Shown: positions 1 through 64,000 of the stretch, piece after piece | Numbering within the stretch: the first letter of the stretch is position 1 | Layout of the letters: each line of letters starts with the position of its first letter | From: Candidatus Helarchaeota archaeon | Lineage (GTDB): Archaea; Asgardarchaeota; Lokiarchaeia; Helarchaeales; RDOG01 | Assembly (NCBI GenBank): GCA_019058315.1 | Contig: JAHPZH010000001.1 | Location: forward strand, 96,001-160,000 | Length of the DNA: 64,000 nucleotides | Direction: 5' to 3' | Translations under genes and position numbers: made by a program | The notes under the pieces: model-generated | What the model was told of the DNA's origin: nothing | Databases searched by the model: none | The model's input: the letters and a program-made list of their open reading frames with translations, nothing else

Positions 1-452
1 GGAGTAAAAAGCAATTGAAAACGATTGATCAAGAAGATAAAAAAGTTATACTTGGACATGGAACTTATAGCACTGTTGCAGTTTTTGCAGAAAAAGATCT
101 ACCTGTTATACATGAAAAGGCTGCTGAATTCTTAAAAATATTTGAAGATTCTTTTTCATCGAAAATAAAACAATGGGATGGTTCAACCTCAATTTTTAAA
201 GGAGTCAGTAGTATAGTTGAGAAATATTTTCCGATTTCGGCAGAAGCTAAAATTATTCAAGGCGTTGGGAAAGAACTATTATTATTAAAAGAAAGTATTA
301 ATTCGACTTCTGATCCACAAGAAGTAATTTCGTTATTACAAAAAGTTACTGGATTAGCCGAAAGATATCAAGAAATTATAAGAGAACATTTTAATAAAGA
401 ATACGGCGAAATTTTAAAGATAGCAAATCAAAAAGTAATCAAATTAGTCTAA
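1..452 (+). CDS. C-terminal part of a longin-like domain protein (truncated at window edge)
   Basis: The frame is open back to the window start. 'FLKIFEDSF..KIKQWDG...F' matches the F..KY/EF...WDG end of the longin-like domains at 46-48 kb, followed by a helical tail. Confidence 0.55.
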   Translation, partial: SKKQLKTIDQEDKKVILGHGTYSTVAVFAEKDLPVIHEKAAEFLKIFEDSFSSKIKQWDGSTSIFKGVSSIVEKYFPISAEAKIIQGVGKELLLLKESINSTSDPQEVISLLQKVTGLAERYQEIIREHFNKEYGEILKIANQKVIKLV

Positions 453-586
453 ATTCATTCTGTATGAATCTCAAAGTAATAGATTTAAGAATACATTTTT
501 TTAGCAAAAATATATCAAGATTAATTTATATTTTTTAAATGAAGAACTGGAATAAATTATTAATCATTAAGTGGAGTAGAAATAAG

Positions 587-1036
587 ATGGAAGAACTTTT
601 TAAATCTATGGAAAAAAGGATATCTAACTTAAAGAAGTTAAGTGAATTAATGGTACAAATGAAGGATATTTCTCAATTAATTAAAGGCGACATTCAAAAA
701 CTTGATGATTTCAAGGATATGATAAAAGTTAACGAGTTAGACGAATGGTCTTTTAGTTTAATAAAGAATTTGCAGGAAATTGAAAAAACACAAGCTATTG
801 AAATAGGAAAAGCCGACTTAAAACTAAGTGATTATAATTTTCTTAATTGGGAAAATGTGCGTAAAGGACTTTCCGAAAGGGGTGTAAAAGTGATTAAGGA
901 TGAACAAGTAAAGCACTTTTTTAATAATGCAATGGTCATTGCAATGCAATATTTCACATCCAAGGAAAAAGCAAGAGATAAAGCCAAAAAATTAGTTAAA
1001 GAAAGCCGAAAACAAATTAAAAAAAGAAAAAAATAA
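587..1036 (+). CDS. hypothetical protein
   Basis: ORF 539..1036; the likely start is ATG 587 after GGAG. Helical and K-rich; no family recognised. Confidence 0.55.
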   Translation: MEELFKSMEKRISNLKKLSELMVQMKDISQLIKGDIQKLDDFKDMIKVNELDEWSFSLIKNLQEIEKTQAIEIGKADLKLSDYNFLNWENVRKGLSERGVKVIKDEQVKHFFNNAMVIAMQYFTSKEKARDKAKKLVKESRKQIKKRKK

Positions 1037-1208
1037 TCCAGAAGATTTTTTAGCCAAAAAATTAATTGCAAATAAAAAAATCTAAATTTTTTTATTTTTT
1101 CTGAAGTATTTTTTCATTTCATCAATTTTTCTCAATTTTGCAAAAATCTAAAAAATAATTTTAGAAATTATTAAATGAAATTCAAATTTATTTACATGGA
1201 AGCTTAAA

Positions 1209-2963
1209 ATGTCGACTAATCAAGAGAATGCAGTTGAAGTAACGGATTTATTGAAATATTATAATCTTTCGTCTGGTGAAAGATTAACAGCATTAGATTC
1301 TATATCTTTTAATTTAAAAACTTCCGAAATCGTAGGTATAATAGGTAAATCTGGCGGAGGTAAAACTACCTTACTTAGAATATTAAGAGGGGTTGAACCT
1401 TTTAATGGAGGAAAATTCATTCTTCGTGATAAAAATGGTGAAATTATTTTAACTCCTGATTCACCTGAAAGTCTCTTCCGTGAAGCAAAAAAGAAGACAG
1501 TTATACATTTACAACGTTCCTTTGGTCTATGGGCCACAACTGCTTTAGATAATGTAATGAGAAGATTAAATGCTCTAAAGACTGACGATGAAACTGCTCC
1601 ATTACCAGAAGATTATACAAGTGAATATCAAGAGCTGAAGGAGAAAGCCCTTGAAATTTTAGATGCAGTAAAATTAAAACATAAAGCGGATCAAGTTGCT
1701 CCTGTTATGAGTGGTGGGGAAAAACAACGTCTAGTGTTAGCTCGACAATTAGCAATTGCAGGTTCCGAAAGAAATATGGGGAAAATATTGCTTCTGGATG
1801 AACCTGTTACTATGTCTGACCCATTAACTAAACAAATTTCATTAGATTATATAAAGGAATTAAGAAACAAGTATAATCTTTCTATTCTTGTAGCCAGTCA
1901 CCACCCCCAGTTATTGGAGTACTTAAGTGATAGAATAATATGGTTAGAAAAGGGTAAAATTATCAAGATAGGAGATCCAAAGGAAATTGTCAAAGGATTT
2001 TTAGATAAAATGCCTGATCCAATTCCTTTAGAACCTCTTAAATCAAAAAAACCGATAATATCAGTTAAAAATGTTTCTAGGAAATTTTATACGCCTGAAG
2101 TGTTAAAGTTAGAGTTCGATATGTCAAACATAAATTTTGAAGTTTTTGACAGTGAAATTCTGGGTATAATAGGTCCTTCTGGAATTGGAAAAACAGTATT
2201 ATTAGAATTACTTTCTGGAGTAACTTTACCAAAAGATGGCGAAGTACTTTACAATATTATTGGTAAAAACGTCAATATCGGTGTGTTAGGAGAAGAAGCA
2301 ATGATGTCAAGACGTAATATAAGTTATGTTAGACAAGAACTTTCGCTTACTCATAATGCAATAGTTAAAGATTTAGCTGCTGCTACATTAGGTCTTAAGG
2401 GAGAAAGAGCACTCTATAATGCCAGAAAAAAAGCGAAAGAACTTAATATTCGTGAAGAGATAATTGATGTTCTTCACCGGTTAAGTGATCTTCCCGATTC
2501 TGAGGTGAATATAAGATTGGAAAAACTTGGTTTAGATAAAAGTATAATTCATGATTTGTTTCCAATACCTCCATGGTCAGCTATTTCAGACATAGTAATA
2601 CCTATTTTTAACGAATTTGATCTCCCTTCAAAAATATTAGAACGTAAAACGCAAGAACTTTCTGGCGGTGAAAGTATAAGAGTTGCAATTGCATTAGCTC
2701 TGCTCTCCAGCCCAAAGGTAATTATTTTAGATGAACCATTTGGTGATTTAGATCCTAATACATTACGAAATTTAGCAAATATGATAAAAAGAGTAAATAA
2801 AATGGATGTAACCATAATAATTGTTTCTCATCATACAGAATTTCTTAAAGAAGTCACACATCGTGTTATTTATATGAAGGAAGGAAAGCTTCTTAAAATT
2901 GGAGACCCTGATGAAATTACTAAGGAATTTTTAAAGGATAGTAGTGCAGAATTCATGTATTAA
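1209..2963 (+). CDS. atwA: methyl/alkyl-CoM reductase system component A2 (AtwA)-like dual ABC ATPase
   Basis: Two ABC domains (GKSGGGKT/MSGGEKQR/LLLDEP and GPSGIGKT/LSGGESIR/IILDEP), A2-type 'HLQRSFGLW', no TM segments and no adjacent permease. Confidence 0.75.
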   Translation: MSTNQENAVEVTDLLKYYNLSSGERLTALDSISFNLKTSEIVGIIGKSGGGKTTLLRILRGVEPFNGGKFILRDKNGEIILTPDSPESLFREAKKKTVIHLQRSFGLWATTALDNVMRRLNALKTDDETAPLPEDYTSEYQELKEKALEILDAVKLKHKADQVAPVMSGGEKQRLVLARQLAIAGSERNMGKILLLDEPVTMSDPLTKQISLDYIKELRNKYNLSILVASHHPQLLEYLSDRIIWLEKGKIIKIGDPKEIVKGFLDKMPDPIPLEPLKSKKPIISVKNVSRKFYTPEVLKLEFDMSNINFEVFDSEILGIIGPSGIGKTVLLELLSGVTLPKDGEVLYNIIGKNVNIGVLGEEAMMSRRNISYVRQELSLTHNAIVKDLAAATLGLKGERALYNARKKAKELNIREEIIDVLHRLSDLPDSEVNIRLEKLGLDKSIIHDLFPIPPWSAISDIVIPIFNEFDLPSKILERKTQELSGGESIRVAIALALLSSPKVIILDEPFGDLDPNTLRNLANMIKRVNKMDVTIIIVSHHTEFLKEVTHRVIYMKEGKLLKIGDPDEITKEFLKDSSAEFMY

Positions 2964-2974
2964 GAGGGAAAATA

Positions 2975-4246
2975 ATGTCGAAGCTTACTCCAGAACAACA
3001 AAAAAAATATGATAAAGCTCTAAAATTATATGCCAAAGCAGAGAAAATGATTGCAAAACAGAAATTTGATAAAGCAAAAGATAACTTCAAAAAAGCGATT
3101 AATGAATTCTATTCAATGCAGGCATATGCACAAGCCCAGAAAATTATTAATAAATTTGTAGAATCCGCTTTAATAGAAAAAGAATATCAAGAAGCCGCTG
3201 TTGCCTTGTATCAAGCTGCAAATATCGCCTTAATTGAAAATAAGGTCAAAAAAGCACTAGAAAATTATAAATCATCAATTAATTTTTTTATAGAACAATC
3301 AGGATTTAGCAAGAAAAATGAAGATATAAAATATAACGCTTTATGCCTTTCTCCTCTTTGTGAAGCCGCATTAGGTAAATTTGAGTATGCAATTGATTAT
3401 TTTAAAACAAACCTTAATCAAATTCCTCGCCGATTTAGAATCAAACTCCCAATTGTTGATTTTTGCACTTCAATTTTTAATACGCTTATTACTAAAAAGA
3501 TTGAAAATCTAAATAATTCTAAAACAATTTTAAAAGATTTAAAGTTACTAGAAGGCGAAACAATATTACTCGAAAATCTCATAAGTATTGCTGAACTTTA
3601 TGTAAAAACTAAAATCGAATCTCGTCTAAATAAAGAAAAAATAGAAGCAGGGGATAGTTTTTCTTTAAATATTTCATTAAACTCGCCTGAAAATATAGAA
3701 ATTCTTAAATATTATTTGGATTATGACACACAACGATTAGAATTAACTAATGTACCAAAAATTTCTGAGAATAAACCTATTGAATTTATATTCGATGCTA
3801 AAGTTCAAGGGAAGGCAAAATTTGGACCTCTTTTATTAACATGTAAGGCAAAAGAAATAGAGTTTCCTTTTAAATATCAAAGCATTTTAAACATATTACC
3901 AGGGAGACCAAGACTTCAAATAGATGCTCAAAGTGAGATAAATATATTCGAGGGTGATGCCTTTGATTTTGATTTCGAAATAACAAATAGAGGTAAAGGA
4001 GAGGCTATTAATTTAGCTGTAACACTTGAGGTTCCCGAAGAAATTATGATCATAGCAGGCACTAAAGAAAAAAAACTTTATTCCCTAAATTCTCAAGAAA
4101 ATTATATTTTCACATTTCCTCTACAAGCCATAAAGAGCGGAGCTTATGAAGGAAAAATCCTTATTAGTTTTGAAATTCCTCGAGGTATTTCTAGTAAGCC
4201 GGAAGAGATAGAGGAAGTAAAAACAATTAATTTTAAAGTTACTTAA
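2975..4246 (+). CDS. TPR/SNAP-like helical repeat protein with C-terminal Ig-like (CARDB/BatD-type) domains
   Basis: The N-terminal half has A/Y-patterned helical repeats (EYQEAAVALYQAAN...ALENY). The C-terminal half has 'ITNRGKGEAINLAVTLEVPE' beta-sandwich motifs. No signal peptide. Confidence 0.55.
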   Translation: MSKLTPEQQKKYDKALKLYAKAEKMIAKQKFDKAKDNFKKAINEFYSMQAYAQAQKIINKFVESALIEKEYQEAAVALYQAANIALIENKVKKALENYKSSINFFIEQSGFSKKNEDIKYNALCLSPLCEAALGKFEYAIDYFKTNLNQIPRRFRIKLPIVDFCTSIFNTLITKKIENLNNSKTILKDLKLLEGETILLENLISIAELYVKTKIESRLNKEKIEAGDSFSLNISLNSPENIEILKYYLDYDTQRLELTNVPKISENKPIEFIFDAKVQGKAKFGPLLLTCKAKEIEFPFKYQSILNILPGRPRLQIDAQSEINIFEGDAFDFDFEITNRGKGEAINLAVTLEVPEEIMIIAGTKEKKLYSLNSQENYIFTFPLQAIKSGAYEGKILISFEIPRGISSKPEEIEEVKTINFKVT

Positions 4247-4307
4247 TAAAAAATAATATTATTATCATAATTTATTTTTAAAAATAACTCAATAATTTGT
4301 TTATAAG

Positions 4308-4841
4308 TTATAAAGCGAGCCCGAATTCATAAGCGTTTTTTAATTCTTTTTGATTATTTTTAATCTCTCCCCTCTCATAAGCAGATGCTAGTATCTTACC
4401 TGCAAATTCCATCCCCAAATAATCAAAAGACATTTTAAACATCTCAATTAATGGTCCACAAGCTTTTGGTCCTTCTTCTGATGGGGAAACAATAACTCCT
4501 TTTTTATTCTTTAATTTCTTAGTTTCAATAAACGGTCGCATTCTATCAATTAAAAGCTTCATCTGTCCAGTTGGGCCGTACCAATATATTGGAGTCCCAA
4601 AGATTATTAGATCGGCATTTTCCATCTTCGAATAAATTTCATGCATCATATCTTCTATAGTACAAATGAATAATCCTCTTTTACAATTACGACAATCGAT
4701 ACATGGAAGAATTTCATAATCATATAAGTAAATTTTTTCACTTATATGTCCATTCTCTTTAGCCCCCTCTAATATTTTTTCAACTAATATATCCGTATTG
4801 CTCCCTTTCCTAGGGCTTCCAATTAAAGCTAAAATCTTCAT
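4308..4841 (-). CDS. iron-sulfur flavoprotein (Isf)/NADPH-dependent FMN reductase family
   Basis: GSPRKGSNT FMN loop, C-x2-C-x2-C-x6-C (CIDCRNC...C), FGTPIYW, KLLIDR. Confidence 0.88.
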   Translation of the reverse strand: MKILALIGSPRKGSNTDILVEKILEGAKENGHISEKIYLYDYEILPCIDCRNCKRGLFICTIEDMMHEIYSKMENADLIIFGTPIYWYGPTGQMKLLIDRMRPFIETKKLKNKKGVIVSPSEEGPKACGPLIEMFKMSFDYLGMEFAGKILASAYERGEIKNNQKELKNAYEFGLAL

Positions 4842-4872
4842 AGTCAATCATTAAAATAGAGGGAAAATTTAA

Positions 4873-5565
4873 TCATACCTTTAAATCAAAAAACAAGTCA
4901 ATTCCATATTTATCATAAAGCTCATCAATCAGGTAAATCAATGGGTTTAAATGACTTTTATAACGATCCCAAACAAGATGAGTTGTTTTTTCTCTTCTTT
5001 GTGCAAAATGTAAGAATCCCTCGCTATCAAAACATGGATCTTTTGGTCGGGGCGTTACTTGAATCGTAGGAGGAACATCTGGATATTCTGCATTGAATAA
5101 AATTTTCGAAACTCTTACCACACCATCTCTCCATTTAGATGATACATAAATACCCTTTTCCGGGCGTTTTTTATCTATGTATTTCCATTCACTACCGTTT
5201 ATTTCCACTATGTATTTTAGATGGGTTTTAAACAACTCAGTTCCACTTTTAATTTTACTAGAAATACTCCCACCTATGGGTTCCGGAATCCAGTATATCT
5301 TATCTGTGTCTTGTGCTATTTCCCCTATCGTGTTGCGAAGAGATATTGGTACTTTTCGACCTTGTGTAATATAGTAAAGTTTTATTGTTAGCATGTTAAT
5401 TCCGACGTTTCTAACATTGCCATATCCTAAATTTAAAACGTCTAAGATTCGATCATTATATTTCCATAATAATCTACTGGCAACATCCCTGATAATCTCA
5501 TCTTCTTGAGATTCAACATAATCTGTGGTCCCAATAAGTGGATTAACCCAAGTTATTTCTTTCAA
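4873..5565 (-). CDS. ubiquitin-like domain (ending PEPIGG, aa 99) fused to an E2/UBC-fold domain
   Basis: aa 1-99 align with the ORF at 6522 (DKIYWxPEPIGG). The C-terminal part has UBC-like 'ILFNAEYPDVPP' and aligns with the ORF at 6870. Confidence 0.7.
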   Translation of the reverse strand: MKEITWVNPLIGTTDYVESQEDEIIRDVASRLLWKYNDRILDVLNLGYGNVRNVGINMLTIKLYYITQGRKVPISLRNTIGEIAQDTDKIYWIPEPIGGSISSKIKSGTELFKTHLKYIVEINGSEWKYIDKKRPEKGIYVSSKWRDGVVRVSKILFNAEYPDVPPTIQVTPRPKDPCFDSEGFLHFAQRREKTTHLVWDRYKSHLNPLIYLIDELYDKYGIDLFFDLKV

Positions 5566-5640
5566 TGTGTTTCCGTCTTTAATTTATTATCAATTATTTA
5601 GAAATTAAAATTAATATTTATAAATTAGGTTTTTAATTTG

Positions 5641-6405
5641 ATGAAAAGATTTTTCTTTGGTCCTGTTCTTTCTCGTAGATTGGGTTTTTCTTTAGGGATT
5701 GATATATTACCCGATAAAAAGACTTGTACTTTTGACTGTCTTTACTGTGAAATAGGAAAAACTCGACGAGTTACCTCCCCAAAAACCCGTTCTCCTTTCC
5801 TAATAGAAAATAAAAAGAATTTTGAATTACAATTAAGAAATATCTTATCTCAAGATATATTAATCGATACATTAACATTTGCAGGATATTCGGGTGAGGC
5901 AACATTAAATAGTGAATTAAATACATTTTTAAACATTACAAAATCTGTAAGATCTGACCTGCATAAAGAAAATATCCCAATATCCATTTTGACTAATTCC
6001 TCAACAATTAATTTTCCTGAAATTAGAAAAATATTAATGAATTTTGATAATATAGTTGCGAAATTAGATGTTGGAAATCAAGCTTCTTTTATGAAGGTGA
6101 ATCGTCCACATTTTTTAGTTCCACAAATTTCTGATATTATAAATGGTTTAAAGCAATTAAGGGAGGAGCTTGATAAGAATCGACTCGTTATTCAGACTCT
6201 TTTGTTTAGTGAAAATAATGATAGAAAAAACATTGATTCATTAATTGAAGCTTACAATATTATCAATCCAAATAAAATTCAACTTTACTCGATTGCCCGT
6301 CCACCCGCATATGCCGTAAAAAAAATAGATGGGCTTCAATTGGAACAGATAAAAAAGAATATGCAAGATGTATTAAAAACCAATATTAAAATTGAAACTT
6401 ATTAA
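5641..6405 (+). CDS. radical SAM Fe-S oxidoreductase (COG0731-like)
   Basis: FGPVLSRRLGFSLGIDI N-terminus, CTFDCLYC motif, LTNSS, AKLD. Confidence 0.85.
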   Translation: MKRFFFGPVLSRRLGFSLGIDILPDKKTCTFDCLYCEIGKTRRVTSPKTRSPFLIENKKNFELQLRNILSQDILIDTLTFAGYSGEATLNSELNTFLNITKSVRSDLHKENIPISILTNSSTINFPEIRKILMNFDNIVAKLDVGNQASFMKVNRPHFLVPQISDIINGLKQLREELDKNRLVIQTLLFSENNDRKNIDSLIEAYNIINPNKIQLYSIARPPAYAVKKIDGLQLEQIKKNMQDVLKTNIKIETY

Positions 6406-6521
6406 AAAGATATTTGTAGTATTGATTTTAAAATTTCATTAAACAAGAAAAACCAGAAAAATAAAAAAACATAATTTCTTTTATCCATTAATAAATTAAC
6501 TTATATTATGGTGCAAAATAG

Positions 6522-6830
6522 ATGCCAGAAATGACATATGTCTGCCCGCAAATAGGTAGTACAGATTATTTAGATTATGAAGAAGATACGACCTTCGAAG
6601 ATCAAATAAATGAACTAAAAGAGAAATATTTACGAGATATTCTTGATTACGTTCAGCAATTTCGAAATATACGTCAAAATATAGGATTAGATCAAATTAC
6701 TGTAAAGATACACTATATTGATGCTGAAGGTATCAAACAAACAATTGGACTTAAAACTTACGTTAAGGCAATGGCTGAACGTCATATTGATAAGATATAT
6801 TGGGAACCCGAACCCATTGGAGGGCATTAA
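6522..6830 (+). CDS. ubiquitin-like (beta-grasp) modifier precursor ending in GG-H
   Basis: 102 aa, C-terminus YWEPEPIGGH*. Paralogous to the N-terminus of 4873..5565, and near E2, JAB and E1 genes. Confidence 0.7.
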   Translation: MPEMTYVCPQIGSTDYLDYEEDTTFEDQINELKEKYLRDILDYVQQFRNIRQNIGLDQITVKIHYIDAEGIKQTIGLKTYVKAMAERHIDKIYWEPEPIGGH

Positions 6831-6869
6831 ACCAAACTTTTAATATAAGGGTATATCTAGAGGAAAAAA

Positions 6870-7232
6870 ATGCAGCAAACTTCTAAACAAATCTTTGCAA
6901 GTCATATTTACGATTTGACAGTTCGACCCGGTTATTATCGCTCTACATGGAAACTAATTAATAAAAAAATACCCTTAAAAGGAGCTTTCGGTCATTTTAT
7001 GGGCAAGGATTTTCGAGTAATTGTAATAAAAATCTTATTTAATTCAAAATATCCCGAAAATCCTCCAAAAATTATTAGCACTCCTCCTATCCGCGATGTT
7101 TGTTGGGATAATAAGGGTGTGTTACATTGGGCTAGATACGGGGGAGAGTTTGTATGGAGTAAATATAAAGATCACTCCAATCCATTAATTTATGTCGCAG
7201 ATGAAATTACTGAAAAATATAAAACCATGTAA
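6870..7232 (+). CDS. E2/UBC-fold protein with non-canonical active site
   Basis: 'IKILFNSKYPENPPKI' UBC signature, DVCWDNKGVLH in the HPN...C position, W..Y...NPL followed by a terminal helix. Has its own GAGG SD. Confidence 0.7.
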   Translation: MQQTSKQIFASHIYDLTVRPGYYRSTWKLINKKIPLKGAFGHFMGKDFRVIVIKILFNSKYPENPPKIISTPPIRDVCWDNKGVLHWARYGGEFVWSKYKDHSNPLIYVADEITEKYKTM

Positions 7233-7256
7233 AAAAAAAATTGATTTTTAGATCTA

Positions 7257-8834
7257 TTACTTTTTAATTATTATTGCCACTAACACTAGAATTACTATCG
7301 CCATAGCACCAATTATTATCAAGAGAATAAGAGGATCAATTGGAAAACCCGCACCTGTCGGTATAGGTATAAAATTATCCATAGGTTCTGTAGACACTAA
7401 TGAAACTTTTTGTGCATATATATCATAATCACTTAAGCTTCTATTATCCTGCCACGTTATGATAGCAACTCCAGAACTAACGTAAATAATCTCATGATTT
7501 TCTTGCAAACCATATTCTGTACATACTGGCAGACCCTTACCAACATATTGCAAAATACCATTTTTATCGAGCATTTGTGCATAGATTGATCCATTAGCAT
7601 CTTCTTCTTTATCTATCCAAGAGATAAATGAATTTCCTGAGGAGTCGCAGCAAATCCTAGACTGTTGTTGATCACTGGGTGAAGTACAAACAGGGGTACC
7701 ATTATTTCTCCATAATGTGGTGCCTATTGGGTTAATTTTTTGAGTATAGATATCCTCCTCATAAATATTTCGTAAATCCTGCCATGTAATAATTGCATTT
7801 CCCTCACTATCACAGCAAATTTTTGGATAGAATTGGCTATATTCTGCTGTACAAATTGGTGTGCCATTGAGAGTCCAATAAACAGTACCAGTTGAGTCGA
7901 TTTTTTGTGCATATATATCTGTATATGTACCGTTTCTATTATCCACCCAAGTGATAATTGCATTACCAGAACTATCACAGCAAATATCAGGCCAATATTG
8001 ACTGTCAGTTGCATTACAAATTACAGTACCATTGTCTTGCAATTGTGAATGACCTGTAGAATTAATAAATTGACAATAGATATCGTTATCTGATGTTGTC
8101 ATATTTCTATAGTCTTGCCAAGTAATAATTGCGTTTCCTGCACCATAAACACTAATTTTTGGAAATGTTTGGATGTTTATAGCATTGCAAATTATTTTTC
8201 CGTTAGTTGTCCATTGGACAACTCCACTCGAATTAATTCTCTGGGCATGGATATTAGATGTTGCAAATTCATCATTTATCCATGTAAGAATCGCACCGCC
8301 TAAATTATCGCTGCAAATTTCTATCCTTGATTCATCATTAGGCAAACCAGTAATTTGCACACCGTTGGCAGTCCATTGCGTAATCCCGTTTGCGTCCACT
8401 CTTTGAGCTTTAATATTTTGAGTATCTTCCCATGCGATGATTGCCCCCCCAGAACCATCAGAACATATCTGGGGAAGAGTTTGAGAACCAGGAGAGTTAC
8501 AAATTAATGTGCCGTTAACATCCCATAATGGATTCCCATTTGAATCGATTCTTTGAACATAAATACTAGAAATGTCTCTGGAATCCGCCCAAGTAATAAT
8601 TGCACCACCAGTTCCATCACTGCATATTTCAGGATTATATTGGTCTTGTGGCGTTTGTACACATACAGGTGTACCATTAGCTGCCCATTGCGTACTTAAA
8701 CCATTAGCCTTGAGTTTAGATTTCTCATCAATTTTTAAAAGTAAGACATTTTGATTGCTAAACCCTGTATATGAATTTATAGCTAAAATGGAAAACATCA
8801 AGATTGGGATTAAAATTAAAAACCTTTTCTTCAT
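7257..8834 (-). CDS. membrane-anchored secreted beta-propeller repeat protein
   Basis: N-terminal signal-like segment, eight ~55-60 aa repeats (P.ICxDxxG.AIITW.D...DIYAQK), C-terminal TM helix followed by KK. Confidence 0.75.
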   Translation of the reverse strand: MKKRFLILIPILMFSILAINSYTGFSNQNVLLLKIDEKSKLKANGLSTQWAANGTPVCVQTPQDQYNPEICSDGTGGAIITWADSRDISSIYVQRIDSNGNPLWDVNGTLICNSPGSQTLPQICSDGSGGAIIAWEDTQNIKAQRVDANGITQWTANGVQITGLPNDESRIEICSDNLGGAILTWINDEFATSNIHAQRINSSGVVQWTTNGKIICNAINIQTFPKISVYGAGNAIITWQDYRNMTTSDNDIYCQFINSTGHSQLQDNGTVICNATDSQYWPDICCDSSGNAIITWVDNRNGTYTDIYAQKIDSTGTVYWTLNGTPICTAEYSQFYPKICCDSEGNAIITWQDLRNIYEEDIYTQKINPIGTTLWRNNGTPVCTSPSDQQQSRICCDSSGNSFISWIDKEEDANGSIYAQMLDKNGILQYVGKGLPVCTEYGLQENHEIIYVSSGVAIITWQDNRSLSDYDIYAQKVSLVSTEPMDNFIPIPTGAGFPIDPLILLIIIGAMAIVILVLVAIIIKK

Positions 8835-8949
8835 TTTTAACAAATCCAATTTTTATTAAAATATATCAAATATACTGAGGTTATAACATATAAATTGGAG
8901 TAATAGTTCATAGAGAAATAGAATAATTAAGTTAGAAAGTCGTGTAGAA

Positions 8950-10023
8950 ATGCGAGTAATTATAGATTCGTCGGTAATTGAATCATGTAAGCAAACAATT
9001 CAAGAATGTTATGGTGAAAAAGCGTTTAAAGAAGTAGGGGGGTATATTTTAGGAATGTTTGACGGCGAAAATTTCCAAGTTAAATCCCTTTATCTTGATA
9101 AATATGCTGAATCGACTTCTATCAGAATTAAACTAAGCGTTGATGCATTCCATGAAGTTGAGGAAATACTTTCCCAATCTCCTGAAATGATGTATATTGG
9201 GACATGGCATGTTCATCCTGGGACAGATAAACCCGCATACTCAAATGTTGATGTTTCAACTCTATTTTTAGAACGGGTAATTATAGACACAGATAATCCT
9301 GAAAGTTTGAAATGCCCAAAGATTCATATAATTTTTAATAATTCTCTAACTGAATATAGTTGTTATACTATGGATATATTTTTTAATTTTTTATGCGAAC
9401 CTCTTGATTCATCTGTTGCCAAAAATTTAGTTGAAGCTGAATTGCTTGAAATTGGGCTAGATGCCCTTACGGAATCTAAAACCTTGCTAAAACTAGAAAC
9501 TCTTGAAAGTTATATCAATTTACAAAAAAATATCGAAGAAGTGTATAATAATCTCGATTTAATTTCTGACCAAATCAATTTTGCACTTGACTTTTTTAAT
9601 GAACTTGAATGGTATAATAAAGTTGAAAATAAAATCGAAAAAATAATTAAGAATGAGATTAAAAATGGAGAAAGAATTGGAGTAATCTCTTCTGAAAACG
9701 AGAAAAAAATCGAAAGCTTGAAATATAGACCTAAGAATATAAAAAATTCATATACAGATGGATCTTTAGTAGGTTTTTGGGTATTATTTCCATACGAAAG
9801 TATCAGCGATATGTTTTTGAAAATTTTTTATGCTAATTTCTTCAAAAAAATTGAGACTGAACCTGGAGATGTCTTCTTATTCTTCCTAGTTCAAAAAATT
9901 AAGGAAGAAATCATGATTAAACCGTTTTTTTTAAATTTCACATCATTTGAAGGAATATCATATATAGAATTAGAAATGACTTTGATTGAGGATGACAATG
10001 AAAATAATGTTTCAGAATCCTGA
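8950..10023 (+). CDS. JAB/MPN+ (JAMM) metalloprotease with C-terminal extension
   Basis: EVGGYILG and GTWHVHPGTDKPAYSNVD (E...HxH...S..D). Confidence 0.85.
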   Translation: MRVIIDSSVIESCKQTIQECYGEKAFKEVGGYILGMFDGENFQVKSLYLDKYAESTSIRIKLSVDAFHEVEEILSQSPEMMYIGTWHVHPGTDKPAYSNVDVSTLFLERVIIDTDNPESLKCPKIHIIFNNSLTEYSCYTMDIFFNFLCEPLDSSVAKNLVEAELLEIGLDALTESKTLLKLETLESYINLQKNIEEVYNNLDLISDQINFALDFFNELEWYNKVENKIEKIIKNEIKNGERIGVISSENEKKIESLKYRPKNIKNSYTDGSLVGFWVLFPYESISDMFLKIFYANFFKKIETEPGDVFLFFLVQKIKEEIMIKPFFLNFTSFEGISYIELEMTLIEDDNENNVSES

Positions 10024-11077
10024 TACGGGTGAAACAATATATATCGAGGATGAGGAGCTTCTTATCAGAGATATTGCCAATAAAATAATGAAAGAATACA
10101 ATCTAGAAAAACCACCAATCTTCTTCACCCTTATGAAAGAAGACCCAGTATCAGAAACTTATCTAGAAGAAGATGATAAATTAAAAACAATTAATGAAGA
10201 AAAATTGGATGTAAAGACACCAATATGGTGGCGATCGTCAGAAATTGATCTAGATTTAATTTATAAACTTCGAACAGAACGCTATGATAGATCGGGTTAT
10301 GAGCTAGAAAAAATCGGAAAAACCAAGGTATTAATTGCAGGTGTGGGATTATTAGGAGCGGATATTGCGTTTGATTGCGCAGTTTTAGGAATAAAGGACC
10401 TTACAATAATTGATTATGGGTCTGTAGATTGGTTTAATATCTATCGACAAAGTCTCTATTCCAAAAAAGATGTATTTAAATCGAAAGTTGAAGTGGCAAA
10501 AGAAAATCTCGAGGATATGGGGGGTGTAAATGTTAAATCATTAAAAATTGAGATTCCAAGTTTTATTTATCTGCCAGAAGATAAAAGTATAATACAAAAT
10601 TCCATTTTAAAAATTGAGCCTGAAGTTAAAAAATGTGATATAATAATTACTGCTCTTGATACATTCAGCGCTAGAATGATAATGCAAACTTTAGCTTTAG
10701 CAAATGATAAAATCCTTATTAATACGGCGGCTGGTCTAGTAGGTGGGGTAGTTCAATTAGTGAGAATTAAGCAAAATGATCCTTGCTTGGCATGTGGTAT
10801 TTATTTTGATAGAAATCAAGATGTGGGTGCGTGCACTTTGGCATCGTTTGGTACTCCTAAAATCATATCTGGAATTACAATGGAAATTTTGACAAATCTG
10901 ATTGAAGAAAGAGAAATCAAATATAACCATTTTAAATATATTCCCCAAACTTACCAAATAGAACAAAGTAATTTTATAAAAGGCAAAGAGTTCTGTGATT
11001 TTTGCGATAGGGAGAAAGGAATTATATTTAAATATAAAAATGGAGAAAAAAAAGCCCTAATTGATTGGTTATATTGA
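9998..11077 (+). CDS. E1-like (ThiF/MoeB) adenylating enzyme with N-terminal Ubl-like domain
   Basis: GVGLLG, DYGSVDWFNIYRQ, SKVEVAK, DTFSAR, two Zn CxxC motifs (PCLAC, FCDFC) and a candidate catalytic Cys (VGACTL). Overlaps the JAB gene. Confidence 0.88.
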   Translation: MKIMFQNPDTGETIYIEDEELLIRDIANKIMKEYNLEKPPIFFTLMKEDPVSETYLEEDDKLKTINEEKLDVKTPIWWRSSEIDLDLIYKLRTERYDRSGYELEKIGKTKVLIAGVGLLGADIAFDCAVLGIKDLTIIDYGSVDWFNIYRQSLYSKKDVFKSKVEVAKENLEDMGGVNVKSLKIEIPSFIYLPEDKSIIQNSILKIEPEVKKCDIIITALDTFSARMIMQTLALANDKILINTAAGLVGGVVQLVRIKQNDPCLACGIYFDRNQDVGACTLASFGTPKIISGITMEILTNLIEEREIKYNHFKYIPQTYQIEQSNFIKGKEFCDFCDREKGIIFKYKNGEKKALIDWLY

Positions 11078-11214
11078 TTTATATGAAAATTTATTTATTT
11101 AAAGATAAATAATAACATTTTTTAATATAATTTTTAATGTAAAAGCACGCATTAATTTATTATTGTCATACTAAATTAGTTTCAAGATTTCAAATAAATA
11201 GGAGAAAAATTAAG

Positions 11215-12060
11215 ATGGTTGAAATTACATTAACCCCTAAAAAAGATGCATTCTCTTCAAAAATTCCTCTTGAAGCAGAAATTATTACAACAGATAATCT
11301 CGCTGGAAAATCTATTGAGGAAATAAAAAAACTGCCAGTATGGAAAGGAAATCGTGAAAAAAATCTAGGAGAATTTTTCGATGTAAAAGGAGGAAAAGCA
11401 GATGCTCCAGCAGATATAAAAATAATCATCGATGGTGATATTCCGATGGTAAAAGGGATTGGAACAAAGATGACTGCTGGTGAAATAGTTGTCAAAGGTA
11501 AAGCAGGAATGCACACAGCAGATCTATTAAATGGTGGAAAAATCACAGTGGAAGGAGACGTAGATGACTTCTGCGGCTCTGAGATGAAAAAGGGAGAATT
11601 TATTGTGAATGGAAATGCAGGAAATTACTTTATCGCAGCAGCTAGGGGTAATTGGCAAGGTATGACTGGTGGAAAAGTTGTAGTTAATGGCAGTGTTGGT
11701 TCTGAAATGGCTGCTTGGGTTCGTGGTAAGACGACCCGGATAGAAATCAATGGAAATGTTAAAGGTTTTGCGGCTGTTCATATGCACGGAGGATTGCTTA
11801 TCATAAATGGAGATGTTTTAGATAGATTAGGAGCTGAAATGGCAAGGGGAATTATTATAGTTAATGGAAAATTGGAATCTATTCTACCATCATTTAAATA
11901 TTCAGGGGAAGTGCAAGAGATAGAAGTGAATGAAACTGAAAAAATTACTGGAAAGTATTTACAATTCAATGGTGATTACGCCCAATTAGGTGTAAAATCA
12001 AAATATTTTGGTAGAATTTTCCTCGCTGCGGATAAGAATAAACATTTAATTCCAAAATAA
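11215..12060 (+). CDS. fwdC: formylmethanofuran dehydrogenase subunit C
   Basis: PLEAEIIT...VWKGNR..LGEFFDV, GxGxxMxxG beta-helix repeats, ILPSF. Confidence 0.9.
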   Translation: MVEITLTPKKDAFSSKIPLEAEIITTDNLAGKSIEEIKKLPVWKGNREKNLGEFFDVKGGKADAPADIKIIIDGDIPMVKGIGTKMTAGEIVVKGKAGMHTADLLNGGKITVEGDVDDFCGSEMKKGEFIVNGNAGNYFIAAARGNWQGMTGGKVVVNGSVGSEMAAWVRGKTTRIEINGNVKGFAAVHMHGGLLIINGDVLDRLGAEMARGIIIVNGKLESILPSFKYSGEVQEIEVNETEKITGKYLQFNGDYAQLGVKSKYFGRIFLAADKNKHLIPK

Positions 12061-12145
12061 TTTGCTTTTTTTATAAAATATTATAAATAAAATTAACTTA
12101 ATTATAGTTTAAATATTCTAATTAATTAAAACGGTAGTTAATTTT

Positions 12146-13312
12146 ATGCCAAAACCTGAAAATTGGATACTTATAAAGGTCCACGCTAATACAAAATTAG
12201 ATATTCCAAAGACAAAAATTCCACATCATAAAACTTGCGGGTTTCTTTCAAGAAGATTAAAAAATTTGTTAATGGATTCATTTGCATATGCATTTATTTC
12301 AGCAATAAATGAACCATATTTTAAAGTAGCAATAGGAAAATCTGATGAAGCTTTTGAAAAAAGGTTTTTAAATGTAATCAAGCGAACCTTTTTGAAAGAG
12401 CTAGTATTAGAGGTCTTTAGAAAGGGTGGTTTGGGATATGGTAAAAAAGGATACTTAGAACCACTTCCTTATTCAAAGCCCTACTGGGAGTATGACTTCG
12501 TAAATGCTAAAAGATTCGATGTTGATGGTAATCTAAAGGGTTTTATTGATGTAAAAGTTATTTATATTAATTACTCTTCTGAAAAAAACGTTACAATTGA
12601 AGAATTAGACACCACAAAAATAAAAAGATCGAAAAAAGCTTCAAAAGATGCTCCAGATATATCGCATCCTTTAGGAATATTGCTTGAAGCACCATGGCGT
12701 CATTATTATAAACTAATTGAACAAACTAAAAGAAAGAATGGTGACAAATTAGAGGTTCCATTCGAAATTCTATTCGTTTTAGCACCTTGGTTTGATCAAA
12801 CAGTTGAAGGTGAAATTTTAGATTTATTAGAAGAATATGTGCACCTTGATCATTCTAAAAAATCATTACCTATTCCTTCACAAGTACCTAAATTAATCGA
12901 GAGATATTTCCCTCTTGTTGAAGAAAGACCAGCGAGTTCCGATTGGATTTTGGAAAACTGGAATAAAATTTATGATGTTATTGGTTATGAGGCCGAGAGA
13001 TCTATTAAAGATTTAGAAGGATTTTGGTTATGGGTTTTGGGTGTTGTCGACAAAGGAAAAGCAAAAAAATTCGTGAATGTATACTACGATGATCAAATAA
13101 TGATGAACATTGAAGGAAAAGATACTGCGATCTGGAGCTCTGTGGTTCCCCCACCATATCCGCGAATTTATTCTTCTTATCTTAAAAAGAAAGAAGCTGG
13201 AGAAGACGTATCTCCTCCTGATATCGATCCGGATCATCCAGATTATAATTTGAATAACCATGCAATCGATGTTTTTTCAGATGATGTAAAACCAATAACA
13301 GATTATATTTAG
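12146..13312 (+). CDS. hypothetical protein
   Basis: 388-aa ORF with normal composition; no family recognised. Confidence 0.6.
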   Translation: MPKPENWILIKVHANTKLDIPKTKIPHHKTCGFLSRRLKNLLMDSFAYAFISAINEPYFKVAIGKSDEAFEKRFLNVIKRTFLKELVLEVFRKGGLGYGKKGYLEPLPYSKPYWEYDFVNAKRFDVDGNLKGFIDVKVIYINYSSEKNVTIEELDTTKIKRSKKASKDAPDISHPLGILLEAPWRHYYKLIEQTKRKNGDKLEVPFEILFVLAPWFDQTVEGEILDLLEEYVHLDHSKKSLPIPSQVPKLIERYFPLVEERPASSDWILENWNKIYDVIGYEAERSIKDLEGFWLWVLGVVDKGKAKKFVNVYYDDQIMMNIEGKDTAIWSSVVPPPYPRIYSSYLKKKEAGEDVSPPDIDPDHPDYNLNNHAIDVFSDDVKPITDYI

Positions 13313-13344
13313 ATTTTACATTCTTTTTTATTTTTTTAATTGAT

Positions 13345-14346
13345 TTAACATAGCTTATATGCTGAAATTACAACTTCTAGAGCTTTTTTACCATCTATAG
13401 CATTTGCAACTGGTTCTTTATTTTCTAAAATACATTCAACAAAATGGTCTGTCATTTTTTTCTTAACATTTTCCATAAACATATCTGGTTTTAGTGACTG
13501 AACTAATTCATTTCTTTTTAATTTCTTTGGAAAAAATTCGATTTTGGGTTCAGATTTATAATTCAATGCTTGTAAACTTATTATACCATTGAATCCATGG
13601 ACCTCGATAATATTAGATGGAAGATCACACCAACTTGTTTCAAGCTCGCATATAATACCGCTCTTAAATTTAAAAACTACACTTGCGACATCTTCCCAAG
13701 TCATTTCTTTACAGAAAGTTCCCATAGAGGCTCCTGTCAGCTCTGAGATATCACCAAACAACCATATTAATGTATCAATATGATGAATTCCTAAATCCAA
13801 TAAGACTCCTCCCCCAGCTTTTACTTTATCAAAGAACCATCTATCTTTACTGCTTGCTCTCCAAGAAGTATAAGGTCCTTTATGAGAAAATCTTGCCCTT
13901 ACAAATGAAATTTCTCCCAGAACTTCTTTATCAATAATTTCTTTTAAAATTTGATATGCAGTCCAAAACCTCTGATGAGCTGCATACATAAATATTATTT
14001 TTGCCTTATTTACAGCAGCTATTATCTTATTTGCATCTTCAAGATTTGTGGTTAATGGCTTTTCACAAAAAACATGTTTCCTTGCTTCTGCTGCAGCTAT
14101 AGCCATTTCAGCATGTAAGTAATTTGGCGTACAAATAACAACAGCATCAATATCTTCCTTTTCAAACATTGTATTATAGTCTGTATAATATGATGTCATT
14201 TCAAACTTTTTAGCAAATTTTTCTGCATGTTCTTTAGTACGTGATGTCACACTAACTAGTTCAACATTTGGATTCTGATTAAAAAGTCCAGTATTTTCGT
14301 AAGCAACTGCACCGGCCCCTAAAATTCCAAAACGAATCTTTTTCAA
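13345..14346 (-). CDS. Gfo/Idh/MocA family oxidoreductase
   Basis: GILGAG, ICTPNYLH, HVFCEKP, GGGVLLDLGIHHID. The TTG start follows GGTGA. Confidence 0.92.
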   Translation of the reverse strand: MKKIRFGILGAGAVAYENTGLFNQNPNVELVSVTSRTKEHAEKFAKKFEMTSYYTDYNTMFEKEDIDAVVICTPNYLHAEMAIAAAEARKHVFCEKPLTTNLEDANKIIAAVNKAKIIFMYAAHQRFWTAYQILKEIIDKEVLGEISFVRARFSHKGPYTSWRASSKDRWFFDKVKAGGGVLLDLGIHHIDTLIWLFGDISELTGASMGTFCKEMTWEDVASVVFKFKSGIICELETSWCDLPSNIIEVHGFNGIISLQALNYKSEPKIEFFPKKLKRNELVQSLKPDMFMENVKKKMTDHFVECILENKEPVANAIDGKKALEVVISAYKLC

Positions 14347-14497
14347 AATAAATATCACCGATTATTAAATTAAATTAGATCATTTCAACAAATTCAGTAA
14401 AATTTTACATTAATTAATGTTAAATAAGACTAATCTATACTAATTTAATTCTAAGTATATTATAATTCCCAAATTATCAAAGTTTTAAGGCGTTAAT

Positions 14498-16000
14498 TTG
14501 AAAAGTTATGACGTAATTATCATTCATCCACCAAGAGTAATGGAACCAGATTATGGTAAGCACACAAAATTTGTTCGAAGTACATATATTTTTATTCCAA
14601 TGGGTGTTTTTGCAATTGCTGACTTTCTTGAGAGGGAAGGGTTTGGAGTTAAAATTATTAATTATCCTTTAGAGCAATATTTAAACCGGAAATGGTCTTT
14701 GGCTGAGTTTCTTAAAAAAATTAATTTTAAGGTATGTGGAATAGATTTACATTGGATCCACAACGCACATGGAGTCATTGAAACTGCAAAGATTGTGAAA
14801 GAGGTAAATCCTAATGCTAAAGTGGTTTTCGGAGGTTTTAGCGCTTCTTATTATCATGATCAATTATTGAAATACTATAAAAATATTGATGCAGTAATTA
14901 GAGGAGAAGGTGAAATTCCTCTTTTGAATTACGTTCGTAATACTAATAAAAATCATGATTTAGATTCTGTGGCTAATTTATCTTATCGAAATGCCTCTAA
15001 TCACATCAAAATTAATCCTATTTCTTATGTAGCAAAATCATTGAATGAATTCAATTTTACTAATGTAAATCTCTTAGAGAATGCAAAAAAATATTTCGAG
15101 TATAGTAGAAGAATTATGGGAATTTCTCTTAATCTACCCATAGCTAGAGGATGTCCCTTCAATTGTCCTTGTTGTGCAGGAGGGCAAAGGGCTCAACAAA
15201 AATTATCGGGACGGGATAAGGTAATTTTCAGAAACCCAGAAAAAGTAATAGAAGATATCCACAATATCTTGGATAAATATAACATCCCTAGCGTTTTTTT
15301 TGGACATGGTACCTATCCCACAAATTTGAAATATTGGAAAAATCTTTTTAAATTGATTCGTAAGGAAAAGTTCGATATTAGCGGTGATTTGGAAATATGG
15401 AGGCTGCCATATCCCAAAGATATGTGGGAATTGTTTTATAAGACCTTCACTCGTAGACATTCATCGATTAGTATTTCTCCTCGAACTATGTCTACAAATG
15501 TACATAATAAGGTTGCAAAAATCTGTGATCCTACTTTTCAATTTCCTAAAAATCAAATTCAAGATTTAATAAAAAATGCAAATTTATTCAGAATGACTCT
15601 AAGAATATGGTTAACAATAGGTTATCCATTTCAAACCCGTAGAGATGTTCTTAAAGATTATTTATTTACAATAAAATGTCTCATAAAATATGGAAGTTCC
15701 AATTTCAAACCAATTACTATTATGAGTGAACCATATTATATTTTTCCTGGTTCACCTGCTCATGAGGATCCCAAAAGTTTTGGAATCAAATTAGATTATA
15801 ATTCCTTTCCACAAATAGTTGATGCATTTAAAAGAATAAAAGTAACATATACAAATAGAGTTTTAAACTATGAAACTAAGTATTTTTCGAAAACCACAAA
15901 TCTTATAATAAATGATCTATTATTTTTAACTGCTGCACCCATGTTTTTAACGAGAGGTGCGAAATATCCCAAAGAAAAAGATGTAACTATTTTTAAGTAA
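14498..16000 (+). CDS. cobalamin-binding radical SAM protein (class B methyltransferase-like)
   Basis: N-terminal B12-binding domain (PMGV, GIDLHW, VVFGGFSAS, IRGEGE) and ARGCPFNCPCC. Confidence 0.85.
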   Translation: MKSYDVIIIHPPRVMEPDYGKHTKFVRSTYIFIPMGVFAIADFLEREGFGVKIINYPLEQYLNRKWSLAEFLKKINFKVCGIDLHWIHNAHGVIETAKIVKEVNPNAKVVFGGFSASYYHDQLLKYYKNIDAVIRGEGEIPLLNYVRNTNKNHDLDSVANLSYRNASNHIKINPISYVAKSLNEFNFTNVNLLENAKKYFEYSRRIMGISLNLPIARGCPFNCPCCAGGQRAQQKLSGRDKVIFRNPEKVIEDIHNILDKYNIPSVFFGHGTYPTNLKYWKNLFKLIRKEKFDISGDLEIWRLPYPKDMWELFYKTFTRRHSSISISPRTMSTNVHNKVAKICDPTFQFPKNQIQDLIKNANLFRMTLRIWLTIGYPFQTRRDVLKDYLFTIKCLIKYGSSNFKPITIMSEPYYIFPGSPAHEDPKSFGIKLDYNSFPQIVDAFKRIKVTYTNRVLNYETKYFSKTTNLIINDLLFLTAAPMFLTRGAKYPKEKDVTIFK

Positions 16001-16139
16001 AATTTTTTCGTCAATTTTAATCTTTTTTGAATGATTAACGATTTTATTGATAAGTTTTTTAATAATTTCAATTCATTTTAGAAATTTTTATATATTATTT
16101 GCTTGATTGTAATTAAAGTAAAAATTTTGGAGATAACTC

Positions 16140-16715
16140 TTGAAAGACAATAGCTTTTCTAAATTATTTGTATTAAGCTTCATAATATTTATTTTTAGTT
16201 CTTTAATGCTCCCAATTATCAAATATTTTATTGATATCATCGCTGAAATGTTATTTGTATTCCAATATAAATTCTTTTATCAATTTCATATCAACTTTAA
16301 TTTATTATTATTCGAAGAAATTCTTCCCTATTTGATTTTAGCTTGGTTAATTAGTGAAATGTTCATTTGTCCTTGTATAATTAAAGCAAGACTCTCCAAG
16401 AGATTCAAAAATTTTATTTTAAGTTATATAATGAAGAAAAAATTTGACCATTTCGAATTTAATTCAATAAAATATGAAAATAAAAGGAAGCAATCCAAAG
16501 AGAAGAAAACTAGTGATGAAATATATGTTCATTTTACTCCTAAATTAGGAAAAAATGAATCCCATTTTAATCAAGAGAGAATAAAATATAATAATAATCC
16601 TCCTGATTATAATATTTCAAATTTTTTAAGAAAATTTTCAAATATCTTTAATATTTTTTTATTATTTTTTTCAAATTTTTTTTCAAACCTATGTTCACTA
16701 TGGAGGGGGAAATAA
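16140..16715 (+). CDS. hypothetical membrane protein
   Basis: GGAG SD before TTG, two hydrophobic N-terminal segments, low complexity. Confidence 0.4.
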   Translation: MKDNSFSKLFVLSFIIFIFSSLMLPIIKYFIDIIAEMLFVFQYKFFYQFHINFNLLLFEEILPYLILAWLISEMFICPCIIKARLSKRFKNFILSYIMKKKFDHFEFNSIKYENKRKQSKEKKTSDEIYVHFTPKLGKNESHFNQERIKYNNNPPDYNISNFLRKFSNIFNIFLLFFSNFFSNLCSLWRGK

Positions 16716-16838
16716 TCGTTTGAACTCATTTTTTAACTATACTTTAAATGGAAATAATTTCTATTTTTTGGTTTCTTTACTATTAAACTTTCAAATATCT
16801 ATTTATTTTAAAAAATTAACAAAAGAAGGTGAGAAAAA

Positions 16839-18242
16839 TTGGATTGGAAACCCGAAATAAATGAATTATATGAAAAAGTAACAAGTCAAGTACCAGAAGC
16901 ATTTCGAGATGCTGTAAAACCAATGCTTAGGCAAGCTGCAGAGAAAGCTGCGATACTCCGTAATTCTGCCTATGTAAGCGAAGATGATTTACTGTCATCT
17001 CTATTTGATATTACACCAGAGGCATTTAAACCAACGGTTGTATCAGATTTGGAAAATTTAGGAATTGCTACAGGAAAATATATTGAACTATCAGAGATAA
17101 GAAAAGACTATTCACGCACTTGGGATGAGATTAGTGGAGCATTTCTACCAGGGGTGTATCATTTTACTATGTTTTTAACTGATAGATGTAATCAGAAATG
17201 TATGCATTGTGCTGCTGAAAATCCTATACATCGTCCCGAACTCTCAACTGAACAATGGATTCAAATTATAGAAAATGTTGAACAGACCCTTAGAAAACGT
17301 GGTAGAAGGGGTTGCTATATATGGTTTGGTGGTGATCCAACTTTACGTAAAGATTTGAAAGATCTTATAAAATACTGTGGGGAAAAAGGTTATTACCAAG
17401 CAGTTTCAACTAATGGAATGCTATTTACAGAAGAACTTGCAAAACTTTGTGCAGAAGTTAAAATGTCACATGTTTTTATTAGCTTTGATAGTGTTTATCC
17501 TGAAAGAGCTGCAAAGATAAGAGGAGTTCCAAAAGCTTACGAGGCAGCAGAAAAAGCTATTAAATTAGCACTGAAATATGGCCATTTTGTAATTTGTACA
17601 GCAACAGTACAAAAAACCAATTTTGACGAACTTGATGAAATAAAACAACTCATGGAGAGTTGGGGTGTAATCCCTTATTTCAGAGCCGTTATAAAACAGA
17701 GAAGTGCTGCAGTAAACTGGGATGAGATTGGACTAAGTCATGAGGAATATAAAAAGTTCTATGAATTTAAATATAAACATGTTGTTGAGGCTATTAGAAA
17801 AGGTGAGGGTTCATCTCTCAATAAATTCTATACTTATGATATGGTTCCTTTTATGGAATGTCCAATAAATATAAAAGAACTTACTGCACTTGAATGGGGA
17901 GTTGGTTGTCAAGCATGTCGGTCAGTTTCGGGTATAGATATAAATGGAGATTTTTTTCCATGTGATTATCCTTCAGAATTAACTCTTGGAAACGTATTAA
18001 AACAACCCTTCGATGAAATAATGGAATCTCAGCTTTTTAAGGATATAAGAGATAGAAAAAGAATCGGCAAATGCGCATCATGTCACCATCTCGAATTGTG
18101 TGGAGGAGGTTGTCGAGTACATGCAGAATGTGAGACTGGAGATTTTTTTGAATCATTTCCGTATTGTTGGCATGAAATGGATCATAAACATGAAGAAATT
18201 GCTGAAGTTCCTAAAGAAAAAGAGATACCCGCAAGTAAATAA
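16839..18242 (+). CDS. radical SAM/SPASM protein with N-terminal PCP_red/DUF2621-like helical domain
   Basis: CNQKCMHC, FGGDP, SPASM cysteines (CQAC...PC...KCASC....CGGGCR...YC). Confidence 0.9.
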   Translation: MDWKPEINELYEKVTSQVPEAFRDAVKPMLRQAAEKAAILRNSAYVSEDDLLSSLFDITPEAFKPTVVSDLENLGIATGKYIELSEIRKDYSRTWDEISGAFLPGVYHFTMFLTDRCNQKCMHCAAENPIHRPELSTEQWIQIIENVEQTLRKRGRRGCYIWFGGDPTLRKDLKDLIKYCGEKGYYQAVSTNGMLFTEELAKLCAEVKMSHVFISFDSVYPERAAKIRGVPKAYEAAEKAIKLALKYGHFVICTATVQKTNFDELDEIKQLMESWGVIPYFRAVIKQRSAAVNWDEIGLSHEEYKKFYEFKYKHVVEAIRKGEGSSLNKFYTYDMVPFMECPINIKELTALEWGVGCQACRSVSGIDINGDFFPCDYPSELTLGNVLKQPFDEIMESQLFKDIRDRKRIGKCASCHHLELCGGGCRVHAECETGDFFESFPYCWHEMDHKHEEIAEVPKEKEIPASK

Positions 18243-18266
18243 TTTAAATGAATATGGTGTAAATTC

Positions 18267-19679
18267 ATGGAATGGGAAGAAGAAACCAAAGATTTATACA
18301 AAAAAATAACTGAAAATATTCCTGAAGGCTTTCGGAACTCAGTAAAACCCTTAATTTACGAAGCAGCAGAGAAAAGATGCGTAGAACGTAATGGATCCTA
18401 TGTTAACGAAGCAGATTTAATAACTGCAATTTTTGATATAACTCCAGAAGCATTTAAAGCTATGATGACTGATGATCTAAAATCCTTGGGGATTAACGTT
18501 GAAAGATACATTGAACTTAAAGATATTAGAGATCGATATAGACTTTCATGGCAAAAGCTAGAAGATGCTTTTCATCCGGGAAATGTACACTTTGCAATGT
18601 ATATTACAGAAAAGTGTAATCAAAAATGTTTGCATTGTGCCGCAGATGAAAAAGTTGAACGCCCTGAGTTAACAACAGAACAATGGTGTGAAATAATAGA
18701 GAATATTGAGACAGGATTGAGAAAAAATGGTCGACGTGCTTGTTTTATATGGTTTGGAGGAGAGCCCACATTGCGGGAAGACATCCATGATATCATGAAG
18801 TTCTGTGGTGATAAAGGTTACTATCATGCAATAATAACCAATGGTGTGAGGTTTGCAGAAGAATTTGCTAAATCTTGCTCTGATAATGGAATGAGCCACG
18901 TTTTTGTGAGTTTCGACAGTGCAGATCCTATAAAAAACGATAAAATACGCGGAATGCCCGGTGGAAAAACCTTAGAATCGGCAAAGAAAGCAATCGATAA
19001 TTGCTTGAAGTATGGTTTATTCGTTTGCTCATCAATAACCGTAATGAAACATAATATTGATGAACTTGAAGATCTAAAAGCAATATCCGAGAGTTGGGGT
19101 TCACAACCATATTTTAGAGCAGTGGTTAAACAAAATAGAGCTGCTGATTATTGGGATGAAATTGGTTTAAGTCAAGAGGACTATAAAAAATTATATGAAT
19201 TTAAGTATAAACATGCCATAGAAGCTATAAGGGATGGAAAGGCAGGAACTCTACCAGCATACGAAATATATGAAATGACACCCTTTATGGAATGTCCTAA
19301 GGACGACAAGGAAATGACTGGAATTGAGTGGGGTGTTGGATGTCTCGCTTGCAGAACTATGATGGGCATTGGGGTTGATGGAACTATATATCCTTGTGGT
19401 TATCCTACTAAACTGACACTAGGTAATGCATTGAAAGATAAATTTGAAGATGTTCTTAATACACAAATTTATAAAGATATTCGAGATAGGAAGCGCACTG
19501 GTAAATGTGGAGAATGTCACCACCTTAAATATTGCGGTGGAGGATGTAGAGTGCATACAGAATGCGAAACTGGGGACTTCTTCGCTTCTTTCCCTTACTG
19601 CTGGCATGAAATGGATCATGAACATGAAAAACTAGAAGGTTTTGTTAAGGAAAAAGAATTAGAAATTATAAAGAAATAA
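18267..19679 (+). CDS. radical SAM/SPASM protein (paralogue of 16839) with the same N-terminal helical domain
   Basis: CNQKCLHC, FGGEP and SPASM cysteines; colinear with the upstream ORF over its full length. Confidence 0.9.
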   Translation: MEWEEETKDLYKKITENIPEGFRNSVKPLIYEAAEKRCVERNGSYVNEADLITAIFDITPEAFKAMMTDDLKSLGINVERYIELKDIRDRYRLSWQKLEDAFHPGNVHFAMYITEKCNQKCLHCAADEKVERPELTTEQWCEIIENIETGLRKNGRRACFIWFGGEPTLREDIHDIMKFCGDKGYYHAIITNGVRFAEEFAKSCSDNGMSHVFVSFDSADPIKNDKIRGMPGGKTLESAKKAIDNCLKYGLFVCSSITVMKHNIDELEDLKAISESWGSQPYFRAVVKQNRAADYWDEIGLSQEDYKKLYEFKYKHAIEAIRDGKAGTLPAYEIYEMTPFMECPKDDKEMTGIEWGVGCLACRTMMGIGVDGTIYPCGYPTKLTLGNALKDKFEDVLNTQIYKDIRDRKRTGKCGECHHLKYCGGGCRVHTECETGDFFASFPYCWHEMDHEHEKLEGFVKEKELEIIKK

Positions 19680-19689
19680 AAATCAAAAA

Positions 19690-20103
19690 ATGGAGTTGAT
19701 GAAAATTATAAACACGAAAGAAGAATGGGAATCTTATTTAGATAAATTCATAGAGGGTTATAATATTTTACCTGAGTTACCTGCAATAATTCAATCCATA
19801 GCCCCATTGGTTTTTAATTATGTAATAACTGATCGCCCAGAAATGAGCTATTGGTTTTTAATAGAAAAAGACAAAATAAGTTGGGGATTGGGGCAATATT
19901 CTGGAACTAATCATCCAACTATCATCCATAAGACTGATTTTGAGACCATGAAAAAGGTTAATTCAGGTGAGACTGATCCTATTCAAGCAACAATGTTGGG
20001 GACTTATAATGTCGATGGTGATGTTTCTAAACTCATGGCATGTGCATCCTTACTTCCGCTTGGAGTAAAAGCACATGCTTATGCTCTAGAAAAAATAAAA
20101 TAA
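19690..20103 (+). CDS. SCP2 sterol/lipid-binding domain protein
   Basis: 'TDFETMKKVNSGETDPIQATMLGTYNVDGD' fits the SCP2 pattern (G..DP..A...G...V.GD). Confidence 0.75.
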   Translation: MELMKIINTKEEWESYLDKFIEGYNILPELPAIIQSIAPLVFNYVITDRPEMSYWFLIEKDKISWGLGQYSGTNHPTIIHKTDFETMKKVNSGETDPIQATMLGTYNVDGDVSKLMACASLLPLGVKAHAYALEKIK

Positions 20104-20115
20104 TGGAGTAATAAA

Positions 20116-21324
20116 ATGAATTTTAAATATAATACAGATATAGAAAAGATGCATTATGATATTATAAAGGCTGCTAAACTCGCTGATGCTCCATACAATG
20201 AAGATATAATTCAAAGAATTCTTAAAGCTTATAAGGATTTTTTTAGAGGTTCGGTTGTTACCTTTGTAACTTCAACTAAGCCAAAGAACAAACGCACTCT
20301 GTCAATCCGTTATGTGGAAATAGATGTTAAACATGATCCTTATGAAATTGCGATATCTAATAATCTACTTAAACAAGAAAAACATTTAATCCACCATTTA
20401 TTAACCGAAATTAAAAGTAATTATCCCATTATGGGGTATGGAGTGGATGCTGACGTAAATTATGGTGTAACGAAAATTTGGAGTTTCTTTCAAATTCCAC
20501 AACCCTTAGAAAAAGCATTTAAAACACCTGCAGTTCCTGAAAGTATCCAGAAATTTACAGATTATTTTAAAAAATATGACCTTGATGTTTTTCATCTATT
20601 TGCTTTAGATTTCCGTAATAAAACTGCTAATGTATATTTTATGGTGAAGGATCCAAAAGCAAACCCAGCTGATAAGGTTGCGAACATGATTTCAGACTTA
20701 GGTTTAAAAGTTCCATCACAAGAGATACTTGAACATTGCTCCAAAGCATTAACAATTTATCTTACATTTGCGTGGGAATCCTCCATGGTTGATAGAATAT
20801 GTTTCGGAACTGCCGTTGATGATCCTAGCTTGATCCCAACACATTTAGACCCATTATTAAAAAAGTATTCACAAAATGCACCATTTCAATCAAAAAATCG
20901 CCTATTTATTTACAGTATAACACCATCACGTTCAGGTGACTATATCAAAATCGAAAATGATTATATGGGGGAGATGATTAATTTAATGAAATCTGGAATT
21001 CAAGCTGAAGTTTGGATGGATGACTTAAAAAAACAAAGAGAAAATGTTCAGCCAAAAACTGTTGAACTAAGTGGGGTTAAGTGGGTAGATGGAGTTTCAA
21101 TATTATTTGAAAAAATTACAGATGATATTCCCGAGACGTTCCGTTCATTTGTAAAACCTATGCTGCTTGAAACTGCCGAAAAAAAAAGTCAAATTAGAAA
21201 TGGAAATGGAATTACTGAATCGGATCTTATAACTGCACTATTAGAAATAACACCAGAACCATTCAAACCTGACGCAATTAATAATTTGAAAAAATTAGGA
21301 GTAGATATGCAAAAATATATTTAA
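20116..21324 (+). CDS. ABBA-type soluble aromatic prenyltransferase (NphB/CloQ family) with C-terminal helical tag domain
   Basis: YGVDADV..GVTKIWSFF, ALDF..KTANVYF, IYLTFAW....DRICF and YIKIENDY match PT-barrel strands of NphB/CloQ. Confidence 0.85.
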   Translation: MNFKYNTDIEKMHYDIIKAAKLADAPYNEDIIQRILKAYKDFFRGSVVTFVTSTKPKNKRTLSIRYVEIDVKHDPYEIAISNNLLKQEKHLIHHLLTEIKSNYPIMGYGVDADVNYGVTKIWSFFQIPQPLEKAFKTPAVPESIQKFTDYFKKYDLDVFHLFALDFRNKTANVYFMVKDPKANPADKVANMISDLGLKVPSQEILEHCSKALTIYLTFAWESSMVDRICFGTAVDDPSLIPTHLDPLLKKYSQNAPFQSKNRLFIYSITPSRSGDYIKIENDYMGEMINLMKSGIQAEVWMDDLKKQRENVQPKTVELSGVKWVDGVSILFEKITDDIPETFRSFVKPMLLETAEKKSQIRNGNGITESDLITALLEITPEPFKPDAINNLKKLGVDMQKYI

Positions 21325-21363
21325 TTCTTAATTTTTTGATCACAAAATAAAAATTAAAAGGAA

Positions 21364-22773
21364 GTGATTGCAATTCAATTTACTGTAGCAACAAATTGGG
21401 ATTTTAAACTAATAGATGAATTAGCTAAATACCCTGTGAAAGATATTTATGGAGTTGCAAAATTTTCGATAGTTGGTCATGGTAGACCCTCATTTTTATT
21501 AAATGAAGTTTCAGAAGAAGAAATTGCGGAGTATATTCGAAAAATTCATGAGAAAAAAATGAAATTTTCTTATTTATTAAATGCACCTTGTATGAATAAC
21601 ATGGAATATGATGCTGAATATCATAAAAAGCTGTTAAATTACATTCAATGGATTTGTGATATTGGATCAGATAATGTAATAGTTACAACACCTTTTTTAA
21701 TCAGTCTTATTAAAGAACAATTTCCAAAATTGAAAATTCGGGTTTCAACTATAGCCCACGTTAATAGTGTGAATCGAGCAAAATTCTATGAAGCATTGGG
21801 TGCAGAAGAAATCACTCCTGATGTAATGATTAATCGCGATTTTAAGACTTTGATAAAAATTAAAAAAGCAGTGAAATGTGACATTGTTCTGCTTTTAACT
21901 GATGGTTGTTTATATCAATGTCCCTTTAGATATTATCATTATAATATCCTTGGGCATTCTTCCCAATCTTCCCACATACTTGGAGGTAATTATGTAGATT
22001 TTTGCATATTAAATTGTAGTGCTATTAAATTCTCTAATCCTACCGAAGTAATTAAAGCAAGATGGGTTCGCCCTGAAGATTTATCCCATTATGAAGCTAT
22101 CGGGATTGATAAATTTAAAATTGCTGGACGCCGTATGCCTACTAAATGGATTCTTCGAGCAGTGAAAGCATTTTCTTCTCGAAAATATAATGGGAATCTT
22201 ATAGATATAATCCAAGGTTTTTCTATGTCCGTTGGGGTTGAGAAAGATCCAAATGCTAAATTTATCGACACGATTGATAAAGAGCCTAAAGCAAAACTTA
22301 TAATTGATAATACTAAATTGGATGGTTTTATTGATTTTTTTAAAAAACAAGATTGTATATCAATGTGTGATGACTGCAAATATTGTGAAAATTGGGCAAA
22401 AAAAGCTGTAATTCTTGATAAAGAGCAAGCTCCTAGGTATGTCGAATCATTAGAAGGTTATATTAAAGATATCACTACGAGCCGAGAATTTGGTATTGAA
22501 TCGGTTAAACCAGAAAAGAAGAAGAAAAAAGGCTTAGAATGGAATCCTGAAACTGAAAAAATTTTTGAGGATTTAATTCAACTATCTCCCCAACAATTCC
22601 AATCAATGGCAAAGATGGTTATTTCTTCAATGTCAGAAGAAAATGCAAAAAAAAGAGATTCTAAGGTAGTAGAAAACCAAGATATTGTAAAAGCATTTAT
22701 TGCTGGAACTCCTGAACCTTTTCAAGCAGATATGAGAGAAGGACTTAAAAAATATGGTCTATTAAACGAATGA
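21364..22773 (+). CDS. U32 family Fe-S protein (O2-independent hydroxylase type) with C-terminal helical tag domain
   Basis: GHGR, YLLNAPC, STIAHV, GCLYQCPFRYYH, DFC...C, WVRPEDL, FKIAGR, extra C..C..C..C cluster. Confidence 0.85.
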   Translation: MIAIQFTVATNWDFKLIDELAKYPVKDIYGVAKFSIVGHGRPSFLLNEVSEEEIAEYIRKIHEKKMKFSYLLNAPCMNNMEYDAEYHKKLLNYIQWICDIGSDNVIVTTPFLISLIKEQFPKLKIRVSTIAHVNSVNRAKFYEALGAEEITPDVMINRDFKTLIKIKKAVKCDIVLLLTDGCLYQCPFRYYHYNILGHSSQSSHILGGNYVDFCILNCSAIKFSNPTEVIKARWVRPEDLSHYEAIGIDKFKIAGRRMPTKWILRAVKAFSSRKYNGNLIDIIQGFSMSVGVEKDPNAKFIDTIDKEPKAKLIIDNTKLDGFIDFFKKQDCISMCDDCKYCENWAKKAVILDKEQAPRYVESLEGYIKDITTSREFGIESVKPEKKKKKGLEWNPETEKIFEDLIQLSPQQFQSMAKMVISSMSEENAKKRDSKVVENQDIVKAFIAGTPEPFQADMREGLKKYGLLNE

Positions 22774-22814
22774 TAGAAAGGTAATTTTTAATTTTTTTTT
22801 ATAGTGACGTATAA

Positions 22815-23438
22815 TTGAAAACTGTTATAATAACCTCACCACACCCCGATGATGCTGTATTAGGTTGTGGTGGAACAATCATCAAATCCATCCAAGAAAA
22901 TACACAAGTTTATGTCATTTATCTAACAGATGGAAGGGCTTGTTATACTTATCTTAAAATTAAATCCAATTTAACTCCATCAGATGTTGCAGCAGGAAGA
23001 AAGAAAGAAGCAATAGAAAGTTGTAGAATTTTAGGAGTTCCAGAATCAAATCTAAAATTTCTTGAAATTTGGGATAGAGAACTTGGGAAACCAAAAAATT
23101 TTAAAAAAGCACTAGCTGCTGTAAAAGAATTAGTGAGAAAAACTAATCCTTATAGAATCTTTGGTCCAGTTTTTAAAAATAGACATATTGATCATCAAGC
23201 AACCCATGATATTATATTAGAAGTTCTTAAAGATTGTCCTGATATTGAATTTTATATGTACGGTCTTCAGAAATCTATTGGAAAATCAGATTTAAAAATT
23301 GATATAACTAGTGTTAGAGAACAAAGAGCAAAAGCTATGTTTATTCACGAAATTGAGCTTGTTTATGAAAGAGATATTTATAAAATTTTAGCAAAACAAA
23401 CAAAGGAAAGATTTAGATTATATAGAAGAAGTAATTAA
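22815..23438 (+). CDS. PIG-L/LmbE family deacetylase
   Basis: SPHPDDAVLGCGG, LTDG, R..EA...LG, HIDH. Confidence 0.9.
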   Translation: MKTVIITSPHPDDAVLGCGGTIIKSIQENTQVYVIYLTDGRACYTYLKIKSNLTPSDVAAGRKKEAIESCRILGVPESNLKFLEIWDRELGKPKNFKKALAAVKELVRKTNPYRIFGPVFKNRHIDHQATHDIILEVLKDCPDIEFYMYGLQKSIGKSDLKIDITSVREQRAKAMFIHEIELVYERDIYKILAKQTKERFRLYRRSN

Positions 23439-23644
23439 CAATTTTTTATAAAAATATTTTAAAAATTTAATATAACTATCCATTTTTTATTATTTCTTAT
23501 CTTATGTTTATTTTTTTTTAATGATGGATAAAAAATTAAATTAAAAAAAATCTAAATTATTAAAAAGATAATAAATTTCAAATAATTAATATAGATTCCT
23601 TATCAATAAATCAAGTAATAGAATGAATTATTTGAGGATTTAAA

Positions 23645-24175
23645 TTGAAAAGGTCTTCTTGGCAAGGATTATTCATCTTATTTAACCTTTGTGGGATTAT
23701 TCTTGCAATTTCTGGTATATTACTTGCCACGCTTGCCTTAAATGATTTCATAATTTTGGCTAATAATAGCTATATTTTTAGATTTTTTTGGGGATTCATA
23801 GAAATTTGGCTTAATTTTCTATTTTTTATTACTAGTATTGTCCCCTTATCTCTGGATATAGTCGCGATAATTTTAAGTATTGAGGCAGCAATTTCCGTTA
23901 TCAGCCTAATTCTCTTACTTGATTTTTCTCAGGTTCAAGGGTGGCGATTTAGGTTCTTAATTTTTAGTGGTATTTTTAATGTAGTACTTATTTGTATTGG
24001 ATTAGGTCTATTTGATGCTACATTAATTAACGCAAAAGTGAATTGGCTACTAGGAACATTCTTCTTTACTCCTTTAACCTCCTTAGGCGGTTCAATCCCT
24101 ATTTTAATAGGAGTAGCACTTATGGGTGTCAATGTATATATATTTTTTAGTATGAGAAAAGACAAAAATTATTAA
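23645..24175 (+). CDS. hypothetical multi-pass membrane protein
   Basis: About four hydrophobic segments; GAGG upstream of TTG. Confidence 0.6.
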   Translation: MKRSSWQGLFILFNLCGIILAISGILLATLALNDFIILANNSYIFRFFWGFIEIWLNFLFFITSIVPLSLDIVAIILSIEAAISVISLILLLDFSQVQGWRFRFLIFSGIFNVVLICIGLGLFDATLINAKVNWLLGTFFFTPLTSLGGSIPILIGVALMGVNVYIFFSMRKDKNY

Positions 24176-24189
24176 AAATAAAGAGTTTT

Positions 24190-24939
24190 TTAAAGAACCG
24201 CGTTTCCAATTAAGTTTCCAATCTCAAAATTTTTCTGAATTTCATGTCCAATCTTTTTATACTTTTCTATTTTCGATTCTGGAACTTTTAAAATTCGTAA
24301 AAATGGCTCAATTTCATTTATTTTTGCGAAATATATTAAATCATTATTTTCTCTTACTTCCTTTATTAAATCTATTTCCTGTAGATTAAAAAGAAAATCT
24401 TGGACTATTTGAGATTTTAATTTAGACTTTTTTGCTAATATGTTCAAATTGATACCAGGCTCTAATAAAATATATTCCAAAATCCTAAAAATCTTGTCAT
24501 CTCTAAGTAAAAGAATATTATTATCTAATTCTGAATTTATTTTGAAATCAAAATAAGTTATTTTATTTTTAAATCTCCTACTTCTTATATATTCAAATTT
24601 CTCAAGCATCCTTAAGTGCCAAGCTGTCTGATGAGGCGATAACTCTAGATTTCTTTGAATATCTCTTAAATGAGCGCCTGGGCTGTTGAAAACGTATTCA
24701 TAAATTTTGTTCCTTGTATTGTTATTTAAGACGGAATCTTTTGTTATTTTAGAATCTTCAAATAAAACTTTTTTTGAAAATAATCCGTAAATCGCTTGAT
24801 TAATTTCAACATTCGAATATTTTAAGTTTAAAACGGAAATAGTGTATAATTTTTCAACATTTAAAGGACTTACTTTAACCATTTTTTTTGCTAATTCTAA
24901 TATTGACCTCTCAATGGGTAAGAGATTTAATGTTTTAAT
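24190..24939 (-). CDS. double winged-HTH transcriptional regulator (archaeal COG3398-like)
   Basis: R..IYEYV..SPG.H.R.IQR.L......WHL..LE and a second 'ILLEPGI' HTH. Homology to the paralogue extends upstream of ATG 24882 to ATT 24939. Confidence 0.8.
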   Translation of the reverse strand: MKTLNLLPIERSILELAKKMVKVSPLNVEKLYTISVLNLKYSNVEINQAIYGLFSKKVLFEDSKITKDSVLNNNTRNKIYEYVFNSPGAHLRDIQRNLELSPHQTAWHLRMLEKFEYIRSRRFKNKITYFDFKINSELDNNILLLRDDKIFRILEYILLEPGINLNILAKKSKLKSQIVQDFLFNLQEIDLIKEVRENNDLIYFAKINEIEPFLRILKVPESKIEKYKKIGHEIQKNFEIGNLIGNAVL

Positions 24940-24981
24940 ATAAATTCACCCTAAATATATTCCTTTTAAAATAAAAAAAAA

Positions 24982-27900
24982 TTATTTGATATTCTCAAGA
25001 TATCTTAGAAATTCCTCTCTTTCTTTTGGAGATAAACTAGCTAATTCCTTTAGAATTGTTGCTTTTTCAGCGTTATCCGGAATGTTTAATTTTAAAATTC
25101 TTATTACTTCATCTTCAGATAAGAAGGAAATGTCTCGCTTTAAATCAGTTAAATATTTTTCCTTTTTGAGTCTATTTAATAAGAATTCTAAATTAGCAGA
25201 GCTATCTTTTTTATGTTCCATTCGAGGAGCTAAAGAATCTATTTTTTTCTTCTTCTTTGCTAATTTCTGCTTCGATATTTTTTGCTGAGTTGAGGTTTGT
25301 CTTTTTCTTATTACAATAACACCCACAGTGCCAGCTGAGGCTCCTACTATTCCAATTATTATAATTATAATAGTTATTGTATTATTAGGTGGTGGTATCC
25401 AAGGAATCCTAAAAGGACCTTTTATTTTTATTTTTATAATTAATGATTCACCTGTATTATTTGCCTCATCAACTGGAATTATTTCGTACGTATATTTTTT
25501 CTTTGAAGCGTTGAGATCCATATAATACGTTAAAGATGTTATTCCCAAATATTCTCCGTCTCTTCGAATAATATAATTTACAGAATTATTATCTGCCGAT
25601 GGAAACCATGAAATTGTGATATTACCTGATTGGATTATAACGCTTTTATATGTTGGTTTTGTGGGAGGAGTATCATCGAATGTTAAAATTATTGTCGTTA
25701 TATTTTGATTCCCGAATGTATCATTAGCTCTTATCCAAAATTGAACTACTTGATCACTATTGAAACTTGATAAATCAATATCGAAAGAACCAACAAATGA
25801 ATTTGTCCAAGTTAACTGTGTAACATTTGCCCTCCATTCCACAGTTGAAATATCTAGATTATCATCAGTAATAGTCAGATATATAAAGGCTGGCTTATTT
25901 AAGACTGTTTCATTCTGAGGAGAATCTAAGACAATTGAAGGGTTAATACTATCTGTATCCCATGTTGCAATATCCAAAACCCTCGCCGATTCACCAGTTA
26001 TTGTATGTGTGTCATTATAGATAACCATAACAGTATCTCCAACTTGAACCAAGATTATATCTGAAGGATCGTTACTTGAACTCGTACTAAATGTGAAATT
26101 CCCTGTAAATATGCCAGTAGTTGGTCCAGTCTCACCTAACTGAACTATTATGCCAGAATTATCACTAGAACTATTTACATTGACATCAACATAATCATTT
26201 CCACCCGTTGTATCTAGATCTGAATCTATTACTGTTATCATAGCAACTGTTCCTGTTCCGTAATATGCAGTTGAATCCAAAGTTATGGATCCTGTTACTG
26301 TTTCGATCCAGGTTGCTGTATCTACCATTTGTGCTGAAGCACCAGTAACATCATATAAGTCATTATAAATCACCATAATTATGTCCCCATCTTGAGCACG
26401 AATAATATCCAAAAGATCACTACTAAAGTTACTGCTGAATGTGAAATTTCCCATAAATATACCTGTCGTTGAACCAATTTCAGTTAATTGAACATATATT
26501 CCACCCACGTCACTTGAACTATTAACAAGCACTGTTGCATTATCAGGCGAAGCCGATATGTCTAGATCTGAATCATTTAACATTATATTCGCAACAGCAT
26601 CTGTTCCATAGTAAGTTGCTGAATCTAAATTTACGATACCAGTAACTGTCTCAATCCAAATGGCTGTATCATTTAAGCTATCATGAATTACCATGATAGT
26701 ATCACCATCTTGAGCCCAAATAATATCTAAAGGATCGTTGCTTGAAGTAGTGCTAAATGTAAAAGTTCCGCTAAATATAGCTGAATTGACTGCTGTTTCA
26801 AATAATTGAACCATTATACCTGGATTATCACTTGTGCTATTTACAGTTACGTTTACATTTTCAATAATTGTAGAATTCAAATTATAACTACTATCAATAA
26901 CCGTTATAGTTGCTATTGCTGCTGTTCCATAGTAGTATGTTGAATCAAGATCTAAAGTTATAGTCACTGTATCTATCCAGATTGCAGTATCTTTTGGTTG
27001 TGCGAAAGCTCCAGTAATTGTATGTGAATCATTATACATTGACATAATAGTATCACCATCTTGAGCCCAGATTATATCTGCAGCATCATTACTTGAGGTA
27101 TTGTTGAATGTAAAACTTCCAATAAAAATGCCTGTAGTAGCTCCAGTTTCATCTAAACGAACAACAATTCCAGTAGGATCGGAGGTACTATTTACATTCA
27201 CATCTACATAATCCATTGCTCCCGTTACATCCAGATCTGAGTCGACAACTGTTATAGTAGCTATAGCCCCAGATCCAACATAAGTAGGAGAATCTAGATC
27301 TATGGTTCCTGTAACTGTTGCAATCCAAATTGCACTATCTAATGTTTGGGCTGGCATACCTGTTACAGTGTGAGAATCATTATACCTCGTAGTTATTATA
27401 TCACCATCTAGAGCTAAAATTATATCTAAAGGGTCATTACTTGCGGTAGTGCTAAATGTGAAAGTCCCCATAAATACTCCTGTTGTTGGACCTGTTTCAA
27501 TTAATTGGACATTTATACCAACAATATCGCTTGTACTGTAAACATCTACGCCTACGCTATCAGGCGCCCCCGTTATATCTAGATCCGAGTCGCTTACTGC
27601 AATAACAGCAATTGCTGCTGTTCCATAATATTGAACCTCATCTAAAATTATGGTTCCAGTCACCGTCTCAACCCAAGTCGCGGTATCTGTAACATTATCA
27701 TGAATAGCCATAATAGTGTCTCCGTCTTGAGCCCAGATTATATCCGCAGGATCGTTGCTTACTATAGTACTAAATGTAAAAAAGCCTGTAAAATAACTTG
27801 TATTAACTCCAGTTTCAGTTAATTGAACAGAAATACCCGTGATATCAGTTGAACTATTAACACTAACATTTACGATATCAAGAATTGTAGGATTTAAATT

Positions 27901-28464
27901 ATAACTAGTATCAAAAACCGTTATATTAGCGATTGCCGAGACTCCATAATAAGTAGTAGCATCTAATTCTATAGTTTTACTTGCTGATTCTAACCATGTT
28001 GCACTATCGCTTAGACTAACATTGTCATGTGCAACAATAGTATCACCATTTTGAACTAGAATAATACCCAATGTATAATTACTTTCAACTGTGCTAAATG
28101 TAAAATTCCCTATGAATATACTAGTATTATATCCAGTTTCTATTAAATCAATTATGATACCAATAGAATCACTAGAACTATTTACGAATATCCACGCAGT
28201 ATCATTGGCTCCCTCATCAAAATTATATAATTCCTCATTTAGGGTTATGGTAGCAACTGCACTCGTTCCATAATAAACTTCAGCATCTAAATTAAGTGTT
28301 CCCCTAATTTCCATGGTATAACTATCATTTTCATAAGGCATAGAAAGTATTGAACTATTTAAATTACTTGAAGAGATCAAATTTGCAAAACTTATGAAAA
28401 ATATTACTGTTATTGTAAAAGTCAAAGCTATCTTAAGTCTTTTATTTTTCATTTTACTCACCAA
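24982..28464 (-). CDS. large single-pass cell-surface protein: 7 Ig-like repeats + Ig/FN3 + TM + cytoplasmic helical domain
   Basis: Signal-like N-terminus, ETG.TTG.F.G repeats, FN3-like 'ITISW...Y.YEIIPVD', poly-Ile TM, K-rich stop-transfer, C-terminal 'KELASLSPKER'. Confidence 0.85.
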   Translation of the reverse strand: MVSKMKNKRLKIALTFTITVIFFISFANLISSSNLNSSILSMPYENDSYTMEIRGTLNLDAEVYYGTSAVATITLNEELYNFDEGANDTAWIFVNSSSDSIGIIIDLIETGYNTSIFIGNFTFSTVESNYTLGIILVQNGDTIVAHDNVSLSDSATWLESASKTIELDATTYYGVSAIANITVFDTSYNLNPTILDIVNVSVNSSTDITGISVQLTETGVNTSYFTGFFTFSTIVSNDPADIIWAQDGDTIMAIHDNVTDTATWVETVTGTIILDEVQYYGTAAIAVIAVSDSDLDITGAPDSVGVDVYSTSDIVGINVQLIETGPTTGVFMGTFTFSTTASNDPLDIILALDGDIITTRYNDSHTVTGMPAQTLDSAIWIATVTGTIDLDSPTYVGSGAIATITVVDSDLDVTGAMDYVDVNVNSTSDPTGIVVRLDETGATTGIFIGSFTFNNTSSNDAADIIWAQDGDTIMSMYNDSHTITGAFAQPKDTAIWIDTVTITLDLDSTYYYGTAAIATITVIDSSYNLNSTIIENVNVTVNSTSDNPGIMVQLFETAVNSAIFSGTFTFSTTSSNDPLDIIWAQDGDTIMVIHDSLNDTAIWIETVTGIVNLDSATYYGTDAVANIMLNDSDLDISASPDNATVLVNSSSDVGGIYVQLTEIGSTTGIFMGNFTFSSNFSSDLLDIIRAQDGDIIMVIYNDLYDVTGASAQMVDTATWIETVTGSITLDSTAYYGTGTVAMITVIDSDLDTTGGNDYVDVNVNSSSDNSGIIVQLGETGPTTGIFTGNFTFSTSSSNDPSDIILVQVGDTVMVIYNDTHTITGESARVLDIATWDTDSINPSIVLDSPQNETVLNKPAFIYLTITDDNLDISTVEWRANVTQLTWTNSFVGSFDIDLSSFNSDQVVQFWIRANDTFGNQNITTIILTFDDTPPTKPTYKSVIIQSGNITISWFPSADNNSVNYIIRRDGEYLGITSLTYYMDLNASKKKYTYEIIPVDEANNTGESLIIKIKIKGPFRIPWIPPPNNTITIIIIIIGIVGASAGTVGVIVIRKRQTSTQQKISKQKLAKKKKKIDSLAPRMEHKKDSSANLEFLLNRLKKEKYLTDLKRDISFLSEDEVIRILKLNIPDNAEKATILKELASLSPKEREEFLRYLENIK
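25960..28299 (-). repeat. seven tandem ~100-115 aa intragenic repeats
   Basis: Units begin TLNLD/TIELD/TIILD/TIDLD/TLDLD/IVNLD/SITLD, then Y.G..A.ITV.D...SD..GI.V.L.ETG...F.G.FTF...DII..QDGD. Confidence 0.9.
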
Positions 28465-28514
28465 AACGAAGATAAGTCATTATCCTATCTTATTACTAAT
28501 TTCCGATTTTTTCT

Positions 28515-28537
28515 CTTATAAATGCGTTTGGTTCAAT
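28515..28537 (-). promoter_or_regulatory. putative promoter (TATA plus conserved upstream motif) of surface protein 1
   Basis: Minus strand reads ATTGAACCAAACGCATTTATAAG; 18/23 identical to 32445..32467. Confidence 0.5.
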
Positions 28538-28767
28538 ATTTCTTTTAAGGAAATAGTATATCTAATTTAAATAATGGTGTTTAAGCCAATTATGGACATA
28601 ATCTATAAAAAAATGTTTAAATTAACTATTTTAAATTAAAATTACATAAATATTAAATTAATCAAATTATTTAATTTCATTTAAAAATGAAAATTCATCA
28701 AATTTTAATTGAAATTAAAAAATATCTAGTTTTGGATATTAAAAAAAATGAACAATGAAAATACTTA

Positions 28768-29517
28768 TTATTTAGTAATTAATCCCCAATCTCCCTTTGA
28801 AATTATGTTATTGTTATTTATACATTTTAGAGTTTCTATTTCTCTGTACTTTTTTATTTTTACTTCTGGAACTTTTAATATTTTTAATATTGGCTCAATT
28901 TTTTCCATTTTTCCAAAATATCTTAGAGTATCTTTTTCTAATGCTCCAAATACTAAATCTAGCGATTGTAGATTAAAAGTAATATTCTCAACAACTTCCG
29001 CCTTTATTTTAGCGTTCTTTGCTAATGTATTTAAATCAATACCAGGCTCTAATAAAATATTTTTTAAAACTCTCAAAAAACTTACATCCCTAAGCATAAA
29101 AATGGATTTAAATAATTCAGGATTAATTTTAAAATTAAAATAGGTTATTTTATTGCTAATTTTATTTTTTCTAATAAAACCAAATTCTTCAAGCATTTCT
29201 AAATGCCAAATAGTTTGATGAATTGATAAATCCAGAGTTCTTTGAATTTCTCTAAAATGAGAGCCAGGGTTACTGGAAATATATTCAAAAATTTTATTCC
29301 TTATTTGATTTTTGAGGGCTGTATCTTTTGTAATTTTAGATCCTTTAACTAATATTCTTTTTGAAAATAGTTGGTAAATGGCTTGACTAATTTCACTATT
29401 ATCATATCTTAAATTCAAAATTGATATAGTATATAATCTTTCAATATTTATTGGACCTATTTTCAATAATTTTTTAGCCAATTTTAAAACTGATCTCTCG
29501 ATTGGTGAAAGGTTCAA
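28768..29517 (-). CDS. double winged-HTH regulator (paralogue of 24190)
   Basis: Colinear with 24190..24939 (LYTISILNL.Y...EI.QAIY.LFSK, PG.H.R.IQR.L, WHL..LE, ILLEPGI). A possible ATA start lies at 29526. Confidence 0.8.
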   Translation of the reverse strand: MNLSPIERSVLKLAKKLLKIGPINIERLYTISILNLRYDNSEISQAIYQLFSKRILVKGSKITKDTALKNQIRNKIFEYISSNPGSHFREIQRTLDLSIHQTIWHLEMLEEFGFIRKNKISNKITYFNFKINPELFKSIFMLRDVSFLRVLKNILLEPGIDLNTLAKNAKIKAEVVENITFNLQSLDLVFGALEKDTLRYFGKMEKIEPILKILKVPEVKIKKYREIETLKCINNNNIISKGDWGLITK

Positions 29518-29573
29518 TTGGCTTATTTTATATTCACCTCAAAATTAATTACGTTTAAAAATTAAAAAAATTT

Positions 29574-32369
29574 TCAATTATCTTGAAAATTTTCGAGTGC
29601 TTCTATTAATTTTCTTCTTTTTTTTGGATTTAAATTTGCTAATTCCTCTAATATTAGTGTTATATCTGAAAAATTAAAAATATTTAATTGTAAAATTCTT
29701 TTTAATTCGTCATTAGATACTACAGTAATTTCTTGCTTGAAATTATCTAAATAATTTTCTTCTTTAAGATTTTTAAATAAACTATTAAGAGCAGCAACAT
29801 TATCCGTCCCAAATTTTGTTCGAGGAATTAATAAACTCATTCCTTTCTTTCCTTTTTTTCTTTTATCCAACTTTAACTTTTTTCCTTTTGTTGGAATGAT
29901 ATTTCGTCTTTTTCGTATTATTAAAACACTTGAACCACAAACAGCGCTTCCTACTATCCCTAAGATTATTATTATGATAATTTTACCATTGTCTGGAGGA
30001 GGAAACAGAAATGGGGGGAGCTTAATTGGACCAATAATTCTGAATTTAATTATTAGTGCCTCACCTGTATTATTTGCTTCATCGACTGGAATTATTTCAT
30101 ATTTATATTTTCCATGGCTTAAATTCTCAAGTTCTCTATAATAATTTAAAGTTGTATTTCCCAAGTATAGACCATTTCTCCAAATTTGGTAAAATACAAC
30201 ATTATTATCTGAAGAGGCAGTCCATGAGAGAGTAATATTACCTTGCTGAATTGTTATTGCTGGATTCGTAGGTTTAGTTGGAGAAGTATCATCAAATGTT
30301 AAAATAATAGTTATTGAACTCTGAGTTCCGACTATATCACTTGCTCTTATCCAAAATTGAATTACTTGGTCACTTGTAAAACTTGATAAACCAATATCAT
30401 AAGAACCAATAAAAGAATTAGTCCAGCTGGTTTGGGTTACATTTGCTTTCCATTCTACAGAAGAAGAGTTCAAATTATCATCAGTTATAGTCAGATTAAT
30501 ATAAGCAGGTTTATTTATTACTGTTGCGTTCATAGGTGAGTTCAAGATAATTGAAGGTGCTGTATTATTAATTGCAGAAATAATACCTACATTAAGCAAC
30601 AAATCTGTTTTATATCTTCTATATTCAAGTTTTGCTCTTTCAAGATCTGAAACATTATCAAACATATCATAAATAAATCTAAAATTATAAGGTTCCGTAG
30701 CTAGTAGATCCCCTTCACTAGCCGTGATGCCACCACCACACACTCCCAGTTCAGTATAAGATGATATGTCATTATAATACATATAAGGTGTAGTTCCAAA
30801 TGAAGAAAGAGGATCAACAAATTCTTTTCTTGGTAAATAAGCCCAAAATCCTCCATGTGTCTGCGAAGCAACCATAACATAATCTGGAAGTCCCTCATTA
30901 GAAGCAGGCGGAACTTGACCTGGATCTAATGTCGGGTTTCCTCCGTTTTGTAAATCATCATCTGTGTCACTACCATTAAAATATAGATATTTTTCATTAC
31001 TAATTGTATAATTGGGATTGGCATCTCCAGGAGTATATCCAGGATAACCTCCGGGATTACCACCAAGAACTGCAGAAAAATCGTCTCTTATGGAAGAATT
31101 AATTCTGATAGTCTCTAAATAAAGACATATAGGGTCATAAGTGACACTAAGACCTACTTCGGGAAGATCTATTTCTATTTTGGTTTCACTTGTTTGTTCC
31201 ATATTATTATAAAAATGATTCTCCAGCGTAGCGTGAATGTATACATCTACATCTACCGAAAAAACGGTCAAACCAACATGTATATATGTCTGTTTCAATA
31301 AAATAACACGGATAGGACCATTCTTAATTGCCAATCGGTCGCCTTCTGTATCCCAACCAACCCAACCTCGGGTATTTGAAGGATCTGGCGAAGATAGTTG
31401 AATAGCTTCTTCATTTGGATTATCTATTCCACATGCTGTACCATTGTAATATATTCCAGACCAATTGCCATGTGTCATCAAATCCAAATGAAATGTTCCA
31501 AAAATGGGAATATTAATCTGAACTGACCCAAAGCTTTTCGAACCTTCTTCTAATATATCCATTCCATCAGAACTTGGAGATAATATTCTTAATAAATTCC
31601 GAATATCTGGATCATAAGCATCAAAACTTGTTTGATAAGTTTGAGTAGTTATAGTCAAATTGGATGGATCCCAATTCACATAACTTTCATATAGGGGTAT
31701 CCCTTGGCCGGTTTCATTATTATAATAAATATACATAAATGATTGCCCTCCATCAACAGGATCGGTTATGTTAATATTTATTCTATAAGGAAAATTCGAT
31801 TCATTCCACCAAACTGTAGATGGAACCCATTTCCCATTTTCTGCATAAAAACAAATTTCATCATCATAATCTATAGCATATGGTATTTGAAGTCCAGTAT
31901 CTCTACCATATGGATCAGTCGGTTCATAATTATTTGAACCATTTTGAGAAACATAAGTATAAGAATAATTAAGTATAGGTCCATTTTGCCATGTTAAAAT
32001 CCACCCCTTCTCATCTATTTGAAATGGAACTTCAATCCATTGATTTGAAGTATTATAGTATAAAATTCGAATGTGACTTTCATTCAAACCTTCTAAAGCA
32101 TTAAATATATACGGACTTTCAATCATTTGTATTATTATAGGATAACCAACCCTTGTTAAATTAGGATTATTTGCATCATTAGTAGTTAAATCAAGAATTT
32201 CTTCTTTAGGAATATTGATTTCGTTAGCCATATTATTATAATTAATAGGAGGTATAGTAATATTATAATTATAGAGAGAGATAATATTAGCAGTAGTAAA
32301 CAAAAATATTGCTGCAACCGTTAAAATTAGGGAAATTTTAAATTTTTTATTTTTCAAATTCTTCACCAT
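29574..32369 (-). CDS. large single-pass cell-surface protein with a unique ectodomain and a C-terminus shared with 24982..28464
   Basis: Signal-like N-terminus; 'W.EVPFQIDE' and 'IDYDDEICF' domain; last ~330 aa homologous to the other surface protein. Confidence 0.85.
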   Translation of the reverse strand: MVKNLKNKKFKISLILTVAAIFLFTTANIISLYNYNITIPPINYNNMANEINIPKEEILDLTTNDANNPNLTRVGYPIIIQMIESPYIFNALEGLNESHIRILYYNTSNQWIEVPFQIDEKGWILTWQNGPILNYSYTYVSQNGSNNYEPTDPYGRDTGLQIPYAIDYDDEICFYAENGKWVPSTVWWNESNFPYRININITDPVDGGQSFMYIYYNNETGQGIPLYESYVNWDPSNLTITTQTYQTSFDAYDPDIRNLLRILSPSSDGMDILEEGSKSFGSVQINIPIFGTFHLDLMTHGNWSGIYYNGTACGIDNPNEEAIQLSSPDPSNTRGWVGWDTEGDRLAIKNGPIRVILLKQTYIHVGLTVFSVDVDVYIHATLENHFYNNMEQTSETKIEIDLPEVGLSVTYDPICLYLETIRINSSIRDDFSAVLGGNPGGYPGYTPGDANPNYTISNEKYLYFNGSDTDDDLQNGGNPTLDPGQVPPASNEGLPDYVMVASQTHGGFWAYLPRKEFVDPLSSFGTTPYMYYNDISSYTELGVCGGGITASEGDLLATEPYNFRFIYDMFDNVSDLERAKLEYRRYKTDLLLNVGIISAINNTAPSIILNSPMNATVINKPAYINLTITDDNLNSSSVEWKANVTQTSWTNSFIGSYDIGLSSFTSDQVIQFWIRASDIVGTQSSITIILTFDDTSPTKPTNPAITIQQGNITLSWTASSDNNVVFYQIWRNGLYLGNTTLNYYRELENLSHGKYKYEIIPVDEANNTGEALIIKFRIIGPIKLPPFLFPPPDNGKIIIIIILGIVGSAVCGSSVLIIRKRRNIIPTKGKKLKLDKRKKGKKGMSLLIPRTKFGTDNVAALNSLFKNLKEENYLDNFKQEITVVSNDELKRILQLNIFNFSDITLILEELANLNPKKRRKLIEALENFQDN

Positions 32370-32444
32370 TATTGAATTCTTATATTTTAAATGGCAAAAA
32401 TATAAAATCCAGCATCTTATTTGATATAAAAATTTAATTTATTC

Positions 32445-32467
32445 TTTATAAATGGGTCTGGAACAAT
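32445..32467 (-). promoter_or_regulatory. putative promoter of surface protein 2
   Basis: Minus strand reads ATTGTTCCAGACCCATTTATAAA, matching 28515..28537. Confidence 0.5.
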
Positions 32468-32580
32468 CTAAAATTAAAAATTCAATAGCTTTACATCTAT
32501 TGATTATGTTTAGAAAGTGGAAAAAGAATAAAAATTGAAATCAGTTAAAATTTTTTCCTTAATTAGAAAATAAAAATGTT

Positions 32581-33237
32581 TTAGATATTCTTAAAATAAA
32601 ATTTTGAATTATTTAATAGTTCGAGAACTTCATTTTCATTTAAATCATACCAATGTTTATATGCCGAAGCTACTGCAAAATATCTTGTCCTTCTTATGTC
32701 AGGACAAATTAAATCATCTATTAAAGGACCGACTTTATCAACTGAACTTCCAGAAGCAGTAGGAACGGCAACAATAATTTTACTAATTGACCTTTTTTTA
32801 ATTGAATTAATTGCTGCTATCATAGTAAAACCAGAAGCAAGACCATCATCAACCAAAATCACATCCTTATCCGTAAGATCCAAAAATTTCTCGTCTGATT
32901 TATATAAAGAAATTCTATCTTTAATTTCCTTCATTGTCTTTTCAGCTTGCTTTTTAATTTGGTCTTCAGTTAGTCCTAAAGCCATTACTAAACCTTTATT
33001 TAAAATAATTTCTCCATCTCTTGTAATTGACCCAAAACCAGCTTCTGTATTCCACGGAATTTTGATTTTTCTAATAATGAGAATATCAAATGGTATTTTT
33101 AATATATCCGATATTTCCTTGGCAACAGGAACTCCACCATTTGGGATTGCTAGGATTACTGCATTTTTTAAATACAGTTCGTCTTTAAGTTTTTCAGCTA
33201 AAACCCTTCCAGCATGAAACCTAGTTTCATAAATCAT
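32581..33237 (-). CDS. phosphoribosyltransferase (type I PRTase)
   Basis: VILVDDGLASGFT PRPP loop, LAIPNGGVPV. Confidence 0.9.
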   Translation of the reverse strand: MIYETRFHAGRVLAEKLKDELYLKNAVILAIPNGGVPVAKEISDILKIPFDILIIRKIKIPWNTEAGFGSITRDGEIILNKGLVMALGLTEDQIKKQAEKTMKEIKDRISLYKSDEKFLDLTDKDVILVDDGLASGFTMIAAINSIKKRSISKIIVAVPTASGSSVDKVGPLIDDLICPDIRRTRYFAVASAYKHWYDLNENEVLELLNNSKFYFKNI

Positions 33238-33279
33238 TTGCTTTTAATCACCGAATTAAAAAATTGCTTATTGGACCTT

Positions 33280-34143
33280 TTAAAAAGGATCATATTTAGC
33301 AAAGAGAAATGGTATCATCTTCTCTTCGTCCAATTCTTTGAACTCCAAATCAAGAGATATTGAAGTATCGGCTTTTAAGTAAAAAGCACCAATGATTTCC
33401 GACGGTTTTAAAAGACATATGGGATCAAATGGTGATTCATGGAATCCCAACTTTACATTGTCCATTGACCGGAACGAATGAGTTTTATTTACCTTTGCCC
33501 ACAGCTTCATTAGGCGTGGTTTATAAGCATAGTATGGTCCGTCATGACCAAGAAGAGGCCCCATAACTTGATGAAGGTGGTAAGTTGGTTTCTCTAATAA
33601 TTCGGTAAGTATTCTTGAGTCAAGTTCTTTAGGCTCAATCTCTCCCTCTGCTTCAACAAGAGTAATCCCCCTTCGAATGGTTTTACAGGAAAATTTATTC
33701 CCATCTTTTTTGTATTCGAATTGACCTACCTTTTTCTGGGTTCCTATCATCTCGCGTCCCGCCATAGCACCAATATCAGACTCAATAAAGATTGCTATTG
33801 GATAAAATCCTACTGTCCCATTGAAGTCCGCGAAGGCTCCAGTGATATTCTCATAATAACCCATATTTAACCCATCATTACCTTTACCATCGTTTAGATT
33901 TAGCTGCTGTACGAATAAATTAAGCAAAGGCATTGCGGTCATAGTCTTTAAAGGTGGGGGAAGAAATTTCTGGATTATATCGATATCTTTTATTTTAAAA
34001 AGATACGCATAGTATTCAGCGTTAAATAATTCCCAGCGTAATCTTTTTGCCATAGCCTTACTTTCATCTGGATCAAGACCATAAAGAGGTTTTATTTCAT
34101 ATTTTGTTGGATTGGGGTTTGTTTTAAGTATCTCATACTTCAT
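33280..34143 (-). CDS. acetoacetate decarboxylase-like superfamily protein
   Basis: FLPPPL, Y.E, GREMIGTQKK (Schiff-base Lys region), SPFDP. Confidence 0.8.
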   Translation of the reverse strand: MKYEILKTNPNPTKYEIKPLYGLDPDESKAMAKRLRWELFNAEYYAYLFKIKDIDIIQKFLPPPLKTMTAMPLLNLFVQQLNLNDGKGNDGLNMGYYENITGAFADFNGTVGFYPIAIFIESDIGAMAGREMIGTQKKVGQFEYKKDGNKFSCKTIRRGITLVEAEGEIEPKELDSRILTELLEKPTYHLHQVMGPLLGHDGPYYAYKPRLMKLWAKVNKTHSFRSMDNVKLGFHESPFDPICLLKPSEIIGAFYLKADTSISLDLEFKELDEEKMIPFLFAKYDPF

Positions 34144-34358
34144 ACTGCTCTCCTTCTCAATATTTTTTAATTTGTTTTATTTAATGAAATAAAATATAAT
34201 TTCACTTTTTGTTTTTTGAAATTGATACTTTTATACTACATATAAAAATTTCTTATGAAAAATTAAAAAGAAATATAGTAAATAAAAAGTTACAAACAAA
34301 AAAATAAAACTTATCTTATTTTTATAACATATAATATAAAAAGAAGAGGTATGCATTT

Positions 34359-36602
34359 ATGGAAAATAAAGAACTAAGTCCAAATGAGGATGAAATAAAA
34401 TTTATTCGAACAACATCCACCTTTGATTGTGGAGGACGTTGTCCGATAAAACTTCATGTTAAAAATGACAAAATTCTCCGTGTTGAAGGAGATGATTATG
34501 AAATAGAGGATGAACAGCTTCGAGCCTGCTTGAGATGCCGTGCATTTCGCAAATATGTTCATCATCCAGAACGTTTAAAATATCCTCTTAAGAGGGTAGG
34601 ACCTAAGGGAGAAGGGAAATTTGAACAGATTTCATGGGATGAAGCTTATGAAATAATTGCTAATAAGCTAAAGCATGTAATTGAAAAATACGGAAACTCC
34701 AGCGTTTTCCTAGCTAGTGGTGGAGGTTTTTTGGGTTCCTTTCATGATGGTACTTTTGCAATGATGAGATTATTTAACCACCTTGGCGGTTTTGCCACCC
34801 ATTATGGAAATGTCTCATCTGAGGGTGCCGTTTGGGCGTGTTTAGCACAATATAATTCGGTTTTTGTAGGTCATAGTCGTGAAGATCTATTAAATTCAAA
34901 GCTTATTATACTGTGGGGATGGGATCCAGCAAGAATGATATCTGGGACTAATACTATGTACCATGTAATAAAAGCCAAGGAAGCTGGGGCGAAAGTTATT
35001 TGTATAGATCCAAAATACACCGATTCCGCTGTTGTATTAGCTAATCAATGGATTCCGATTTACCCAGGTACTGATGCAGCGATGATGGTTGCAATAGCTA
35101 ATGTTATGATTAAAGAGGGACTTCATGATCAAGCATTCCTTGATAAATATACTGTTGGATTCGATAAATTCAAAGATTATGTAATGGGAAAAGAGGATGA
35201 GGTAGAAAAAACACCTGAATGGGCTGAAAAAATCACTGGGGTGGATGCTTCGATAATAGAGCAACTGGCTCGGGAGTATGCAACTACTAAACCAGCTGCC
35301 CTAATGGATTGCCAAGGTCCAGCACGCAGTGCTATTGGTGAACAATATAATCGATGTGCCATGACTTTATGTGCAATGACTGGAAATGTAGGACGCCCTG
35401 GAGGAAGTGCTGGGGGAGGTTTAATGGGTATTCGCCCTGGTCATATGTTTTATGGTATGAGAATACCGCCTGGTAAGAATCCAGCAGAAGCAGGTGGACC
35501 AAAGGTAAGCAGATCCCTTAATTTAAAACTTCGCCTGGTTAAACGCGTTCATATTAATAAAATGTTTGATGCCATTGCTAAGGGTAAAGCTGGAGGCTAT
35601 CCGTTTGATGTTAAGTTTGCTTGGTTTGTCAATAATAATTTTTTAAACCAACTTGGTAATACGAATAAATCTGCTGAGGCATTGAAGAAACTCGATTTTA
35701 TGGTTGTTGCGGAGCTATTCTTAACACCCACAGCTAGATATGCAGATATTGTACTACCAGTAACCAGTGCTGCGGAAAAAAATGATTTAACTCGACCTTG
35801 GCCTTCTGGACCTTATTTTACATATGTAAACAAAGCCATTGAACCATTGGGTGAGTGTAAATCAGATTTGACAATCGCTGAAGAATTAGCTGAAAAACTC
35901 GGAATAGATAACTTTGAAAAATATGAGGAAGAAAAAACTCTTAAGAATTTTATTAAAGCGAGACCCGATACAGGTAGAGCGATGCCAAAACGTAAAGATC
36001 GGGAAAAATACAAAGAAACAGCTGTTCATAGACTCAAGTTATCTGAGCCTATCGTCGCATTCAAGGAACAAATTGAAGACCTCGAAAATCATCCTTTCGA
36101 TACTCCTTCTGGAAAGATTGAAATATTTTCTCAGAAAGCAGCTGATATAAAAAATCCACTTTGTCCTCCGATTCCAAAATACATTAGCACATGGGAAGAT
36201 AGAAATGATCCGCTATTTGAAAAATATCCTTTACAACTTTTATCTCCCCATCCCAGAAATAGGGTTCATTCCGAGTTATATAAAGTTAAATGGTTAGCAG
36301 AAGTTGAACCTCATGTTGCTTGGATTAATCCAGTCGATGCTGAACCTAGAGGAATTAAAGATGGGGATGAAATTTATGTATTTAATGATAGAGGGAAGAT
36401 CCTAATAAAAGCATGGCTTACTGAACGTATAATTCCTGGTGTTATAAGTATATCCGAAGGTGCTTGGTACGCCCCTGATGATAATGGCATTGATAGGGGT
36501 GGATGTGTAAATACTTTAACTAAAGATGCATATTCAGCTGGTGGGGCCTCAGCTTTAAAAACATGTCTTGTTCAAATAAGCAAAGTTCAAGGAGGAAAAT
36601 AA
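34359..36602 (+). CDS. molybdopterin oxidoreductase catalytic subunit, DmsA-like, no Tat signal
   Basis: DCGGRC...CLR, HPERLKYPLKRVG, ISWDEA, PGTDAA, TPTARYADIVLP, TPSGKIEI, HS, INP.DA..RGI. Confidence 0.9.
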   Translation: MENKELSPNEDEIKFIRTTSTFDCGGRCPIKLHVKNDKILRVEGDDYEIEDEQLRACLRCRAFRKYVHHPERLKYPLKRVGPKGEGKFEQISWDEAYEIIANKLKHVIEKYGNSSVFLASGGGFLGSFHDGTFAMMRLFNHLGGFATHYGNVSSEGAVWACLAQYNSVFVGHSREDLLNSKLIILWGWDPARMISGTNTMYHVIKAKEAGAKVICIDPKYTDSAVVLANQWIPIYPGTDAAMMVAIANVMIKEGLHDQAFLDKYTVGFDKFKDYVMGKEDEVEKTPEWAEKITGVDASIIEQLAREYATTKPAALMDCQGPARSAIGEQYNRCAMTLCAMTGNVGRPGGSAGGGLMGIRPGHMFYGMRIPPGKNPAEAGGPKVSRSLNLKLRLVKRVHINKMFDAIAKGKAGGYPFDVKFAWFVNNNFLNQLGNTNKSAEALKKLDFMVVAELFLTPTARYADIVLPVTSAAEKNDLTRPWPSGPYFTYVNKAIEPLGECKSDLTIAEELAEKLGIDNFEKYEEEKTLKNFIKARPDTGRAMPKRKDREKYKETAVHRLKLSEPIVAFKEQIEDLENHPFDTPSGKIEIFSQKAADIKNPLCPPIPKYISTWEDRNDPLFEKYPLQLLSPHPRNRVHSELYKVKWLAEVEPHVAWINPVDAEPRGIKDGDEIYVFNDRGKILIKAWLTERIIPGVISISEGAWYAPDDNGIDRGGCVNTLTKDAYSAGGASALKTCLVQISKVQGGK

Positions 36603-36604
36603 AA

Positions 36605-37165
36605 ATGCAACTTGGTATTTATTTTAATCAAACTCGGTGTACTGGTTGTAATGCTTGTCGAATCGCCTGTAAAGACTGGAATGACATTGAAGCTGGACCG
36701 GAGAACTGGATGAAAGTATTATATCATGAAGAGGGAAAACTTCCTAATATTTATGTCTGCTACATGATTAGACCTTGTTTTCACTGCATTGATCCTGTCT
36801 GTATTCCTGCATGTCCTATTAATGCAATAACAAAAAGAAAAGAAGATGGTATCGTAATCGTAGATAGTGATAAATGTATTGGTAAGGATGAGTGTGGCAA
36901 TAAATGTTTAAAAGCATGTCCATATGATGCTCCACAATTTGGAGCTGAAAAAAACTCAAAGATGAGAAAATGTACGTTTTGTATAGATCGAATAAAGGAT
37001 AACAAGAAACCAGAATGTATTGATGCTTGCCCAACCAGAGCGCTCGATTCCGGACCTTTAAATGAATTAAAAACAAAGTATGGCAATATTAATGAAACTA
37101 TAGGATTTAAATATTCAGAAAGATGCAAACCAGCTATTATTTTTAAGCCCAAAATCAAGAAATGA
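36605..37165 (+). CDS. dmsB: DmsB-like 4x[4Fe-4S] electron-transfer subunit
   Basis: CTGCNACRIAC, CFHCIDPVC..ACP, C..ACPY, KCTFC...CIDACP. GGAGG SD before ATG 36605. Confidence 0.88.
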   Translation: MQLGIYFNQTRCTGCNACRIACKDWNDIEAGPENWMKVLYHEEGKLPNIYVCYMIRPCFHCIDPVCIPACPINAITKRKEDGIVIVDSDKCIGKDECGNKCLKACPYDAPQFGAEKNSKMRKCTFCIDRIKDNKKPECIDACPTRALDSGPLNELKTKYGNINETIGFKYSERCKPAIIFKPKIKK

Positions 37166-37260
37166 AGAGCGAAATATCTGGTTAGATTTATACTAAGTCT
37201 TTTAATATAGTATTATTATTAAAAAGATTGTAATATTCCATCAAAAATATGTGATATATA

Positions 37261-38019
37261 ATGAGCTTTGAAAAAAATATTGAGCTCGCAGCTAAATGGA
37301 TAGCAAAATCCAAACACTTTGTTGCATTTACTGGTGCTGGAATTAGTACAGAATCGGGATTGCCAGACTTTAGAGGACCTGATGGTGTCTGGACCAGAAG
37401 AGATAAGGGGCTACCACCACCAAAAACTACAAAACCTTGGCATATGGTGGAACCTAACAGCGGCCATCTAGCACTTGTAGAGCTCCAAAATATGGGCATT
37501 TTAAAGTTCTTGATTTCCCAAAATGTAGATAACTTGCACATAAAATCCGGAATTAAACCTGATTTAATTGCAGAATTACATGGAAATACCACATTAATGG
37601 TTTGTTTAGAATGTGGAAAAAAGGATACTCTTGAAGCCTTTGGCTGGGATAAAAAAATTTGGGGTTCGGGATATAGAACTTCTCCAACCAGTCCTGGACA
37701 ACCTAAATGCAATGTCTGTAAAGGAAGAATAATCTCAAGTATTGTAAACTTTGGTGATTCGTTACCTGAAAAAGATTTGACCCTTGGATTCTATCATGCC
37801 AAGCAATCCGATGTTTTTTTCGTTATCGGAAGTAGTTTAGTCGTTACACCTGCAGCTAACATGCCACAAGTTGCATTACAATCTGGAGCAAAATTAATAT
37901 TGCTAAATAAGGGAGAAACACCATTTGATAATGCTGCACATATTAGGTTCTGGGAAAAAATAGGTGATGTTCTGCCAGAGATTGTAAAAAAAGTGAAAAA
38001 AATAAAAGAAACTAATTAA
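37261..38019 (+). CDS. cobB: Sir2/CobB NAD-dependent deacylase
   Basis: GAGISTESGLPDFRG, SQNVDNLH, ELHG, two CxxC motifs, GSSLVVTPAA. Confidence 0.92.
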   Translation: MSFEKNIELAAKWIAKSKHFVAFTGAGISTESGLPDFRGPDGVWTRRDKGLPPPKTTKPWHMVEPNSGHLALVELQNMGILKFLISQNVDNLHIKSGIKPDLIAELHGNTTLMVCLECGKKDTLEAFGWDKKIWGSGYRTSPTSPGQPKCNVCKGRIISSIVNFGDSLPEKDLTLGFYHAKQSDVFFVIGSSLVVTPAANMPQVALQSGAKLILLNKGETPFDNAAHIRFWEKIGDVLPEIVKKVKKIKETN

Positions 38020-38109
38020 ATTTCTTGATTAAAATATTTAATTTTCGTCTAATTTAATTGATTACAATTAAAATAAAAAAAAAAATAGTTTTTAAAATTT
38101 ATTAAAGAA

Positions 38110-39723
38110 CTATATCAACTCTGAAAGCATCTGAATTAAAAGACTTATGTCATTTTGGACATTCTCAATTCTATTCTGTAAATCATTAGCCACATCATCA
38201 TCGATAGATCCAAGCTTATCAGCAATTTTTATAATTTTACTAAGAATGTTCAGTCTTATCTTTATTAAATATACATTTATTTTTGCTTTGAGGATTTTAT
38301 CATTTAGATATGCATCTATTGCGTCATTAATATTGTCTAATGCTTTGTCAGTTAATTTATTTAAAATACATTTTACACATCCTTGGGTTTCGGTCTCGAT
38401 GATTTCGTCTATATCCGTTAGTTGTTGTAATATATCGTTCATCAGCTCTAATATTGGGTCTGGAACTTCTAATTGGCAGTATTTATAATAAAGTCCATAT
38501 GTTCCGTCCCGATTATCCACCCAAATAATATAAATCCTATTATTATATGTTGCGACGACCGCTGGCCATGCTGAAACACCCGTGGCGTTAGTAAGTTGAA
38601 TTCTTTCACTCCAACCATTTTGATCCTTAACTTTATAGTATATTTCAGCATCTCCTGTTATTGCATCAGAATAAGCTAGATGTACCTTATTATCAGGACC
38701 AACTGCAATGTTTCGGTAAAGGGGAGCATAACCATAAGGACCCCAATCTACTATATCAATGAGTTCTATTTCGCTCCAAATATCATTTTCTATATCATAG
38801 GATCTATAATTAAGATCAGTTGAACCTCCTGAAGAATTATACCATTCAATATGAACTATGTTATCCGATCCTATTGCCATAGCTGCTTCAGGCCTATGTG
38901 CTTGAATTGTTACTGGAAATTCATCAGACCATTCTATACCATCATATGAAATATGATATAATGTCTCAAGCGAACCTAACCGCCCATCAGTATACACTAT
39001 ATGAAGATTTCCTATCTGATCTATTTCAAATTCGTAAATACAAGAATCTCCAGAACCATTAGTTACCCGATAATCTTGACTCCAAGTAGTCCCATCAAAA
39101 AATTTGTAATATACTTCTGAATCTTCATTTTGAGGATCGTCTCTTTTATCTGGCCAAACCACATGAATTCTATTATCAATTCCAATTTCAATATATGGAT
39201 ACCATTCTCCGGCTGAAGAATTAGTAATTTGTTCCACTCCGCTCCAGATATTCCCATCGAAAGAATTATAATAGACATTACTACTTTCCCCTACAGCTTC
39301 CATCCAAACAATATGTACTTTATCATCAGGTCCAATAGCTATTGCGGAGTAGACAGAAATATCCGAACTATTAGAGACTTGATAATAGTTAGTCCAAGAA
39401 TTTCCGTTAAAACAAGCATAATAGATTTCATAATTTCCAATTTTATCATCATTCCAAACAACATGTATATTATTATTAGAATCAACTGCAGCATAATGAT
39501 AAGGATGAGATGCTGATAAATTAATAAATTTAGTATCTTCGCTCCAAGAATTAGATGCCATCGAAATTTCTGAATCAGGATTGGGTATATTAGAATTTTG
39601 GTTTATGTTTGTGGATAATATGTCTAAAAGAAGTACTTGACTATTATTTGAGTTAATAAAACTCAGTCCAACAGTTCCTAAGAGCAATATAGTAAAAACT
39701 ATTCCAAATATCGTTTTTTTCAT
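38110..39723 (-). CDS. secreted 7-repeat beta-propeller protein with C-terminal helical domain
   Basis: Signal peptide and seven 'G.D..IH.VW.D.....IYY..FDG..WS' repeats. Confidence 0.75.
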   Translation of the reverse strand: MKKTIFGIVFTILLLGTVGLSFINSNNSQVLLLDILSTNINQNSNIPNPDSEISMASNSWSEDTKFINLSASHPYHYAAVDSNNNIHVVWNDDKIGNYEIYYACFNGNSWTNYYQVSNSSDISVYSAIAIGPDDKVHIVWMEAVGESSNVYYNSFDGNIWSGVEQITNSSAGEWYPYIEIGIDNRIHVVWPDKRDDPQNEDSEVYYKFFDGTTWSQDYRVTNGSGDSCIYEFEIDQIGNLHIVYTDGRLGSLETLYHISYDGIEWSDEFPVTIQAHRPEAAMAIGSDNIVHIEWYNSSGGSTDLNYRSYDIENDIWSEIELIDIVDWGPYGYAPLYRNIAVGPDNKVHLAYSDAITGDAEIYYKVKDQNGWSERIQLTNATGVSAWPAVVATYNNRIYIIWVDNRDGTYGLYYKYCQLEVPDPILELMNDILQQLTDIDEIIETETQGCVKCILNKLTDKALDNINDAIDAYLNDKILKAKINVYLIKIRLNILSKIIKIADKLGSIDDDVANDLQNRIENVQNDISLLIQMLSELI

Positions 39724-40014
39724 TTTTATCCCATCATTATTAATTTATTGAATCCTCTAATTTTAGAGTGAATATTAATTTTTTTCGCAATATAAAAAGA
39801 TTTCTTTATGAATCTTACTAAAAATAAATAATTAACTTGTGATTTATCAAATATAAAACATTAAAAATTGCGAAATTTATGAAATATTAAATTATAAAGC
39901 CAATATCTTTTATCTCATTGATTTATATTATAGAAGTTGAACCGTCTCAATGATACATAATAATTATAAATTTATTTATAAGAACAGATGAAAGTTGTAA
40001 TTTAGGGTAGACTA

Positions 40015-41154
40015 ATGAATAGGATTAAAATTAAAAACAAAAAACTGGACGAATTTGATTTTCCTTTTATGGGATACACTGGATATACTATAACCAAATT
40101 CTTTGATAACTTTAAACACCTCTCATTTCTACTTGATAAATTAGAAACATCTACAATGCGTAGAGATATGGTAAAAATAAGAGTTGACCGACCAATTTAT
40201 ATTACTGGACTTGCTCGAGCTGGAACAACAATTGTTTTAGAGATGTTAAGCAAACATCCTGATTTAGCTACGCATCGATATAAACATATGCTCATGCCAT
40301 ATCTCCCGCATTGGGTAAGTCAGCTTGCGAAAAGAACTAACATTTACTCAGAACCTTTTGAGCGTTACCATAAGGATGGAATATTTGTTACAAGAGAAAG
40401 TCCTGAGGCTGTAGAGGAAATATTGTGGCAAAAATTTTTTAATAGAGTCTTTAGCGAAAATACTTCAAATATATTTGATATGAAAGTTTCTAATCCAAAA
40501 TTTGAGAAATTTTACCGAAATCACATTCTGAAGCTTATATTAAATCAAAAAAGTTCTCGTTATCTAGCAAAAAATAATTATAACGTTACAAGAATGGAAT
40601 ATCTACTCCGGATTTTTCCAAGCTCTAAATTCTTACTAATTATTCGAAATCCCGTAAATCATATAGCTTCGCTTATTAAACAAACAAGATTATTTTTAGG
40701 AATAGAAATAAAAAAACCACTTTTTAACGAATGGTTAAGAATGATTGGGCATCGTGAATTTGGTCATAATAGTATTTGTATTAATGTAGGTAACACTGAA
40801 CTTATTCATAAAATTCGTAAATTGTGGAAAAATAATAAAACATATGTTAAGGGTTGGGCATATTATTGGGCTTCTATATACAATTATGTTGCTGATCGGC
40901 TTGAGAAGAATAAAAAGCTTAAAAGTGCAACCTTAATGGTGAGATATGAAGATTTATGTAAAACTCCTGCGAAAATAATAGATAAAATACTTACACATAC
41001 AGAGTTACCATTAAGAAAGTTCGAGAAAGTTAAGGATTATTATGTTAGAAATCTACATGAACCTACTTATTACGTTCCAAATTTTTCCGATCAAGAATTA
41101 GAAGACATTATTGAAGTAACTAGTTCAACAACTAAACGCTTTGGTTATGATTAG
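40015..41154 (+). CDS. sulfotransferase family protein
   Basis: PIYITGLARAGTT PAPS loop, IIRNP...IAS, VRYEDL. Confidence 0.85.
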   Translation: MNRIKIKNKKLDEFDFPFMGYTGYTITKFFDNFKHLSFLLDKLETSTMRRDMVKIRVDRPIYITGLARAGTTIVLEMLSKHPDLATHRYKHMLMPYLPHWVSQLAKRTNIYSEPFERYHKDGIFVTRESPEAVEEILWQKFFNRVFSENTSNIFDMKVSNPKFEKFYRNHILKLILNQKSSRYLAKNNYNVTRMEYLLRIFPSSKFLLIIRNPVNHIASLIKQTRLFLGIEIKKPLFNEWLRMIGHREFGHNSICINVGNTELIHKIRKLWKNNKTYVKGWAYYWASIYNYVADRLEKNKKLKSATLMVRYEDLCKTPAKIIDKILTHTELPLRKFEKVKDYYVRNLHEPTYYVPNFSDQELEDIIEVTSSTTKRFGYD

Positions 41155-41159
41155 ATAAT

Positions 41160-41591
41160 TTAAAGAAATTTACTAAAAAATACCTCTCCTATATCTCCTT
41201 CATTTATACCTGTAATATATCCACATTCTTTAAATCCAACCTTTCTATGCCATGCTTGGGGCTCGGGTTCATTTACTTGCGAAGAACTATATAGTACCTT
41301 ATGCCCATTTTTAATCAAATAATCTTCTAAAAAATGTATCATTGCAGTTCCTATTCCTTGTTTCCGGTACCCATCGACAACAAAAATAAGACCTATATAT
41401 GGTATTATCAACCAAAGATACTCAATTCGTAAATAACCTACTGGTTTTCCATCGAACTCAGCAAGAATTATCATCTTATCTTCAATATGCCTTTTAATTA
41501 AAGCTTTTTTAACATGTTTATAGTCCATCTTAATACAAAAATCAAAATCATTGGATTCGGCAAATCTTATTTTTATTTTTTGATTCATCAT
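41160..41591 (-). CDS. GNAT acetyltransferase
   Basis: V..GYRKQGIGT motif A, W.RKVGF. Confidence 0.88.
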   Translation of the reverse strand: MMNQKIKIRFAESNDFDFCIKMDYKHVKKALIKRHIEDKMIILAEFDGKPVGYLRIEYLWLIIPYIGLIFVVDGYRKQGIGTAMIHFLEDYLIKNGHKVLYSSSQVNEPEPQAWHRKVGFKECGYITGINEGDIGEVFFSKFL

Positions 41592-41671
41592 TTATCCCCA
41601 ATTATTAGAATTTTTATCCAATTAATTAAAAAAAGAAAGGATATTTTTTTGTTTATTTTCTAGTTAATTCC

Positions 41672-43417
41672 CTAGTTTTCATTTTCTACTCGTTTTTTAA
41701 ATTTGCGTAATAATTGAGTAAATCTAAGGGGTTTTCCTTGATAATTAAGCTCGGCAAGTGCTTGATCTTGGTAAGCATTAAATATTTTAGTAGATAATAT
41801 TTCCCAATCTCGACATATGGCAAGAGTTTGTTCATCATTTTTCAATAGAGTCTCATGTGACATGATACGATGAAATTCTGCAGCGAGTGGTTCAACTAGG
41901 TCTGGGTCCATTCCTTCAAGAATATCTCTAACGAATTCTTCAGCAGGATACCAATTTTTAACCCTTTGAAAATCGCGATGTATTTGGGTTAAAAGAACAT
42001 TACGAGGACCTTCCCACAATTCATTTATCATAGCATCTCGTTGGAAACGCGGTAAAGATAAAAAATCCTCCATTATACCGTGTCCACCGAAAAAAGATAT
42101 AGCTAATCTTATCATTTCAGGTGCTTCATAAGCTACAACAATTTTTTGTAACATGATTATTTCGCGTAATCGGTACCGTCGTCTTCTTTCAACGAGATCT
42201 TCAATCTCTTGTAAGTTCTTTAAACCAGCGGTAAGCTGTTCATCAAAATGAAGGAATTCTTTATAGATTTTAAAAGCGGCAGCCGCAGTTCTTTTTACTC
42301 CATGGTCTAATCTATTAATTTGATTTATCATAAGTGGAAACAAAGAAGTTGGTATTCCAAATGCCTCTCTAAATTGAGCATATAAATTAGCTTCTCTTGC
42401 AGCACGCAGACCCCCACCAGCTGCTTGGAATCCGACATGAACTCTAGACATTGAAAGCACAATACCGACAATATTAGCAAGTCCCTTTTCTAATGGACCG
42501 ATAGGATAAGCGACAGCTCCGTTATAAGTAATTTCAGCAGTGGGAAGTTCGGCAGTTCCGAGCTTTTGTTTGAGTCTATCTATTGTATATGAATTTCTAA
42601 TTTCACGCTCTTTATTACCTGGAAGCCAAGCAGGTACTGCAAAAACTGCAATTCTTGTTGATGATGGAGTCCCCTTTGGTTTTGCACTTACAATGGCATA
42701 ATCCGCTTGAGTTGCAGAGCAGAAAAATTTTTTGCCATAAATTCTCCAGCAGTTAGAAATACCATCGGGACCTTCAGCTTCTTCAAAGACTGCCTCAACT
42801 AGATTTGAGGGAACATCGCTTCCACCTTGAATTTCGGTAATAAATTGTGAACCGAGAGCGTATTCACGTTCTCCATTATTTATTATTCCATCCCTCATAT
42901 GGGCGAGAATTTTTTTTGCCTCATCTTTTAGTGTATCCTCGTATTTTTCCATAAGCCTGATCATACCATGAGTGCATGCTATTGGACACATCACTCCTGC
43001 CTCGCCATTTTGGGCAAGTAAAAATATTTTGACAAACCTACTCCAAGGGGAATTTTTTTTCGGATCAAAAATACCAAGGTTAAAAATTTCACGTTCTAGA
43101 ATTTCGGTTTCCATACAACGCTTTAAGCGATCAACTCGATGATTATGAGCATCATAATGTTGGATTAGAGTACATTTTATTCGATTTTCAAGTTTATTAG
43201 CCTCTTCTGCAAGGTATTTAAATTTAAAAGATACTTTTTGTGATAGTTCACGAAGTTCACGATCAATTTTCTCGAATTCATTTCCAGTATACTTTTTAAC
43301 TAGAAACTGAAAAAAATCATCATCTTCATAGCAGTTAAAATTATCTCTAACAAATAAATAATCATCAAATGAATATTTATTATTCCTGTCACCTTCTTTA
43401 GCCATTTGGGCACACAT
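41672..43417 (-). CDS. acyl-CoA dehydrogenase, AidB-like
   Basis: CPIACT, TEIQGGSDV, KFFCS, RLKQKLGT, GGHG..E, WEGPRNV. Confidence 0.88.
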   Translation of the reverse strand: MCAQMAKEGDRNNKYSFDDYLFVRDNFNCYEDDDFFQFLVKKYTGNEFEKIDRELRELSQKVSFKFKYLAEEANKLENRIKCTLIQHYDAHNHRVDRLKRCMETEILEREIFNLGIFDPKKNSPWSRFVKIFLLAQNGEAGVMCPIACTHGMIRLMEKYEDTLKDEAKKILAHMRDGIINNGEREYALGSQFITEIQGGSDVPSNLVEAVFEEAEGPDGISNCWRIYGKKFFCSATQADYAIVSAKPKGTPSSTRIAVFAVPAWLPGNKEREIRNSYTIDRLKQKLGTAELPTAEITYNGAVAYPIGPLEKGLANIVGIVLSMSRVHVGFQAAGGGLRAAREANLYAQFREAFGIPTSLFPLMINQINRLDHGVKRTAAAAFKIYKEFLHFDEQLTAGLKNLQEIEDLVERRRRYRLREIIMLQKIVVAYEAPEMIRLAISFFGGHGIMEDFLSLPRFQRDAMINELWEGPRNVLLTQIHRDFQRVKNWYPAEEFVRDILEGMDPDLVEPLAAEFHRIMSHETLLKNDEQTLAICRDWEILSTKIFNAYQDQALAELNYQGKPLRFTQLLRKFKKRVENEN

Positions 43418-43602
43418 TCTTAATATTCTCCTTATTTTTTAATAATTTATTAATAAAAGATTTTCTAATTATTATTTGTATAAATTATTTTATTATTCTT
43501 TATGTTAAAAATCGATATTGTTATTCCTATTCAAATTCAAAATTTTTATAAATTATTTTTTTTACTTCTTTTTAAGTAAATAATAATTGGAGAAGAAAAA
43601 AT

Positions 43603-44241
43603 ATGGAATGGAATCCCTTAAAATGGCCTATGAGTTGTCTTGCTGGCATTTTGATGATTGTATTTTTTTTCATATTCATTCCTACTGCAGTATTACTATT
43701 TCCAAGTTTCAATATCAATCTTGGACCTGTTCACTATTGGATTATGGGTCCTTATAGTATTATAGATAATTATTTGAGTGATTTAGGAAACTATATCTTC
43801 AATCCTAAAGGAGCAGACTTCTTTAATTATGGCTTAATAATTATTGGAATTGCTATGATACCATTTTTTCTTGGAATTTCGCAATTCTGGGAGGAAAATC
43901 CCCACACAGAGATCTTAAAAATAACAAGACTACTTGGATTTGCAGCAGCATTTGCTTTGATTATGATAGGAGTTTTCTCAGAGAACGCCCCTGAGCCATT
44001 ACATGAACTTTGGTCGATGATATTTTTCTTATTAATTCTTATTCTAATGGGTCTCGCAAGTTATGCACTAATCGATGACGACAATTTTATGAAAATTACT
44101 AGTTATTATGGTTTTGGAGCAATTATATTCAATATCATCTTTTTAACGACAGGATCACCCTTCTTGGAATGGATAACGGTTTTTTCGGCATTAGGCTTTG
44201 TTGCTATGTTAATATATGATGTATTTAAAACGGAATCTTAA
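43603..44241 (+). CDS. DUF998-like membrane protein
   Basis: About five TM segments, YLSDLG..FN, IGVFSE....LH, LEW. Confidence 0.7.
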   Translation: MEWNPLKWPMSCLAGILMIVFFFIFIPTAVLLFPSFNINLGPVHYWIMGPYSIIDNYLSDLGNYIFNPKGADFFNYGLIIIGIAMIPFFLGISQFWEENPHTEILKITRLLGFAAAFALIMIGVFSENAPEPLHELWSMIFFLLILILMGLASYALIDDDNFMKITSYYGFGAIIFNIIFLTTGSPFLEWITVFSALGFVAMLIYDVFKTES

Positions 44242-44379
44242 GAGATTAGAACTAAATCTAATTTCACCTTTTATTTTTTAAAAAATTCTCCTTTTGAATT
44301 TATCAGTTCCATTAAATTAAAATTTTATAAAGAAAATTAATTTTATAAAAAAAATAATAGTAGATTAAAGTGATTTATT

Positions 44380-44622
44380 ATGGGATGACCATGTCCTCCA
44401 CTTCCTGACCCTTCTGAATCCCCAGATATATACTATGCGGTTCTATGGGTGTTAATGGATCGGAGGAATCAAATTGACCCAGTTCAACTAGGGATCATTG
44501 CTGGAATTATTTGCTTGGCTGTTCTTGCTGTCATCCTTGCTTGGGAAATAAAAAAGTCAAGTTCCAAGGCAAAAGGAAAAGGGATGAAAGCAAACAGTAA
44601 AATAAATAATTCAGAGAAATAA
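44380..44622 (+). CDS. small single-TM protein with in-frame UGA at codon 3 (M-G-U-P-C; selenoprotein candidate) or 55-aa ORF from ATG 44455
   Basis: GTGA SD, then ATG GGA TGA CCA TGT and an open frame to TAA 44622. TM segment LGIIAGIICLAVLAVILAW followed by a K-rich tail. Not in the ORF track. Confidence 0.45.
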
Positions 44623-44678
44623 TTAATTTAGGCTACTCTATATTTTAAAATAAAAAGTTTGAAAACAATAAAAATTAA

Positions 44679-45860
44679 TTAAGATTTCTTCTCTTCGAAT
44701 TCTCTTTCTTGTTTCAATACTTTTTCTTTCATATTTGCTACTTTTTCGTATTTTTCTTTAAATTTTTCTTCTTTTTCCCTCATTTCTACAGTGTATTTGA
44801 CATAATCCTGTTTCTTTTGTATGATACTCTGATATCTTTTTTCTAATTCTTTTTCTTTTGTCTGTATCTCTCTTTGTTTATTTTTTAATTCCGTAATTTT
44901 GGCTTTTATATCTAATAATTTTTTATCATAATCTTCACTTTCTTCGATGACTTTTTTATATTTACCGTTAATTTCTGCAAGACTTTGTTCAACTGCTTTA
45001 AGCTTATTAAGCGCAACATTAAGATTCCGTAATTCCGATTCTTTCTTTTGAATATCCTTGTAATTATTATCAATATCTTTTTTTACCTTAGCAATTTCTT
45101 GATTTTTATCCTTTATTTCTTTTTCTTTTAATTTTAATTTTTCTTCAACATTCTCAAATTCTTCTGATTTCTTCTTCAGTTCATTGTATTTCGCATTAAT
45201 TTGTTCTAATTCAGTTCTAATGGTTCCTAATTTTCGATTTAACTCTTCTTCCTTAGCATCTATTACTTTATGTTGTTGACCAATTTCAGCTTCTAATTTT
45301 TGGTTAGACTTTGATTTAGTTTCTATCTCTTTTTTGAGTTGTTCTATTGTATTTTGTTTTTTCTTAAGTTCCTGTAATTTAGTTTCATAATTTTGTTCAA
45401 ATGATCTAAATTTCTGTAGTTTTTGGTTTTGGTTCTGCAATTCAGCTCTAGTTTCGGCAAATTCTTTTTCAACTCTTTGTTCTTCTTTGTTTAATTCTTC
45501 TTGTGTTTTTTTGAATTCGTCTTCTTTTGCCTGAACTTCAGCTTGCTTATTTATAATTTCTTCTTTTAAATTCATTAAGTTTTGTAATTTTTGGCTCATT
45601 TTTTGTTTTTTAATTTCATTTTCTTTCATTAAATTCTTTACATTTTCATATTTTTGTCTAAGCTCCAGTTCTCTTGCAGATAAACTTTCTTTGCGCGTTT
45701 CAATATCTTGTATATTTTGATCAAACTCTATGGCAGCACTTTTTACTTTCGCCATTAATCTTTCTAGTTTTAATTCCCTCTCCTTAAGCTCTTGCTCCTT
45801 TTTCTCAAGCTCAAGACGTTTTGATTCTAATTTCTCTTCATCCATACAATTACTTTCCAT
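44679..45860 (-). CDS. long coiled-coil protein
   Basis: About 390 aa of uninterrupted E/K/Q-rich heptads, no Pro, no globular motif. Confidence 0.75.
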   Translation of the reverse strand: MESNCMDEEKLESKRLELEKKEQELKERELKLERLMAKVKSAAIEFDQNIQDIETRKESLSARELELRQKYENVKNLMKENEIKKQKMSQKLQNLMNLKEEIINKQAEVQAKEDEFKKTQEELNKEEQRVEKEFAETRAELQNQNQKLQKFRSFEQNYETKLQELKKKQNTIEQLKKEIETKSKSNQKLEAEIGQQHKVIDAKEEELNRKLGTIRTELEQINAKYNELKKKSEEFENVEEKLKLKEKEIKDKNQEIAKVKKDIDNNYKDIQKKESELRNLNVALNKLKAVEQSLAEINGKYKKVIEESEDYDKKLLDIKAKITELKNKQREIQTKEKELEKRYQSIIQKKQDYVKYTVEMREKEEKFKEKYEKVANMKEKVLKQEREFEEKKS

Positions 45861-46045
45861 TATTAAACCATTATTAAATTAATAATAAATTATTAATATT
45901 AACAACTATTTTGAGTTTCGATTTTTCTATAAAGCATTCTTTAAAATGAATTCAAGAATTATTCAAATAATAAAAAATAAAGGATATTTCTAAAAAAAAG
46001 AAGGATAAAATTTAAGTAAAATTCTGTTAATTTTACATCTTTCAG

Positions 46046-47014
46046 TTAATTTATTTTATTTTTTCTTCTTTCAATTATTTTTTTTGCTATGTAATTAAAT
46101 ACATCTCTGACATTTTCCCCAGTTTTTGCTGAAGTTTCAAAGAATTCGTATCCAAGCTCATTTGCTTTTTTCTTCCCGTTTTCCAAAGAAACATTTCTTT
46201 GGTTTTTTAGATCGCTTTTATTTCCAACTAATAAAAATAATCCATCATTTTTTGCATAAGGTCTTATTTCTTCTATCCAGCGATCAATCTCTATAAAACT
46301 ACTTGGATCTGAAATATCATACATAAGTATAAAAGATTCGGTATTTGGATAATAATTTCTTCTAAGTTGTTTGAAAGTTTTTTGGCCAGAGACATCCCAA
46401 GCGGTGAATGAACAATGTGTATTCGTGTTACAATCATAAGTATGTTTCTTTATATCAACACCTAAAGTTGGAATATATTCCACTGCAAATTCACCATCGG
46501 AAAATTTATTTAATAATGAGGTCTTACCTACTCCAGGTTCTCCTGCTATTATGATTTTATAAAGAACTTTCCTTTTTGCTTTGGTTTCTGGTTTGGTTTT
46601 ATCTATTGATGAATATTTCTTAAAAGTACTCAAATTCTCAAAATCAAATTCCGTCTCTAATATGTTTGAGAAATTAACAAACCTATTGATCTTTCCATCC
46701 CATCCATCAAGGTTGCCGAATTCTTCTAAGAATCTGTTTCCAATAGAATTCATAATATCTTTCATCATAACAATTTCATCTGTTCGGTCACAACCAAGAA
46801 CAACAAAAATAGTACCAAAATTCATATAAACAAATTTTGCATCTTTCAGAACCAGACTATCAATTGCTCCTTTTCCACTGGCTTTAGCAAAATTATCAAT
46901 AGCAATGAAAAATCCTGAAAGTAAATCTTGACTTATTCGGGATTTAACTTCGCCGAAATCTTTATAATATAAATTTTCGCCACTATTTCTAATTATCCAG
47001 ATGTTGTGGATCAT
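46046..47014 (-). CDS. longin domain-Rab-like small GTPase fusion
   Basis: N-terminal longin-like domain (IWII..SG..L, LLSGFF.A...FA, WDG); G1 GEPGVGKTS, G2 PTLGVD, G3 WDVSGQ, G4 NKSD, G5 ETSAK. Confidence 0.88.
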   Translation of the reverse strand: MIHNIWIIRNSGENLYYKDFGEVKSRISQDLLSGFFIAIDNFAKASGKGAIDSLVLKDAKFVYMNFGTIFVVLGCDRTDEIVMMKDIMNSIGNRFLEEFGNLDGWDGKINRFVNFSNILETEFDFENLSTFKKYSSIDKTKPETKAKRKVLYKIIIAGEPGVGKTSLLNKFSDGEFAVEYIPTLGVDIKKHTYDCNTNTHCSFTAWDVSGQKTFKQLRRNYYPNTESFILMYDISDPSSFIEIDRWIEEIRPYAKNDGLFLLVGNKSDLKNQRNVSLENGKKKANELGYEFFETSAKTGENVRDVFNYIAKKIIERRKNKIN

Positions 47015-47155
47015 AAAAAAATCCACTCCTCGTAATTTTATGAATCATAGAAATATATAATATTTGGATTATATATATTCTATTGCTTTACTTCAAAATG
47101 TCTTAAAAAAGGAGTTTTTTAAGGATAAAAGCAATTATTCCCCTGTTTATTATTA

Positions 47156-48130
47156 TCAATTTAGTTTTAAATGCTTATTATTGTCTCTTATTTTTTCTCC
47201 GATAAAATAAAACAAATTATTCACATTAAATCCAGTCTTTGCAGAAGTTTGAAAAAATTCAAATCCAAGTTCACTTGCCTTTCTTCTTCCTACCTCTGGA
47301 GAAATAACTTTTTCTCCATTTAAATCTATTTTGTTCCCAACTAATAAAAAAATACTATCCTTTCTAGCATAAGGTTTTATTTCATCTACCCATCTATCAA
47401 TTTCTTCAAAACTATTCAAATTAGAAACATCATACAAAATTACAAAAGATTCCGTATTTGGATAATAAATTTTTCTAAGTTTTTTAAAAGATTTTTGCCC
47501 TGATACATCCCATGCAGTAAATGAGGCATTTATATCTGAATTAAGATTATAGGAGTGTTTTTTTACATCAACTCCTAAAGTTGGTATATATTGAGAGTCA
47601 AATTCACCTTTAGAAAATTTATTCAATAAAGAGGTTTTTCCTACCCCAGGATTTCCTATTACCACGATCTTATAAGCGATATTATTTCTTGGTTTAAGTT
47701 TTCTTTCATTTTCGTCAATTGAAGATTTAGATTTACGTATGATACTCGACTTTTCAAATTTGAACTCTGTATCTAAAATATTAGAAAAATCTCTAAATTT
47801 AGAAAGTTTTCCGTCCCAATCTTCAAGATCTCCGTATTTTTCTAAAAATAAATTTCCAATATCTGCCATTATTTCTTTTAGCCCATTAATTTCCTCTGAT
47901 CGATCACAACCAAGAACGATAAAAATAGGATCTAGATTCATATAAATGAATTTTGCATCCTTCAAAATTATACTATCTATATTTCCCTTTCCACTTTCAT
48001 TAGCAAAATTATCGAGTGCAACAAAGAACCCAGAAAATAAATCATTATCAATATTTGATGTTGTTTTATTAAAATTTTTATAAAATAAGTTTTGTCCGCT
48101 ATTTTTTATTATCCAAATGCTATTTATCAT
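47156..48130 (-). CDS. longin domain-Rab-like small GTPase fusion (paralogue)
   Basis: GNPGVGKTS, PTLGVD, WDVSGQ, NKID, QTSAK; colinear with 46046. Confidence 0.88.
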   Translation of the reverse strand: MINSIWIIKNSGQNLFYKNFNKTTSNIDNDLFSGFFVALDNFANESGKGNIDSIILKDAKFIYMNLDPIFIVLGCDRSEEINGLKEIMADIGNLFLEKYGDLEDWDGKLSKFRDFSNILDTEFKFEKSSIIRKSKSSIDENERKLKPRNNIAYKIVVIGNPGVGKTSLLNKFSKGEFDSQYIPTLGVDVKKHSYNLNSDINASFTAWDVSGQKSFKKLRKIYYPNTESFVILYDVSNLNSFEEIDRWVDEIKPYARKDSIFLLVGNKIDLNGEKVISPEVGRRKASELGFEFFQTSAKTGFNVNNLFYFIGEKIRDNNKHLKLN

Positions 48131-48380
48131 AAATCTAGGAGCTCCTTTTTAGTACATAAATTTTGGTCTATCGGAATATAACAATATAATGATATACCAA
48201 TAATTTATATACAAAACACCTACTTATATTTTTCTATTATTTTTTAAGATGATGTTAAATAATTAAGAATTTTAAATTGATTTTAAAAATAGTAAATATT
48301 TGGGAGGATTTAACTTAATTAATCGTTATTTTACTATAGACCAATAATATGAAAATAAATAAAAAAATGGGAATAAGATT

Positions 48381-50225
48381 TTAAGAATTTTTTAAATCCT
48401 CTATAACATATCTAAGTCCTAGTTCAATTAATTTCTCTTTTTTTGGAGTTCCCTTTTCCAAATCCCAACCTCGTTCATCATAATAATCATCCAGTAGTTT
48501 ATTTGCTAACTCATTAGTAATTTTTACTCCACCATAGAAATATTTAATCCTCTTTTTAATCAATTTCTCAGGAAACTCATCATGTTTCCTATTAAAACCC
48601 TCCCTAACGTTAGCAACTTTAAGAAGATTCCATGACCTTTCAGCTGCTTTCATAAGTTCTTCTCTACTAATTTCAATTCCAGTTACAAAGGAATATAGTT
48701 CAGTACAAAGTTTGGCACTATAAAATCTATTAATTTGTGCTCTCGCACATATTCCTAACGAACCTAATGCAGTAAACCACTCTTCGGAATATTTAGTAAG
48801 CCGTCCAATATTCAATCCCATCTCCTTAATGGGTGGTTTAAATATTCTATCCATTGCATCTTCTGGAACGCCCATTCTATCAAAATGAGATCTGAAATCA
48901 TCTAGCTTACGTCCTGGGGCAAAGTAAGTAGGAGAACCACCCGCAGCATCATGACTTCCTCTAGGATTAACAAATTGCTCAAATTCCATTGTTCCAAGAT
49001 TAAACATCTTTGGATCTAAAATTAAATTTTGTTTTTTAACTAATGGAATTTTCTTAACGGCTTCTTTACCAAATCGATTAATTACACCTTCAAATCCATC
49101 TGCTAAAATATCTCCAAATCCTTTTCGATATGAAATATTCTCAAGTAATTTTGATAACGTTTCAAAATCATTTTTTATCTCTAAATCAGTTTCTTCAAAA
49201 GTTAGGATTCCTCGTTTATATAAACTTTTAACTAAGGGAAATAACGCCATAATTGTTATTGAATCCAGCCCATATCTATTCATTAAATCAAAACTTTTAA
49301 TATTTTCATCATAAGTGCCAAAATTCATTGCAAGAAGTGCATACGCATTTACCACAGATGCTTCATACGATACTAATCCCTCAAACCTTCCTTCTTTTAT
49401 CTGAATTACATCTTTATCTCCAATTGGACAAGATGGGCATGCTATCCTCGCTTTTTTCAAATTATCAAGATAAAAATCCTTAGGTACAATGGGTGCTGTC
49501 CGAATTAATCCAAATTTGACCCAATCTTCACGATGTTTATAATTTCTTATTCGCTCGTATAACTCTTTATGTATTTTCATTAATTTTTTTGGCTCTGCTA
49601 CATTTACACCCTTGCTCCCATGAGCAATGATGGCCTTTAGATTTTTTGACCCCAATACCGCACCTGCCCCTCCTCTTCCAATGGTTGAAATTTTATCAAC
49701 TAAAGCAATTGAATATTTAACCAAATTTTCTCCTGATTGCCCAATTGAAATAATTCCACAATTACCATGAAGTTTCCATAAATCATCCGCAGTTTGATTT
49801 GTATCTTTTCCCCATAAATTAGTTGCATCTTCTAAACTCACATTATCATCAAAAATTTTTAGATAAATAGGAGAATCTGCTCTCCCAGTAATTATTATAT
49901 GATCATAACCTGCATTCTTCAACATCATTCCAAAACTCATTGACCCTCCTGTCCAAGCAACTGCATTATTCATTGGCACTTTCGTTGTTATATATATCCT
50001 AGAAGTTGAAGGTAAAATAGTTCCAACAAGTGGACCTACACCAATTACTATAGGATTATCCGGGGAAAAAGGATCTATTTTTGGAGTGAAAATATCATAG
50101 AATAATTTTATATTGATACCAAGACCGCCAATGAAGTCTTTAATAAGTTTATCATCAAGTTTTTTTAGTTTTATTTCTTTATTAGTCAAATTTACATGTA
50201 ATATTTTCCCAGAATAACCAAACAT
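48381..50225 (-). CDS. aor: tungsten aldehyde:ferredoxin oxidoreductase family
   Basis: GYSGKILHVNL, FIGGLG, AGYD, GRGGAGAVLGSKNLKAI, GLDSI, SLGIC, YYDERGWD. Confidence 0.9.
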   Translation of the reverse strand: MFGYSGKILHVNLTNKEIKLKKLDDKLIKDFIGGLGINIKLFYDIFTPKIDPFSPDNPIVIGVGPLVGTILPSTSRIYITTKVPMNNAVAWTGGSMSFGMMLKNAGYDHIIITGRADSPIYLKIFDDNVSLEDATNLWGKDTNQTADDLWKLHGNCGIISIGQSGENLVKYSIALVDKISTIGRGGAGAVLGSKNLKAIIAHGSKGVNVAEPKKLMKIHKELYERIRNYKHREDWVKFGLIRTAPIVPKDFYLDNLKKARIACPSCPIGDKDVIQIKEGRFEGLVSYEASVVNAYALLAMNFGTYDENIKSFDLMNRYGLDSITIMALFPLVKSLYKRGILTFEETDLEIKNDFETLSKLLENISYRKGFGDILADGFEGVINRFGKEAVKKIPLVKKQNLILDPKMFNLGTMEFEQFVNPRGSHDAAGGSPTYFAPGRKLDDFRSHFDRMGVPEDAMDRIFKPPIKEMGLNIGRLTKYSEEWFTALGSLGICARAQINRFYSAKLCTELYSFVTGIEISREELMKAAERSWNLLKVANVREGFNRKHDEFPEKLIKKRIKYFYGGVKITNELANKLLDDYYDERGWDLEKGTPKKEKLIELGLRYVIEDLKNS

Positions 50226-50453
50226 TTATTCCTCCACCCTTTCTAATGCTTTATATAAACAATATTTAGCACATAGACCGCAATTATTGCATTCACTTGT
50301 AAAACTAATCTTTTTTGTATGGTCAATAGTTTGAATTCGTATAAATGCTTCCGATGGATTGAAGATCTTTCTATGAGTAAAAGAACATATAAGTTGACAA
50401 GTTAAACAGCCGGTACAATTTTGATCGTGAATAATAATTTTATTGGTTTGCAT
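50226..50453 (-). CDS. 2x[4Fe-4S] ferredoxin-like AOR partner
   Basis: CTGCLTCQLICS and CNNCGLCAKYC. Its stop abuts the aor start (TAAATG). Confidence 0.88.
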   Translation of the reverse strand: MQTNKIIIHDQNCTGCLTCQLICSFTHRKIFNPSEAFIRIQTIDHTKKISFTSECNNCGLCAKYCLYKALERVEE

Positions 50454-50512
50454 AAAAACATCTCTTAAAAAAAAGAAAATATAATGTGGTTTATTATAAT
50501 GAATTTTTAGAT

Positions 50513-52264
50513 CTATTCTTTTGCCGCTTGTATTTTTTGTAACTCTTTTTGTAACAATGATCTTCTCATAGTTTTACCAACAGGTGTTTTAGGTATCATG
50601 CCTATGAATTCAACCTGTCTAGGGTATTTATAGGCAGCCATATTTTCTTTAGCCCAATCAATAATTTCCTGTTCGGTAATCTTGTCAACATATTCCGGTT
50701 TTATTTTAATAAATGCTTTAATAGTTTCGCCAGACAATTCATCAGGTATTCCTATAACTCCACAATCCATAACTGCAGGATGCTCGAATAACCCATCTTC
50801 AACTTCTGCGGGTAACACTCGATATCCTTTATATTTGATTTGCTCTTTTGTTCTACCAACAATGAAGAAAAATCCATTTTCATCCATATATGCCACGTCT
50901 CCTGTTCGTAGCCAGAGATTACCCTTCTCGTCTTCTATTAATGTGTTCTTAGTTGCTTCTGGATTTCTCCAGTATCCTTTCATTACTTGAGGTCCTCGAA
51001 GTAGCAGTTCTCCCTGTTGTCCTGGTTCTAATTCGGTAATATAATCGGGTGGTTCTACAATTTTTGCATCGGTGTCAACAACGGGGAAACCAATGCTTTT
51101 GGGGTTTATTTCTTCCCAAGACTGTGCCCAATGGCATAAGCAATTTACTTCAGTTAGTCCATAACCATTAGTAACTTTCAATCCCGTACGATCCCCCCAA
51201 ACTTTTGCAACTTTATACGGTAAGGGTGCTGAACCAGAACCACAAGTTTCTAATGCGGAAAGATCTCGCGTTTTAAAATCCGGATGATTTATTAGGAAAT
51301 TATATGCGGTTGGAACTGTAGTAAATCCTGTTATTTTATAGCGTTCTAGCAATTCTAGAGTGAGACCTGGGTCAAACGAGGACAGGATGATCAAGGATCC
51401 CGCACTCGCAACACTAACGTTTAGGATAAAGAATCCCATAGCATGACATAAAGGGTTTGTGGTTATGGTTCTAGTAGCTCCAATTGTTTTAAAAGCTTCT
51501 TCATAGGAACCTTTCCAGGTACCTGCTGTTGAAGTACCAAAAAACTGGAAAGCGTTGGAAATAAGATTCGAATGGGTTATCATCACGCCTTTAGGTAGTC
51601 CTGTAGTTCCGCCTGTGAATAAGAGACCTGCTAAATCTTCCTTAACATCGATTTTTACATTTGGTTCTTTCGGTGGATATTTTTTTAATAATTTTGTAAT
51701 CGTTAAGTCATCTTCCTTATCAGATGATACTTTTACTATATTCTCAACCCCTGCTTCTTTACAAGATCGTTTAACCATTCCAAAGAATTGTCTATCCGTA
51801 ATAAAAACTTTAACTATACCTGCACTATCTACGATATGTTTAATTTCTTTCTTTTTCAATAAATAATTAACAGGTATTAAAATACCGCCTGACATTCCTA
51901 CTGAGAAGGTAGCAAAGGCAAATTCGGGGCAGTTTGGTGTCATTATCGCTACACCATCACCTTTCTTAAGATTGAACTCAGAGATTAGGGCGTTACTTAA
52001 TACATTGGAATAATATTCTGTCTCATAGAATGTATATTTCGAGTCATTTAACTGGGGGAAATGCATGCAAACATTATTTGGAAAATCATTTGCTGATTTT
52101 TTTAAAAAATCAGGAAATCCGTTAAGTTTAGGATATTTAACCGTCTTAGCTACTTCTGGTGGTCTCTTTCTTAACCAAACTCTGTCTGGCCTTACCCATG
52201 GGCTCTCGTTTTCAGTATCTATTAGATCTAACCATTCAAAAAACATACTTTCATCTTCACTCAT
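50513..52264 (-). CDS. long-chain fatty acid-CoA ligase
   Basis: FTGGTTGLPKGV, GYGLTE, GPQVMKGYW, RTGD, PKTPVGK. Confidence 0.9.
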   Translation of the reverse strand: MSEDESMFFEWLDLIDTENESPWVRPDRVWLRKRPPEVAKTVKYPKLNGFPDFLKKSANDFPNNVCMHFPQLNDSKYTFYETEYYSNVLSNALISEFNLKKGDGVAIMTPNCPEFAFATFSVGMSGGILIPVNYLLKKKEIKHIVDSAGIVKVFITDRQFFGMVKRSCKEAGVENIVKVSSDKEDDLTITKLLKKYPPKEPNVKIDVKEDLAGLLFTGGTTGLPKGVMITHSNLISNAFQFFGTSTAGTWKGSYEEAFKTIGATRTITTNPLCHAMGFFILNVSVASAGSLIILSSFDPGLTLELLERYKITGFTTVPTAYNFLINHPDFKTRDLSALETCGSGSAPLPYKVAKVWGDRTGLKVTNGYGLTEVNCLCHWAQSWEEINPKSIGFPVVDTDAKIVEPPDYITELEPGQQGELLLRGPQVMKGYWRNPEATKNTLIEDEKGNLWLRTGDVAYMDENGFFFIVGRTKEQIKYKGYRVLPAEVEDGLFEHPAVMDCGVIGIPDELSGETIKAFIKIKPEYVDKITEQEIIDWAKENMAAYKYPRQVEFIGMIPKTPVGKTMRRSLLQKELQKIQAAKE

Positions 52265-52398
52265 TTTGATTCACCTTCAATTTTAAGATTGAATTAATTG
52301 AATTATTTTTTTGTCTTTATCCCTAATTATTTTAAATTAATTGATTATTTTTTTGTATATTAAGAATATCTATATTTTAATAGATAAAAAATGTTAAT

Positions 52399-52415
52399 AT
52401 TGTCAATCTGACAAT
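52399..52415. promoter_or_regulatory. perfect inverted repeat ATTGTCA-N3-TGACAAT (possible operator)
   Basis: 7-bp arms in the intergenic region between the two ligase genes. Confidence 0.35.
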
Positions 52416-52424
52416 TTTTAGATT

Positions 52425-54170
52425 TTATCCTTTAGCTGCTTTTATGTTCTGAAGTTCTTTTTCTAATAATGCTCTTCTCATTGTCTTTCCAACAGGAGTT
52501 TTAGGTATCATGCCAACAAATTCAACCATTCGAGGATATTTATAACCAGCTAAATTCTCTTTAGCCCAATCAATGATTTCCTGCTCAGTAATTTTCCCAA
52601 CATATTCAGGTTTCAATTTGATAAATGCTTTAATTGTTTCACCAGCTATTTCATCAGGCACCCCGATAACACCACAATCAAGGACTGCAGGATGCTCAAA
52701 TAATGAATCTTCAACTTCTGCAGGTAATATCCGATATCCTTTATATTTAATTTGCTCCTTAGTTCTTCCCACAATGAAGAAAAATCCATTTTTATCCATT
52801 ATAGCAACATCTCCCGTTCTTAACCAAATATTACCGTTTTCATCTTCGACCAATGTTCTTTGAGTCGCTTCTGGATTTTTCCAGTATCCTTTCATTACTT
52901 GGGGACCCCGAATAAGCAATTCTCCACGTTCTCCTGGTTTTAATTCGGTAATGTAGTCGGGTGGATCGACTATTTTTGCATCGGTATCAATAATTGGGAA
53001 GCCAATACTTTGAGGATTTATTTCTTCCCAAAAGCCTGTTCCAAGGCACATGCAAGTCACTTCAGTTAAACCATAGGCATTAGATACTTTTAATCCTGTA
53101 CGTTCTCCCCAAATTTTTGCAAGTTTATAAGGTAAAGGAGCTGAACCAGAACCACTAGCTTCTAATGAGGAAAGGTCTCGAGTTTTAAAATCTGGATGAT
53201 TAATTATAATATTATACGCTGTTGGGACTGAAGAAAATGATTTTATTCGGTATTTCTCCACCATCTTTAGAACTCCACCTGCATCAAAAGATGAAAATAA
53301 AATTAAAGAAACTGCCCCTGCAACACATAGATTCAAGATATAAAATCCCATTGCATGACATAACGGATTAACTGTTACAGTTCTTCCTGTTCCCATCTCT
53401 TTGAAGCCATCTTCATACCCTTTCCAGGAGGAACCAAAACCAGTAGAAAAAGCTTGGAAGCAATTAGATATAAGATTCGAATGAGTCAACATTACACCTT
53501 TTGGTAGACCTGTAGTTCCACCTGTGAATAAAAGTCCCGCCAAATCCTCATACACATTTATTTTTACATTTGGTTCTTTTGGAGGATATTTTTCCAATAA
53601 TTTTTGAACGGTTAAGTCATCAGGGTTATCAGAGGATATTTTTATTATATTTTCAATACCAATTTCTTTAGAAGCTCGTTTTACAATTCCAACAAATTGT
53701 CTATCTGTTATGAAAACTTTAACTATTCCTGCCGAATCAACAATGTGTTTAACTTCTTTCTTTTTTAATAAATAATTGACGGGTATTAAAGTAGCACCCG
53801 TCTGCCCAGTAGCGTACGTTGCAAAGACAAATTCAGGGCAATTTGGGGTCATAACAGCAATTCCATCACCCCTTTTCACGCCAAACTCGGAAATTAGGGC
53901 GTTGCTTAATATATCGGCATTATATTTAGTTTCATAAAATGTATATTTTAAATTTGTCTGGGTAAAATGCATACATACATTATTAGGAAAATATTGAACT
54001 GTTCTTTTCAAAAAGTCTGGGAATCCGTTAAGTTTGGGATATTTTACGGTCTTAGCTGCTTCGAGAGGTCTATTTTTTAACCAAGGGCGGTCTGGTCTGA
54101 CCCATGGACTATCATTTTCCATATCTAATACATCTAGAAAGTTAAAATCATAATTCTCCTTTTCGTTCAT
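52425..54170 (-). CDS. long-chain fatty acid-CoA ligase (tandem paralogue)
   Basis: Same motifs as 50513 and colinear with it throughout. Confidence 0.9.
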   Translation of the reverse strand: MNEKENYDFNFLDVLDMENDSPWVRPDRPWLKNRPLEAAKTVKYPKLNGFPDFLKRTVQYFPNNVCMHFTQTNLKYTFYETKYNADILSNALISEFGVKRGDGIAVMTPNCPEFVFATYATGQTGATLIPVNYLLKKKEVKHIVDSAGIVKVFITDRQFVGIVKRASKEIGIENIIKISSDNPDDLTVQKLLEKYPPKEPNVKINVYEDLAGLLFTGGTTGLPKGVMLTHSNLISNCFQAFSTGFGSSWKGYEDGFKEMGTGRTVTVNPLCHAMGFYILNLCVAGAVSLILFSSFDAGGVLKMVEKYRIKSFSSVPTAYNIIINHPDFKTRDLSSLEASGSGSAPLPYKLAKIWGERTGLKVSNAYGLTEVTCMCLGTGFWEEINPQSIGFPIIDTDAKIVDPPDYITELKPGERGELLIRGPQVMKGYWKNPEATQRTLVEDENGNIWLRTGDVAIMDKNGFFFIVGRTKEQIKYKGYRILPAEVEDSLFEHPAVLDCGVIGVPDEIAGETIKAFIKLKPEYVGKITEQEIIDWAKENLAGYKYPRMVEFVGMIPKTPVGKTMRRALLEKELQNIKAAKG

Positions 54171-54329
54171 TATAATTCACCTTCCATTCTAATATTCATT
54201 TAATTGTATTTTTCAGTCTTTATCCCCTATTTATTTTAATTGATAGTTTATTTTTTGTACATTTATAAATTTAATATTTTAAGTTTATATAACCTATTAA
54301 GTATTAGCAGTTAATAATGGAGTTTTTTT

Positions 54330-54917
54330 ATGAAAAAACCTTTGTTCTGCTTAAAATGCGGAGAAAAAATAGCTGAAGATGCTAAAATATGTGATAAATG
54401 CAAGAGTGATGCTTCAAAAAGTCCAAATCCTCTAAAAATTGAGATAAATGATATCAGTCAGAAATCTTGTTTTAATTGTAAATCAAAAAATTTAGCTCCT
54501 CTAATGTTTATTTACCACAATGGTATACCTCCAGGACGAGAAGGGCATAATGTCGTCTACGGTCATTTTTTAATCGTTGAGTGTTTAGATTGTAGGACAG
54601 GTTTTATAGAAAAAATGGACCACGATTGTTGGTCTTACGACGAAATTTGGGATTTAAATGAATGGTATGTATTAAATGAATATAATATGGGGATACTAAA
54701 AAATATATTAGAAAATTGCCCGCAGCCTCTCTCTTCATTATGCACTTGTACTCTTCACAAAACATTTAGGTCAGAAATATATTCATTACCAACCGAGCCA
54801 TGGGAAAGTGTTTCTAAAGATTTTAAACACGTCCCAAAATTTGATAAAAAACATGTACATGAAATATCATTGAAAATAGAAGGTACCAAACCAAATTTAG
54901 AAATTATATTAAAATAA
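54330..54917 (+). CDS. Cys-rich zinc-ribbon hypothetical protein
   Basis: CLKC..CDKC, CFNC, CLDC, HDCW, C.C..H. Confidence 0.6.
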   Translation: MKKPLFCLKCGEKIAEDAKICDKCKSDASKSPNPLKIEINDISQKSCFNCKSKNLAPLMFIYHNGIPPGREGHNVVYGHFLIVECLDCRTGFIEKMDHDCWSYDEIWDLNEWYVLNEYNMGILKNILENCPQPLSSLCTCTLHKTFRSEIYSLPTEPWESVSKDFKHVPKFDKKHVHEISLKIEGTKPNLEIILK

Positions 54918-54936
54918 AGTTAAAAAACATAGTTAA

Positions 54937-55839
54937 TCATTGAGATTTCTTTGATTTTAAATCCTTCAATATGAGTTTAATTTGATCAAACGCATCCATA
55001 ATTCCATCAAATCGAGTTTGTAAACCTCTTTTCCACGAAGGTCCTGTTTCTGTATAGATATAAAATATATTTTTACGAATTGCCTCAAACACAACATCAC
55101 CAACTTGATCAGCTGAAGTTCCGTAATCCCATAATTTTGGAAGTTCTTCAGCCAATTTTTCAAGTTCGGGATAATTTTTTTTAACTCTATCTATGCACGG
55201 TTCATAATCAGAATCACAAAATTCTTCTGGACGATTTCTTTCGCTATTAGCAATTTTAGTGTTCACTATTCCTGGACAAAGAACTGAAACATTAATTTTC
55301 TTTCTCAATAGCGTCAAACATGATCTTAAACTCTCAGAAAGACCTATTACTGCATGCTTAGAGACAGTATAGATTCCATTCCAAGCTTCTCCAAGTAGTA
55401 ACCCCGCCATAGATGATGTATTAACAATATGACATTCATTATCTTGCTCAATCATTATAGGAATAAAAACTCGGATCCCATGAATAATACCCCATAAGTT
55501 TACTCCTAAAGCCCAATTCCAATCAGATAAATTTAACTCCCAAAGAATTCCTGGAGCGGCAACCCCAGCATTATTACATAATATATGGACTTCTCCAAAC
55601 GCATCAATCGTTTTTTTGGCTAATATTTCAATATTTTCGGCTTTTGAAACATCTGTCAATACAGATATTACCTCTATCCCAGATGATTTTAATTCTTGTT
55701 CGGCTTGATTTAGAGAATCTTTTTCAATATCACACAATACTACTTTCATACCCTCTTTCGCAGCTCTTCTGGCTATACCAAGACCGATTCCGCTTGCCGC
55801 ACCAGTTACAACTGCTACTTTATCTTTAAATTCTTTCAT
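54937..55839 (-). CDS. short-chain dehydrogenase/reductase
   Basis: TGAASGIG, NNAG, NTSS, YTVSK, LCPG.V.T. Confidence 0.92.
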   Translation of the reverse strand: MKEFKDKVAVVTGAASGIGLGIARRAAKEGMKVVLCDIEKDSLNQAEQELKSSGIEVISVLTDVSKAENIEILAKKTIDAFGEVHILCNNAGVAAPGILWELNLSDWNWALGVNLWGIIHGIRVFIPIMIEQDNECHIVNTSSMAGLLLGEAWNGIYTVSKHAVIGLSESLRSCLTLLRKKINVSVLCPGIVNTKIANSERNRPEEFCDSDYEPCIDRVKKNYPELEKLAEELPKLWDYGTSADQVGDVVFEAIRKNIFYIYTETGPSWKRGLQTRFDGIMDAFDQIKLILKDLKSKKSQ

Positions 55840-55942
55840 AATTTTTAAGCTCTTTTTTTTTTAATAATATTAATAAAATAACATAGAATTACTAATCTTA
55901 AAAATTAAAAATTATAATAATAAATAACGATACTTTATCTAA

Positions 55943-57637
55943 TCAGACTGTTGTCCAACGTGGTTGTGGTTTTAAATTCCATGCTTGAGTTGCATACTCA
56001 CTTACCATTCTGTGAGTGTTGAAATAAGGTATTAATCGAATTGCCTGTTTCATTCTTTCAATCCAATCATTTTGCTTATTATAATATGTTGGAATAATCT
56101 CATCTTCTAATGTTTCATAAATATCATTTGCGTCTGCCTCATCATTATTAATTTCTGCATTTGGCTCGTTTGGTTTTGGTCCAATTTTCCAGCCTGCCAT
56201 GCCACCGCTTATTGCGTAGCCTTCTATAAACCAACCATCTAGTACAGAAAAATTTAAAACACCATTATGTGCTGCTTTCATTCCACTCGTTCCCGATGCC
56301 TCCATGTATCTCATGGGATTATTTAACCATACATCTACACCAGCAGTCATTAATGCGCCTAAGTCCATATCATAATTTCCTAGAAAAGCAAGACCAACCC
56401 TATAATTATCCCATAAATATTGTGAAGCCCAGAAGATATGCTTTATTATATTTTTTCCATCTTGATCCCTTGGATGAGTCTTCCCACACCATATAAACTG
56501 TGCTCTACCTTTTGCTATTTTTCCCAATCTATCAATATCGTTCAGAATCAAAGTGGCTCTTTTATATTTTGTCACTCTTCTTGCGAATCCAATTGTTAAT
56601 AATTTTTGATCTGAAAGTACCCAACTATGTGATTTTTCATAATCTAATAGCTTTGATTTTATTTTTTGATGGATTCGCCAAATTTCATTTGAATCTAAAA
56701 GATAGGCTCTATCAAAAACTGAAGGATCATGTTTCCAATTTGGAAGGGCTTCTCTGTAATAATCTGCAAATTCAGGGTGTATCCACCTTACTGTATGAAC
56801 GCCGTTAGTAATTCCGTGTATTTTATAATTTGGGTACATTTTCTGTGCTACTTCACTGTGTTTTTTAGAAACACCGTTGATATATCTTGAGAAATATAAA
56901 GCTAAATGAGTCATGTTTAATTGGTCTTTTCCTGCATATTTCTTAATCTCTTCTGGTATAAGTGAATTTCTAAAAACATCATAAACTAATCCATAATCAA
57001 ACCTATCATGTCCTGCGGGGACTGGTGTATGAGTAGTAAAAACGGTTCTTTTTCTGACTTCATCGACATCTTTCAAATCTCTTAATAATTCTAAAGTAAG
57101 AAATGCCGCATGCCCCTCATTACTATGAAAAGTATGAATATCATTATATTTCATAGCTTTTAGAATTTTAACACCACCAATACCTAATATGATTTCTTGA
57201 CAAATTCGTTGAAATGGTGTTGCATCGTATAAAACTCTCGTGAAATTTTTTTGCCATTCCTCATTTCCTTCAATATCAGTGTTCAAAAGATAAACTGGAA
57301 CTCTGTGTCCTGTATGTCCAATAATTTCATAAACCCAAGCATCAACTAAGACATCTTTTCCTTGAATATTGACCTTAACTGTTACAGGGGCTTTATCAAG
57401 AACAGATCCAAAGTCCCATCTAACATCTCGCTCAATTTGGGTCCCATCATGGCCAAGCATTTGATAGAAATATCCAGAGTTGTAAGCAAGCGTCACAGCT
57501 ATAATAGGTATCTCCAAATCTGCACAAGATTTTAAAGTATCTCCCGCAAGTACTCCTAAACCACCAGAATAGGTAGGAATATCCGCATTAAGTCCAATTT
57601 CCATGCTGAAATAAGCAATTTTAGGAACGATTTTCAT
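55943..57637 (-). CDS. glgP: alpha-glucan phosphorylase (GT35)
   Basis: AYFSMEIG, YSGGLGVLAGD, NEGHAA, FTTHTPVPAGHD, EASGTSGMKA (PLP Lys). Confidence 0.93.
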   Translation of the reverse strand: MKIVPKIAYFSMEIGLNADIPTYSGGLGVLAGDTLKSCADLEIPIIAVTLAYNSGYFYQMLGHDGTQIERDVRWDFGSVLDKAPVTVKVNIQGKDVLVDAWVYEIIGHTGHRVPVYLLNTDIEGNEEWQKNFTRVLYDATPFQRICQEIILGIGGVKILKAMKYNDIHTFHSNEGHAAFLTLELLRDLKDVDEVRKRTVFTTHTPVPAGHDRFDYGLVYDVFRNSLIPEEIKKYAGKDQLNMTHLALYFSRYINGVSKKHSEVAQKMYPNYKIHGITNGVHTVRWIHPEFADYYREALPNWKHDPSVFDRAYLLDSNEIWRIHQKIKSKLLDYEKSHSWVLSDQKLLTIGFARRVTKYKRATLILNDIDRLGKIAKGRAQFIWCGKTHPRDQDGKNIIKHIFWASQYLWDNYRVGLAFLGNYDMDLGALMTAGVDVWLNNPMRYMEASGTSGMKAAHNGVLNFSVLDGWFIEGYAISGGMAGWKIGPKPNEPNAEINNDEADANDIYETLEDEIIPTYYNKQNDWIERMKQAIRLIPYFNTHRMVSEYATQAWNLKPQPRWTTV

Positions 57638-57777
57638 ATTTTCATCTCAAGTTCACTTTTTAAATATCAAATTAAGTAATCTTCAATAGAATTTAAATTT
57701 AGCATAATATCATAAAATGTAAAATTAAACTTTTTCAATAATCAAAGATTTATATCTTCAAAAAATTTGTGATTGAT

Positions 57778-59901
57778 ATGAAAGAAAAAATCAATTTTGC
57801 ACTAGTTTTTCATTTTCATCAGCCAATAGGTAATTTTGATCATGTAATTGAGCATGCTTATCAAAAATCATATTTACCATTAATTAAAATGATTAAGAAA
57901 TTTCCAAAAATTAAAGTTAGTCTTCATTATACTGGCTATTTACTAGAATGGCTAGAAAAAAATCATCCAGAATATGATGATATATTAAAAGAGATGTCAA
58001 ATGAAGGGCAGATTGAAATAATTGGTGGAGCTTTTTACGAACCAATTATACCAATAATTCCTGATAGAGATAAGAAAGCTCAAATTGAATTATTAAGAGA
58101 TTATATCAAAAAACATTTTAATTTAGATATAAAGGGATTTTGGTTAGCAGAAAGGGCTTGGGAACCCCATTTGCCTAAAATCTTGAGTGAATGTGGCATT
58201 GAATATATATTAATTGATGATTTTCATCTAAGAGCGAATGGTCTTTATGAAGAAGAAACATTTTTTCCTTATATTACCGAGGAACAAGGTTACATAGTAA
58301 AAGTAATACCAATAAACGAACCTTTAAGATATATGGTTCCATGGAAACAACCTTGGGAACCAGTAGAATATTTAGAAAAAAATAAAAATACAGAAGGAAG
58401 TAGATTAATTACTCTCATTTCAGATGCAGAAAAGATGGGTGTTTGGCCTGCAGGTGATATGACGACTTATGATATATGTTATGTAAAAGGATATGATGGA
58501 ACACCTTGGCTTGAATCTTGGTTTCGACGGCTCACAGAAGGTATGGACAGTTGGCTTAATATGCTTCATATAAGCGAATATTTGAAAAATTATAAGCCCA
58601 AGGGTCTAATTTATATGCCTACAGCATCATATGATAAAATGTCATATTGGGTTCTGCCTACTCGTGCAAGAAGGAGCTTGGAAAACCTCATTCAAAAAGC
58701 AAAATGGAAACAATTCGGAGAACCCTTTTCAGATGAACTTCTACAATTTTTAAAGGGAGGATATTGGAGAGGATTCCTCGTAAAATACCCCGAATCTAAT
58801 TTAATGCATAAAAAAATGTTATATGTAAGACAAAAACTTATAAATTATGAAGAAGAGTTTGGAAAAAGTGAGAATTTAAAAGAAATTTGGATTGACATCT
58901 ATAAAAGCCAATGCAATGATCCTTATTGGCATGGTCAATTTGGAGGAGTATACTTTTCATTTATGCGCGAAACAATTTATTCATGCCTGATAAATGCAGA
59001 AAGAAAAATTGATAAATTATTAAAGCAAAGAAACCAGCCAACTAACAATTTATATGAAAAAGATTTAACTTTTGATGGCAGATCTGAAATTTTGATGGAA
59101 AATGAGTTTTTAAATGTATATATTCAACCTCATTACGGAGCCAGCATATTAGAAATTGATATCAAAAACGCAACCCATAATATTTTAAATGTATTTACTA
59201 GAAAAGAGGAAGCATATCATGATCCTAAAGAGAAATTTCCAATTGATCGATGGAGAAAACAAGCTTTTATTGACCATTTTATTCAAAATGCTTTTATTAT
59301 GAACCAATTACAGATTCCAATCGATAAACTAGAGGAAAATTCATTAGAGAAAAAAGTCTATTTTGATGAATTCGAAGAAAGGGGTAATTTTGCAGGAACT
59401 ACTTATGAATATGAAATCACCTCTAAAGAAGAAAATCAAATAGCAAATTTAACTAAGAAGGGTAAGATTAAAGGGAATAATGTTCAAATCGATAAAGTAA
59501 TCGTTTTAAAAAATAAAACAATCGAAATTAAATATAAAATTATTAACAATTCAAAGGAAAAATTGGACACTCATCATTATGTTGAATTTCCAGTATATAT
59601 TGATTCTGATATTTCACAAAATATAATATTAGCAAATAATAACGAAATAAATGTTAAAAATATTTCTAATTGGAAAGGTAGTCAATTACACATCAAGAAT
59701 TCAAAGAAAAATTTGTTTCTGACAATTTCTACGCAAAAATTTTGCAATTTTTTAATTTATCCATTAATGACCTATGTAACTACTGATGGAGGATATGATA
59801 CCTTATTTCAAGGAGCGGTAATTGGCTTACAGAGTAAAATAGAATTAAAACCAAGTGAGGTTTATAATAACTCAATCATTATTGATTTTAAGGACGAATA
59901 A
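57778..59901 (+). CDS. GH57 4-alpha-glucanotransferase/amylase
   Basis: HFHQPIGN, GFWLAERAWEP, DAEKMG, QCNDPYWHG.FGG.Y. Confidence 0.9.
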   Translation: MKEKINFALVFHFHQPIGNFDHVIEHAYQKSYLPLIKMIKKFPKIKVSLHYTGYLLEWLEKNHPEYDDILKEMSNEGQIEIIGGAFYEPIIPIIPDRDKKAQIELLRDYIKKHFNLDIKGFWLAERAWEPHLPKILSECGIEYILIDDFHLRANGLYEEETFFPYITEEQGYIVKVIPINEPLRYMVPWKQPWEPVEYLEKNKNTEGSRLITLISDAEKMGVWPAGDMTTYDICYVKGYDGTPWLESWFRRLTEGMDSWLNMLHISEYLKNYKPKGLIYMPTASYDKMSYWVLPTRARRSLENLIQKAKWKQFGEPFSDELLQFLKGGYWRGFLVKYPESNLMHKKMLYVRQKLINYEEEFGKSENLKEIWIDIYKSQCNDPYWHGQFGGVYFSFMRETIYSCLINAERKIDKLLKQRNQPTNNLYEKDLTFDGRSEILMENEFLNVYIQPHYGASILEIDIKNATHNILNVFTRKEEAYHDPKEKFPIDRWRKQAFIDHFIQNAFIMNQLQIPIDKLEENSLEKKVYFDEFEERGNFAGTTYEYEITSKEENQIANLTKKGKIKGNNVQIDKVIVLKNKTIEIKYKIINNSKEKLDTHHYVEFPVYIDSDISQNIILANNNEINVKNISNWKGSQLHIKNSKKNLFLTISTQKFCNFLIYPLMTYVTTDGGYDTLFQGAVIGLQSKIELKPSEVYNNSIIIDFKDE

Positions 59902-59903
59902 AA

Positions 59904-62399
59904 ATGACAATCGATGATGATAGATTCGTTTGCATTCACGGACATTTCTATCAGCCACCCAGGGAAAATCCTTGGATTGAAGAAATAGAATTAGAAGACT
60001 CTGCAGCACCATTCCCAAATTGGAATGAAAAAATTACCCATGAGTGTTATGCACCTAATGCATACGCTAGAATTTTGGATAAAGATGGTAAAATATCTAA
60101 GATTAAAAATAATTATGAAAAAATGAGCTTTAATTTTGGACCCACTCTATTAGATTGGCTTGAAAAAAAAGTTCCATCTGTTTATAAGAAGATACTAGAG
60201 GCAGATGAAAATAGTAAAAAATTTAATGGAGGACATGGTAACGCTATTGCTCAGATATATAATCATATTATTATGCCTCTAGCTTTGAAACATGATAAAG
60301 AGACCGAAATTATCTGGGGCATTAAAAGTTTTCTACGGGATTTTAAAAGAAAACCTGAAGGGATGTGGCTTTCTGAAACTGCAGTCGATTTAGAAACAAT
60401 CGAGCTCCTAATAAAGCATGGTATTAAGTTCATAATTCTATCACCTCATCAAGCTTCAAAAATTCGAAAAATAGGCACAGAAGATTGGACTGATATTGAT
60501 GTCCAAAGTCTAGATACTTCAAGATGTTATAAGTTAAATATTTCTGATGATAAATCAATCGCCATTTTTTTCTATGATAAGGGTTTATCCAGTGATATAG
60601 CATTTAATGGGATCCTAAAAGAAGGAATTCGATTCATTGATCGCATTACTTATTCATTTGATCCATCCAAAAATACTCCTCAATTAGTAAATGCTGCTAC
60701 TGATGGAGAGAGCTATGGACATCATAAAAAATTTGCAGAAATGGCTCTTGCCTATGCACTAGAATATATTGAATCAAGAAAACTTGCGACAATTATAAAT
60801 TATGGTTATTATTTAGAACTTTTTCCACCCCAATATGAAGTAGAAATTTTAGAAAATACATCATGGAGTGATTCTCAAGGTGTTGAGCGATGGAGAAGTG
60901 ATCTTGGGGATTCCATTTCTGAAAAACCTGGTTGGAATCAAAAATGGAGAACTCCTCTTCGAGATGCTATGAATTTCTTAAAAGAAAAAGTAGATGTTCT
61001 CTATGTTCAAGAGGTCTCAAAATATCTTCAAGATCCTTGGGATGCTCGTAATTATTATATTGATGTTGTAATTAATCGAACCGATAAACAAAGAGAAAAA
61101 TTCTTCTCAAAATATCAAAAGAAAGATTTAGATGAGGAGGAGATACATAAAGTTATCAGTTTAATGGAAATGCAAAGAAATGCTCTATTAATGTTTACTA
61201 GCTGTGGTTGGTTCTTTGATGATATGGGAATTGAAACCAAACAAATTCTAAAATACGCAATTAGGGTTATTCAAATAGCAAGAGAATTTAACTGGGATTT
61301 AGAAAATGAATATAAGAATATAATGAAAAAAGCCAGAAGTAATATAGCTCCCTATAAAACTGGTGATATGATATTTGAAGAGGTAAAAAAGGAATATATT
61401 GTTAATTTTGAAAAAGCAATTTCCAATTATGCATTATTATCAACAATGGTTCCTATGGAAAAAGAATGTGAACTTTATGTCTATAGAGTTCGTAATTTAG
61501 ATCATGTAAGATTGGAGTATGGATTCGCTGTTTGCGTTATAGGCTACTTAGAAATCTTTTCCAATTTAACTTGCCATTTTGAAAAGTCTATGTTTATTGG
61601 GATAAAAATGGAAAGAGATTTTATAGCAGGTGCAAAAATAATCCAAGATTTTGATGAATATGAGCGAAATAAAAAAACATTGATGAAAATTTTTGAAGGT
61701 GAATCAATAACAGAACTGATTAGAGCAGTTGATCATATTTTTAAAGATCACATCTTTGGGATTACAGATTTATTCTTTAAGGAACGAAAAGAAGTTTTAA
61801 ATAAGTTAATAACCTCTAATTTTATATTTTTAGACACAGAATTTAATCAATTTTATAATATAAATCTCAAATTCATGAGATATTTGAAAAATATTAGTGT
61901 ACAAATTCCAGATAAATTCAAACTTGTACTAGAATATGTGTTAAATCAAGATTTGACACAAGAATTTGATAATTTTTTAAAGGAAAAAAATTATGAAAAC
62001 CTAGAAAAGACATTACAAAAGGCTGAATATTGGGGAATTAAATTAAATACAACAAGATTTGACAAAGAAATCACAAGAACCATTATTAATCTATTAAATA
62101 CAATTTTAAAATCAAGTTTAAAAAATCCAAATGCAATAACTTATCTCGAACAAATCGAAGAGGCATTAAATTTCGCAGTTAAATACAAACTTAATATTAT
62201 TATGTGGGAAATTCAAAATGAATTTATCCATATAATTGAAGAAAATATAGAATTGCTTAAGGAAATTAAAAGAATGAAAAGATCAGAAATAGATTTCAAA
62301 TATGTCCAAATTTTAAGTTTAATAAATACTATTGGAACAAATCTTAATCTTGATATTGAAATAATTATGAGATCGATAATTGGAAGTAAAATGATATAA
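59904..62399 (+). CDS. GH57 glycoside hydrolase (DUF3536 type)
   Basis: HGHFYQPPRENPW, MWLSETAVD, ATDGESYGHH, MFTSCGWFFDD. Confidence 0.9.
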   Translation: MTIDDDRFVCIHGHFYQPPRENPWIEEIELEDSAAPFPNWNEKITHECYAPNAYARILDKDGKISKIKNNYEKMSFNFGPTLLDWLEKKVPSVYKKILEADENSKKFNGGHGNAIAQIYNHIIMPLALKHDKETEIIWGIKSFLRDFKRKPEGMWLSETAVDLETIELLIKHGIKFIILSPHQASKIRKIGTEDWTDIDVQSLDTSRCYKLNISDDKSIAIFFYDKGLSSDIAFNGILKEGIRFIDRITYSFDPSKNTPQLVNAATDGESYGHHKKFAEMALAYALEYIESRKLATIINYGYYLELFPPQYEVEILENTSWSDSQGVERWRSDLGDSISEKPGWNQKWRTPLRDAMNFLKEKVDVLYVQEVSKYLQDPWDARNYYIDVVINRTDKQREKFFSKYQKKDLDEEEIHKVISLMEMQRNALLMFTSCGWFFDDMGIETKQILKYAIRVIQIAREFNWDLENEYKNIMKKARSNIAPYKTGDMIFEEVKKEYIVNFEKAISNYALLSTMVPMEKECELYVYRVRNLDHVRLEYGFAVCVIGYLEIFSNLTCHFEKSMFIGIKMERDFIAGAKIIQDFDEYERNKKTLMKIFEGESITELIRAVDHIFKDHIFGITDLFFKERKEVLNKLITSNFIFLDTEFNQFYNINLKFMRYLKNISVQIPDKFKLVLEYVLNQDLTQEFDNFLKEKNYENLEKTLQKAEYWGIKLNTTRFDKEITRTIINLLNTILKSSLKNPNAITYLEQIEEALNFAVKYKLNIIMWEIQNEFIHIIEENIELLKEIKRMKRSEIDFKYVQILSLINTIGTNLNLDIEIIMRSIIGSKMI

Positions 62400-62418
62400 T
62401 CTTTTGTGGTGATATGAT

Positions 62419-64000
62419 TTGAGTCCAGAAGTTAAGGGATATTTTTCTTTTGTATTACACTCTCATCTACCTTATGTAACAAACCATGGCATTTGGCCAC
62501 ATGGTATGGATTGGTTAAACGAGGCTAGCGCAGAAACATATATTCCCATCCTCAATACGCTTTATCAATTGAGAGATGAGGGATTTAAACCAAGATTAAC
62601 CATAGGATTGACTCCAATTCTATGTGAACAAATGAGAAATGGTACATTTATTGAGGGCTTTATTAACTATCTAGAAAACAAGATAACGATGGCAGAAGAT
62701 GATAAGAAATTATTTATTGAGTGGAAATCTGAAAATCTAATCAGATTAAGTGACATGTGGAAGCAATTTTACACCGATATTATTGTTGATTTTAAAGAAA
62801 AGTATAATAGAGATTTGGTTAATGCGTTTAAAATCCTCCAAGACGAGGGAATAATAGAAATAATTACATGTGCTGCTACTCATGGATATCTACCACTCTT
62901 AAGTCAAGATTATAGTATTGAAAATCAAATTAAAGTAGGAATTCAAAATTATAAAAAACATTTTAAAAAAGCCCCTATTGGAATCTGGTTACCTGAATGT
63001 GCTTATAGACCCGCTTACAATTGGAAAAATCCAATTTTTACAGATGAACATGAATATGCTAGAAAAGGGGTAGAAGAAATTCTTAATTCGAATGGAATTA
63101 AATATTTTGTAATCGACACACATCTCCTAATGGGTGGAGAAGCCATAGGAGTTTATGCAGCACGATTTGAAGCTTTAAAAATGCTTTGGGAAAATTTCAA
63201 AAGACAATACAAACCTCCACCTGTAGATTTTAATAAATCTCCCTATAGATCATATCTGGTTTCGTCCACTTCTAATTTTGAAGCTCAGGTCGCCATCTTT
63301 GTAAGAGATCCAAAAACTTCAATCCAACTATGGTCTGCCGAACATGGTTATCCTGGGGATGGATGGTACTTAGAATTTCATAAGAAACATTTTCCATCCG
63401 GTCATCGATATTGGCGAATCACGTCTGTTAAATCTTCCCTCGGTGATAAATTGGAATATGTCCCTGAAAATGTTGAAGCGAGATTAGTGGAAAATGCAGG
63501 TCATTACAAGCAACTCATTAAAGATATTCTATTTGATTTTCATTATAAGAATAACAAAGAATTAGGTATAGTAATTGCACCATACGATACTGAGCTTTTG
63601 GGTCATTGGTGGTTTGAAGGCCCCCGGTTTCTCTATAAGGTTTTAAAATGGGTAGAAATGGACCCTGAAATCGAATTAACAACTTGTGGAAAACATTTGA
63701 CAGAATTTCCACCGATTAATATAGTACATATACCTGAAGGCTCTTGGGGAGAGGGTCAAGGGCACTGGATTTGGCTAAACGAATGGACCACATGGACCTG
63801 GGAAAAAATTTATGAAATTGAAAGGAAACTTAAAGCTATTTTCGAAAAATATAGGGGCACCAAAGATGAAAACTTGGGAAGAATAATTGTCCAAATCGAA
63901 CGAGAGAATTTACTCTTACAATCTAGCGACTGGCAATTTCTCATTTCAACTTGGAGTGCTCGGGATTATGCGGAAAATCGAGTAGCACAGCATTATAACC
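62419..64000 (+). CDS. GH57 glycogen branching enzyme (DUF1957 type), truncated at window end
   Basis: Not in the ORF track because no stop occurs. GGTGA then TTG, giving MSPEVKGYFSFVLHSHLPYV, ATHGYLPL, GIWLPECAY, APYDTELLGHWWFEG, QSSDWQF. Confidence 0.9.
   Translation, partial: MSPEVKGYFSFVLHSHLPYVTNHGIWPHGMDWLNEASAETYIPILNTLYQLRDEGFKPRLTIGLTPILCEQMRNGTFIEGFINYLENKITMAEDDKKLFIEWKSENLIRLSDMWKQFYTDIIVDFKEKYNRDLVNAFKILQDEGIIEIITCAATHGYLPLLSQDYSIENQIKVGIQNYKKHFKKAPIGIWLPECAYRPAYNWKNPIFTDEHEYARKGVEEILNSNGIKYFVIDTHLLMGGEAIGVYAARFEALKMLWENFKRQYKPPPVDFNKSPYRSYLVSSTSNFEAQVAIFVRDPKTSIQLWSAEHGYPGDGWYLEFHKKHFPSGHRYWRITSVKSSLGDKLEYVPENVEARLVENAGHYKQLIKDILFDFHYKNNKELGIVIAPYDTELLGHWWFEGPRFLYKVLKWVEMDPEIELTTCGKHLTEFPPINIVHIPEGSWGEGQGHWIWLNEWTTWTWEKIYEIERKLKAIFEKYRGTKDENLGRIIVQIERENLLLQSSDWQFLISTWSARDYAENRVAQHYN

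Follow-up and report, generated by a model that had tools for sequence, protein, structure and literature searches.

A probable ubiquitin-like protein conjugation module without a dedicated E3 in a Helarchaeota genome

The window analysed here is a 64,000 nucleotide stretch from a Candidatus Helarchaeota archaeon (GCA_019058315.1, JAHPZH010000001.1:96001-160000), and all positions are counted from its first letter. The ORF listing contains two paralogous pairs of ubiquitin-like (Ubl) and E2-like domains, one fused and one split, together with a JAB/JAMM metallopeptidase and an E1. Pair 1 is a Ubl-E2 fusion precursor of 230 aa encoded on the minus strand (4873..5565), identified by its ORF, an AF2 model and fold matches. 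The remaining components are on the plus strand. Pair 2 consists of a 102 aa Ubl precursor (6522..6830), the first gene of a conserved operon, recognized by its ORF, paralogy and the position of its orthologues, and a stand-alone minimal E2-like protein of 120 aa (6870..7232), recognized by its ORF, paralogy and a profile match. The JAB/JAMM metallopeptidase (357 aa, 8950..10023) was assigned using PADLOC JAB models and catalytic motifs, and the E1 (9998..11077) using Pfam ThiF and invariant residues. The E1 ORF as listed runs from 9986 to 11077. However, the ATG at 9998 is the likely start because it is preceded by GAGG, and from that start the overlap with the JAB gene is 26 nt. All of these components, including the overlapping E1, had been described in the original prediction, which was made from the sequence of the window.

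The E2-like and JAB genes are separated by the gene for a 530 aa protein (7257..8849, minus strand). This gene was found in no relative's operon when synteny was compared in Helarchaeales genomes, and is an unrelated insertion that lies outside the conjugation system. Its product has a hydrophobic segment at the N-terminus, a TM segment at the C-terminus and repeats, and gave weak matches to repeat families alone. Directly upstream of the Ubl gene, on the same strand, is a radical-SAM gene (255 aa, 5638..6405) with the CxxxCxxC motif and a Pfam Radical_SAM match of 2.6e-6. This position is filled in only one relative, G128, the other genome of the same family, and the relevance of the gene to the module is uncertain. 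Identification as a viperin was rejected, as the score of 27.7 bits is far under the cut-off of 180. The rest of the neighbourhood in the window is metabolic, and no gene in it matches a whole PADLOC system model. No conserved target, effector or E3-like partner adjoins the operon in the relatives' loci and, consistent with the claim that the window holds no RING gene, zf-RING_2 had zero matches inside it, compared with 22 elsewhere in the genome.

The two Ubls in the window are 42 % identical (E 5e-22), a paralogy far beyond chance, and are not named by any Pfam or NCBIfam model. In the fusion, the Ubl half comprises residues 1-99 (nt 5269-5565) and the GG (residues 98-99, nt 5269-5274) lies exactly at the Ubl/E2 domain junction, where ...DKIYWIPEPIGG is followed by SISSK... 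and then by the E2-like domain. The C-terminal end of the 102 aa Ubl is DKIYWEPEPIGGH, with the GG at residues 100-101 (nt 6819-6824) and a single cap residue, His102. Neither GG is free, as had been noted from the sequence, and this extends to the family, in which the GG is nearly invariant and every orthologue carries 1-7 or more tail residues, or a fused E2, after it. The orthologue of the fused gene is also a fusion in G126 and G127, but its two halves are separate genes in G125, G128 and G123, where a tail of 1-7 residues follows the GG. Orthologues of the 102 aa Ubl are directly upstream of an E2-like gene in six related genomes, all with a post-GG tail. Modelled with AF2 (pLDDT 84), the fusion has beta-grasp and UBC secondary structure. 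Among solved structures, UFM1 is the closest to its Ubl (Z 10.0, rmsd 1.8 Å over 76 residues), and ubiquitin was matched at Z 8.8. On this model, the ~100 aa modifier proteins are beta-grasp domains ending in GG, the fold that had been expected for them.

The E2-like half of the fusion is a truncated UBC-fold domain (residues ~103-221), and is 41 % identical to the 120 aa protein (E 4e-26), again a paralogy far beyond chance. No Pfam or NCBIfam model names this domain. In the fold search with the AF2 fusion model, it matched E2 structures at Z 9.3-9.9 over 99-114 residues and the VPS37A UEV at Z 8.9. The family profile matched UbcH7 (E 7.5e-4, gapless, with D-P-C over HPN), Mms2 (E 5e-3) and a canonical UQ_con ORF of the same genome (E 5e-5). 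The alpha/beta fold and the YPxxPP strand-4 motif (YPENPP...RDVCWDNKGVLHW in the 120 aa protein) place the domain in the UBC fold, with the two C-terminal helices missing. The E2-like reading of the original prediction is therefore upheld for the fold, but not for the active site. A canonical E2 has HPN and a Cys 8 residues downstream, whereas here D-P-C lies over H-P-N and a His or variable residue over the catalytic Cys, and UQ_con matches only 1 of 18 family members, at E 0.014.

The D-P-C Cys is Cys78 of the 120 aa protein (nt 7101-7103) and Cys178 of the fusion (nt 5032-5034), and the canonical Cys position is occupied by His86 (nt 7125-7127) and His186 (nt 5008-5010), respectively. Of the 23 aligned family members, 22 have this Cys, both window copies included, as do all further E2-like ORFs from the relatives' loci. 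The Asp of the same motif (Asp76) is found in 20 of the 23, and His12 in helix 1 is invariant. The residue at the canonical position is His in 13 of the 23, and D, K, N, S or others in the rest. In a bacterial sub-clade, Arg or Ser replaces the D-P-C Cys. The Cys-less E2 domains observed were all in proteins of the Ubl-E2-JAB type (P0019, P0028 and P0035), and the one Ubl-E2-JAB locus examined, L054, includes a second Ubl-E2 with D-P-C. Judged by sequence register and secondary structure only, the conserved Cys is at the HPN-Asn position, in the active-site hairpin beside the canonical site.

The catalytic domain of the JAB peptidase (residues ~1-130) contains E28, H87-x-H89, S98 and D101, and these motifs are kept in 11 family members. 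It was matched by PADLOC JAB models (down to 1.6e-10) and by Pfam Prok-JAB (0.011). The C-terminal extension is family-specific: after a coiled-coil-like insert comes a conserved block, GFW..FPY...F..IF.NFF.K.

The E1 is 359-363 aa long, with one ThiF domain (residues 107-311; Pfam ThiF, 3.3e-31), and the closest solved E1 is Atg7 (6e-14). The ATP, Zn and candidate catalytic Cys motifs are intact, as originally reported: GxGxxG (G119/G121/G124), R154 and D225, the Zn ligands C267/C270 and C337/C340 (CxxC...CxxC), and a crossover-loop Cys, Cys283, within GACTLAS. They are invariant in 13 of 13 aligned E1s and also in a 10-row alignment (A3). Residues ~5-96 (ORF numbering) form a GG-less N-terminal domain that was modelled as a beta-grasp (pLDDT 82.6). 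Its top 50 fold matches are all Ubl-type and it matches the Ubl family directly (hhalign, E 1.8e-4), which points to a third, GG-less copy of the beta-grasp of the module. Complex prediction for E1 and the E2-like protein gave a passing score of 0.32, compared with 0.00 for the best control, with the runs agreeing in 100 % of contacts and a partner pLDDT of at least 85. However, we note that, while 58 of 80 solved complexes reach the pass mark, as do 2 of 110 mismatched pairs, passing scores of 0.60 or under came from only 7 of the 80 solved complexes and from both passing mismatches. The prediction gives weak support for an E1-E2 contact.

The Ubl-E2-JAB-E1 operon is syntenic in all six other genomes of the order, and is therefore found in 7 of 7 sampled Helarchaeales, representing three families. 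The linkage proposed originally thus extends to other Asgard genomes for these four genes, but not for the fused pair, which is without operon linkage in relatives; one Ubl/E2 pair alone is in the conserved operon. The duplication of the Ubl/E2 pair is ancient and has been retained in Helarchaeales, where the JAB and E1 genes are adjacent or overlapping. A search of 400 Asgard genomes found the module in the 7 Helarchaeales and about 3 other clear cases, and the family is very rare, with 29 representatives among 1.84 billion proteins. Bacterial members were found in Cytophagales and Gemmatimonadales, and outside Helarchaeales the components appear as Ubl-E2, JAB-E1 or Ubl-E2-JAB fusions. Most of the 29 representatives have the Ubl-E2 fusion, whereas JAB is fused to E1 in L046, L047, L056 and L057, and to Ubl-E2 in L054. 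No family member has an E2-E1 fusion. The suggestion of a distinct Asgard Ubl pathway is supported in that the module is separate from the canonical Ub/E2/RING clusters of its genome (see below), but the module is neither Asgard-wide nor, given the bacterial members, confined to Asgard archaea.

Taken together, motifs, models, the operon linkage and gene fusions of the four components, and analogy with described systems indicate that the locus probably encodes a self-contained Ubl conjugation module that is JAB-processed, thioester-based and has no dedicated E3. The JAB/JAMM peptidase would cut both precursors, the one with a single His after the GG and the one whose GG is fused to its own E2-like domain, immediately after the GG, exposing the Ubl carboxylate and, in the case of the fusion, also freeing the E2-like protein. 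The single-domain E1 (Atg7/UBA5/MoeB type, presumably a homodimer) would then adenylate the Ubl and transfer it to Cys283 in the crossover loop. The E2-like protein would dock on the E1, possibly using the N-terminal GG-less Ubl domain of the E1 as a UFD, and accept the Ubl on the D-P-C Cys at the HPN asparagine position, beside a canonical site that here is His. Once charged, it would pass the Ubl directly to target lysines. One JAB-E1 would serve both Ubl/E2 pairs, each of which probably has its own set of targets. Such a module would extend the E3-less Ubl systems known from prokaryotes by a new, testable variant with the carrier Cys in an unusual place.

The original prediction cited bacterial E1-E2-JAB systems that work without an E3. 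The closest described architecture is that of Type I Bub (formerly 6E.1/DUF6527; BubAB, BubCD and BubE), but the module is not a member. Both have a Ubl-E2 fusion pre-protein with a cleavable Gly at the junction (cleavage being predicted here), a JAB fused to or adjoining a single-domain, homodimer-type E1, an E2 without the two C-terminal UBC helices, and no E3. In Type I Bub, experiments have shown that the JAB cleaves the Ubl-E2 pre-protein (bioRxiv 10.1101/2024.11.21.623953). However, the crossover loop of the Type I Bub E1 has an invariant Tyr and no Cys, whereas that of the module has an invariant Cys (G-A-C-T-L-A), and the module E1 has the extra N-terminal Ubl domain. At the canonical site, the Type I Bub E2 (Prok-E2_E) has a Ser-x-His that is invariant; the module E2 has no such invariant motif and its candidate nucleophile is a Cys. 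The chemistry of the module is probably thioester rather than oxyester. PF20137 (DUF6527/BubE) matched nothing in the genome itself (94 % complete), nor in four further genomes with the module family, two of them bacterial and two from Helarchaeota, while 10 of 201 Bacteroidota genomes matched in the positive control, including a complete Bub operon (L081). The module E2 did not match PF14462 (Prok-E2_E), nor the Ubl Multi_ubiq, and hhalign of both against the genuine Bub E2 (BubB) and Ubl of L081 found nothing. BilABCD, a bacterial ISG15-like system, shares the gene order Ubl, E2, JAB-DUB, E1. In Bil, the DUB processes a C-terminally extended Ubl, and E3-independent thioester conjugation follows, as we propose for the module. 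However, the Bil E1 is multidomain (IAD-AAD-CYS) and the Bil E2 has a canonical Cys, whereas the module E1 has one adenylation domain with the Cys in the crossover loop, and there is no sequence-level match between the two systems. Type II CBASS was rejected, as it needs a Cap2 E2-E1 fusion and a linked CD-NTase, and the operon includes no such fusion and no nucleotidyltransferase.

As the characterised prokaryotic E1-E2-JAB-Ubl operons are all defence-linked, the module could serve in antiviral defence or conflict, as Bil, Bub and type II CBASS do, by tagging the proteins of invaders and not those of the host. This concerns the role and is compatible with the conjugation mechanism. The best PADLOC models for the JAB and E1 are CBASS Cap3 and Cap2, but these and the corresponding NCBIfam matches are domain-level and far under cut-off. 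Bacterial members are sporadic and one is beside a HerA-like ATPase that matches defence models, near a resolvase, though the other nine bacterial neighbours tested gave 0 PADLOC matches. In the window, the neighbours are metabolic. In Helarchaeales, the conserved gene order and the retained duplication fit vertical inheritance and not a patchy defence island. Since every sampled Helarchaeales genome has the module, a resident regulatory role is favoured there over a mobile defence role, which we consider rather unlikely.

A second alternative is that the E2-like domain has no catalytic role and is a UEV/RWD-like adaptor, acting as a Ubl-binding chaperone, cap or specificity factor, and that any conjugation occurs directly from the E1. 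Archaeal SAMPylation uses UbaA and a JAMM protease without an E2, and inactive UEV-type domains are usually marked by the loss of HPN. Here, both HPN and the canonical-site Cys are lacking, the VPS37A UEV and Mms2 score nearly as well as active E2s, the D-P-C Cys is replaced by Arg or Ser in some members, and the E1-E2 complex prediction is weak. However, Cys78 and Asp76 persist across diverse members, the Cys-less locus examined (L054) retains a second copy with the Cys, this Cys is in the active-site hairpin beside the canonical site, and the invariant crossover-loop Cys of the E1 is as in E1s that hand over to an E2. An inactive adaptor is therefore improbable in our view. With no Cys at the canonical site and a conserved Cys at the HPN-Asn position, catalysis by the E2-like domain is an inference. 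The HPN Asn of UbcH5B~Ub has its C-alpha 4.1 Å from the thioester carbonyl (PMC12032130), and a Cys there would therefore be within reach of the same pocket. A broader proposal, which we put forward tentatively and with less than even confidence, is that this is a working E2 with a moved nucleophile, the Cys at the HPN-Asn site possibly pairing with the His that often occupies the catalytic-Cys site. It would be recruited to the minimal E1 via the N-terminal modifier copy, an independent counterpart of the UFD, and would derive from classical UBC-type E2s and not from bacterial Prok-E2 families. The chemistry of the module would then be a fourth, mechanistically distinct way of conjugating Ubls in prokaryotes, in addition to those of Bil, CBASS and Bub, and one Asgard order would have fixed it as a core function.

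A sulfur relay of the ThiS/MoaD-ThiF/MoeB type, in which the E1 makes only a Ubl thiocarboxylate and no protein is conjugated, is very improbable: the E1 does have a Zn site and a single adenylation domain of the MoeB/ThiF type, and NCBIfam ThiF/MoeB models are its top generic matches, but it scores far under the equivalog cut-offs (ThiF 79 vs 275 bits, MoeB 51 vs 377, UbaA 33 vs 450), much better ThiF/MoeB candidates are found elsewhere in the genome (E 1e-81 and 1e-74), no rhodanese or sulfurtransferase gene is linked, and sulfur carriers are neither fused to E2s nor operon-linked to UBC-fold proteins, whereas here the UBC-fold partner is always linked.

Among eukaryotic systems, UFM1 (UBA5, UFC1, UFM1), which provides the best structural match for the Ubl, and Atg7-Atg3, which provides the best sequence match for the E1 (Atg7), share with the module the minimal E1 type with a crossover-loop Cys and a modifier made with a C-terminal cap. 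UFC1 lacks HPN and the C-terminal helices (PMC12032130), as does the module E2. However, UFC1 and Atg3 keep a Cys at the structurally canonical site, and their modifiers are processed by a cysteine protease, UfSP or Atg4, and not by a JAB metalloprotease. The module also has no analogue of UFL1 (E3) or Atg12-5, and no family-level sequence membership in either system.

The eukaryote-like Ub operons of archaea (Caldiarchaeum subterraneum and Asgard) include Ub, E1, E2, a small RING and Rpn11, and have in common with the module an archaeal host, an E1-E2 cascade and a JAB-type peptidase; in these operons, the Rpn11/JAB-type peptidase processes the Ub precursor (PMC6043591). They differ in having a PF00240 ubiquitin, a UQ_con E2 with HPN...Cys and a RING E3, and PF00240, UQ_con and the RING Pfam families had no match in the locus proteins. 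The module is a separate, fourth Ubl system of this genome, as three eukaryote-like Ub/E2/RING clusters are present on other contigs. In one of these clusters (contig C10), the Ub ends in a free GG and the E2 has HPNIRGEKVC.

The Ubl, E2-like, JAB and E1 genes in the window appear to make up a distinct, E3-independent Ubl conjugation system with modifiers that need JAB processing. In the ORF listing, the plus strand carries a 102-aa Ubl precursor (6522-6830; C-terminus ...DKIYWEPEPIGGH), a 120-aa E2-like protein (6870-7232) that starts 39 nt 3' of the Ubl gene, a 357-aa JAB (8950-10023) and an overlapping 363-aa E1 ORF (9986-11077). The E1 matches Pfam ThiF at 3.3e-31, and the JAB matches Pfam Prok-JAB weakly and PADLOC JAB models down to 1.6e-10. 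No Pfam or NCBIfam model matches either the Ubl or the E2-like proteins. A 230-aa Ubl-E2 protein is encoded on the minus strand (4873-5565). Residues 1-99 share 42% identity with the 102-aa Ubl (E 5e-22), and the C-terminal ~125 residues share 41% identity with the 120-aa E2-like protein (E 4e-26). As both halves match, this gene consists of a paralogue of each small gene, fused exactly after ...PEPIGG, with S as the next residue. The E1 probably starts at ATG 9998, because GAGG lies 6 nt upstream and the MK(L/I)xFQN of the orthologues is matched; from this ATG the E1 overlaps the JAB by 26 nt. The possibility that JAB and E1 form one frameshifted fusion gene in the window was rejected, as the two are separate genes with differing spacers in 7/7 Helarchaeales genomes.

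Other genes lie within or beside the locus. A small radical-SAM gene (5638-6405, plus strand; CTFDCLYC) separates the two Ubl/E2 copies and immediately precedes the Ubl gene, and its product has weak viperin-like similarity (27.7 bits, relative to a 180-bit cut-off). The same radical-SAM/Ubl arrangement is found in a second genome of the same family (G128, locus L041) and is absent from other Helarchaeales; as it is linked in just two genomes of one family, the radical-SAM gene was set aside as a fifth component. In this genome only, the gene for an unrelated 530-aa repeat protein (7257-8849, minus strand) is inserted between the E2-like and JAB genes. The protein has a hydrophobic N-terminal segment, a TM helix at the C-terminus and numerous 'AIITW.D'-rich repeats of ~45 residues; its NCBIfam matches, to beta-propeller repeat and PDIAV-motif lipoprotein models, are weak. 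The locus is flanked by genes for a 423-aa protein (2975-4246) and a 388-aa protein (12146-13312), both on the plus strand and without a Pfam or NCBIfam match. In another Helarchaeales genome (G126, locus L034), a gene for a homologue of the 423-aa protein precedes the fused Ubl-E2 gene by ~3 kb.

The beta-grasp and UBC folds that had been proposed for the ~100-aa proteins and their partners were borne out by the AlphaFold2 model, Foldseek and VIA-align. The model of the fusion, built with 18 homologues, has a mean pLDDT of 84, with the order beta-beta-alpha-beta-beta-(alpha)-beta over residues 1-99 and alpha-beta4-alpha-alpha over residues 103-221. As the E2-like domain ends after helix 2, the two C-terminal UBC helices are missing. 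Foldseek matched the N-terminal half to ubiquitin, RAWUL and FERM-F1 domains and the C-terminal half to the VPS37A UEV domain. Among 48,161 chains compared using VIA-align, the fusion matched E2 enzymes (Z 9.3; 2h2y, 104 residues, rmsd 2.9) and Ubls (Z 8.8), and a further fold comparison gave UFM1 (Z 10.0, rmsd 1.8 A, 76 residues) and Ubc15 (Z 9.9). When the fusion was compared by shape with the Atlas, every match had TM < 0.5; these were UQ_con, ubiquitin and E2-CBASS rows and did not extend the PDB results.

When 400 genomes of the phylum were searched in six frames, the family was present in 7/7 genomes of the order, which represent three families, and in three further clear cases from two other Asgard families. 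The order Ubl, E2-like, JAB, E1 is retained in 6/6 other Helarchaeales genomes, two of which have a GNAT-like gene between JAB and E1. These two are the genomes of one Helarchaeales family; the intervening gene (L035:11459-12625, minus strand, and the equivalent gap in L037) is on the opposite strand, and its 388-aa product matches GNAT acetyltransferase weakly. Insertions are thus found at differing junctions in different lineages and the operon therefore tolerates them. Both Ubl/E2 pairs noted at the locus are present in the window, but one pair alone belongs to the conserved operon. The second pair, orthologous to the fused gene of the window (52-62% identity), is on other contigs elsewhere in the order, and in G126 it lies >10 kb from either contig end, unlinked to the operon.

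Among 1.84 billion representatives searched exhaustively with HMMER, just 29 relatives were recovered, mostly Ubl-E2 fusions, and on their contigs an E1 is always adjoining. Some of these contigs encode a 685-690-aa JAB-E1 fusion, and others encode Ubl-E2-JAB followed by E1. The carriers include bacterial MAGs, among them a Cytophagales and a Gemmatimonadales MAG. The proposal of a distinct, JAB-processed module that apparently acts without an E3 was largely right, but the module is neither Asgard-wide nor Asgard-specific. One contig titled 'Candidatus Deferrimicrobium sp.' (L060, DATKTP010000162.1) has an operon of the Helarchaeales type, the E1 of which is 57% identical to that of the window; this probably reflects mistaken binning or labelling rather than a bacterial carrier. 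When a JAB-E1 fusion was used in a tblastn search of 72,556 plasmids, only generic ThiF/MoeB genes were returned.

Genes for a HerA-like ATPase and a resolvase are found near the Gemmatimonadales locus (L066). Just downstream of the E1 in this locus, two genes (L066:7155-7643 and L066:7650-8816) begin with further GG-less copies of the Ubl domain (hhalign E 6.7e-11), and their products may be docking adaptors or substrates. One of the two runs on into WG beta-repeats. A Ubl profile search found no counterpart of these proteins in the genome of the window. A defence (antiviral) role for the module, rather than a housekeeping one, was given lower weight and we regard it as unlikely, because the module is universal and syntenic in the order, which is more in keeping with a resident function.

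We consider JAB-processed, thioester-based conjugation to be the probable mode of action. In all stand-alone Ubls the GG is followed by 1-7 or more residues. The second pair is fused in 3 genomes and split in 3, and this recurrence of fusion and fission argues that the Ubl-E2 fusion is a precursor that would be cut at the GG. On a modified lysine, trypsin would leave a 10-residue remnant (IYWEPEPIGG or IYWIPEPIGG) in place of diGly. The JAB residues E28, H87, H89, S98 and D101 are kept in 11 members, and a family-specific C-terminal block, GFW..FPY...F..IF.NFF.K, is also conserved. An ESM-Atlas feature search with the C-terminal extension of the JAB found just unnamed or JAB clusters, with scores <=0.91.

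A profile of 23 E2-like domains matched UbcH7 in the PDB (E 7.5e-4) and a genuine UQ_con ORF from this genome (E 5e-5). When the profile was compared by hhalign with a single canonical E2 of this genome, the match was weak (E 0.037, 27 columns) and the register correct. The alignment of the profile to UbcH7 is gapless from YPxxPP through the active-site hairpin, and in it H-P-N is replaced by D-P-C, while a Leu-His of the E2-like domain lies over the Ile-Cys that includes the canonical catalytic residue. In the model, small beta-bridges predicted at 179 and 184-185 of the fusion agree with the canonical hairpin. The D-P-C Cys (Cys178 in the fusion, Cys78 in the 120-aa protein) is present in 22/23 members and the Asp in 20/23, and helix 1 has an invariant His. 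At the canonical catalytic position, 13/23 have His and the others vary; one member carries Cys at both positions. Arg or Ser replaces the D-P-C Cys in Ubl-E2-JAB type proteins (P0019, P0028 and P0035), and in the Ubl-E2-JAB locus examined (L054) a second, upstream Ubl-E2 has an intact D-P-C. The E2-like domain is, as judged from these alignments, non-canonical, so that its catalysis is putative. As the thioester carbonyl in UbcH5B~Ub lies 4.1 A from the C-alpha of the HPN Asn (PMC12032130), the relocated Cys would face the same pocket as the canonical thioester. The alternative, that the E2-like domain is a non-catalytic adaptor and the E1 alone conjugates, seems to us doubtful. A non-exhaustive literature search found no published precedent for Cys at the HPN-Asn position. 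The possible move of an E2 nucleophile inside an otherwise classical UBC active-site hairpin is new, and the module is a simple four-protein system for probing E2 active-site plasticity.

The GxGxxG, Arg and Asp residues of the ATP site and two CxxC Zn motifs are common to all of 13 family E1s aligned, ten of which were re-aligned in a second alignment. The crossover-loop Cys (G-A-C-T-L-A) is invariant in the 13. In sequence, Atg7 (6e-14) is the nearest E1 of solved structure, followed by Uba1, SAE2, MoeB and UBA5. Residues 1 to ~96 of the E1 form a separate domain (AlphaFold pLDDT 82.6) and its top-50 fold matches are all ubiquitin-like (Get5 UBL Z 9.5, Fubi Z 8.6). It aligns end to end with the Ubl family (hhalign E 1.8e-4, probability 49%) and is without a GG. 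Also new is an E1 in which the putative docking domain is a copy of the modifier that it activates. Complex prediction weakly supports contact between the E1 and the E2-like protein, with a score of 0.32 compared to 0.00 for the best control, 100% contact agreement between runs and a partner pLDDT of at least 85. The mark used was passed by 58/80 solved complexes and 2/110 mismatched pairs, but at scores <=0.60 it was reached by just 7 of those 80 and by both passing mismatches. Sulfur relay, rather than thioester-based conjugation, is very improbable.

E3-less E1-E2-JAB-Ubl modules are now known in bacteria and, to our knowledge, every characterised family of these uses different chemistry. 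BilABCD shares its gene order with the module but has a multidomain E1. Resemblance to the UFM1 and Atg systems lies in the UFM1-like modifier fold, the minimal E1 and the truncated, HPN-less E2. Type I Bub (6E.1) has the same architecture, namely a Ubl-E2 pre-protein and a JAB-E1 fusion, the JAB domain of which cleaves the pre-protein (bioRxiv 10.1101/2024.11.21.623953). Membership in Type I Bub was rejected, as DUF6527, family matches, hhalign and the crossover-loop Cys all spoke against it. DUF6527 (BubE) is missing in this genome and in four further carriers, and the same search was positive in 10/201 Bacteroidota genomes. As no Bub or Bil structure was among the PDB sequence matches of the E1, the JAB or a JAB-E1 fusion, a complete Bub-type operon from a Bacteroidota genome (L081; G500, C1:1059069-1071257) was used for comparison. 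This control matches Multi_ubiq, Prok-E2_E, JAB-ThiF and DUF6527. The module proteins match none of the Ubl, E2 and BubE families of Bub, and hhalign found no similarity between them and BubB or BubA of L081. The Bub E1s lack the crossover-loop Cys that is invariant in the E1 family of the module. In L081, the Ubl and E2 are separate, unfused genes, JAB and ThiF are fused, and HTH and Peptidase_M78 regulators are present.

The order in which this module and a duplicated Ubl/E2 pair are fixed also has eukaryote-like Ub/E2/RING clusters, a combination that is new and offers an opportunity to study the coexistence of several Ubl pathways in archaea closely related to eukaryotes. The genome of the window has three canonical Ub clusters elsewhere, at ~102.9-106.2 kb of C10 (L048), ~153-157 kb of C2 and ~266-272 kb of C6. 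Their parts are an E1, a UQ_con E2 with HPN...C, an 81-aa Ub with a free C-terminal GG and a small RING protein. The cluster on C10 is an example, with such a free GG on its Ub and HPNIRGEKVC in its E2.

Follow-up and report, generated by a model that had tools for sequence, protein, structure and literature searches.

The window, a 64,000-nucleotide stretch of a Candidatus Helarchaeota genome, encodes what appears to be a small and undescribed ubiquitin-like tagging system of an Asgard archaeon, with two E2-type proteins that are without the usual catalytic cysteine. The list of parts equals that of the prokaryotic Ubl/E2/JAB/E1 operons, and the E2-like family is new. The genes and sites are the following, with the supporting evidence in parentheses.

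4873..5565, minus strand: Ubl-E2-like fusion, 230 aa (open reading frame, AF2 model, Foldseek, identity between the paralogues)
5008..5040, minus strand: DPCFDSEGFLH loop of the fusion, with Asp176, Cys178 (5032-5034) and His186 (5008-5010) (translation, conservation)
5221..5223, minus strand: helix-1 His, His115 of the fusion, in an F-x-x-H motif (invariant)
6522..6830, plus strand: stand-alone Ubl, 102 aa, ending in EPIGG-H-stop, with the GG at 6819-6824
6870..7232, plus strand: stand-alone E2-like protein, 120 aa (open reading frame, AF2 model, fold searches)
7095..7127, plus strand: DVCWDNKGVLH loop of the stand-alone protein, with Asp76 (7095-7097), Cys78 (7101-7103) and His86 (7125-7127)
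8950..10023, plus strand: JAB/JAMM metallopeptidase, 357 aa (PADLOC JAB 1.6e-10; weak match to Pfam Prok-JAB)
9986..11077, plus strand: E1-like adenylating enzyme, 363 aa (Pfam ThiF 3.3e-31; best PDB match ATG7, 6e-14)

The N-terminal half of the fusion (aa 1-99) is a beta-grasp Ubl that ends in EPIGG, with the GG at 5269-5274, and the C-terminal half (aa ~105-230) is an E2-like UBC domain. Foldseek matched the N-terminal half to ubiquitin and RAWUL domains, and since this ubiquitin-fold half dominated the matches of the whole fusion model, the E2 domain was folded alone. The two Ubls are 42% identical, and the E2-like parts of the two proteins 41%. The extra residue past the GG of the stand-alone Ubl suggests that it is processed at the C-terminus; across the loci, the Ubl tails read GGH, GG with nine or six further residues, or GG-stop.

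AF2 modelled the 120-aa protein (pLDDT 87.7) as a minimal UBC fold of helix 1, four strands, a hairpin loop and helix 2, without C-terminal helices. The model matches E2, UEV and RWD chains with Z up to 10.0 across 104-115 residues; 140 chains reach Z >= 8, the best 50 of these 140 are E2 or UEV chains, and the top VIA, Foldseek and Atlas matches all belong to the UBC superfamily. By model and fold matches, the protein thus shares the fold of canonical E2s. The best fold and profile matches are canonical E2s (UQ_con) and UEVs (Mms2/Uev1, TSG101, VPS37A), with which the family has in common the UBC fold, a YPxxPP segment ahead of strand 4, the length of the loop from PP to the hairpin, and a DxxG-type hairpin turn. 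Compared with canonical E2s, it lacks the HPN motif, the canonical Cys and helices 3 and 4, and carries an extra hairpin ahead of helix 2. The window proteins do not match Pfam UQ_con (PF00179); of 23 members of the family, only two come as far as E 0.014 in that search, with the family staying below the gathering threshold, and Pfam, NCBIfam and PADLOC hold no family model for the E2-like or the Ubl proteins. The helix-1 His is conserved in all 46 filled rows of the alignment and ranks second of 120 sites by rate.

Translation yields DPCFDSEGFLH from 5008-5040 on the minus strand and DVCWDNKGVLH from 7095-7127 on the plus strand, just as the earlier note had read them, and that note's gap-free alignment of both motifs to the HPN-x7-C loop of E2s is upheld by three lines of evidence. 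Searched against PDB sequences, the family profile matches UBC-fold proteins only, best of all UEV1 proteins (E 0.014-0.022), with no gap from YPxxPP to C-x-D-x-x-G. In an hhalign comparison with three canonical E2s that this genome encodes and that do contain HPN, a weak match (E 0.012), Asp76 pairs with the HPN His, Cys78 with the HPN Asn, and His86 with the catalytic Cys. Together with the confident AF2 fold model, these alignments set the register of the loop and put Asp in the place of the canonical His, Cys in that of the Asn and His in that of the catalytic Cys, so that D-x-C stands where canonical E2s have H-P-N. The Cys is also, as the note had remarked, the only one in each of the two E2-like domains. 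A kinship of DPC with the HPC motif of Atg3 was considered and rejected, since the Atg3 Cys probably lies much further from strand 4.

The E2-like family is rare; among 1.8 billion representatives, it makes up 32 clusters. The relocated Cys withstands the earlier note's own criterion for refutation, variability among homologues: 44 of 47 sequences have it although identity is down to 20-30%, and so do 30 of the 33 representatives of clusters. By site rate it ranks 17 of 120, in the slowest class, and it forms one of 12 invariant columns in an alignment of 23 sequences with 31% mean column identity, where the other invariant columns are mostly structural (Tyr, Pro, Gly, Trp). That the column is common to 44 of 47 members indicates that the motif is shared by homology and not by chance. 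Three members are without the Cys. One of them, P0045, has Ser in its place and would thereby retain a nucleophile, and P0037, the single member that is entirely without Cys, lies on an 8-kb contig with neither JAB nor E1 alongside. The Asp is present in 42 of 47 sequences and could be structural, resembling the HPN His.

The His behaves differently. It is found at the canonical Cys position in both window proteins, in 30 of 47 sequences and in 16 of 33 clusters at the 50% level, and other members have N, D, C, M, K, S, G or P there. It changed no fewer than five times on the tree, four or five losses being the minimum, and an entire clade is without it, two operons of which (L005 and L006) keep an intact JAB and the E1 Cys. 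Because complete operons persist in this clade, His86/His186 would be a subfamily helper at most. Of the catalytic unit that the earlier note had proposed, the Cys is thus supported, and the Cys-His pair as stated there is not. The note's further suggestion of a thiol protease, deconjugase or acyltransferase built on Cys78, His86 and Asp76 finds no support, and we regard it as very improbable: the two paralogues of the window and the Helarchaeota clade at large do have the D-x-C...H pattern, but the His is absent from 17 of 47 sequences, the operon already has a dedicated JAB peptidase, and the fold matches listed are all UBC-like, with no thiol protease among them.

The surrounding genes recur as a set. 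Ubl-GG, an E2-like protein (or Ubl-E2 fusion), JAB and E1 (or a JAB-E1 fusion) occur together in a small number of Asgard archaea and in bacteria of high GC content, in loci of 26% to 65% GC. JAB and E1 are fused in L006, L028 and L030, and are separate, overlapping genes in the window. The catalytic domain of the window JAB occupies the first ~105 aa, with E...HxHx7SxxD intact, followed by a long uncharacterised remainder; the JAMM motif is intact in five of five orthologous loci. In the E1, a ThiF domain spans aa ~105-311 and two CxxC pairs are present; its N-terminal extension of ~100 aa gave no significant BLASTP match to the Ubls (E 0.05-0.3). Among solved structures, it is most similar to the adenylation domain of ATG7, where the PDB alignment begins; it appears to lack an ATG7-type N-terminal domain. 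Cys507 is the catalytic Cys of Atg7 and is located on the crossover loop, according to the paper on Atg7, and phmmer pairs GACT of the window E1 with QMCT of yeast Atg7, which places Cys283 (10832-10834) in alignment with Cys507, at the equivalent crossover-loop position. Cys283 is invariant in eight of eight E1s. Complex prediction for the E1 with the stand-alone E2-like protein gave a score of 0.30, where the mark is 0.32, and counts neither for nor against a partnership. Genes for RING or HECT proteins were called in none of the loci, which fits the transfer without E3 that the earlier note had envisaged, and five canonical UQ_con loci lie separately elsewhere in the same genome.

A role of the E2-like Cys as persulfide donor to a Ubl thiocarboxylate, as a rhodanese-like part of a ThiS/MoaD/SAMP-type pathway and not of tagging, is suggested by the ThiF/MoeB type of the E1 and by the radical SAM gene between the window paralogues, but is highly doubtful, since that gene does not adjoin the set in related loci and was dropped as a part of the system, thiamine or molybdopterin genes are not linked, PDB searches put the E1 nearer ATG7 and Uba1 than MoeB or ThiF, and UBC folds are not known to act as sulfur carriers.

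Among known systems, the prokaryotic 6a-6e operons come nearest, above all Type I Bub (6E.1), which comprises the Ubl-E2 fusion BubAB, the JAB-E1 fusion BubCD, and BubE (Ye et al. 2024, PMC11601596; Iyer et al. 2006, PMC1779556). The JAB domain of BubCD cuts BubAB after Gly (PMC11601596). As in Type I Bub, a Ubl-E2 fusion, JAB and E1 are found in one operon here. In both systems, the Ubl is joined to a minimal E2 of the UBC fold without C-terminal helices or, in an alternative layout, a stand-alone E2 lies between the Ubl and JAB/E1 genes; both have a JAB peptidase, a single-domain E1, no E3, and a non-canonical E2 active site. The active sites themselves are different. In Bub E2s, an invariant Ser takes the place of the canonical Cys, with a His at +2 and an Asp, whereas the present proteins have Cys at the position of the HPN Asn; no S-x-H was found at or near the canonical Cys position in the family alignment, where the residues ahead of NPL are variable. 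Bub E1s lack a crossover-loop Cys and have an invariant Tyr, whereas the present E1 has the invariant, Atg7-like Cys283, with no invariant Tyr in the stretch around it. The present Ubl is a single beta-grasp domain, unlike that of Bub, and BubE (DUF6527), which is found in all Bub operons, does not appear to be part of the present system: the genome of the window, 94% complete, yields no match to DUF6527 (PF20137), nor is this family among the recorded Pfam families of neighbours in related loci. No sequence-level match between Bub and the present family was seen. Bub entries were also absent from the lists that the JAB, E1 and E2 queries gave in PDB sequence searches, which has no bearing on kinship.

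Further systems were compared. The 6c operon has an E2 fused to E1 (Iyer et al. 2006, Table 1, PMC1779556), and its E2 has a Cys at the HPN His position with the canonical Cys matched (PMC1779556), whereas the present family has its Cys at the Asn and usually a non-Cys residue at the canonical position. For a comparison with Bil (6d), the present E1 has 363 aa with a single ThiF domain, and the E2-like proteins are without the canonical Cys. In Cap2 (6b, CBASS), E2 and E1 are fused, whereas they are separate here. ATG3, ATG10 and Cap2, as described, resemble the present proteins in having no C-terminal helices and a nucleophile, here a candidate, on the hairpin past strand 4. The fold match to ATG3 and ATG10 (Z 7.0-7.5) is below that to canonical E2s and UEVs (9-10), and neither the ATG3/ATG10 nor the E2-CBASS Pfam families gave a match.

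We consider a thiol-based, E3-less Ubl conjugation, with a thioester relay to the Cys at the HPN-Asn position, to be the best reading and somewhat favoured by the sequence data; the reactive site has probably moved eight residues earlier. By analogy to the cleavage of BubAB by BubCD, and given the observed JAMM motif and GG-plus-extension tails, JAB is inferred to trim the Ubl precursors after Gly-Gly, which would take one His off the stand-alone Ubl and split the fusion into Ubl and E2-like protein. The Atg7-like E1 would then adenylate the C-terminus of the Ubl and load it on Cys283, chemistry that we infer from the invariance of this residue and its alignment to Atg7 Cys507. From there, the Ubl may pass to the one Cys that the E2-like protein conserves, Cys78 in the stand-alone form or Cys178 in the fusion, which is predicted to lie on the first hairpin strand past strand 4, facing the canonical Cys position, and a target amine would receive the Ubl without the help of an E3. 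The conserved Asp two residues ahead of the Cys likely gives the loop its shape, a task that in canonical E2s falls to the HPN His. In the Helarchaeota subfamily, His86/His186 probably serves to tune either the Cys or the incoming amine, and would be dispensable in the family as a whole.

The main alternative, which we hold to be possible but a good deal less than probable, is that the proteins are UEV-like pseudo-E2s, i.e., non-catalytic adaptors that bind the Ubl, the E1 or a target, with a packing or redox-sensing Cys, and that the E1 alone performs the chemistry as in SAMP/UbaA or Urm1/Uba4. An E1 Cys on its own implies no E2 thioester, as the E1-only Ubl systems SAMP and Urm1 illustrate. 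Like UEVs, the family has a UBC fold without Cys at the canonical position (except in the P0025 and P0036 clusters), its best matches lean to UEVs (VPS37A Z 10.0, Mms2 9.3, UEV1 E 0.014), and three members are without the relocated Cys. The HPN Asn of canonical E2s is partly buried, and in the PDB profile alignment Plasmodium and Leishmania UEV1 proteins, which are unrelated, likewise have Cys at this position, from which it follows that a Cys there can be a packing residue. Against this, a packing residue would not usually persist in 44 of 47 sequences that are 20-30% identical, as does this Cys, which stands alone and is in neither a disulfide nor a metal site, and the genes are tightly linked to JAB and to a Cys-bearing E1. 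The conservation of Cys78 thus speaks against a purely non-covalent role, without proving catalysis. The gene set and the fold support the earlier note in that the UBC fold stands in an E1/JAB/Ubl setting and is no isolated, dead UEV. Moreover, a like argument made in 2006 about the 6e domain (PMC1779556) was overturned by experiment, when the E2-fold domain that had been deemed inactive for want of a Cys was shown to be catalytic (PMC11601596).

Within the thioester-relay reading, an even-handed case can be made for and against a migration of the nucleophile from one side of the active-site hairpin to the other, out of the canonical Cys position and into that of the HPN Asn, that freed the old site for His and other residues. 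If this took place, the P0025 and P0036 lineages, whose clusters have Cys at both positions, would be living intermediates, and the family would be the first case on record of an active site that migrated within the UBC fold, in a system of Asgard archaea whose E2 core, with YPxxPP, is eukaryote-like and whose E1 is Atg7-like.

E2s are usually recognised, or dismissed as dead, by the HPN...Cys signature. In Bub, an E2 fold once labelled inactive turned out to work with Ser; the present family, if the thioester-relay reading is true, would represent a third solution, in which thiol chemistry is retained and the nucleophile is shifted by eight residues, and the annotation rules for pseudo-E2s and UEVs would need to be revisited. 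The system is compact, with four proteins, and its natural His-less orthologues allow the need for the neighbouring His to be tested. It would also add a further, non-canonical Atg7-like E1/E2 pair to the Asgard archaea, beside their canonical ubiquitin machinery, and such a pair bears on how the Ubl cascades of eukaryotes diversified.

The window holds a split and a fused copy of one pair consisting of a ubiquitin-like protein (Ubl) and an E2-like protein, since both halves match: residues 106–220 of the fusion are 41% identical to the stand-alone E2-like protein, and the stand-alone Ubl is 42% identical to the first 99 residues of the fusion. The split pair is followed by an opposite-strand gene for a 530-aa repeat protein, a JAB/JAMM metallopeptidase (JAB) and an E1-like gene.

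4873–5565, minus strand: ORF for a Ubl-E2-like fusion, 230 aa
6522–6830, plus strand: ORF for a stand-alone Ubl, 102 aa, directly upstream of the 120-aa gene and with its own ribosome-binding site
6870–7232, plus strand: ORF for a stand-alone E2-like protein, 120 aa
8950–10023, plus strand: JAB peptidase (PADLOC JAB models, 1.6e-10), HxHx7SxxD motif intact
9986–11077, plus strand: E1-like gene (Pfam ThiF, 3.3e-31), overlapping the JAB gene

Both Ubl-type sequences contain EPIGG, which is followed by His and a stop codon in the 102-aa protein, and directly by the E2-like domain in the fusion. The E2-like and Ubl proteins have no match among Pfam, NCBIfam and PADLOC models. The earlier note described a swapped E2 active site, with Cys at the position of the HPN Asn and His at that of the catalytic Cys. 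Translation reproduces both loops exactly (DVCWDNKGVLH, 7095–7127, plus strand; DPCFDSEGFLH, 5008–5040, minus strand), and each E2-like domain indeed has a single Cys. The two divergent copies are separated by a radical SAM gene (5638–6405, plus strand) with a weak resemblance to viperin models, far below cut-off (PADLOC pVip 2.9e-07, NCBIfam 1.4e-06), and with no linkage to the Ubl/E2-like system in related loci. In the 530-aa protein (7257–8849, minus strand), roughly eight repeats on a C-S/C-D-x-x-G-x-A-I-I-T-W pattern lie between a signal or TM segment at the N-terminus and a TM helix at the C-terminus; the protein belongs to no Pfam family, and is missing from the corresponding position in the related loci L008 and L024.

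The AlphaFold2 model of the 120-aa protein, built with the family alignment, is confident (pLDDT 87.7, pTM 0.81) and shows helix 1 leading into a meander of four strands, followed by a loop rich in hairpins and by helix 2, without further C-terminal helices. In an exhaustive comparison with 48,161 PDB representatives, the best 50 matches listed were UBC-superfamily chains only. Those listed include the VPS37A UEV (Z 10.0), Mms2 (Z 9.3) and many E2s (Z 8–9), with weaker matches to RWD, UFC1, Atg3 and Atg10 (Z about 7); when the Foldseek list was re-examined, 140 chains had Z ≥ 8, and the best 50 listed were E2 or UEV throughout. A shape search of the ESM Atlas returned E2-CBASS, UQ_con, Mod_r, Prok-E2_B, RWD and FANCL clusters, and the N-terminal half of the fusion matched ubiquitin and RAWUL domains. 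Between YPxxPP and the hairpin Gly, the family profile aligns gap-free with UEV1 proteins (E 0.014–0.022), and a weak hhalign pairing with three canonical E2s of the same genome (E 0.012) places Asp76 on the His of HPN, Cys78 on its Asn, and His86 on the catalytic Cys. Because the fold is UBC and two alignments support the register, the swapped motif is confirmed. By gap-free homology, Cys78 and His86 should lie at opposite ends of one short hairpin. In canonical E2s, the HPN-Asn and catalytic-Cys positions adjoin each other at the active site, which makes it sterically plausible for the nucleophile to have crossed the hairpin. The serious rival, itself unlikely, is a UEV-like adaptor with a structural Cys: the structural matches lean to UEV proteins, and Cys also stands at the Cys78-equivalent position in UEV1 of Plasmodium and Leishmania. 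We favour Cys78 as a candidate thioester site, and consider this reasonably probable.

Searched exhaustively with HMMER, 1.84 billion cluster representatives yielded just 32 clusters at E ≤ 0.001, with cluster P0043 omitted as apparently spurious. Members are mostly Ubl-E2 fusions of 205–260 aa, some are stand-alone E2-like proteins, and clusters P0045 and P0032 extend into a JAB domain. Across 47 sequences aligned with MAFFT, the Cys78 column is Cys in 44 (otherwise Arg, Ser and Thr), and the Asp76 column is Asp in 42 (otherwise three Asn and two His), while the canonical-Cys column is His in just 30, with D, N, C, M, K, S, P or G in the others. Counted per 50%-identity cluster, Cys is found in 30/33, Asp in 29/33 and His in 16/33. 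Cys78 and Asp76 (ranks 17 and 18 of 120 by site rate) fall in the slowest class, together with YPxxPP, the hairpin Gly, one Trp, the NPL motif and a helix-1 His (rank 2); His86 ranks 32/120. On the maximum-likelihood tree, the Cys column changes 3 times and the His column switches between His and non-His at least 5 times, and a well-supported clade of seven clusters lacks the His altogether. Of the Cys-His(-Asp) unit proposed in the earlier note, Cys and Asp are well conserved and His is not, and a Cys-His-Asp hydrolase or acyltransferase is highly improbable, given the variable His and the presence of a dedicated JAB. A sulfur relay has little support and seems equally remote. The loop His could be a helper at most; since it is found in three deep branches, it is probably ancestral and repeatedly lost while the operon persisted.

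In several His-less members, a His follows the Cys by 3–5 residues in the hairpin turn (CFNH, CFAH, CFDEH, CFSH), and we speculate that it may be a shifting polar partner. Within the His-less clade, clusters P0025 (L006:8001-8372) and P0036 have Cys at the canonical E2 position as well as at that of the HPN Asn (DLCFNHDGELCW, DPCFWNGGTLCY); the clusters may represent intermediates of a nucleophile shift, or the two residues may form a disulfide pair. P0045 (L003:56-2035) and P0032 (L027:371-1708) combine Ubl, E2-like domain, long charged linker and JAB domain in one polypeptide; Ser (P0045) or Arg (P0032) stands in place of the family Cys, and each cluster is known from a contig of ~2 kb only. 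The helix-1 His, in an F-x-x-H motif (6903–6905, plus strand; 5221–5223, minus strand), does not vary among the 46 sequences that cover the position, and is better conserved than the loop His. As helix 1 is expected to be distant from the active site in the canonical UBC fold, a role in E1 binding or packing seems more likely.

The window E1 is most similar among solved structures to the ATG7 adenylation domain (6e-14), followed by Uba1 (about 1e-10), MoeB (6e-7), and ThiF and UBA5 (about 1e-5). Downstream of the first CxxC, 8/8 E1s examined keep a Cys within a G/K-C-T-x-A motif, and phmmer aligns this invariant Cys283 with the Cys of QMCTVTRPG in ATG7, described as the catalytic Cys507 of the crossover loop (published description of Atg7). 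The enzyme is accordingly predicted from its sequence to be a thiol E1. An extension of ~100 aa precedes the ThiF domain (9986–10300, plus strand) and is conserved among the family's E1s. It resembles the Ubl start by eye (IMFQNPDTGETIYIEDEE against TYVCPQIGSTDYLDYEE; BLASTP not significant, E 0.05–0.3), and could be a built-in beta-grasp domain recruiting E2 or Ubl.

Related loci have the following gene content.

L005: HD-CE protein, Ubl-E2 fusion, JAB, ThiF, Clp_N
L006/L007: caspase-like peptidase, HD-CE, Ubl, E2-like, 667-aa JAB-E1 fusion, on a 3.2-Mb contig that is bacterial, because it encodes trigger factor
L008, Helarchaeota: Ubl, E2-like, JAB, then ThiF two genes further
L009/L010: Band_7, Ubl, E2-like, JAB, ThiF
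Further Asgard genomes: JAMM ORF or JAB-E1 fusion directly after E2-like or Ubl-E2

Loci with the four-part set range from 26% to 65% GC, and distribution is patchy, the E2-like gene being present in just 7 of the 301 genomes sampled from the phylum. In relatives, neither JAB nor E1 is adjacent to the fused paralogue, which would need them in trans. The Ubls end in GG directly before the stop codon, in GGH, or in GG with 6 or 9 further residues, and the extended tails would therefore need a processing peptidase. Upstream of the set in bacterial and other loci (L005:6198-7907, L006:6169-7683, L006:3413-4933, L009:6116-7669) are genes for HD-CE (PF24391, 3.4e-31 and 2.3e-08), caspase-like Peptidase_C14, or Band_7/SPFH with a zinc ribbon, with transposases and an NB-ARC gene in the vicinity. 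These loci look like conflict or defence islands, and the upstream proteins could be effectors or targets. At L012 (G000:C2:153495-156971), one of the canonical HPN-type E2 genes of the window's genome (175 aa) is immediately adjacent to an MPN/JAB+ gene of 267 aa that has a HSHPSYGLFMSTED motif; this pair belongs to the eukaryote-like ubiquitin set, separate from the E2-like/Ubl system.

The window gene set falls within the prokaryotic E1/E2/JAB/Ubl operon classes defined as 6a–6e (PMC1779556), and its architecture is nearest to 6e, or Type I Bub, with which it shares the Ubl-E2 fusion, JAB, a minimal UBC fold and the lack of an E3 (PMC11601596). In Bub, the JAB domain cleaves the Ubl-E2 fusion (PMC11601596). 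The defining Ser-x-His site of the Bub E2 is not present in the E2-like family described here, and the Bub E1 is, as a further defining feature, without a crossover-type Cys and uses Tyr, whereas the window E1 has the invariant Cys283. BubE/DUF6527, a defining Bub part, was not found in the window's genome (94% complete). In the 6c family, Cys is reported at the HPN His position, but the canonical Cys is also kept (PMC1779556). No published description of the present E2-like family was found in the literature searched.

Because the genome carries five canonical UQ_con loci besides, the E2-like/Ubl set is an extra system. It holds every part of a Ubl conjugation cascade, with catalytic signatures intact in each, the relocated Cys being the sole candidate nucleophile of the E2-like component. 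The relocated active site is upheld in part, as a conserved Cys in an E1/JAB/Ubl setting, but not with His as a fixed partner. JAB would trim or release Ubl-GG, E1 would adenylate it and form a thioester on Cys283, and Ubl would then pass to Cys78 (Cys178 in the fusion), from which E3-independent transfer to a target by the E2-like protein may follow.

What the first reader, a model, noticed from the sequence alone, without database searches (positions are those of the whole stretch)
9998..10250. E1 carries its own GG-less copy of the same Ubl family at its N-terminus
Seen: E1 'MFQNPDTGETIYIEDEELLIRDIANKIMKEYN...PIWW' resembles the Ubl 'TWVNPLIGTTDYVESQEDEIIRDVASRLLWKYN...KIYW' but has no GG. 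This ties the JAB-E1 pair to the Ubl/E2 genes despite the intervening propeller gene. Known: eukaryotic E1s recruit E2 through a C-terminal ubiquitin-fold domain (UFD). Inference: an independently acquired N-terminal UFD analogue.
Basis: partly seen in the sequence, partly recalled or inferred. Interest (0 to 1): 0.7.

Follow-up and report, generated by a model that had tools for sequence, protein, structure and literature searches.

The report
E1 with built-in ubiquitin-fold E2 dock
In a group of Asgard archaea (close relatives of eukaryotes), the enzyme that starts a ubiquitin-like tagging cascade has an uncuttable ubiquitin-shaped domain at its front, and modelling suggests this domain holds the next enzyme in place the way the autophagy enzyme Atg7 does, but with a different fold.

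Summary
Residues 1-80 of the E1 (9998-11077) fold as a beta-grasp domain with no Gly-Gly, and it is kept in all 7 Helarchaeales genomes and in about a dozen scattered, partly bacterial, Ubl-E2-JAB-E1 operons. 'Same Ubl family' is only moderately supported. The quoted pair is the best of 246 pairings, and the direct profile match covers only 37 residues. A compact modifier from three other Asgard genomes bridges the two families and lifts the match to full length (HH prob 94%, score 41.6, against 24-27 for ubiquitin, MoaD and UFD). A controlled complex model (0.62 vs best control 0.29) puts E2 on this domain, at its most conserved residues. The geometry is not UFD-like: the domain meets the E2 backside sheet while the E2 active-site face meets the other protomer's adenylation domain, as in Atg7, which is also the E1 core's best structural match. 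The pass may come from memory of solved complexes. Sister systems lack the domain, so it is a later add-on, not a universal need. The propeller is a recent insertion; synteny, not the domain, ties the operon together. Verdict: new variant of a known kind.

The parts
9998..10237 (+). E1 N-terminal beta-grasp domain (E1N, residues 1-80), no Gly-Gly; predicted E2-docking face: residues 4, 6, 8, 10, 11, 13, 45, 50, 51, 53, 70, 73-75, 77
   Evidence: fold; conservation: Q6, T44, P75 invariant; predicted interface
9998..11077 (+). E1 (359 aa): ThiF/MoeB-type adenylation domain closest in structure to Atg7; two CxxC Zn motifs; invariant crossover-loop Cys279 (nt 10832-10834), inferred catalytic
8950..10023 (+). 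JAB/JAMM peptidase with intact E..HxH..S..D motif plus an unassigned C-terminal domain; overlaps the E1 start by 26 nt; fused to the E1 in several relatives
   Evidence: (JAB E 1.6e-10)
6522..6830 (+). Stand-alone modifier (102 aa), beta-grasp with extra helix, ends PIGG plus one residue
6870..7232 (+). Minimal E2 (UBC fold, 120 aa); invariant Cys78 (nt 7101-7103) in a D-x-C motif that aligns with H-P-C in sister systems
4873..5565 (-). Second paralogue pair as Ubl-(PIGG)-E2 fusion (230 aa); split into two genes in some Helarchaeales
7257..8849 (-). Repeat-rich membrane-anchored 'propeller' gene: a member of a roughly 30-copy family in this genome, absent at this position in relatives; not part of the system

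Best explanation
E1N is a non-cleavable beta-grasp docking domain on a homodimeric, Atg7-like E1 of a four-part Ubl-E2-JAB-E1 conjugation system. Proposed cycle: (1) JAB trims the tail or fused E2 after PIGG (inferred from JAB family and tails of 1-13 residues). (2) The E1 adenylation domain adenylates the GG end and takes it onto Cys279 (inferred from invariant motifs and Atg7 homology). (3) E1N of one protomer binds the backside beta-sheet of E2 through its exposed b1/b2/b3/b5 face and holds the E2 active-site loop against the other protomer, so transfer to E2 Cys78 is in trans (predicted, not shown). (4) E2 passes the modifier to an unknown target; no E3 is encoded nearby. E1N probably arose once, as a duplicate of the system's ancestral compact modifier that fused to the E1 and lost its glycine end (about 0.65).
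Against: The complex may pass from memory of Atg7-Atg3/Atg10 or ubiquitin-E2 backside structures (warning; PMC11343110). One control reached 0.29 with the E1 replaced. Cys78 and Cys279 are not among the low-error contacts, so the transfer geometry is not shown. Sister systems in G123, G073, G062 and L173 have the same parts but an E1 without E1N, so E2 loading can apparently work without it. Subset profiles disagree on origin: bacterial E1N vs Asgard ubiquitin 37, vs bacterial modifier 13; distinct beta-grasp families also score 32-39 with each other. No biochemistry, and no target.
Confidence: 0.6

Rival explanations
1. E1N binds something other than E2, most likely the JAB protein (its C-terminal domain) or a substrate/adaptor; the modelled E2 contact is likeness to solved Ubl-E2 complexes.
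For: JAB and E1 overlap or abut in most loci and are fused in several. In some Helarchaeales JAB-E1 sit apart from Ubl-E2 (L056). Domain-less E1s exist beside E2s.
Against: The controlled model passes with E2, on conserved residues. In G002, G004 and L055 it is the E1 that is separated from JAB, while JAB stays with Ubl-E2. Domain-less E1s are also JAB-linked or JAB-fused.
Confidence: 0.18
2. E1N is a structural or auto-regulatory modifier mimic: it stabilises the E1 dimer or occupies the modifier site until the real modifier arrives.
For: It resembles the modifier. Ubl-ThiF fusions that coexist with a free ThiS are known and were suggested to have a different, unknown role (PMC1779556).
Against: It lacks the modifier's invariant positions (D15, N49, G70 equivalents) and the GG tail that enters the adenylation site. 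In the complex model its conserved face is occupied by E2.
Confidence: 0.1
3. Same docking function, different origin: E1N was captured from an unrelated ubiquitin-type beta-grasp protein, and the likeness to the modifier is generic fold similarity.
For: Direct match limited to b1-b2-a1; weak hits to ubiquitin chains in PDB (E 0.3-2.5) and to RA_2/UBX/TUG-UBL Pfams; bacterial E1N vs Asgard ubiquitin prob 90%; the quoted pair is the top of its distribution.
Against: The compact modifier of the sister clade matches both the operon modifier (prob 96%) and E1N (prob 91%, 75 columns) but not ubiquitin (prob 1%); the combined profile favours the modifier family over all controls.
Confidence: 0.3
4. 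The operon is a sulfur-carrier system (MoaD/ThiS-like), and E1N is the kind of accessory Ubl seen on ThiF/MoeB fusions; no protein conjugation takes place.
For: The modifier has a MoaD-like extra helix and scores 31-35 against Asgard MoaD; top curated HMM for the E1 is ThiF; a radical SAM gene and fwdC are nearby.
Against: A UBC-fold E2 with an invariant cysteine and a JAB travel with the E1 in archaeal and bacterial loci; no rhodanese, MoaE or ThiG recurs among neighbours; the radical SAM neighbour is seen only in the window, L042 and L172.
Confidence: 0.07

Closest known systems
Atg7 with Atg3/Atg10 (autophagy E1 and E2s)
   Different: The N-terminal domain is an 80-residue beta-grasp, not the 288-residue Atg7 NTD; far below the curated Atg7 HMM cut-off (57 vs 571 bits); modifier ends PIGG and has a MoaD-like helix; a JAB, not Atg4, is the protease; no sign of lipid conjugation.
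C-terminal UFD of canonical E1s (UBA1, UBA2, UBA3) and of Asgard ubiquitin E1s
   Same: A ubiquitin-fold domain inside the E1 that recruits E2.
   Different: N-terminal, not C-terminal; on a homodimer without IAD/SCCH; predicted to bind the E2 sheet in trans rather than helix A in cis (PMC12355090); profile score against Asgard UFD only 22-24. This genome has separate canonical E1-UFD/E2/ubiquitin operons.
Bacterial E1-E2-JAB-Ubl systems: CBASS Cap2/Cap3, BilABCD, Bub
   Same: Same parts list in a compact operon, no E3, JAB-E1 and Ubl-E2 fusions; Cap2 is described as Atg7-like (10.1101/2023.09.26.559546).
   Different: No CD-NTase; no E2-E1 fusion; no IAD/CYS domain (BilD has no UFD either); E1 keeps a catalytic Cys, unlike BubCD (PMC11601596); PADLOC matches cover only the generic JAB and ThiF cores; vertically kept in all Helarchaeales rather than in defence islands.
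N-terminal Ubl-ThiF/MoeB fusions (Campylobacter ThiF; Thaumarchaeota Ubl-E1-TBP; Bathyarchaeota ubiquitin-ThiF)
   Same: Same domain order, Ubl then E1, alongside a free modifier (PMC1779556, PMC2948915; Atlas clusters; P0051).
   Different: Those are described in thiamine/sulfur contexts with no role assigned; their N-domains are not retrieved by the E1N profile; here E2 and JAB are constant partners.
Non-covalent ubiquitin-UbcH5 and GABARAP-ATG3 backside binding
   Same: A beta-grasp protein on the E2 face opposite the active site (PMC11343110).
   Different: Here the beta-grasp is fused to the E1 and would serve loading, not chain building or discharge.

Membership tests
Operon modifier (PIGG Ubl) family | Beta-grasp fold | tested here: met
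   E1N; modifier
Operon modifier (PIGG Ubl) family | Full-length profile homology above other beta-grasp families | tested here: inconclusive
   41.6 / prob 94% over 76 columns with bridging members vs 24-27 for controls, but subsets disagree and unrelated beta-grasp families score 32-39
Operon modifier (PIGG Ubl) family | C-terminal Gly(-Gly) that can be exposed by JAB | tested here: not met
   No GG at positions 84-85 in 45 orthologues
Operon modifier (PIGG Ubl) family | Family-invariant residues (D15, K35, Y36, N49, G70, W94) and inserted helix | tested here: not met
   Only the Y36 and W94 equivalents are roughly kept; no inserted helix. Compact modifiers also lack the helix
Ubiquitin-fold domain (UFD) of canonical E1 | Located at the C-terminus of an E1 with IAD/AAD/SCCH | tested here: not met
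   N-terminal, single adenylation domain
Ubiquitin-fold domain (UFD) of canonical E1 | Binds E2 helix A through an acidic patch, in cis | tested here: inconclusive
   Low-error contacts are on the E2 sheet, helix A is not named; unnamed residues are uncertain and the result is a model
Ubiquitin-fold domain (UFD) of canonical E1 | Ubiquitin-fold domain needed for E2 charging | not testable with these tools
   Needs a deletion and charging assay; the model supports binding
Atg7 | MoeB-like homodimeric adenylation domain with crossover-loop catalytic Cys | tested here: met
Atg7 | ATG7_N-type N-terminal domain (about 290 aa) | tested here: not met
   N-domain is 80 aa and beta-grasp
Atg7 | Curated HMM TIGR01381 cut-off | tested here: not met
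   57 bits vs 571; sister E1s 76 bits; other Asgard E1s 51 or less
Atg7 | Orthology by phylogeny | not testable with these tools
   No eukaryotic Atg7 sequence could be brought into the script box by reference
CBASS Cap2 / Bil / Bub | E2-E1 fusion with CD-NTase (Cap2); IAD+CYS E1 (Type II BilD); Cys-less E1 (BubCD) | tested here: not met
   Domain layout and neighbours
CBASS Cap2 / Bil / Bub | Anti-phage activity | not testable with these tools
   No assay

The most novel reading that the evidence does not exclude
This Asgard system (with its domain-less sister form, whose E2 has H-P-C and whose compact modifier ends in aromatic-Gly like Atg8/Atg12) is the nearest prokaryotic relative of the Atg7-Atg3/Atg10 autophagy conjugation machinery, and E1N is an early solution for backside, in-trans E2 docking made by recycling the modifier itself, later replaced by the Atg7 N-terminal domain.
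Probability: 0.2. Interest if true: 0.92.

Novelty: new variant of a known kind. Interest (0 to 1): 0.7.

Why it matters
How E1 enzymes came to recruit E2 enzymes is an open step in the origin of ubiquitin-like signalling. Known solutions are the C-terminal UFD, the Atg7 N-terminal domain, the UBA5 tail, E2-E1 fusion (Cap2) and direct binding (BilD). If the model is right, this is a further one: a ubiquitin fold used in the Atg7 position. Natural versions with and without the domain exist as sister clades, so the gain can be tested with four small soluble proteins. The same work would test whether Asgard archaea hold an Atg7/Atg3-like cascade next to their canonical ubiquitin system. No description of this operon was found in the papers searched, but the library lacks most subscription journals.

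Tried and rejected
1. Pfam, NCBIfam and PADLOC name neither the modifier, the E2 nor E1N above cut-off. 2. ESM Atlas feature search with E1N gave no usable hit and held no model; with the compact fusion only leads under 0.9 (YukD-UQ_con clusters). 4. HMMs of modifier and E1N do not find each other in the genome's 22,907 ORFs (E about 1-4). 5. My first control profiles held wrong ORFs and were rebuilt. 6. Two hits of the 1.84-billion search (mussel repeat, fish CD22) were rejected as repeat artefacts. 7. No RNA holder listed; contigs of the likely source run span 4800-11300 in one piece without differences, which is not independent. 8. Sigma-70 promoter scan at chance level and not suited to archaea. 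9. No recurrent E3 or target gene among neighbours. 10. The JAB C-terminal domain does not match its N-terminal domain or Pfam. 11. Upstream starts at 9986 and the later ATG at 10007 were set aside in favour of 9998 by alignment. 12. The E2 profile was not found in 390 of 400 Asgard genomes searched, many incomplete. 13. Trees left out several outgroup rows that lacked the anchor motif or had long branches, and are midpoint-rooted; direction of transfer between archaea and bacteria was not resolved, and some rows labelled bacterial have no taxonomy.

Full report
WHAT IS THERE. The window comes from a Helarchaeales-type Asgard archaeon: the nearest E1 homologues are named Helarchaeota. Between 4873 and 11077 lie a Ubl-E2 fusion (minus strand), a radical SAM gene, a stand-alone Ubl, an E2, a repeat-rich gene on the minus strand, a JAB peptidase and a ThiF-family E1. 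The flagged interval is residues 1-84 of the E1, counted from the Met at 9998, which lines up with most orthologues.

SAME FAMILY? Profile against profile gave prob 88-91%, but over the first 37 residues only; 0 of 200 column shuffles reached the score. I built control profiles from Asgard ubiquitin, MoaD and C-terminal UFDs. E1N scored 38 with the modifier and 22-24 with the controls, yet unrelated beta-grasp families scored 32-39 with each other, and the second halves did not match. With more bacterial members, bacterial E1N was closer to Asgard ubiquitin (37) than to its own modifier (13). A bridge then turned up: three other Asgard genomes and two further proteins carry a compact modifier fused to a related E2. 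Its profile matches the operon modifier (prob 96%, 82 columns) and E1N (prob 91%, 75 columns) but not ubiquitin (1%). The merged modifier profile matches E1N over 76 columns at 41.6, prob 94%. I put descent from the modifier family at about 0.65. As a functional member it fails: no GG, and most invariant residues are gone.

DISTRIBUTION AND CONTEXT. The full-length E1 with its N-domain is in all 7 Helarchaeales genomes and was not found in 54 other genomes of the class. Ubl-E2-JAB-E1 are contiguous in G001, G003, G005, G006 and further metagenome contigs. A close relative has the same gene order without the propeller, and the propeller belongs to a family of about 30 copies in this genome, so it is a late insertion. 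The same operon, with Ubl-E2 and JAB-E1 fusions, occurs in scattered bacteria or unassigned contigs (Cloacimonadota and Anaerolineae are named). Among 1.84 billion proteins the E1N profile finds only E1s of this family, fragments, and two repeat artefacts. In a tree of adenylation domains, E1s with the domain form one clade (100/99), the domain-less E1s are its sister, and together they stand apart from MoeB-type and UFD-bearing Asgard E1s (100/98; midpoint root, limited outgroups). One gain is the simplest reading. The domain-less E1 of G123 has an in-frame stop just before its start, and the G062/G073 JAB-E1 fusions leave no room for the domain.

COMPARISON WITH KNOWN SYSTEMS. N-terminal Ubl-E1 fusions are known from thiamine and sulfur contexts, with no role assigned (PMC1779556, PMC2948915). 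E1-E2-JAB-Ubl operons without an E3 are known from CBASS, Bil and Bub (10.1101/2023.09.26.559546, PMC11601596), but their defining layouts are not met. It works like Atg7 by prediction; it is not an Atg7 by domain content or HMM cut-off, and orthology could not be tested. It is a UFD analogue only in the loose sense of a ubiquitin fold that holds E2. The paper searches turned up no description of this operon or of a beta-grasp N-domain docking E2; the library is incomplete.

VERDICT. Real, conserved and more interesting than a simple fusion, but the binding is a model and the family link is moderate. New variant of a known kind; interest 0.70. The most novel reading, that this is the Asgard precursor of Atg7-Atg3/Atg10, is not excluded (0.2).

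Noticed in passing
L152:266-2971 (G123), L153:1-2369 (G073), L154:2934-5452 (G062), L173:512-3610: Sister system in other Asgard lineages: compact Ubl ending Trp-Gly or Tyr-Gly fused to an E2 with H-P-C or H-Q-C, a JAB, and an E1 without the N-domain; a second small JAB follows in L152 and L173. Atg8/Atg12-like end and ATG3/ATG10-like motif; worth its own study.
   Followed up: partly
window 6870-7232 and 4873-5268: Both E2s have their only invariant Cys at the HPN-asparagine position and His at the canonical catalytic-Cys position.
   Followed up: partly
window 4873-5565; L048-L052: Helarchaeales keep a second Ubl/E2 paralogue pair (6 of 7 genomes), fused in some and split in others, usually away from the main operon; one E1 would serve two modifiers and two E2s.
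   Followed up: partly
window 9400-10023: The JAB protein has a conserved C-terminal region of about 200 residues with no Pfam match, present in archaeal and bacterial members.
   Followed up: partly
window 7257-8849: Repeat-rich, membrane-anchored protein with about 30 close paralogues across this genome, one of them in an open frame of about 2,860 codons (C3:1402738-1411320); no Pfam match above cut-off.
   Followed up: partly
L081:3914-5859, L082:3743-8113, L083:2966-5331 (same genome): Three separate eukaryote-like E1/E2/Ubl or JAB clusters, with C-terminal extensions on the E1s (ubiquitin-like in L081), coexist with this system.
   Followed up: partly
window 16839-22773: Cluster of two radical SAM-SPASM paralogues, an SCP2 protein, an aromatic prenyltransferase (PF11468, E 1.8e-63) and a U32 protein, several carrying a DUF2621-like helical domain: a possible prenylation/biosynthetic cluster, unusual for an archaeon.
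   Followed up: no
L152:6061-8712: Next to the G123 system: a HEAT-repeat protein with a C-terminal ubiquitin domain, a GTPase-like protein and a long Cys-rich zinc-finger membrane protein.
   Followed up: no
L053:7150-10004: Bacterial locus (Tad/Flp pilus neighbours) with two Ubl-E2 units, the second fused through a long charged linker to JAB; its E2 has Asp in place of the conserved His.
   Followed up: partly
L043:13504-17537, L045:7968-11998: In G002 and G004 the E1 lies just upstream of what look like methyl-coenzyme M reductase-like genes (judged by eye, not tested).
   Followed up: no

What the first reader, a model, noticed from the sequence alone, without database searches (positions are those of the whole stretch)
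9998..10250. E1 carries its own GG-less copy of the same Ubl family at its N-terminus
Seen: E1 'MFQNPDTGETIYIEDEELLIRDIANKIMKEYN...PIWW' resembles the Ubl 'TWVNPLIGTTDYVESQEDEIIRDVASRLLWKYN...KIYW' but has no GG. This ties the JAB-E1 pair to the Ubl/E2 genes despite the intervening propeller gene. Known: eukaryotic E1s recruit E2 through a C-terminal ubiquitin-fold domain (UFD). Inference: an independently acquired N-terminal UFD analogue.
Basis: partly seen in the sequence, partly recalled or inferred. Interest (0 to 1): 0.7.

Follow-up and report, generated by a model that had tools for sequence, protein, structure and literature searches.

The report
E1 enzyme carries decoy ubiquitin-like domain
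In this Asgard (Helarchaeota) archaeon, the activating enzyme (E1) of a compact four-gene ubiquitin-like tagging system starts with a non-conjugatable copy of its own tag protein, and modelling suggests, without proving, that this domain holds the partner E2 enzyme.

Summary
Residues 1-84 of the E1 (window 9998-10250) form a confidently modelled ubiquitin-type beta-grasp domain (pLDDT 91; all top PDB matches are ubiquitin-fold domains). Its first 38 positions align with the neighbouring Ubl family: BLASTP gives 41% identity over 34 residues, and hhalign gives probability 88-92% (E 8e-7 to 3e-6) against a best P of 0.019 in 30 shuffled controls. It has no GG tail and runs straight into the ThiF adenylation domain. 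The domain is present in about 50 E1 homologues, including JAB-NTD-E1 single-chain fusions. Synteny (Ubl-E2-JAB-E1, contiguous in four other Helarchaeota MAG contigs) shows the split locus in the window is one module.

The "UFD analogue" reading is partly supported. A complex prediction of this N-terminal domain (NTD) with E2 passed its controls (ipSAE 0.67 vs 0.00). However, the predicted contact is the E2 beta-sheet "backside", not the surface that eukaryotic UFDs use, and the pass could reflect solved ubiquitin-E2 complexes. Nothing is shown biochemically.

N-terminal Ub-like/ThiF fusions were already noted in 2006, and a Bathyarchaeota E1 shows the same trick with its own ubiquitin. I rate this a new variant of a known kind, of moderate-to-good interest.

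The parts
9998..10250 (+). N-terminal beta-grasp domain (NTD) of the E1, residues 1-84. Strands and helices fall at b1 3-6, b2 13-16, a1 23-34, b3 41-46, b4 49-55, a2 62-68 and b5 76-79. It has no GG and joins the adenylation domain through the conserved RSSE junction.
   Evidence: AF2 model with pLDDT 91.4 and pTM 0.81. Foldseek and VIA-align top hits are all ubiquitin-fold domains. hhalign to the Ubl family is. The domain is conserved in 25 or more homologues.
10251..11077 (+). E1 adenylation (ThiF) domain plus C-terminal tail. It carries a GxGxxG motif, two invariant CxxC pairs (C263/C266 and C333/C336, a presumed Zn site) and the invariant C279 in GACTLA (presumed catalytic Cys). There is a single adenylation domain, so a homodimeric-type E1 is inferred.
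   Evidence: Pfam ThiF E 3e-31, residues 103-307. The closest solved relatives are the ATG7 C-terminal domain, MoeB, ThiF and UBA5.
8950..10023 (+). JAB/JAMM peptidase (357 aa) with a large C-terminal extension. Its 3' end overlaps the E1 start by 26 nt. It is the presumed Ubl tail- and fusion-processing enzyme.
   Evidence: PADLOC JAB models to E 1.6e-10, with a weak Prok-JAB Pfam match. The motifs EVGG...HVHPG...SNVD are visible. It is fused in frame to NTD-E1 in P0109-P0114 and P0055.
6522..6830 (+). Free Ubl (102 aa) ending EPEPIGG-H. It is a beta-grasp with an extra helix and loop after a1.
   Evidence: AF2 model with pLDDT 90.3. Foldseek hits are RAWUL, PB1, FERM-F1, ubiquitin and the bacterial Ubl 8tyx. 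The alignment is A3.
6870..7232 (+). Minimal UBC-like E2 (120 aa) with an invariant YPxxPP motif and the near-invariant Cys78.
   Evidence: Alignment A4. The profile matches only UBC E2s in the PDB, weakly (E 0.008-0.03).
4873..5565 (-). Second-copy Ubl-E2 fusion (230 aa), with GG at residues 99-100 followed by an E2 domain. Its Ubl is the window sequence most similar to the E1 NTD.
   Evidence: Homologous fusions are P0066, P0069 and P0072 among others.
7257..8849 (-). It is not part of the conserved module.
   Evidence: It is absent between E2 and JAB in L001-L006. It has no Pfam match.

Best explanation
The E1 of a self-contained Ubl-E2-JAB-E1 conjugation module carries, at its N-terminus, a degenerate paralogue of its own substrate Ubl. 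This is a ubiquitin-fold domain that has lost the extra helix and the PxGG conjugation tail, so it cannot be activated or cleaved off.

Proposed mechanism:
1. JAB trims the Ubl tail, or cuts Ubl-E2 fusions, to expose GG.
2. The ThiF domain adenylates the Ubl and takes it onto Cys279.
3. The N-terminal domain uses its ubiquitin-like sheet face (the b1-b2 loop QNPDTGE, b3-b4, and D71-P75-I76-W77 before and in b5) to hold the beta-sheet backside of the E2. This keeps the face bearing Cys78 free to receive the Ubl.

Functionally this makes it an E2-docking module, like a UFD. It differs from a UFD in position and origin, and probably in the E2 surface it uses.

Shown by computation here: the fold, the similarity to the Ubl family, the absence of GG, conservation of the domain, and synteny. 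Predicted only: contact with E2. Inferred: the catalytic steps and the roles of the cysteines.
For: - Fold: AF2 pLDDT 91.4 with b-b-a-b-b-a-b order. The Foldseek top 50 and VIA-align top 50 are all ubiquitin-fold domains (best Z 9.7, rmsd 2.2 A over 74 residues). Weak Pfam matches are to RA_2, UBX and TUG-UBL1.
- Paralogy with the cognate Ubl: with controls. The NTD and Ubl models share the same top PDB chains, 3ixs, 3gs2 and 3h8h.
- Conservation: the NTD is present at full coverage in about 45 E1 homologues down to about 30% identity, including bacterial-labelled MAGs.
- E2 contact: complex prediction of NTD with E2 gave a median ipSAE of 0.67 (runs 0.75, 0.64, 0.67) against a best control of 0.00. 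That mark was reached by 58 of 80 solved complexes and 2 of 110 mismatched pairs. The runs agree in at least 91% of contacts, and partner pLDDT is at least 87.
- The predicted NTD interface residues are more conserved than the rest of the domain (3.23 vs 2.69 bits, permutation p about 0.012). They include Q6, T10, D71 and P75, and they overlap the b1-b2 segment shared with the Ubl.
- The NTD is retained in JAB-NTD-E1 single-chain fusions (P0109-P0114, P0055), so it is not merely a way to attach JAB.
- Parallel case: a Bathyarchaeota E1 in a Ub-E2-E1 operon has an N-terminal domain resembling its own Ub (E 6e-7) but not the domain studied here.
Against: - There are no experimental data.
- The complex pass may come from the model's memory of solved Ub/SUMO-E2 backside complexes, and the alignments supplied were my own, so the calibration holds only roughly.
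- The E2 residues of the predicted interface are not more conserved than the rest of E2 (p 0.77).
- Full-length E1 was not modelled, so it is unknown whether E2 held by the NTD could reach Cys279.
- The NTD-Ubl similarity is not significant beyond about 38-68 columns and is invisible to HMM-to-sequence searches.
Confidence: 0.45

Rival explanations
1. The NTD acts within the E1 itself. It packs against the adenylation domain of its own or the partner protomer as a structural or dimer-stabilising element, or as a pseudo-substrate that occupies or gates the Ubl-binding surface. It does not recruit E2.
For: The part of the NTD most like the Ubl is b1-b2-a1; by general knowledge of E1-Ubl complexes, the b1-b2 loop lies on the Ubl face that binds E1. 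The junction RSSE is highly conserved and very short (3.5-3.7 bits), which suggests a fixed rather than a swinging domain. Iyer et al. 2006 (PMC1779556) noted ThiF proteins with an N-terminal Ub-like domain that coexist with free ThiS in systems with no E2.
Against: The NTD-E2 prediction passed with zero-scoring controls. The NTD lacks the tail that would reach the adenylation site. No test of NTD against the adenylation domain was possible.
Confidence: 0.22
2. The NTD is a Ubl mimic that docks the JAB peptidase, or its large C-terminal domain, onto the E1. This gives a non-covalent JAB-E1 complex equivalent to the JAB-E1 fusions of Bub/6E systems.
For: The JAB and E1 genes overlap by 26 nt. 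JAB enzymes bind their Ubl. Related systems fuse JAB to the E1 N-terminus (BubCD, PMC11601596; P0109-P0114).
Against: In the fused forms JAB is already attached covalently, yet the NTD is kept intact between JAB and E1. This argues for a role other than tethering JAB.
Confidence: 0.12
3. The NTD is a generic ubiquitin-fold adaptor for something outside the module, such as a substrate, the proteasome or Cdc48, or a membrane partner. On this reading its likeness to the Ubl reflects only common descent.
For: Ubiquitin-fold domains are widely used adaptors. The top structural neighbours include UBL, RA and FERM-F1 adaptors. No E3 or target gene is conserved next to the module.
Against: The module also occurs in bacterial-labelled MAGs with the NTD intact, so any partner should travel with the four genes. 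The E2 prediction passed.
Confidence: 0.1

Closest known systems
[quoted passage not shown]
   Same: Both are beta-grasp domains built into the E1 that cannot be conjugated. The E2-docking role is shown for the UFD and predicted here.
   Different: The domain here is N-terminal rather than C-terminal. It is specifically similar to the cognate Ubl. Its short conserved junction contrasts with the flexible UFD hinge. The predicted contact is the E2 beta-sheet backside, whereas UFDs bind E2 helix 1 and the b1-b2 loop (established knowledge). The host E1 has a single adenylation domain.
Non-covalent 'backside' binding of ubiquitin or SUMO to E2s (UbcH5-Ub, Ubc9-SUMO)
   Same: The predicted interface pairs the Ubl sheet face with E2 strands b1-b4, away from the catalytic Cys. 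Strand assignment comes from alignment to UBE2L3.
   Different: Here the 'ubiquitin' is a covalent part of the E1, so the contact would recruit E2 to E1 rather than promote chain building. This is a prediction only.
ThiF proteins with an N-terminal Ub-like domain (e.g. Campylobacter jejuni; Iyer, Burroughs and Aravind 2006, PMC1779556)
   Same: The architecture is the same: a Ub-like domain followed by the adenylating Rossmann domain. Both coexist with a separate free Ubl or ThiS. Those authors already inferred a role different from the free carrier.
   Different: Those proteins sit in thiamine or sulfur operons with no E2 or JAB. Here the context is a full conjugation cascade, and the domain resembles the conjugated Ubl.
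Bathyarchaeota Ub-E2-E1 operon whose E1 carries PF00240 + PF00899 (P0056, locus L009)
   Same: The E1 carries an N-terminal ubiquitin-like domain resembling its own cognate ubiquitin (26% identity over 47 residues, E 6e-7). It has no GG and sits next to an E2 gene.
   Different: The sequence families are unrelated: the two N-terminal domains do not align. That system uses a canonical UQ_con E2 and PF00240 ubiquitin, has a Zn-ribbon neighbour, and shows no JAB on the short contig.
Bacterial BilABCD (Type I/II) and Bub (6E) ubiquitination-like operons (bioRxiv 10.1101/2023.09.26.559546; PMC11601596)
   Same: The gene order Ubl-E2-JAB-E1 matches BilA-D. The Ubl has a tail after the Gly, removed by JAB. 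Ubl-E2 fusions and JAB-E1 fusions occur as in Bub type I. The E1 has a Zn site formed by two CxxC pairs.
   Different: BilD has inactive plus active adenylation domains and lacks any ubiquitin-fold domain; its E2 binds near the C-terminal Zn loop. Bub E1 and E2 lack catalytic cysteines, and Bub has BubE (DUF6527). Here there is a single adenylation domain, cysteines are conserved in both enzymes, there is no BubE, and the beta-grasp NTD is extra. The Ubl and E2 match no PADLOC, NCBIfam or Pfam model.

Membership tests
Ubiquitin-like beta-grasp fold | b-b-a-b-b-(a)-b topology with a mixed sheet grasping one helix, and structural matches to ubiquitin-fold domains | tested here: met
   AF2 pLDDT 91.4 with secondary-structure order E-E-H-E-E-H-E. 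Foldseek top hits are RAWUL, ubiquitin, FERM-F1 and RA, with TM 0.56-0.71. The VIA-align top 50 are all ubiquitin-fold, best Z 9.7, rmsd 2.2 A over 74 residues.
The operon's own Ubl family (P0002/P0003 type) | Sequence similarity to the family profile beyond chance | tested here: met
   hhalign gives probability 88-92%, E 3.4e-6 to 8e-7, over 38 columns. One Ubl subset extends the alignment to 68 columns. Shuffled controls give P of 0.019 or worse. BLASTP gives 41% identity over 34 residues.
The operon's own Ubl family (P0002/P0003 type) | Detected by the family HMM in sequence searches | tested here: not met
   The Ubl HMM does not find the E1 in the organism's own six-frame proteome or among 1.84 billion representatives. 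The NTD HMM does not find the Ubls.
The operon's own Ubl family (P0002/P0003 type) | C-terminal (Y/F)WxxxPxGG conjugation tail, and the extra helix after a1 | tested here: not met
   The NTD ends PIWWRSSEID and continues into ThiF. The extra helix and loop (Ubl residues 37-58) are absent.
Eukaryotic E1 ubiquitin-fold domain (UFD) | Located at the C-terminus of the active adenylation domain | tested here: not met
   The domain is at residues 1-84, before the ThiF domain at 103-307.
Eukaryotic E1 ubiquitin-fold domain (UFD) | Binds the cognate E2 | tested here: inconclusive
   Complex prediction gave ipSAE 0.67 against a best control of 0.00; 58 of 80 solved and 2 of 110 mismatched pairs reach the mark; contacts agree at 91% or more; partner pLDDT is at least 87. 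This is a prediction only and could be memory of Ub-E2 complexes.
Eukaryotic E1 ubiquitin-fold domain (UFD) | Contacts E2 helix 1 and the b1-b2 loop | tested here: inconclusive
   The predicted E2 contacts are residues 28, 30, 40, 42, 47-56 and 69-72 (the sheet face), not the N-terminal helix at residues 5-20. The model is not a structure.
BilABCD (Type I/II) | Gene order Ubl-E2-JAB-E1 with a Ubl tail processed by JAB | tested here: met
   The order is contiguous in L001, L002, L003 and L006. Ubl tails follow the GG. Processing itself was not tested.
BilABCD (Type I/II) | E1 with an inactive plus an active adenylation domain and a CYS insertion | tested here: not met
   The E1 is 359 aa with one ThiF domain. 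Its closest solved relatives are single-domain or homodimeric E1s: the ATG7 C-terminal domain, MoeB, ThiF and UBA5.
Bub (6E) type I | E1 and E2 lack catalytic cysteines, and BubE (DUF6527) is present | tested here: not met
   C279 is invariant in the E1, and C78 is present in 19 of 20 E2 sequences. No DUF6527 is found among the neighbours, and no fifth gene is conserved.

The most novel reading that the evidence does not exclude
E1 enzymes have repeatedly captured a disabled copy of their own Ubl and use it as a built-in handle for the E2. This would have happened at least twice in archaea (the Helarchaeota module here and the Bathyarchaeota Ub-E2-E1 operon), through the same Ubl-E2 backside contact that later served ubiquitin chain building. 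If true, it offers a living model for how the eukaryotic UFD arose, in a lineage close to the eukaryotic ancestor.
Probability: 0.25. Interest if true: 0.8.

Novelty: new variant of a known kind. Interest (0 to 1): 0.6.

Why it matters
How a minimal E1 finds its E2 is known for only a few systems: the UFD in canonical E1s, the N-terminal domain in Atg7, a C-terminal peptide in UBA5, and the Zn-loop region in BilD. Here a very small, apparently complete cascade of four genes, with no conserved E3, seems to solve the problem with a decoy copy of the substrate. The cascade is found in Asgard archaea and, sporadically, in bacterial MAGs.

If confirmed, this would add a fifth docking solution. It would also show that Ubl duplication followed by fusion to E1 is a recurrent route to E2-recruiting domains. 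Finally, it would provide a compact, tractable system (a 359-aa E1, a 120-aa E2 and a 101-aa Ubl) for studying E1-to-E2 transfer.

Tried and rejected
- ESM Atlas feature search of the NTD and of the Ubl returned no usable hit.
- An HMM profile of the NTD against PDB sequences gave only insignificant hits (E 0.3 or worse), although several were ubiquitin chains in a collinear register.
- An apparent second 'Ubl-like' match inside E2 domains in my first alignment was an artefact of keeping the last rather than the best HMMER domain. Those domains score 0.2 bits or less.
- The k-mer-based search for Ubl homologues found only 2. The exhaustive search found 48, but about half are long multi-stretch repeat proteins that I treated as spurious.
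- I considered that the NTD might be a separate small gene. I rejected this because the frame is open throughout and the architecture is the same in all homologues.
- I considered membership in Bil or Bub and rejected it on the features listed in the membership test.
- Burroughs et al. 2009 (E1 superfamily) could not be read because it is not held. An earlier description of this exact architecture there cannot be excluded.
- A genome-context search for a defence island or a conserved fifth gene found nothing.
Full report
**What is in the window.** The region 4.8-11.1 kb encodes the following:
- a Ubl-E2 fusion (4873-5565, minus strand)
- a radical-SAM gene
- a free Ubl (6522-6830)
- a small E2 (6870-7232)
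- a repeat-rich membrane protein on the other strand (7257-8849)
- a JAB peptidase (8950-10023)
- overlapping the JAB gene by 26 nt, an E1 (9998-11077, 359 aa)

Pfam sees only ThiF in the E1 (residues 103-307, E 3e-31) and nothing in the first 100 residues. The Ubl and the E2 match no Pfam, NCBIfam or PADLOC family. The JAB matches Cap3-type JAB models.

**Checking the observation.** E1 residues 3-35 align with residues 4-37 of the Ubl half of the fusion at 41% identity (E 2e-6 for the pair). The match to the free Ubl is weak (E 0.18). The two Ubls are 41% identical to each other.

I collected E1 homologues: 53, mostly Helarchaeota and Lokiarchaeota MAGs, nearly all about 360 aa at full coverage. 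I also fetched eight related loci, from which I extracted the cognate Ubls.

- Profile against profile, the E1 N-terminal domain (26 sequences) matches the Ubl family (12 sequences) with probability 88% and E 3.4e-6 over 38 columns covering b1, b2 and a1.
- After an exhaustive search added more diverse Ubls, the value rose to 92% and E 8e-7.
- Thirty column-shuffled controls gave P of 0.019 or worse.
- Three disjoint Ubl subsets each hit the same register. The most divergent subset extends the alignment to 68 columns with one 17-residue insertion in the Ubl.
- The similarity is too weak for HMM-to-sequence detection at genome or database scale.

The homology claim therefore rests on profile-profile scores, a shared fold and shared context.

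**Fold.**
- The NTD model (residues 1-88, built with the alignment) has pLDDT 91.4 and the order b-b-a-b-b-a-b.
- The Ubl model has pLDDT 90.3 and the same order, plus an extra helix and loop after a1. That is exactly where the profile alignment places the insertion.
- In the Foldseek search of the PDB, both models are headed by the same chains (the RING1B RAWUL domains 3ixs, 3gs2 and 3h8h), followed by ubiquitin, FERM-F1, RA and PB1 domains.
- An exhaustive VIA-align search returned only ubiquitin-fold domains in its top 50 (best Z 9.7, rmsd 2.2 A over 74 residues).
- The ESM Atlas search returned mainly RA- and ubiquitin-domain proteins.
- Individual NTD sequences weakly match the RA_2, UBX and TUG-UBL1 Pfam models.

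**No GG.** All Ubls end (Y/F)WxxxP(I/L/V)GG (one ends GA), followed by one to about 20 residues or by an E2 domain. The NTD ends PIWW-RSSE and runs into the first helix of the ThiF domain. The junction itself is strongly conserved.

**The module.** The order Ubl-E2-JAB-E1 is contiguous in four Helarchaeota contigs. In two others, unrelated genes interrupt JAB and E1. In two bacterial-labelled MAGs the arrangement is (Ubl-E2 fusion)-JAB-E1. Only these four genes are conserved among the loci.

- Fusions also exist as Ubl-E2-JAB (P0075) and as JAB-NTD-E1 (P0055 and P0109-P0114).
- The E2 family has an invariant YPxxPP and a near-invariant Cys78. Its profile hits only UBC enzymes in the PDB, weakly.
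- The E1 has invariant CxxC pairs and an invariant Cys279.
- Among 301 sampled genomes of the phylum, strong NTD matches occur in only three, all in the window's own order. This patchy spread, together with the bacterial copies, suggests an accessory, mobile module.

- The result was a median ipSAE of 0.67 (runs 0.75, 0.64, 0.67) against a best control of 0.00.
- That mark was reached by 58 of 80 solved complexes and 2 of 110 mismatched pairs.
- The runs agree in at least 91% of contacts, and partner pLDDT is at least 87.
- The NTD contacts are residues 4-13, 45-53 and 70-77. This is the sheet face that corresponds to ubiquitin's hydrophobic patch, and it includes the near-invariant Q6, T10, D71 and P75.
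- These NTD residues are more conserved than the rest of the domain (p about 0.012).
- The E2 contacts are residues 28, 30, 40, 42, 47-56 and 69-72. By alignment to UBE2L3 these are strands b1-b4, the 'backside' opposite Cys78. They are not preferentially conserved (p 0.77).

The tool warns that passes can come from memory of solved complexes, and Ub-E2 backside complexes are abundant. I therefore treat this as support, not proof.

The retention of the NTD in JAB-NTD-E1 fusions argues against the alternative that it merely tethers JAB.

**Comparison with what is known.**
- Eukaryotic UFDs are C-terminal and bind E2 helix 1 (established knowledge). BilD lacks a UFD and binds its E2 near its Zn loop (bioRxiv 10.1101/2023.09.26.559546). 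BubCD is a JAB-E1 fusion whose E1 and E2 lack catalytic cysteines, and BubAB is a Ubl-E2 fusion cut by JAB (PMC11601596).
- Iyer et al. 2006 reported a Ub-like domain fused to the N-terminus of some ThiF proteins that coexist with free ThiS, and inferred a distinct role for it (PMC1779556).
- A Bathyarchaeota E1 (P0056) sits in a Ub-UQ_con-E1 operon. Its N-terminal PF00240 domain resembles its own ubiquitin (E 6e-7) but not the Helarchaeota NTD. The theme therefore recurs.
- I found no paper describing this Helarchaeota module or assigning a function to such N-terminal domains. One key review could not be read.

**Verdict.** The domain is a real, conserved, GG-less paralogue of the cognate Ubl built into the E1. 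E2 docking is the best-supported function (confidence about 0.45), but probably through a backside-type contact rather than a UFD-type one, and nothing has been measured. I rate it a new variant of a known kind, with interest 0.6.

Noticed in passing
window 4873-5565 (-) and 6522-7232 (+): The window carries two Ubl/E2 sets for one JAB-E1 pair: a Ubl-E2 fusion and a separate Ubl plus E2. The two Ubls are 41% identical and the two E2s 41% identical. The other six Helarchaeota loci show only one set within about 10 kb. The E1 NTD resembles the fusion-type Ubl more closely (P 1.2e-5) than the free type (P 6.7e-4).
   Followed up: partly
window 7257-8849 (-): This is a 530-aa protein with hydrophobic N- and C-terminal segments and about eight repeats of a C(S/C)D..G.AIITW.D motif. 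It has no Pfam match. It splits the otherwise contiguous E2-JAB junction and is not conserved in the related loci.
   Followed up: partly
L004 7876-9950; L005 3294-5427: In two Helarchaeota contigs, unrelated genes sit between JAB and E1. In L004 these are two genes of 379 aa (minus strand) and 225 aa; the L005 gap was not inspected. The module therefore tolerates insertions at different junctions.
   Followed up: partly
proteins P0075 (659 aa) and P0109-P0114 (672-693 aa), P0055: Single-chain fusions of the cascade exist, as Ubl-E2-linker-JAB and as JAB-NTD-E1. In P0075 the E2 active-site Cys is replaced by Ser (DPSW).
   Followed up: partly
L009 771-2860: A Bathyarchaeota operon encodes ubiquitin (PF00240), a UQ_con E2, an E1 with an N-terminal ubiquitin-like domain, and a Zn-ribbon protein. 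The E1's N-terminal domain resembles its own ubiquitin (E 6e-7).
   Followed up: partly
L007, L008 (MAGs labelled Cloacimonadota and Gemmatimonadales); L002 (labelled Deferrimicrobium): The same module occurs in contigs binned as bacteria, at 31-57% E1 identity. This is either horizontal transfer or mis-binning; L002 looks like a Helarchaeota contig.
   Followed up: no
own genome, contig C10 102913-103971 (-) and 105840-106547 (+), outside the window: A second E1-like ORF (353 aa, E 4.5e-28 to the E1 profile, no NTD match) lies about 2 kb from an ORF that weakly matches the E2 profile (E 0.0085). This may be another conjugation system. At least six further ThiF-type ORFs are present in the genome.
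   Followed up: no
window 5638-6405 (+): A radical-SAM gene lies between the Ubl-E2 fusion and the free Ubl. A homologue is also present in L003, but not in the other loci.
   Followed up: no
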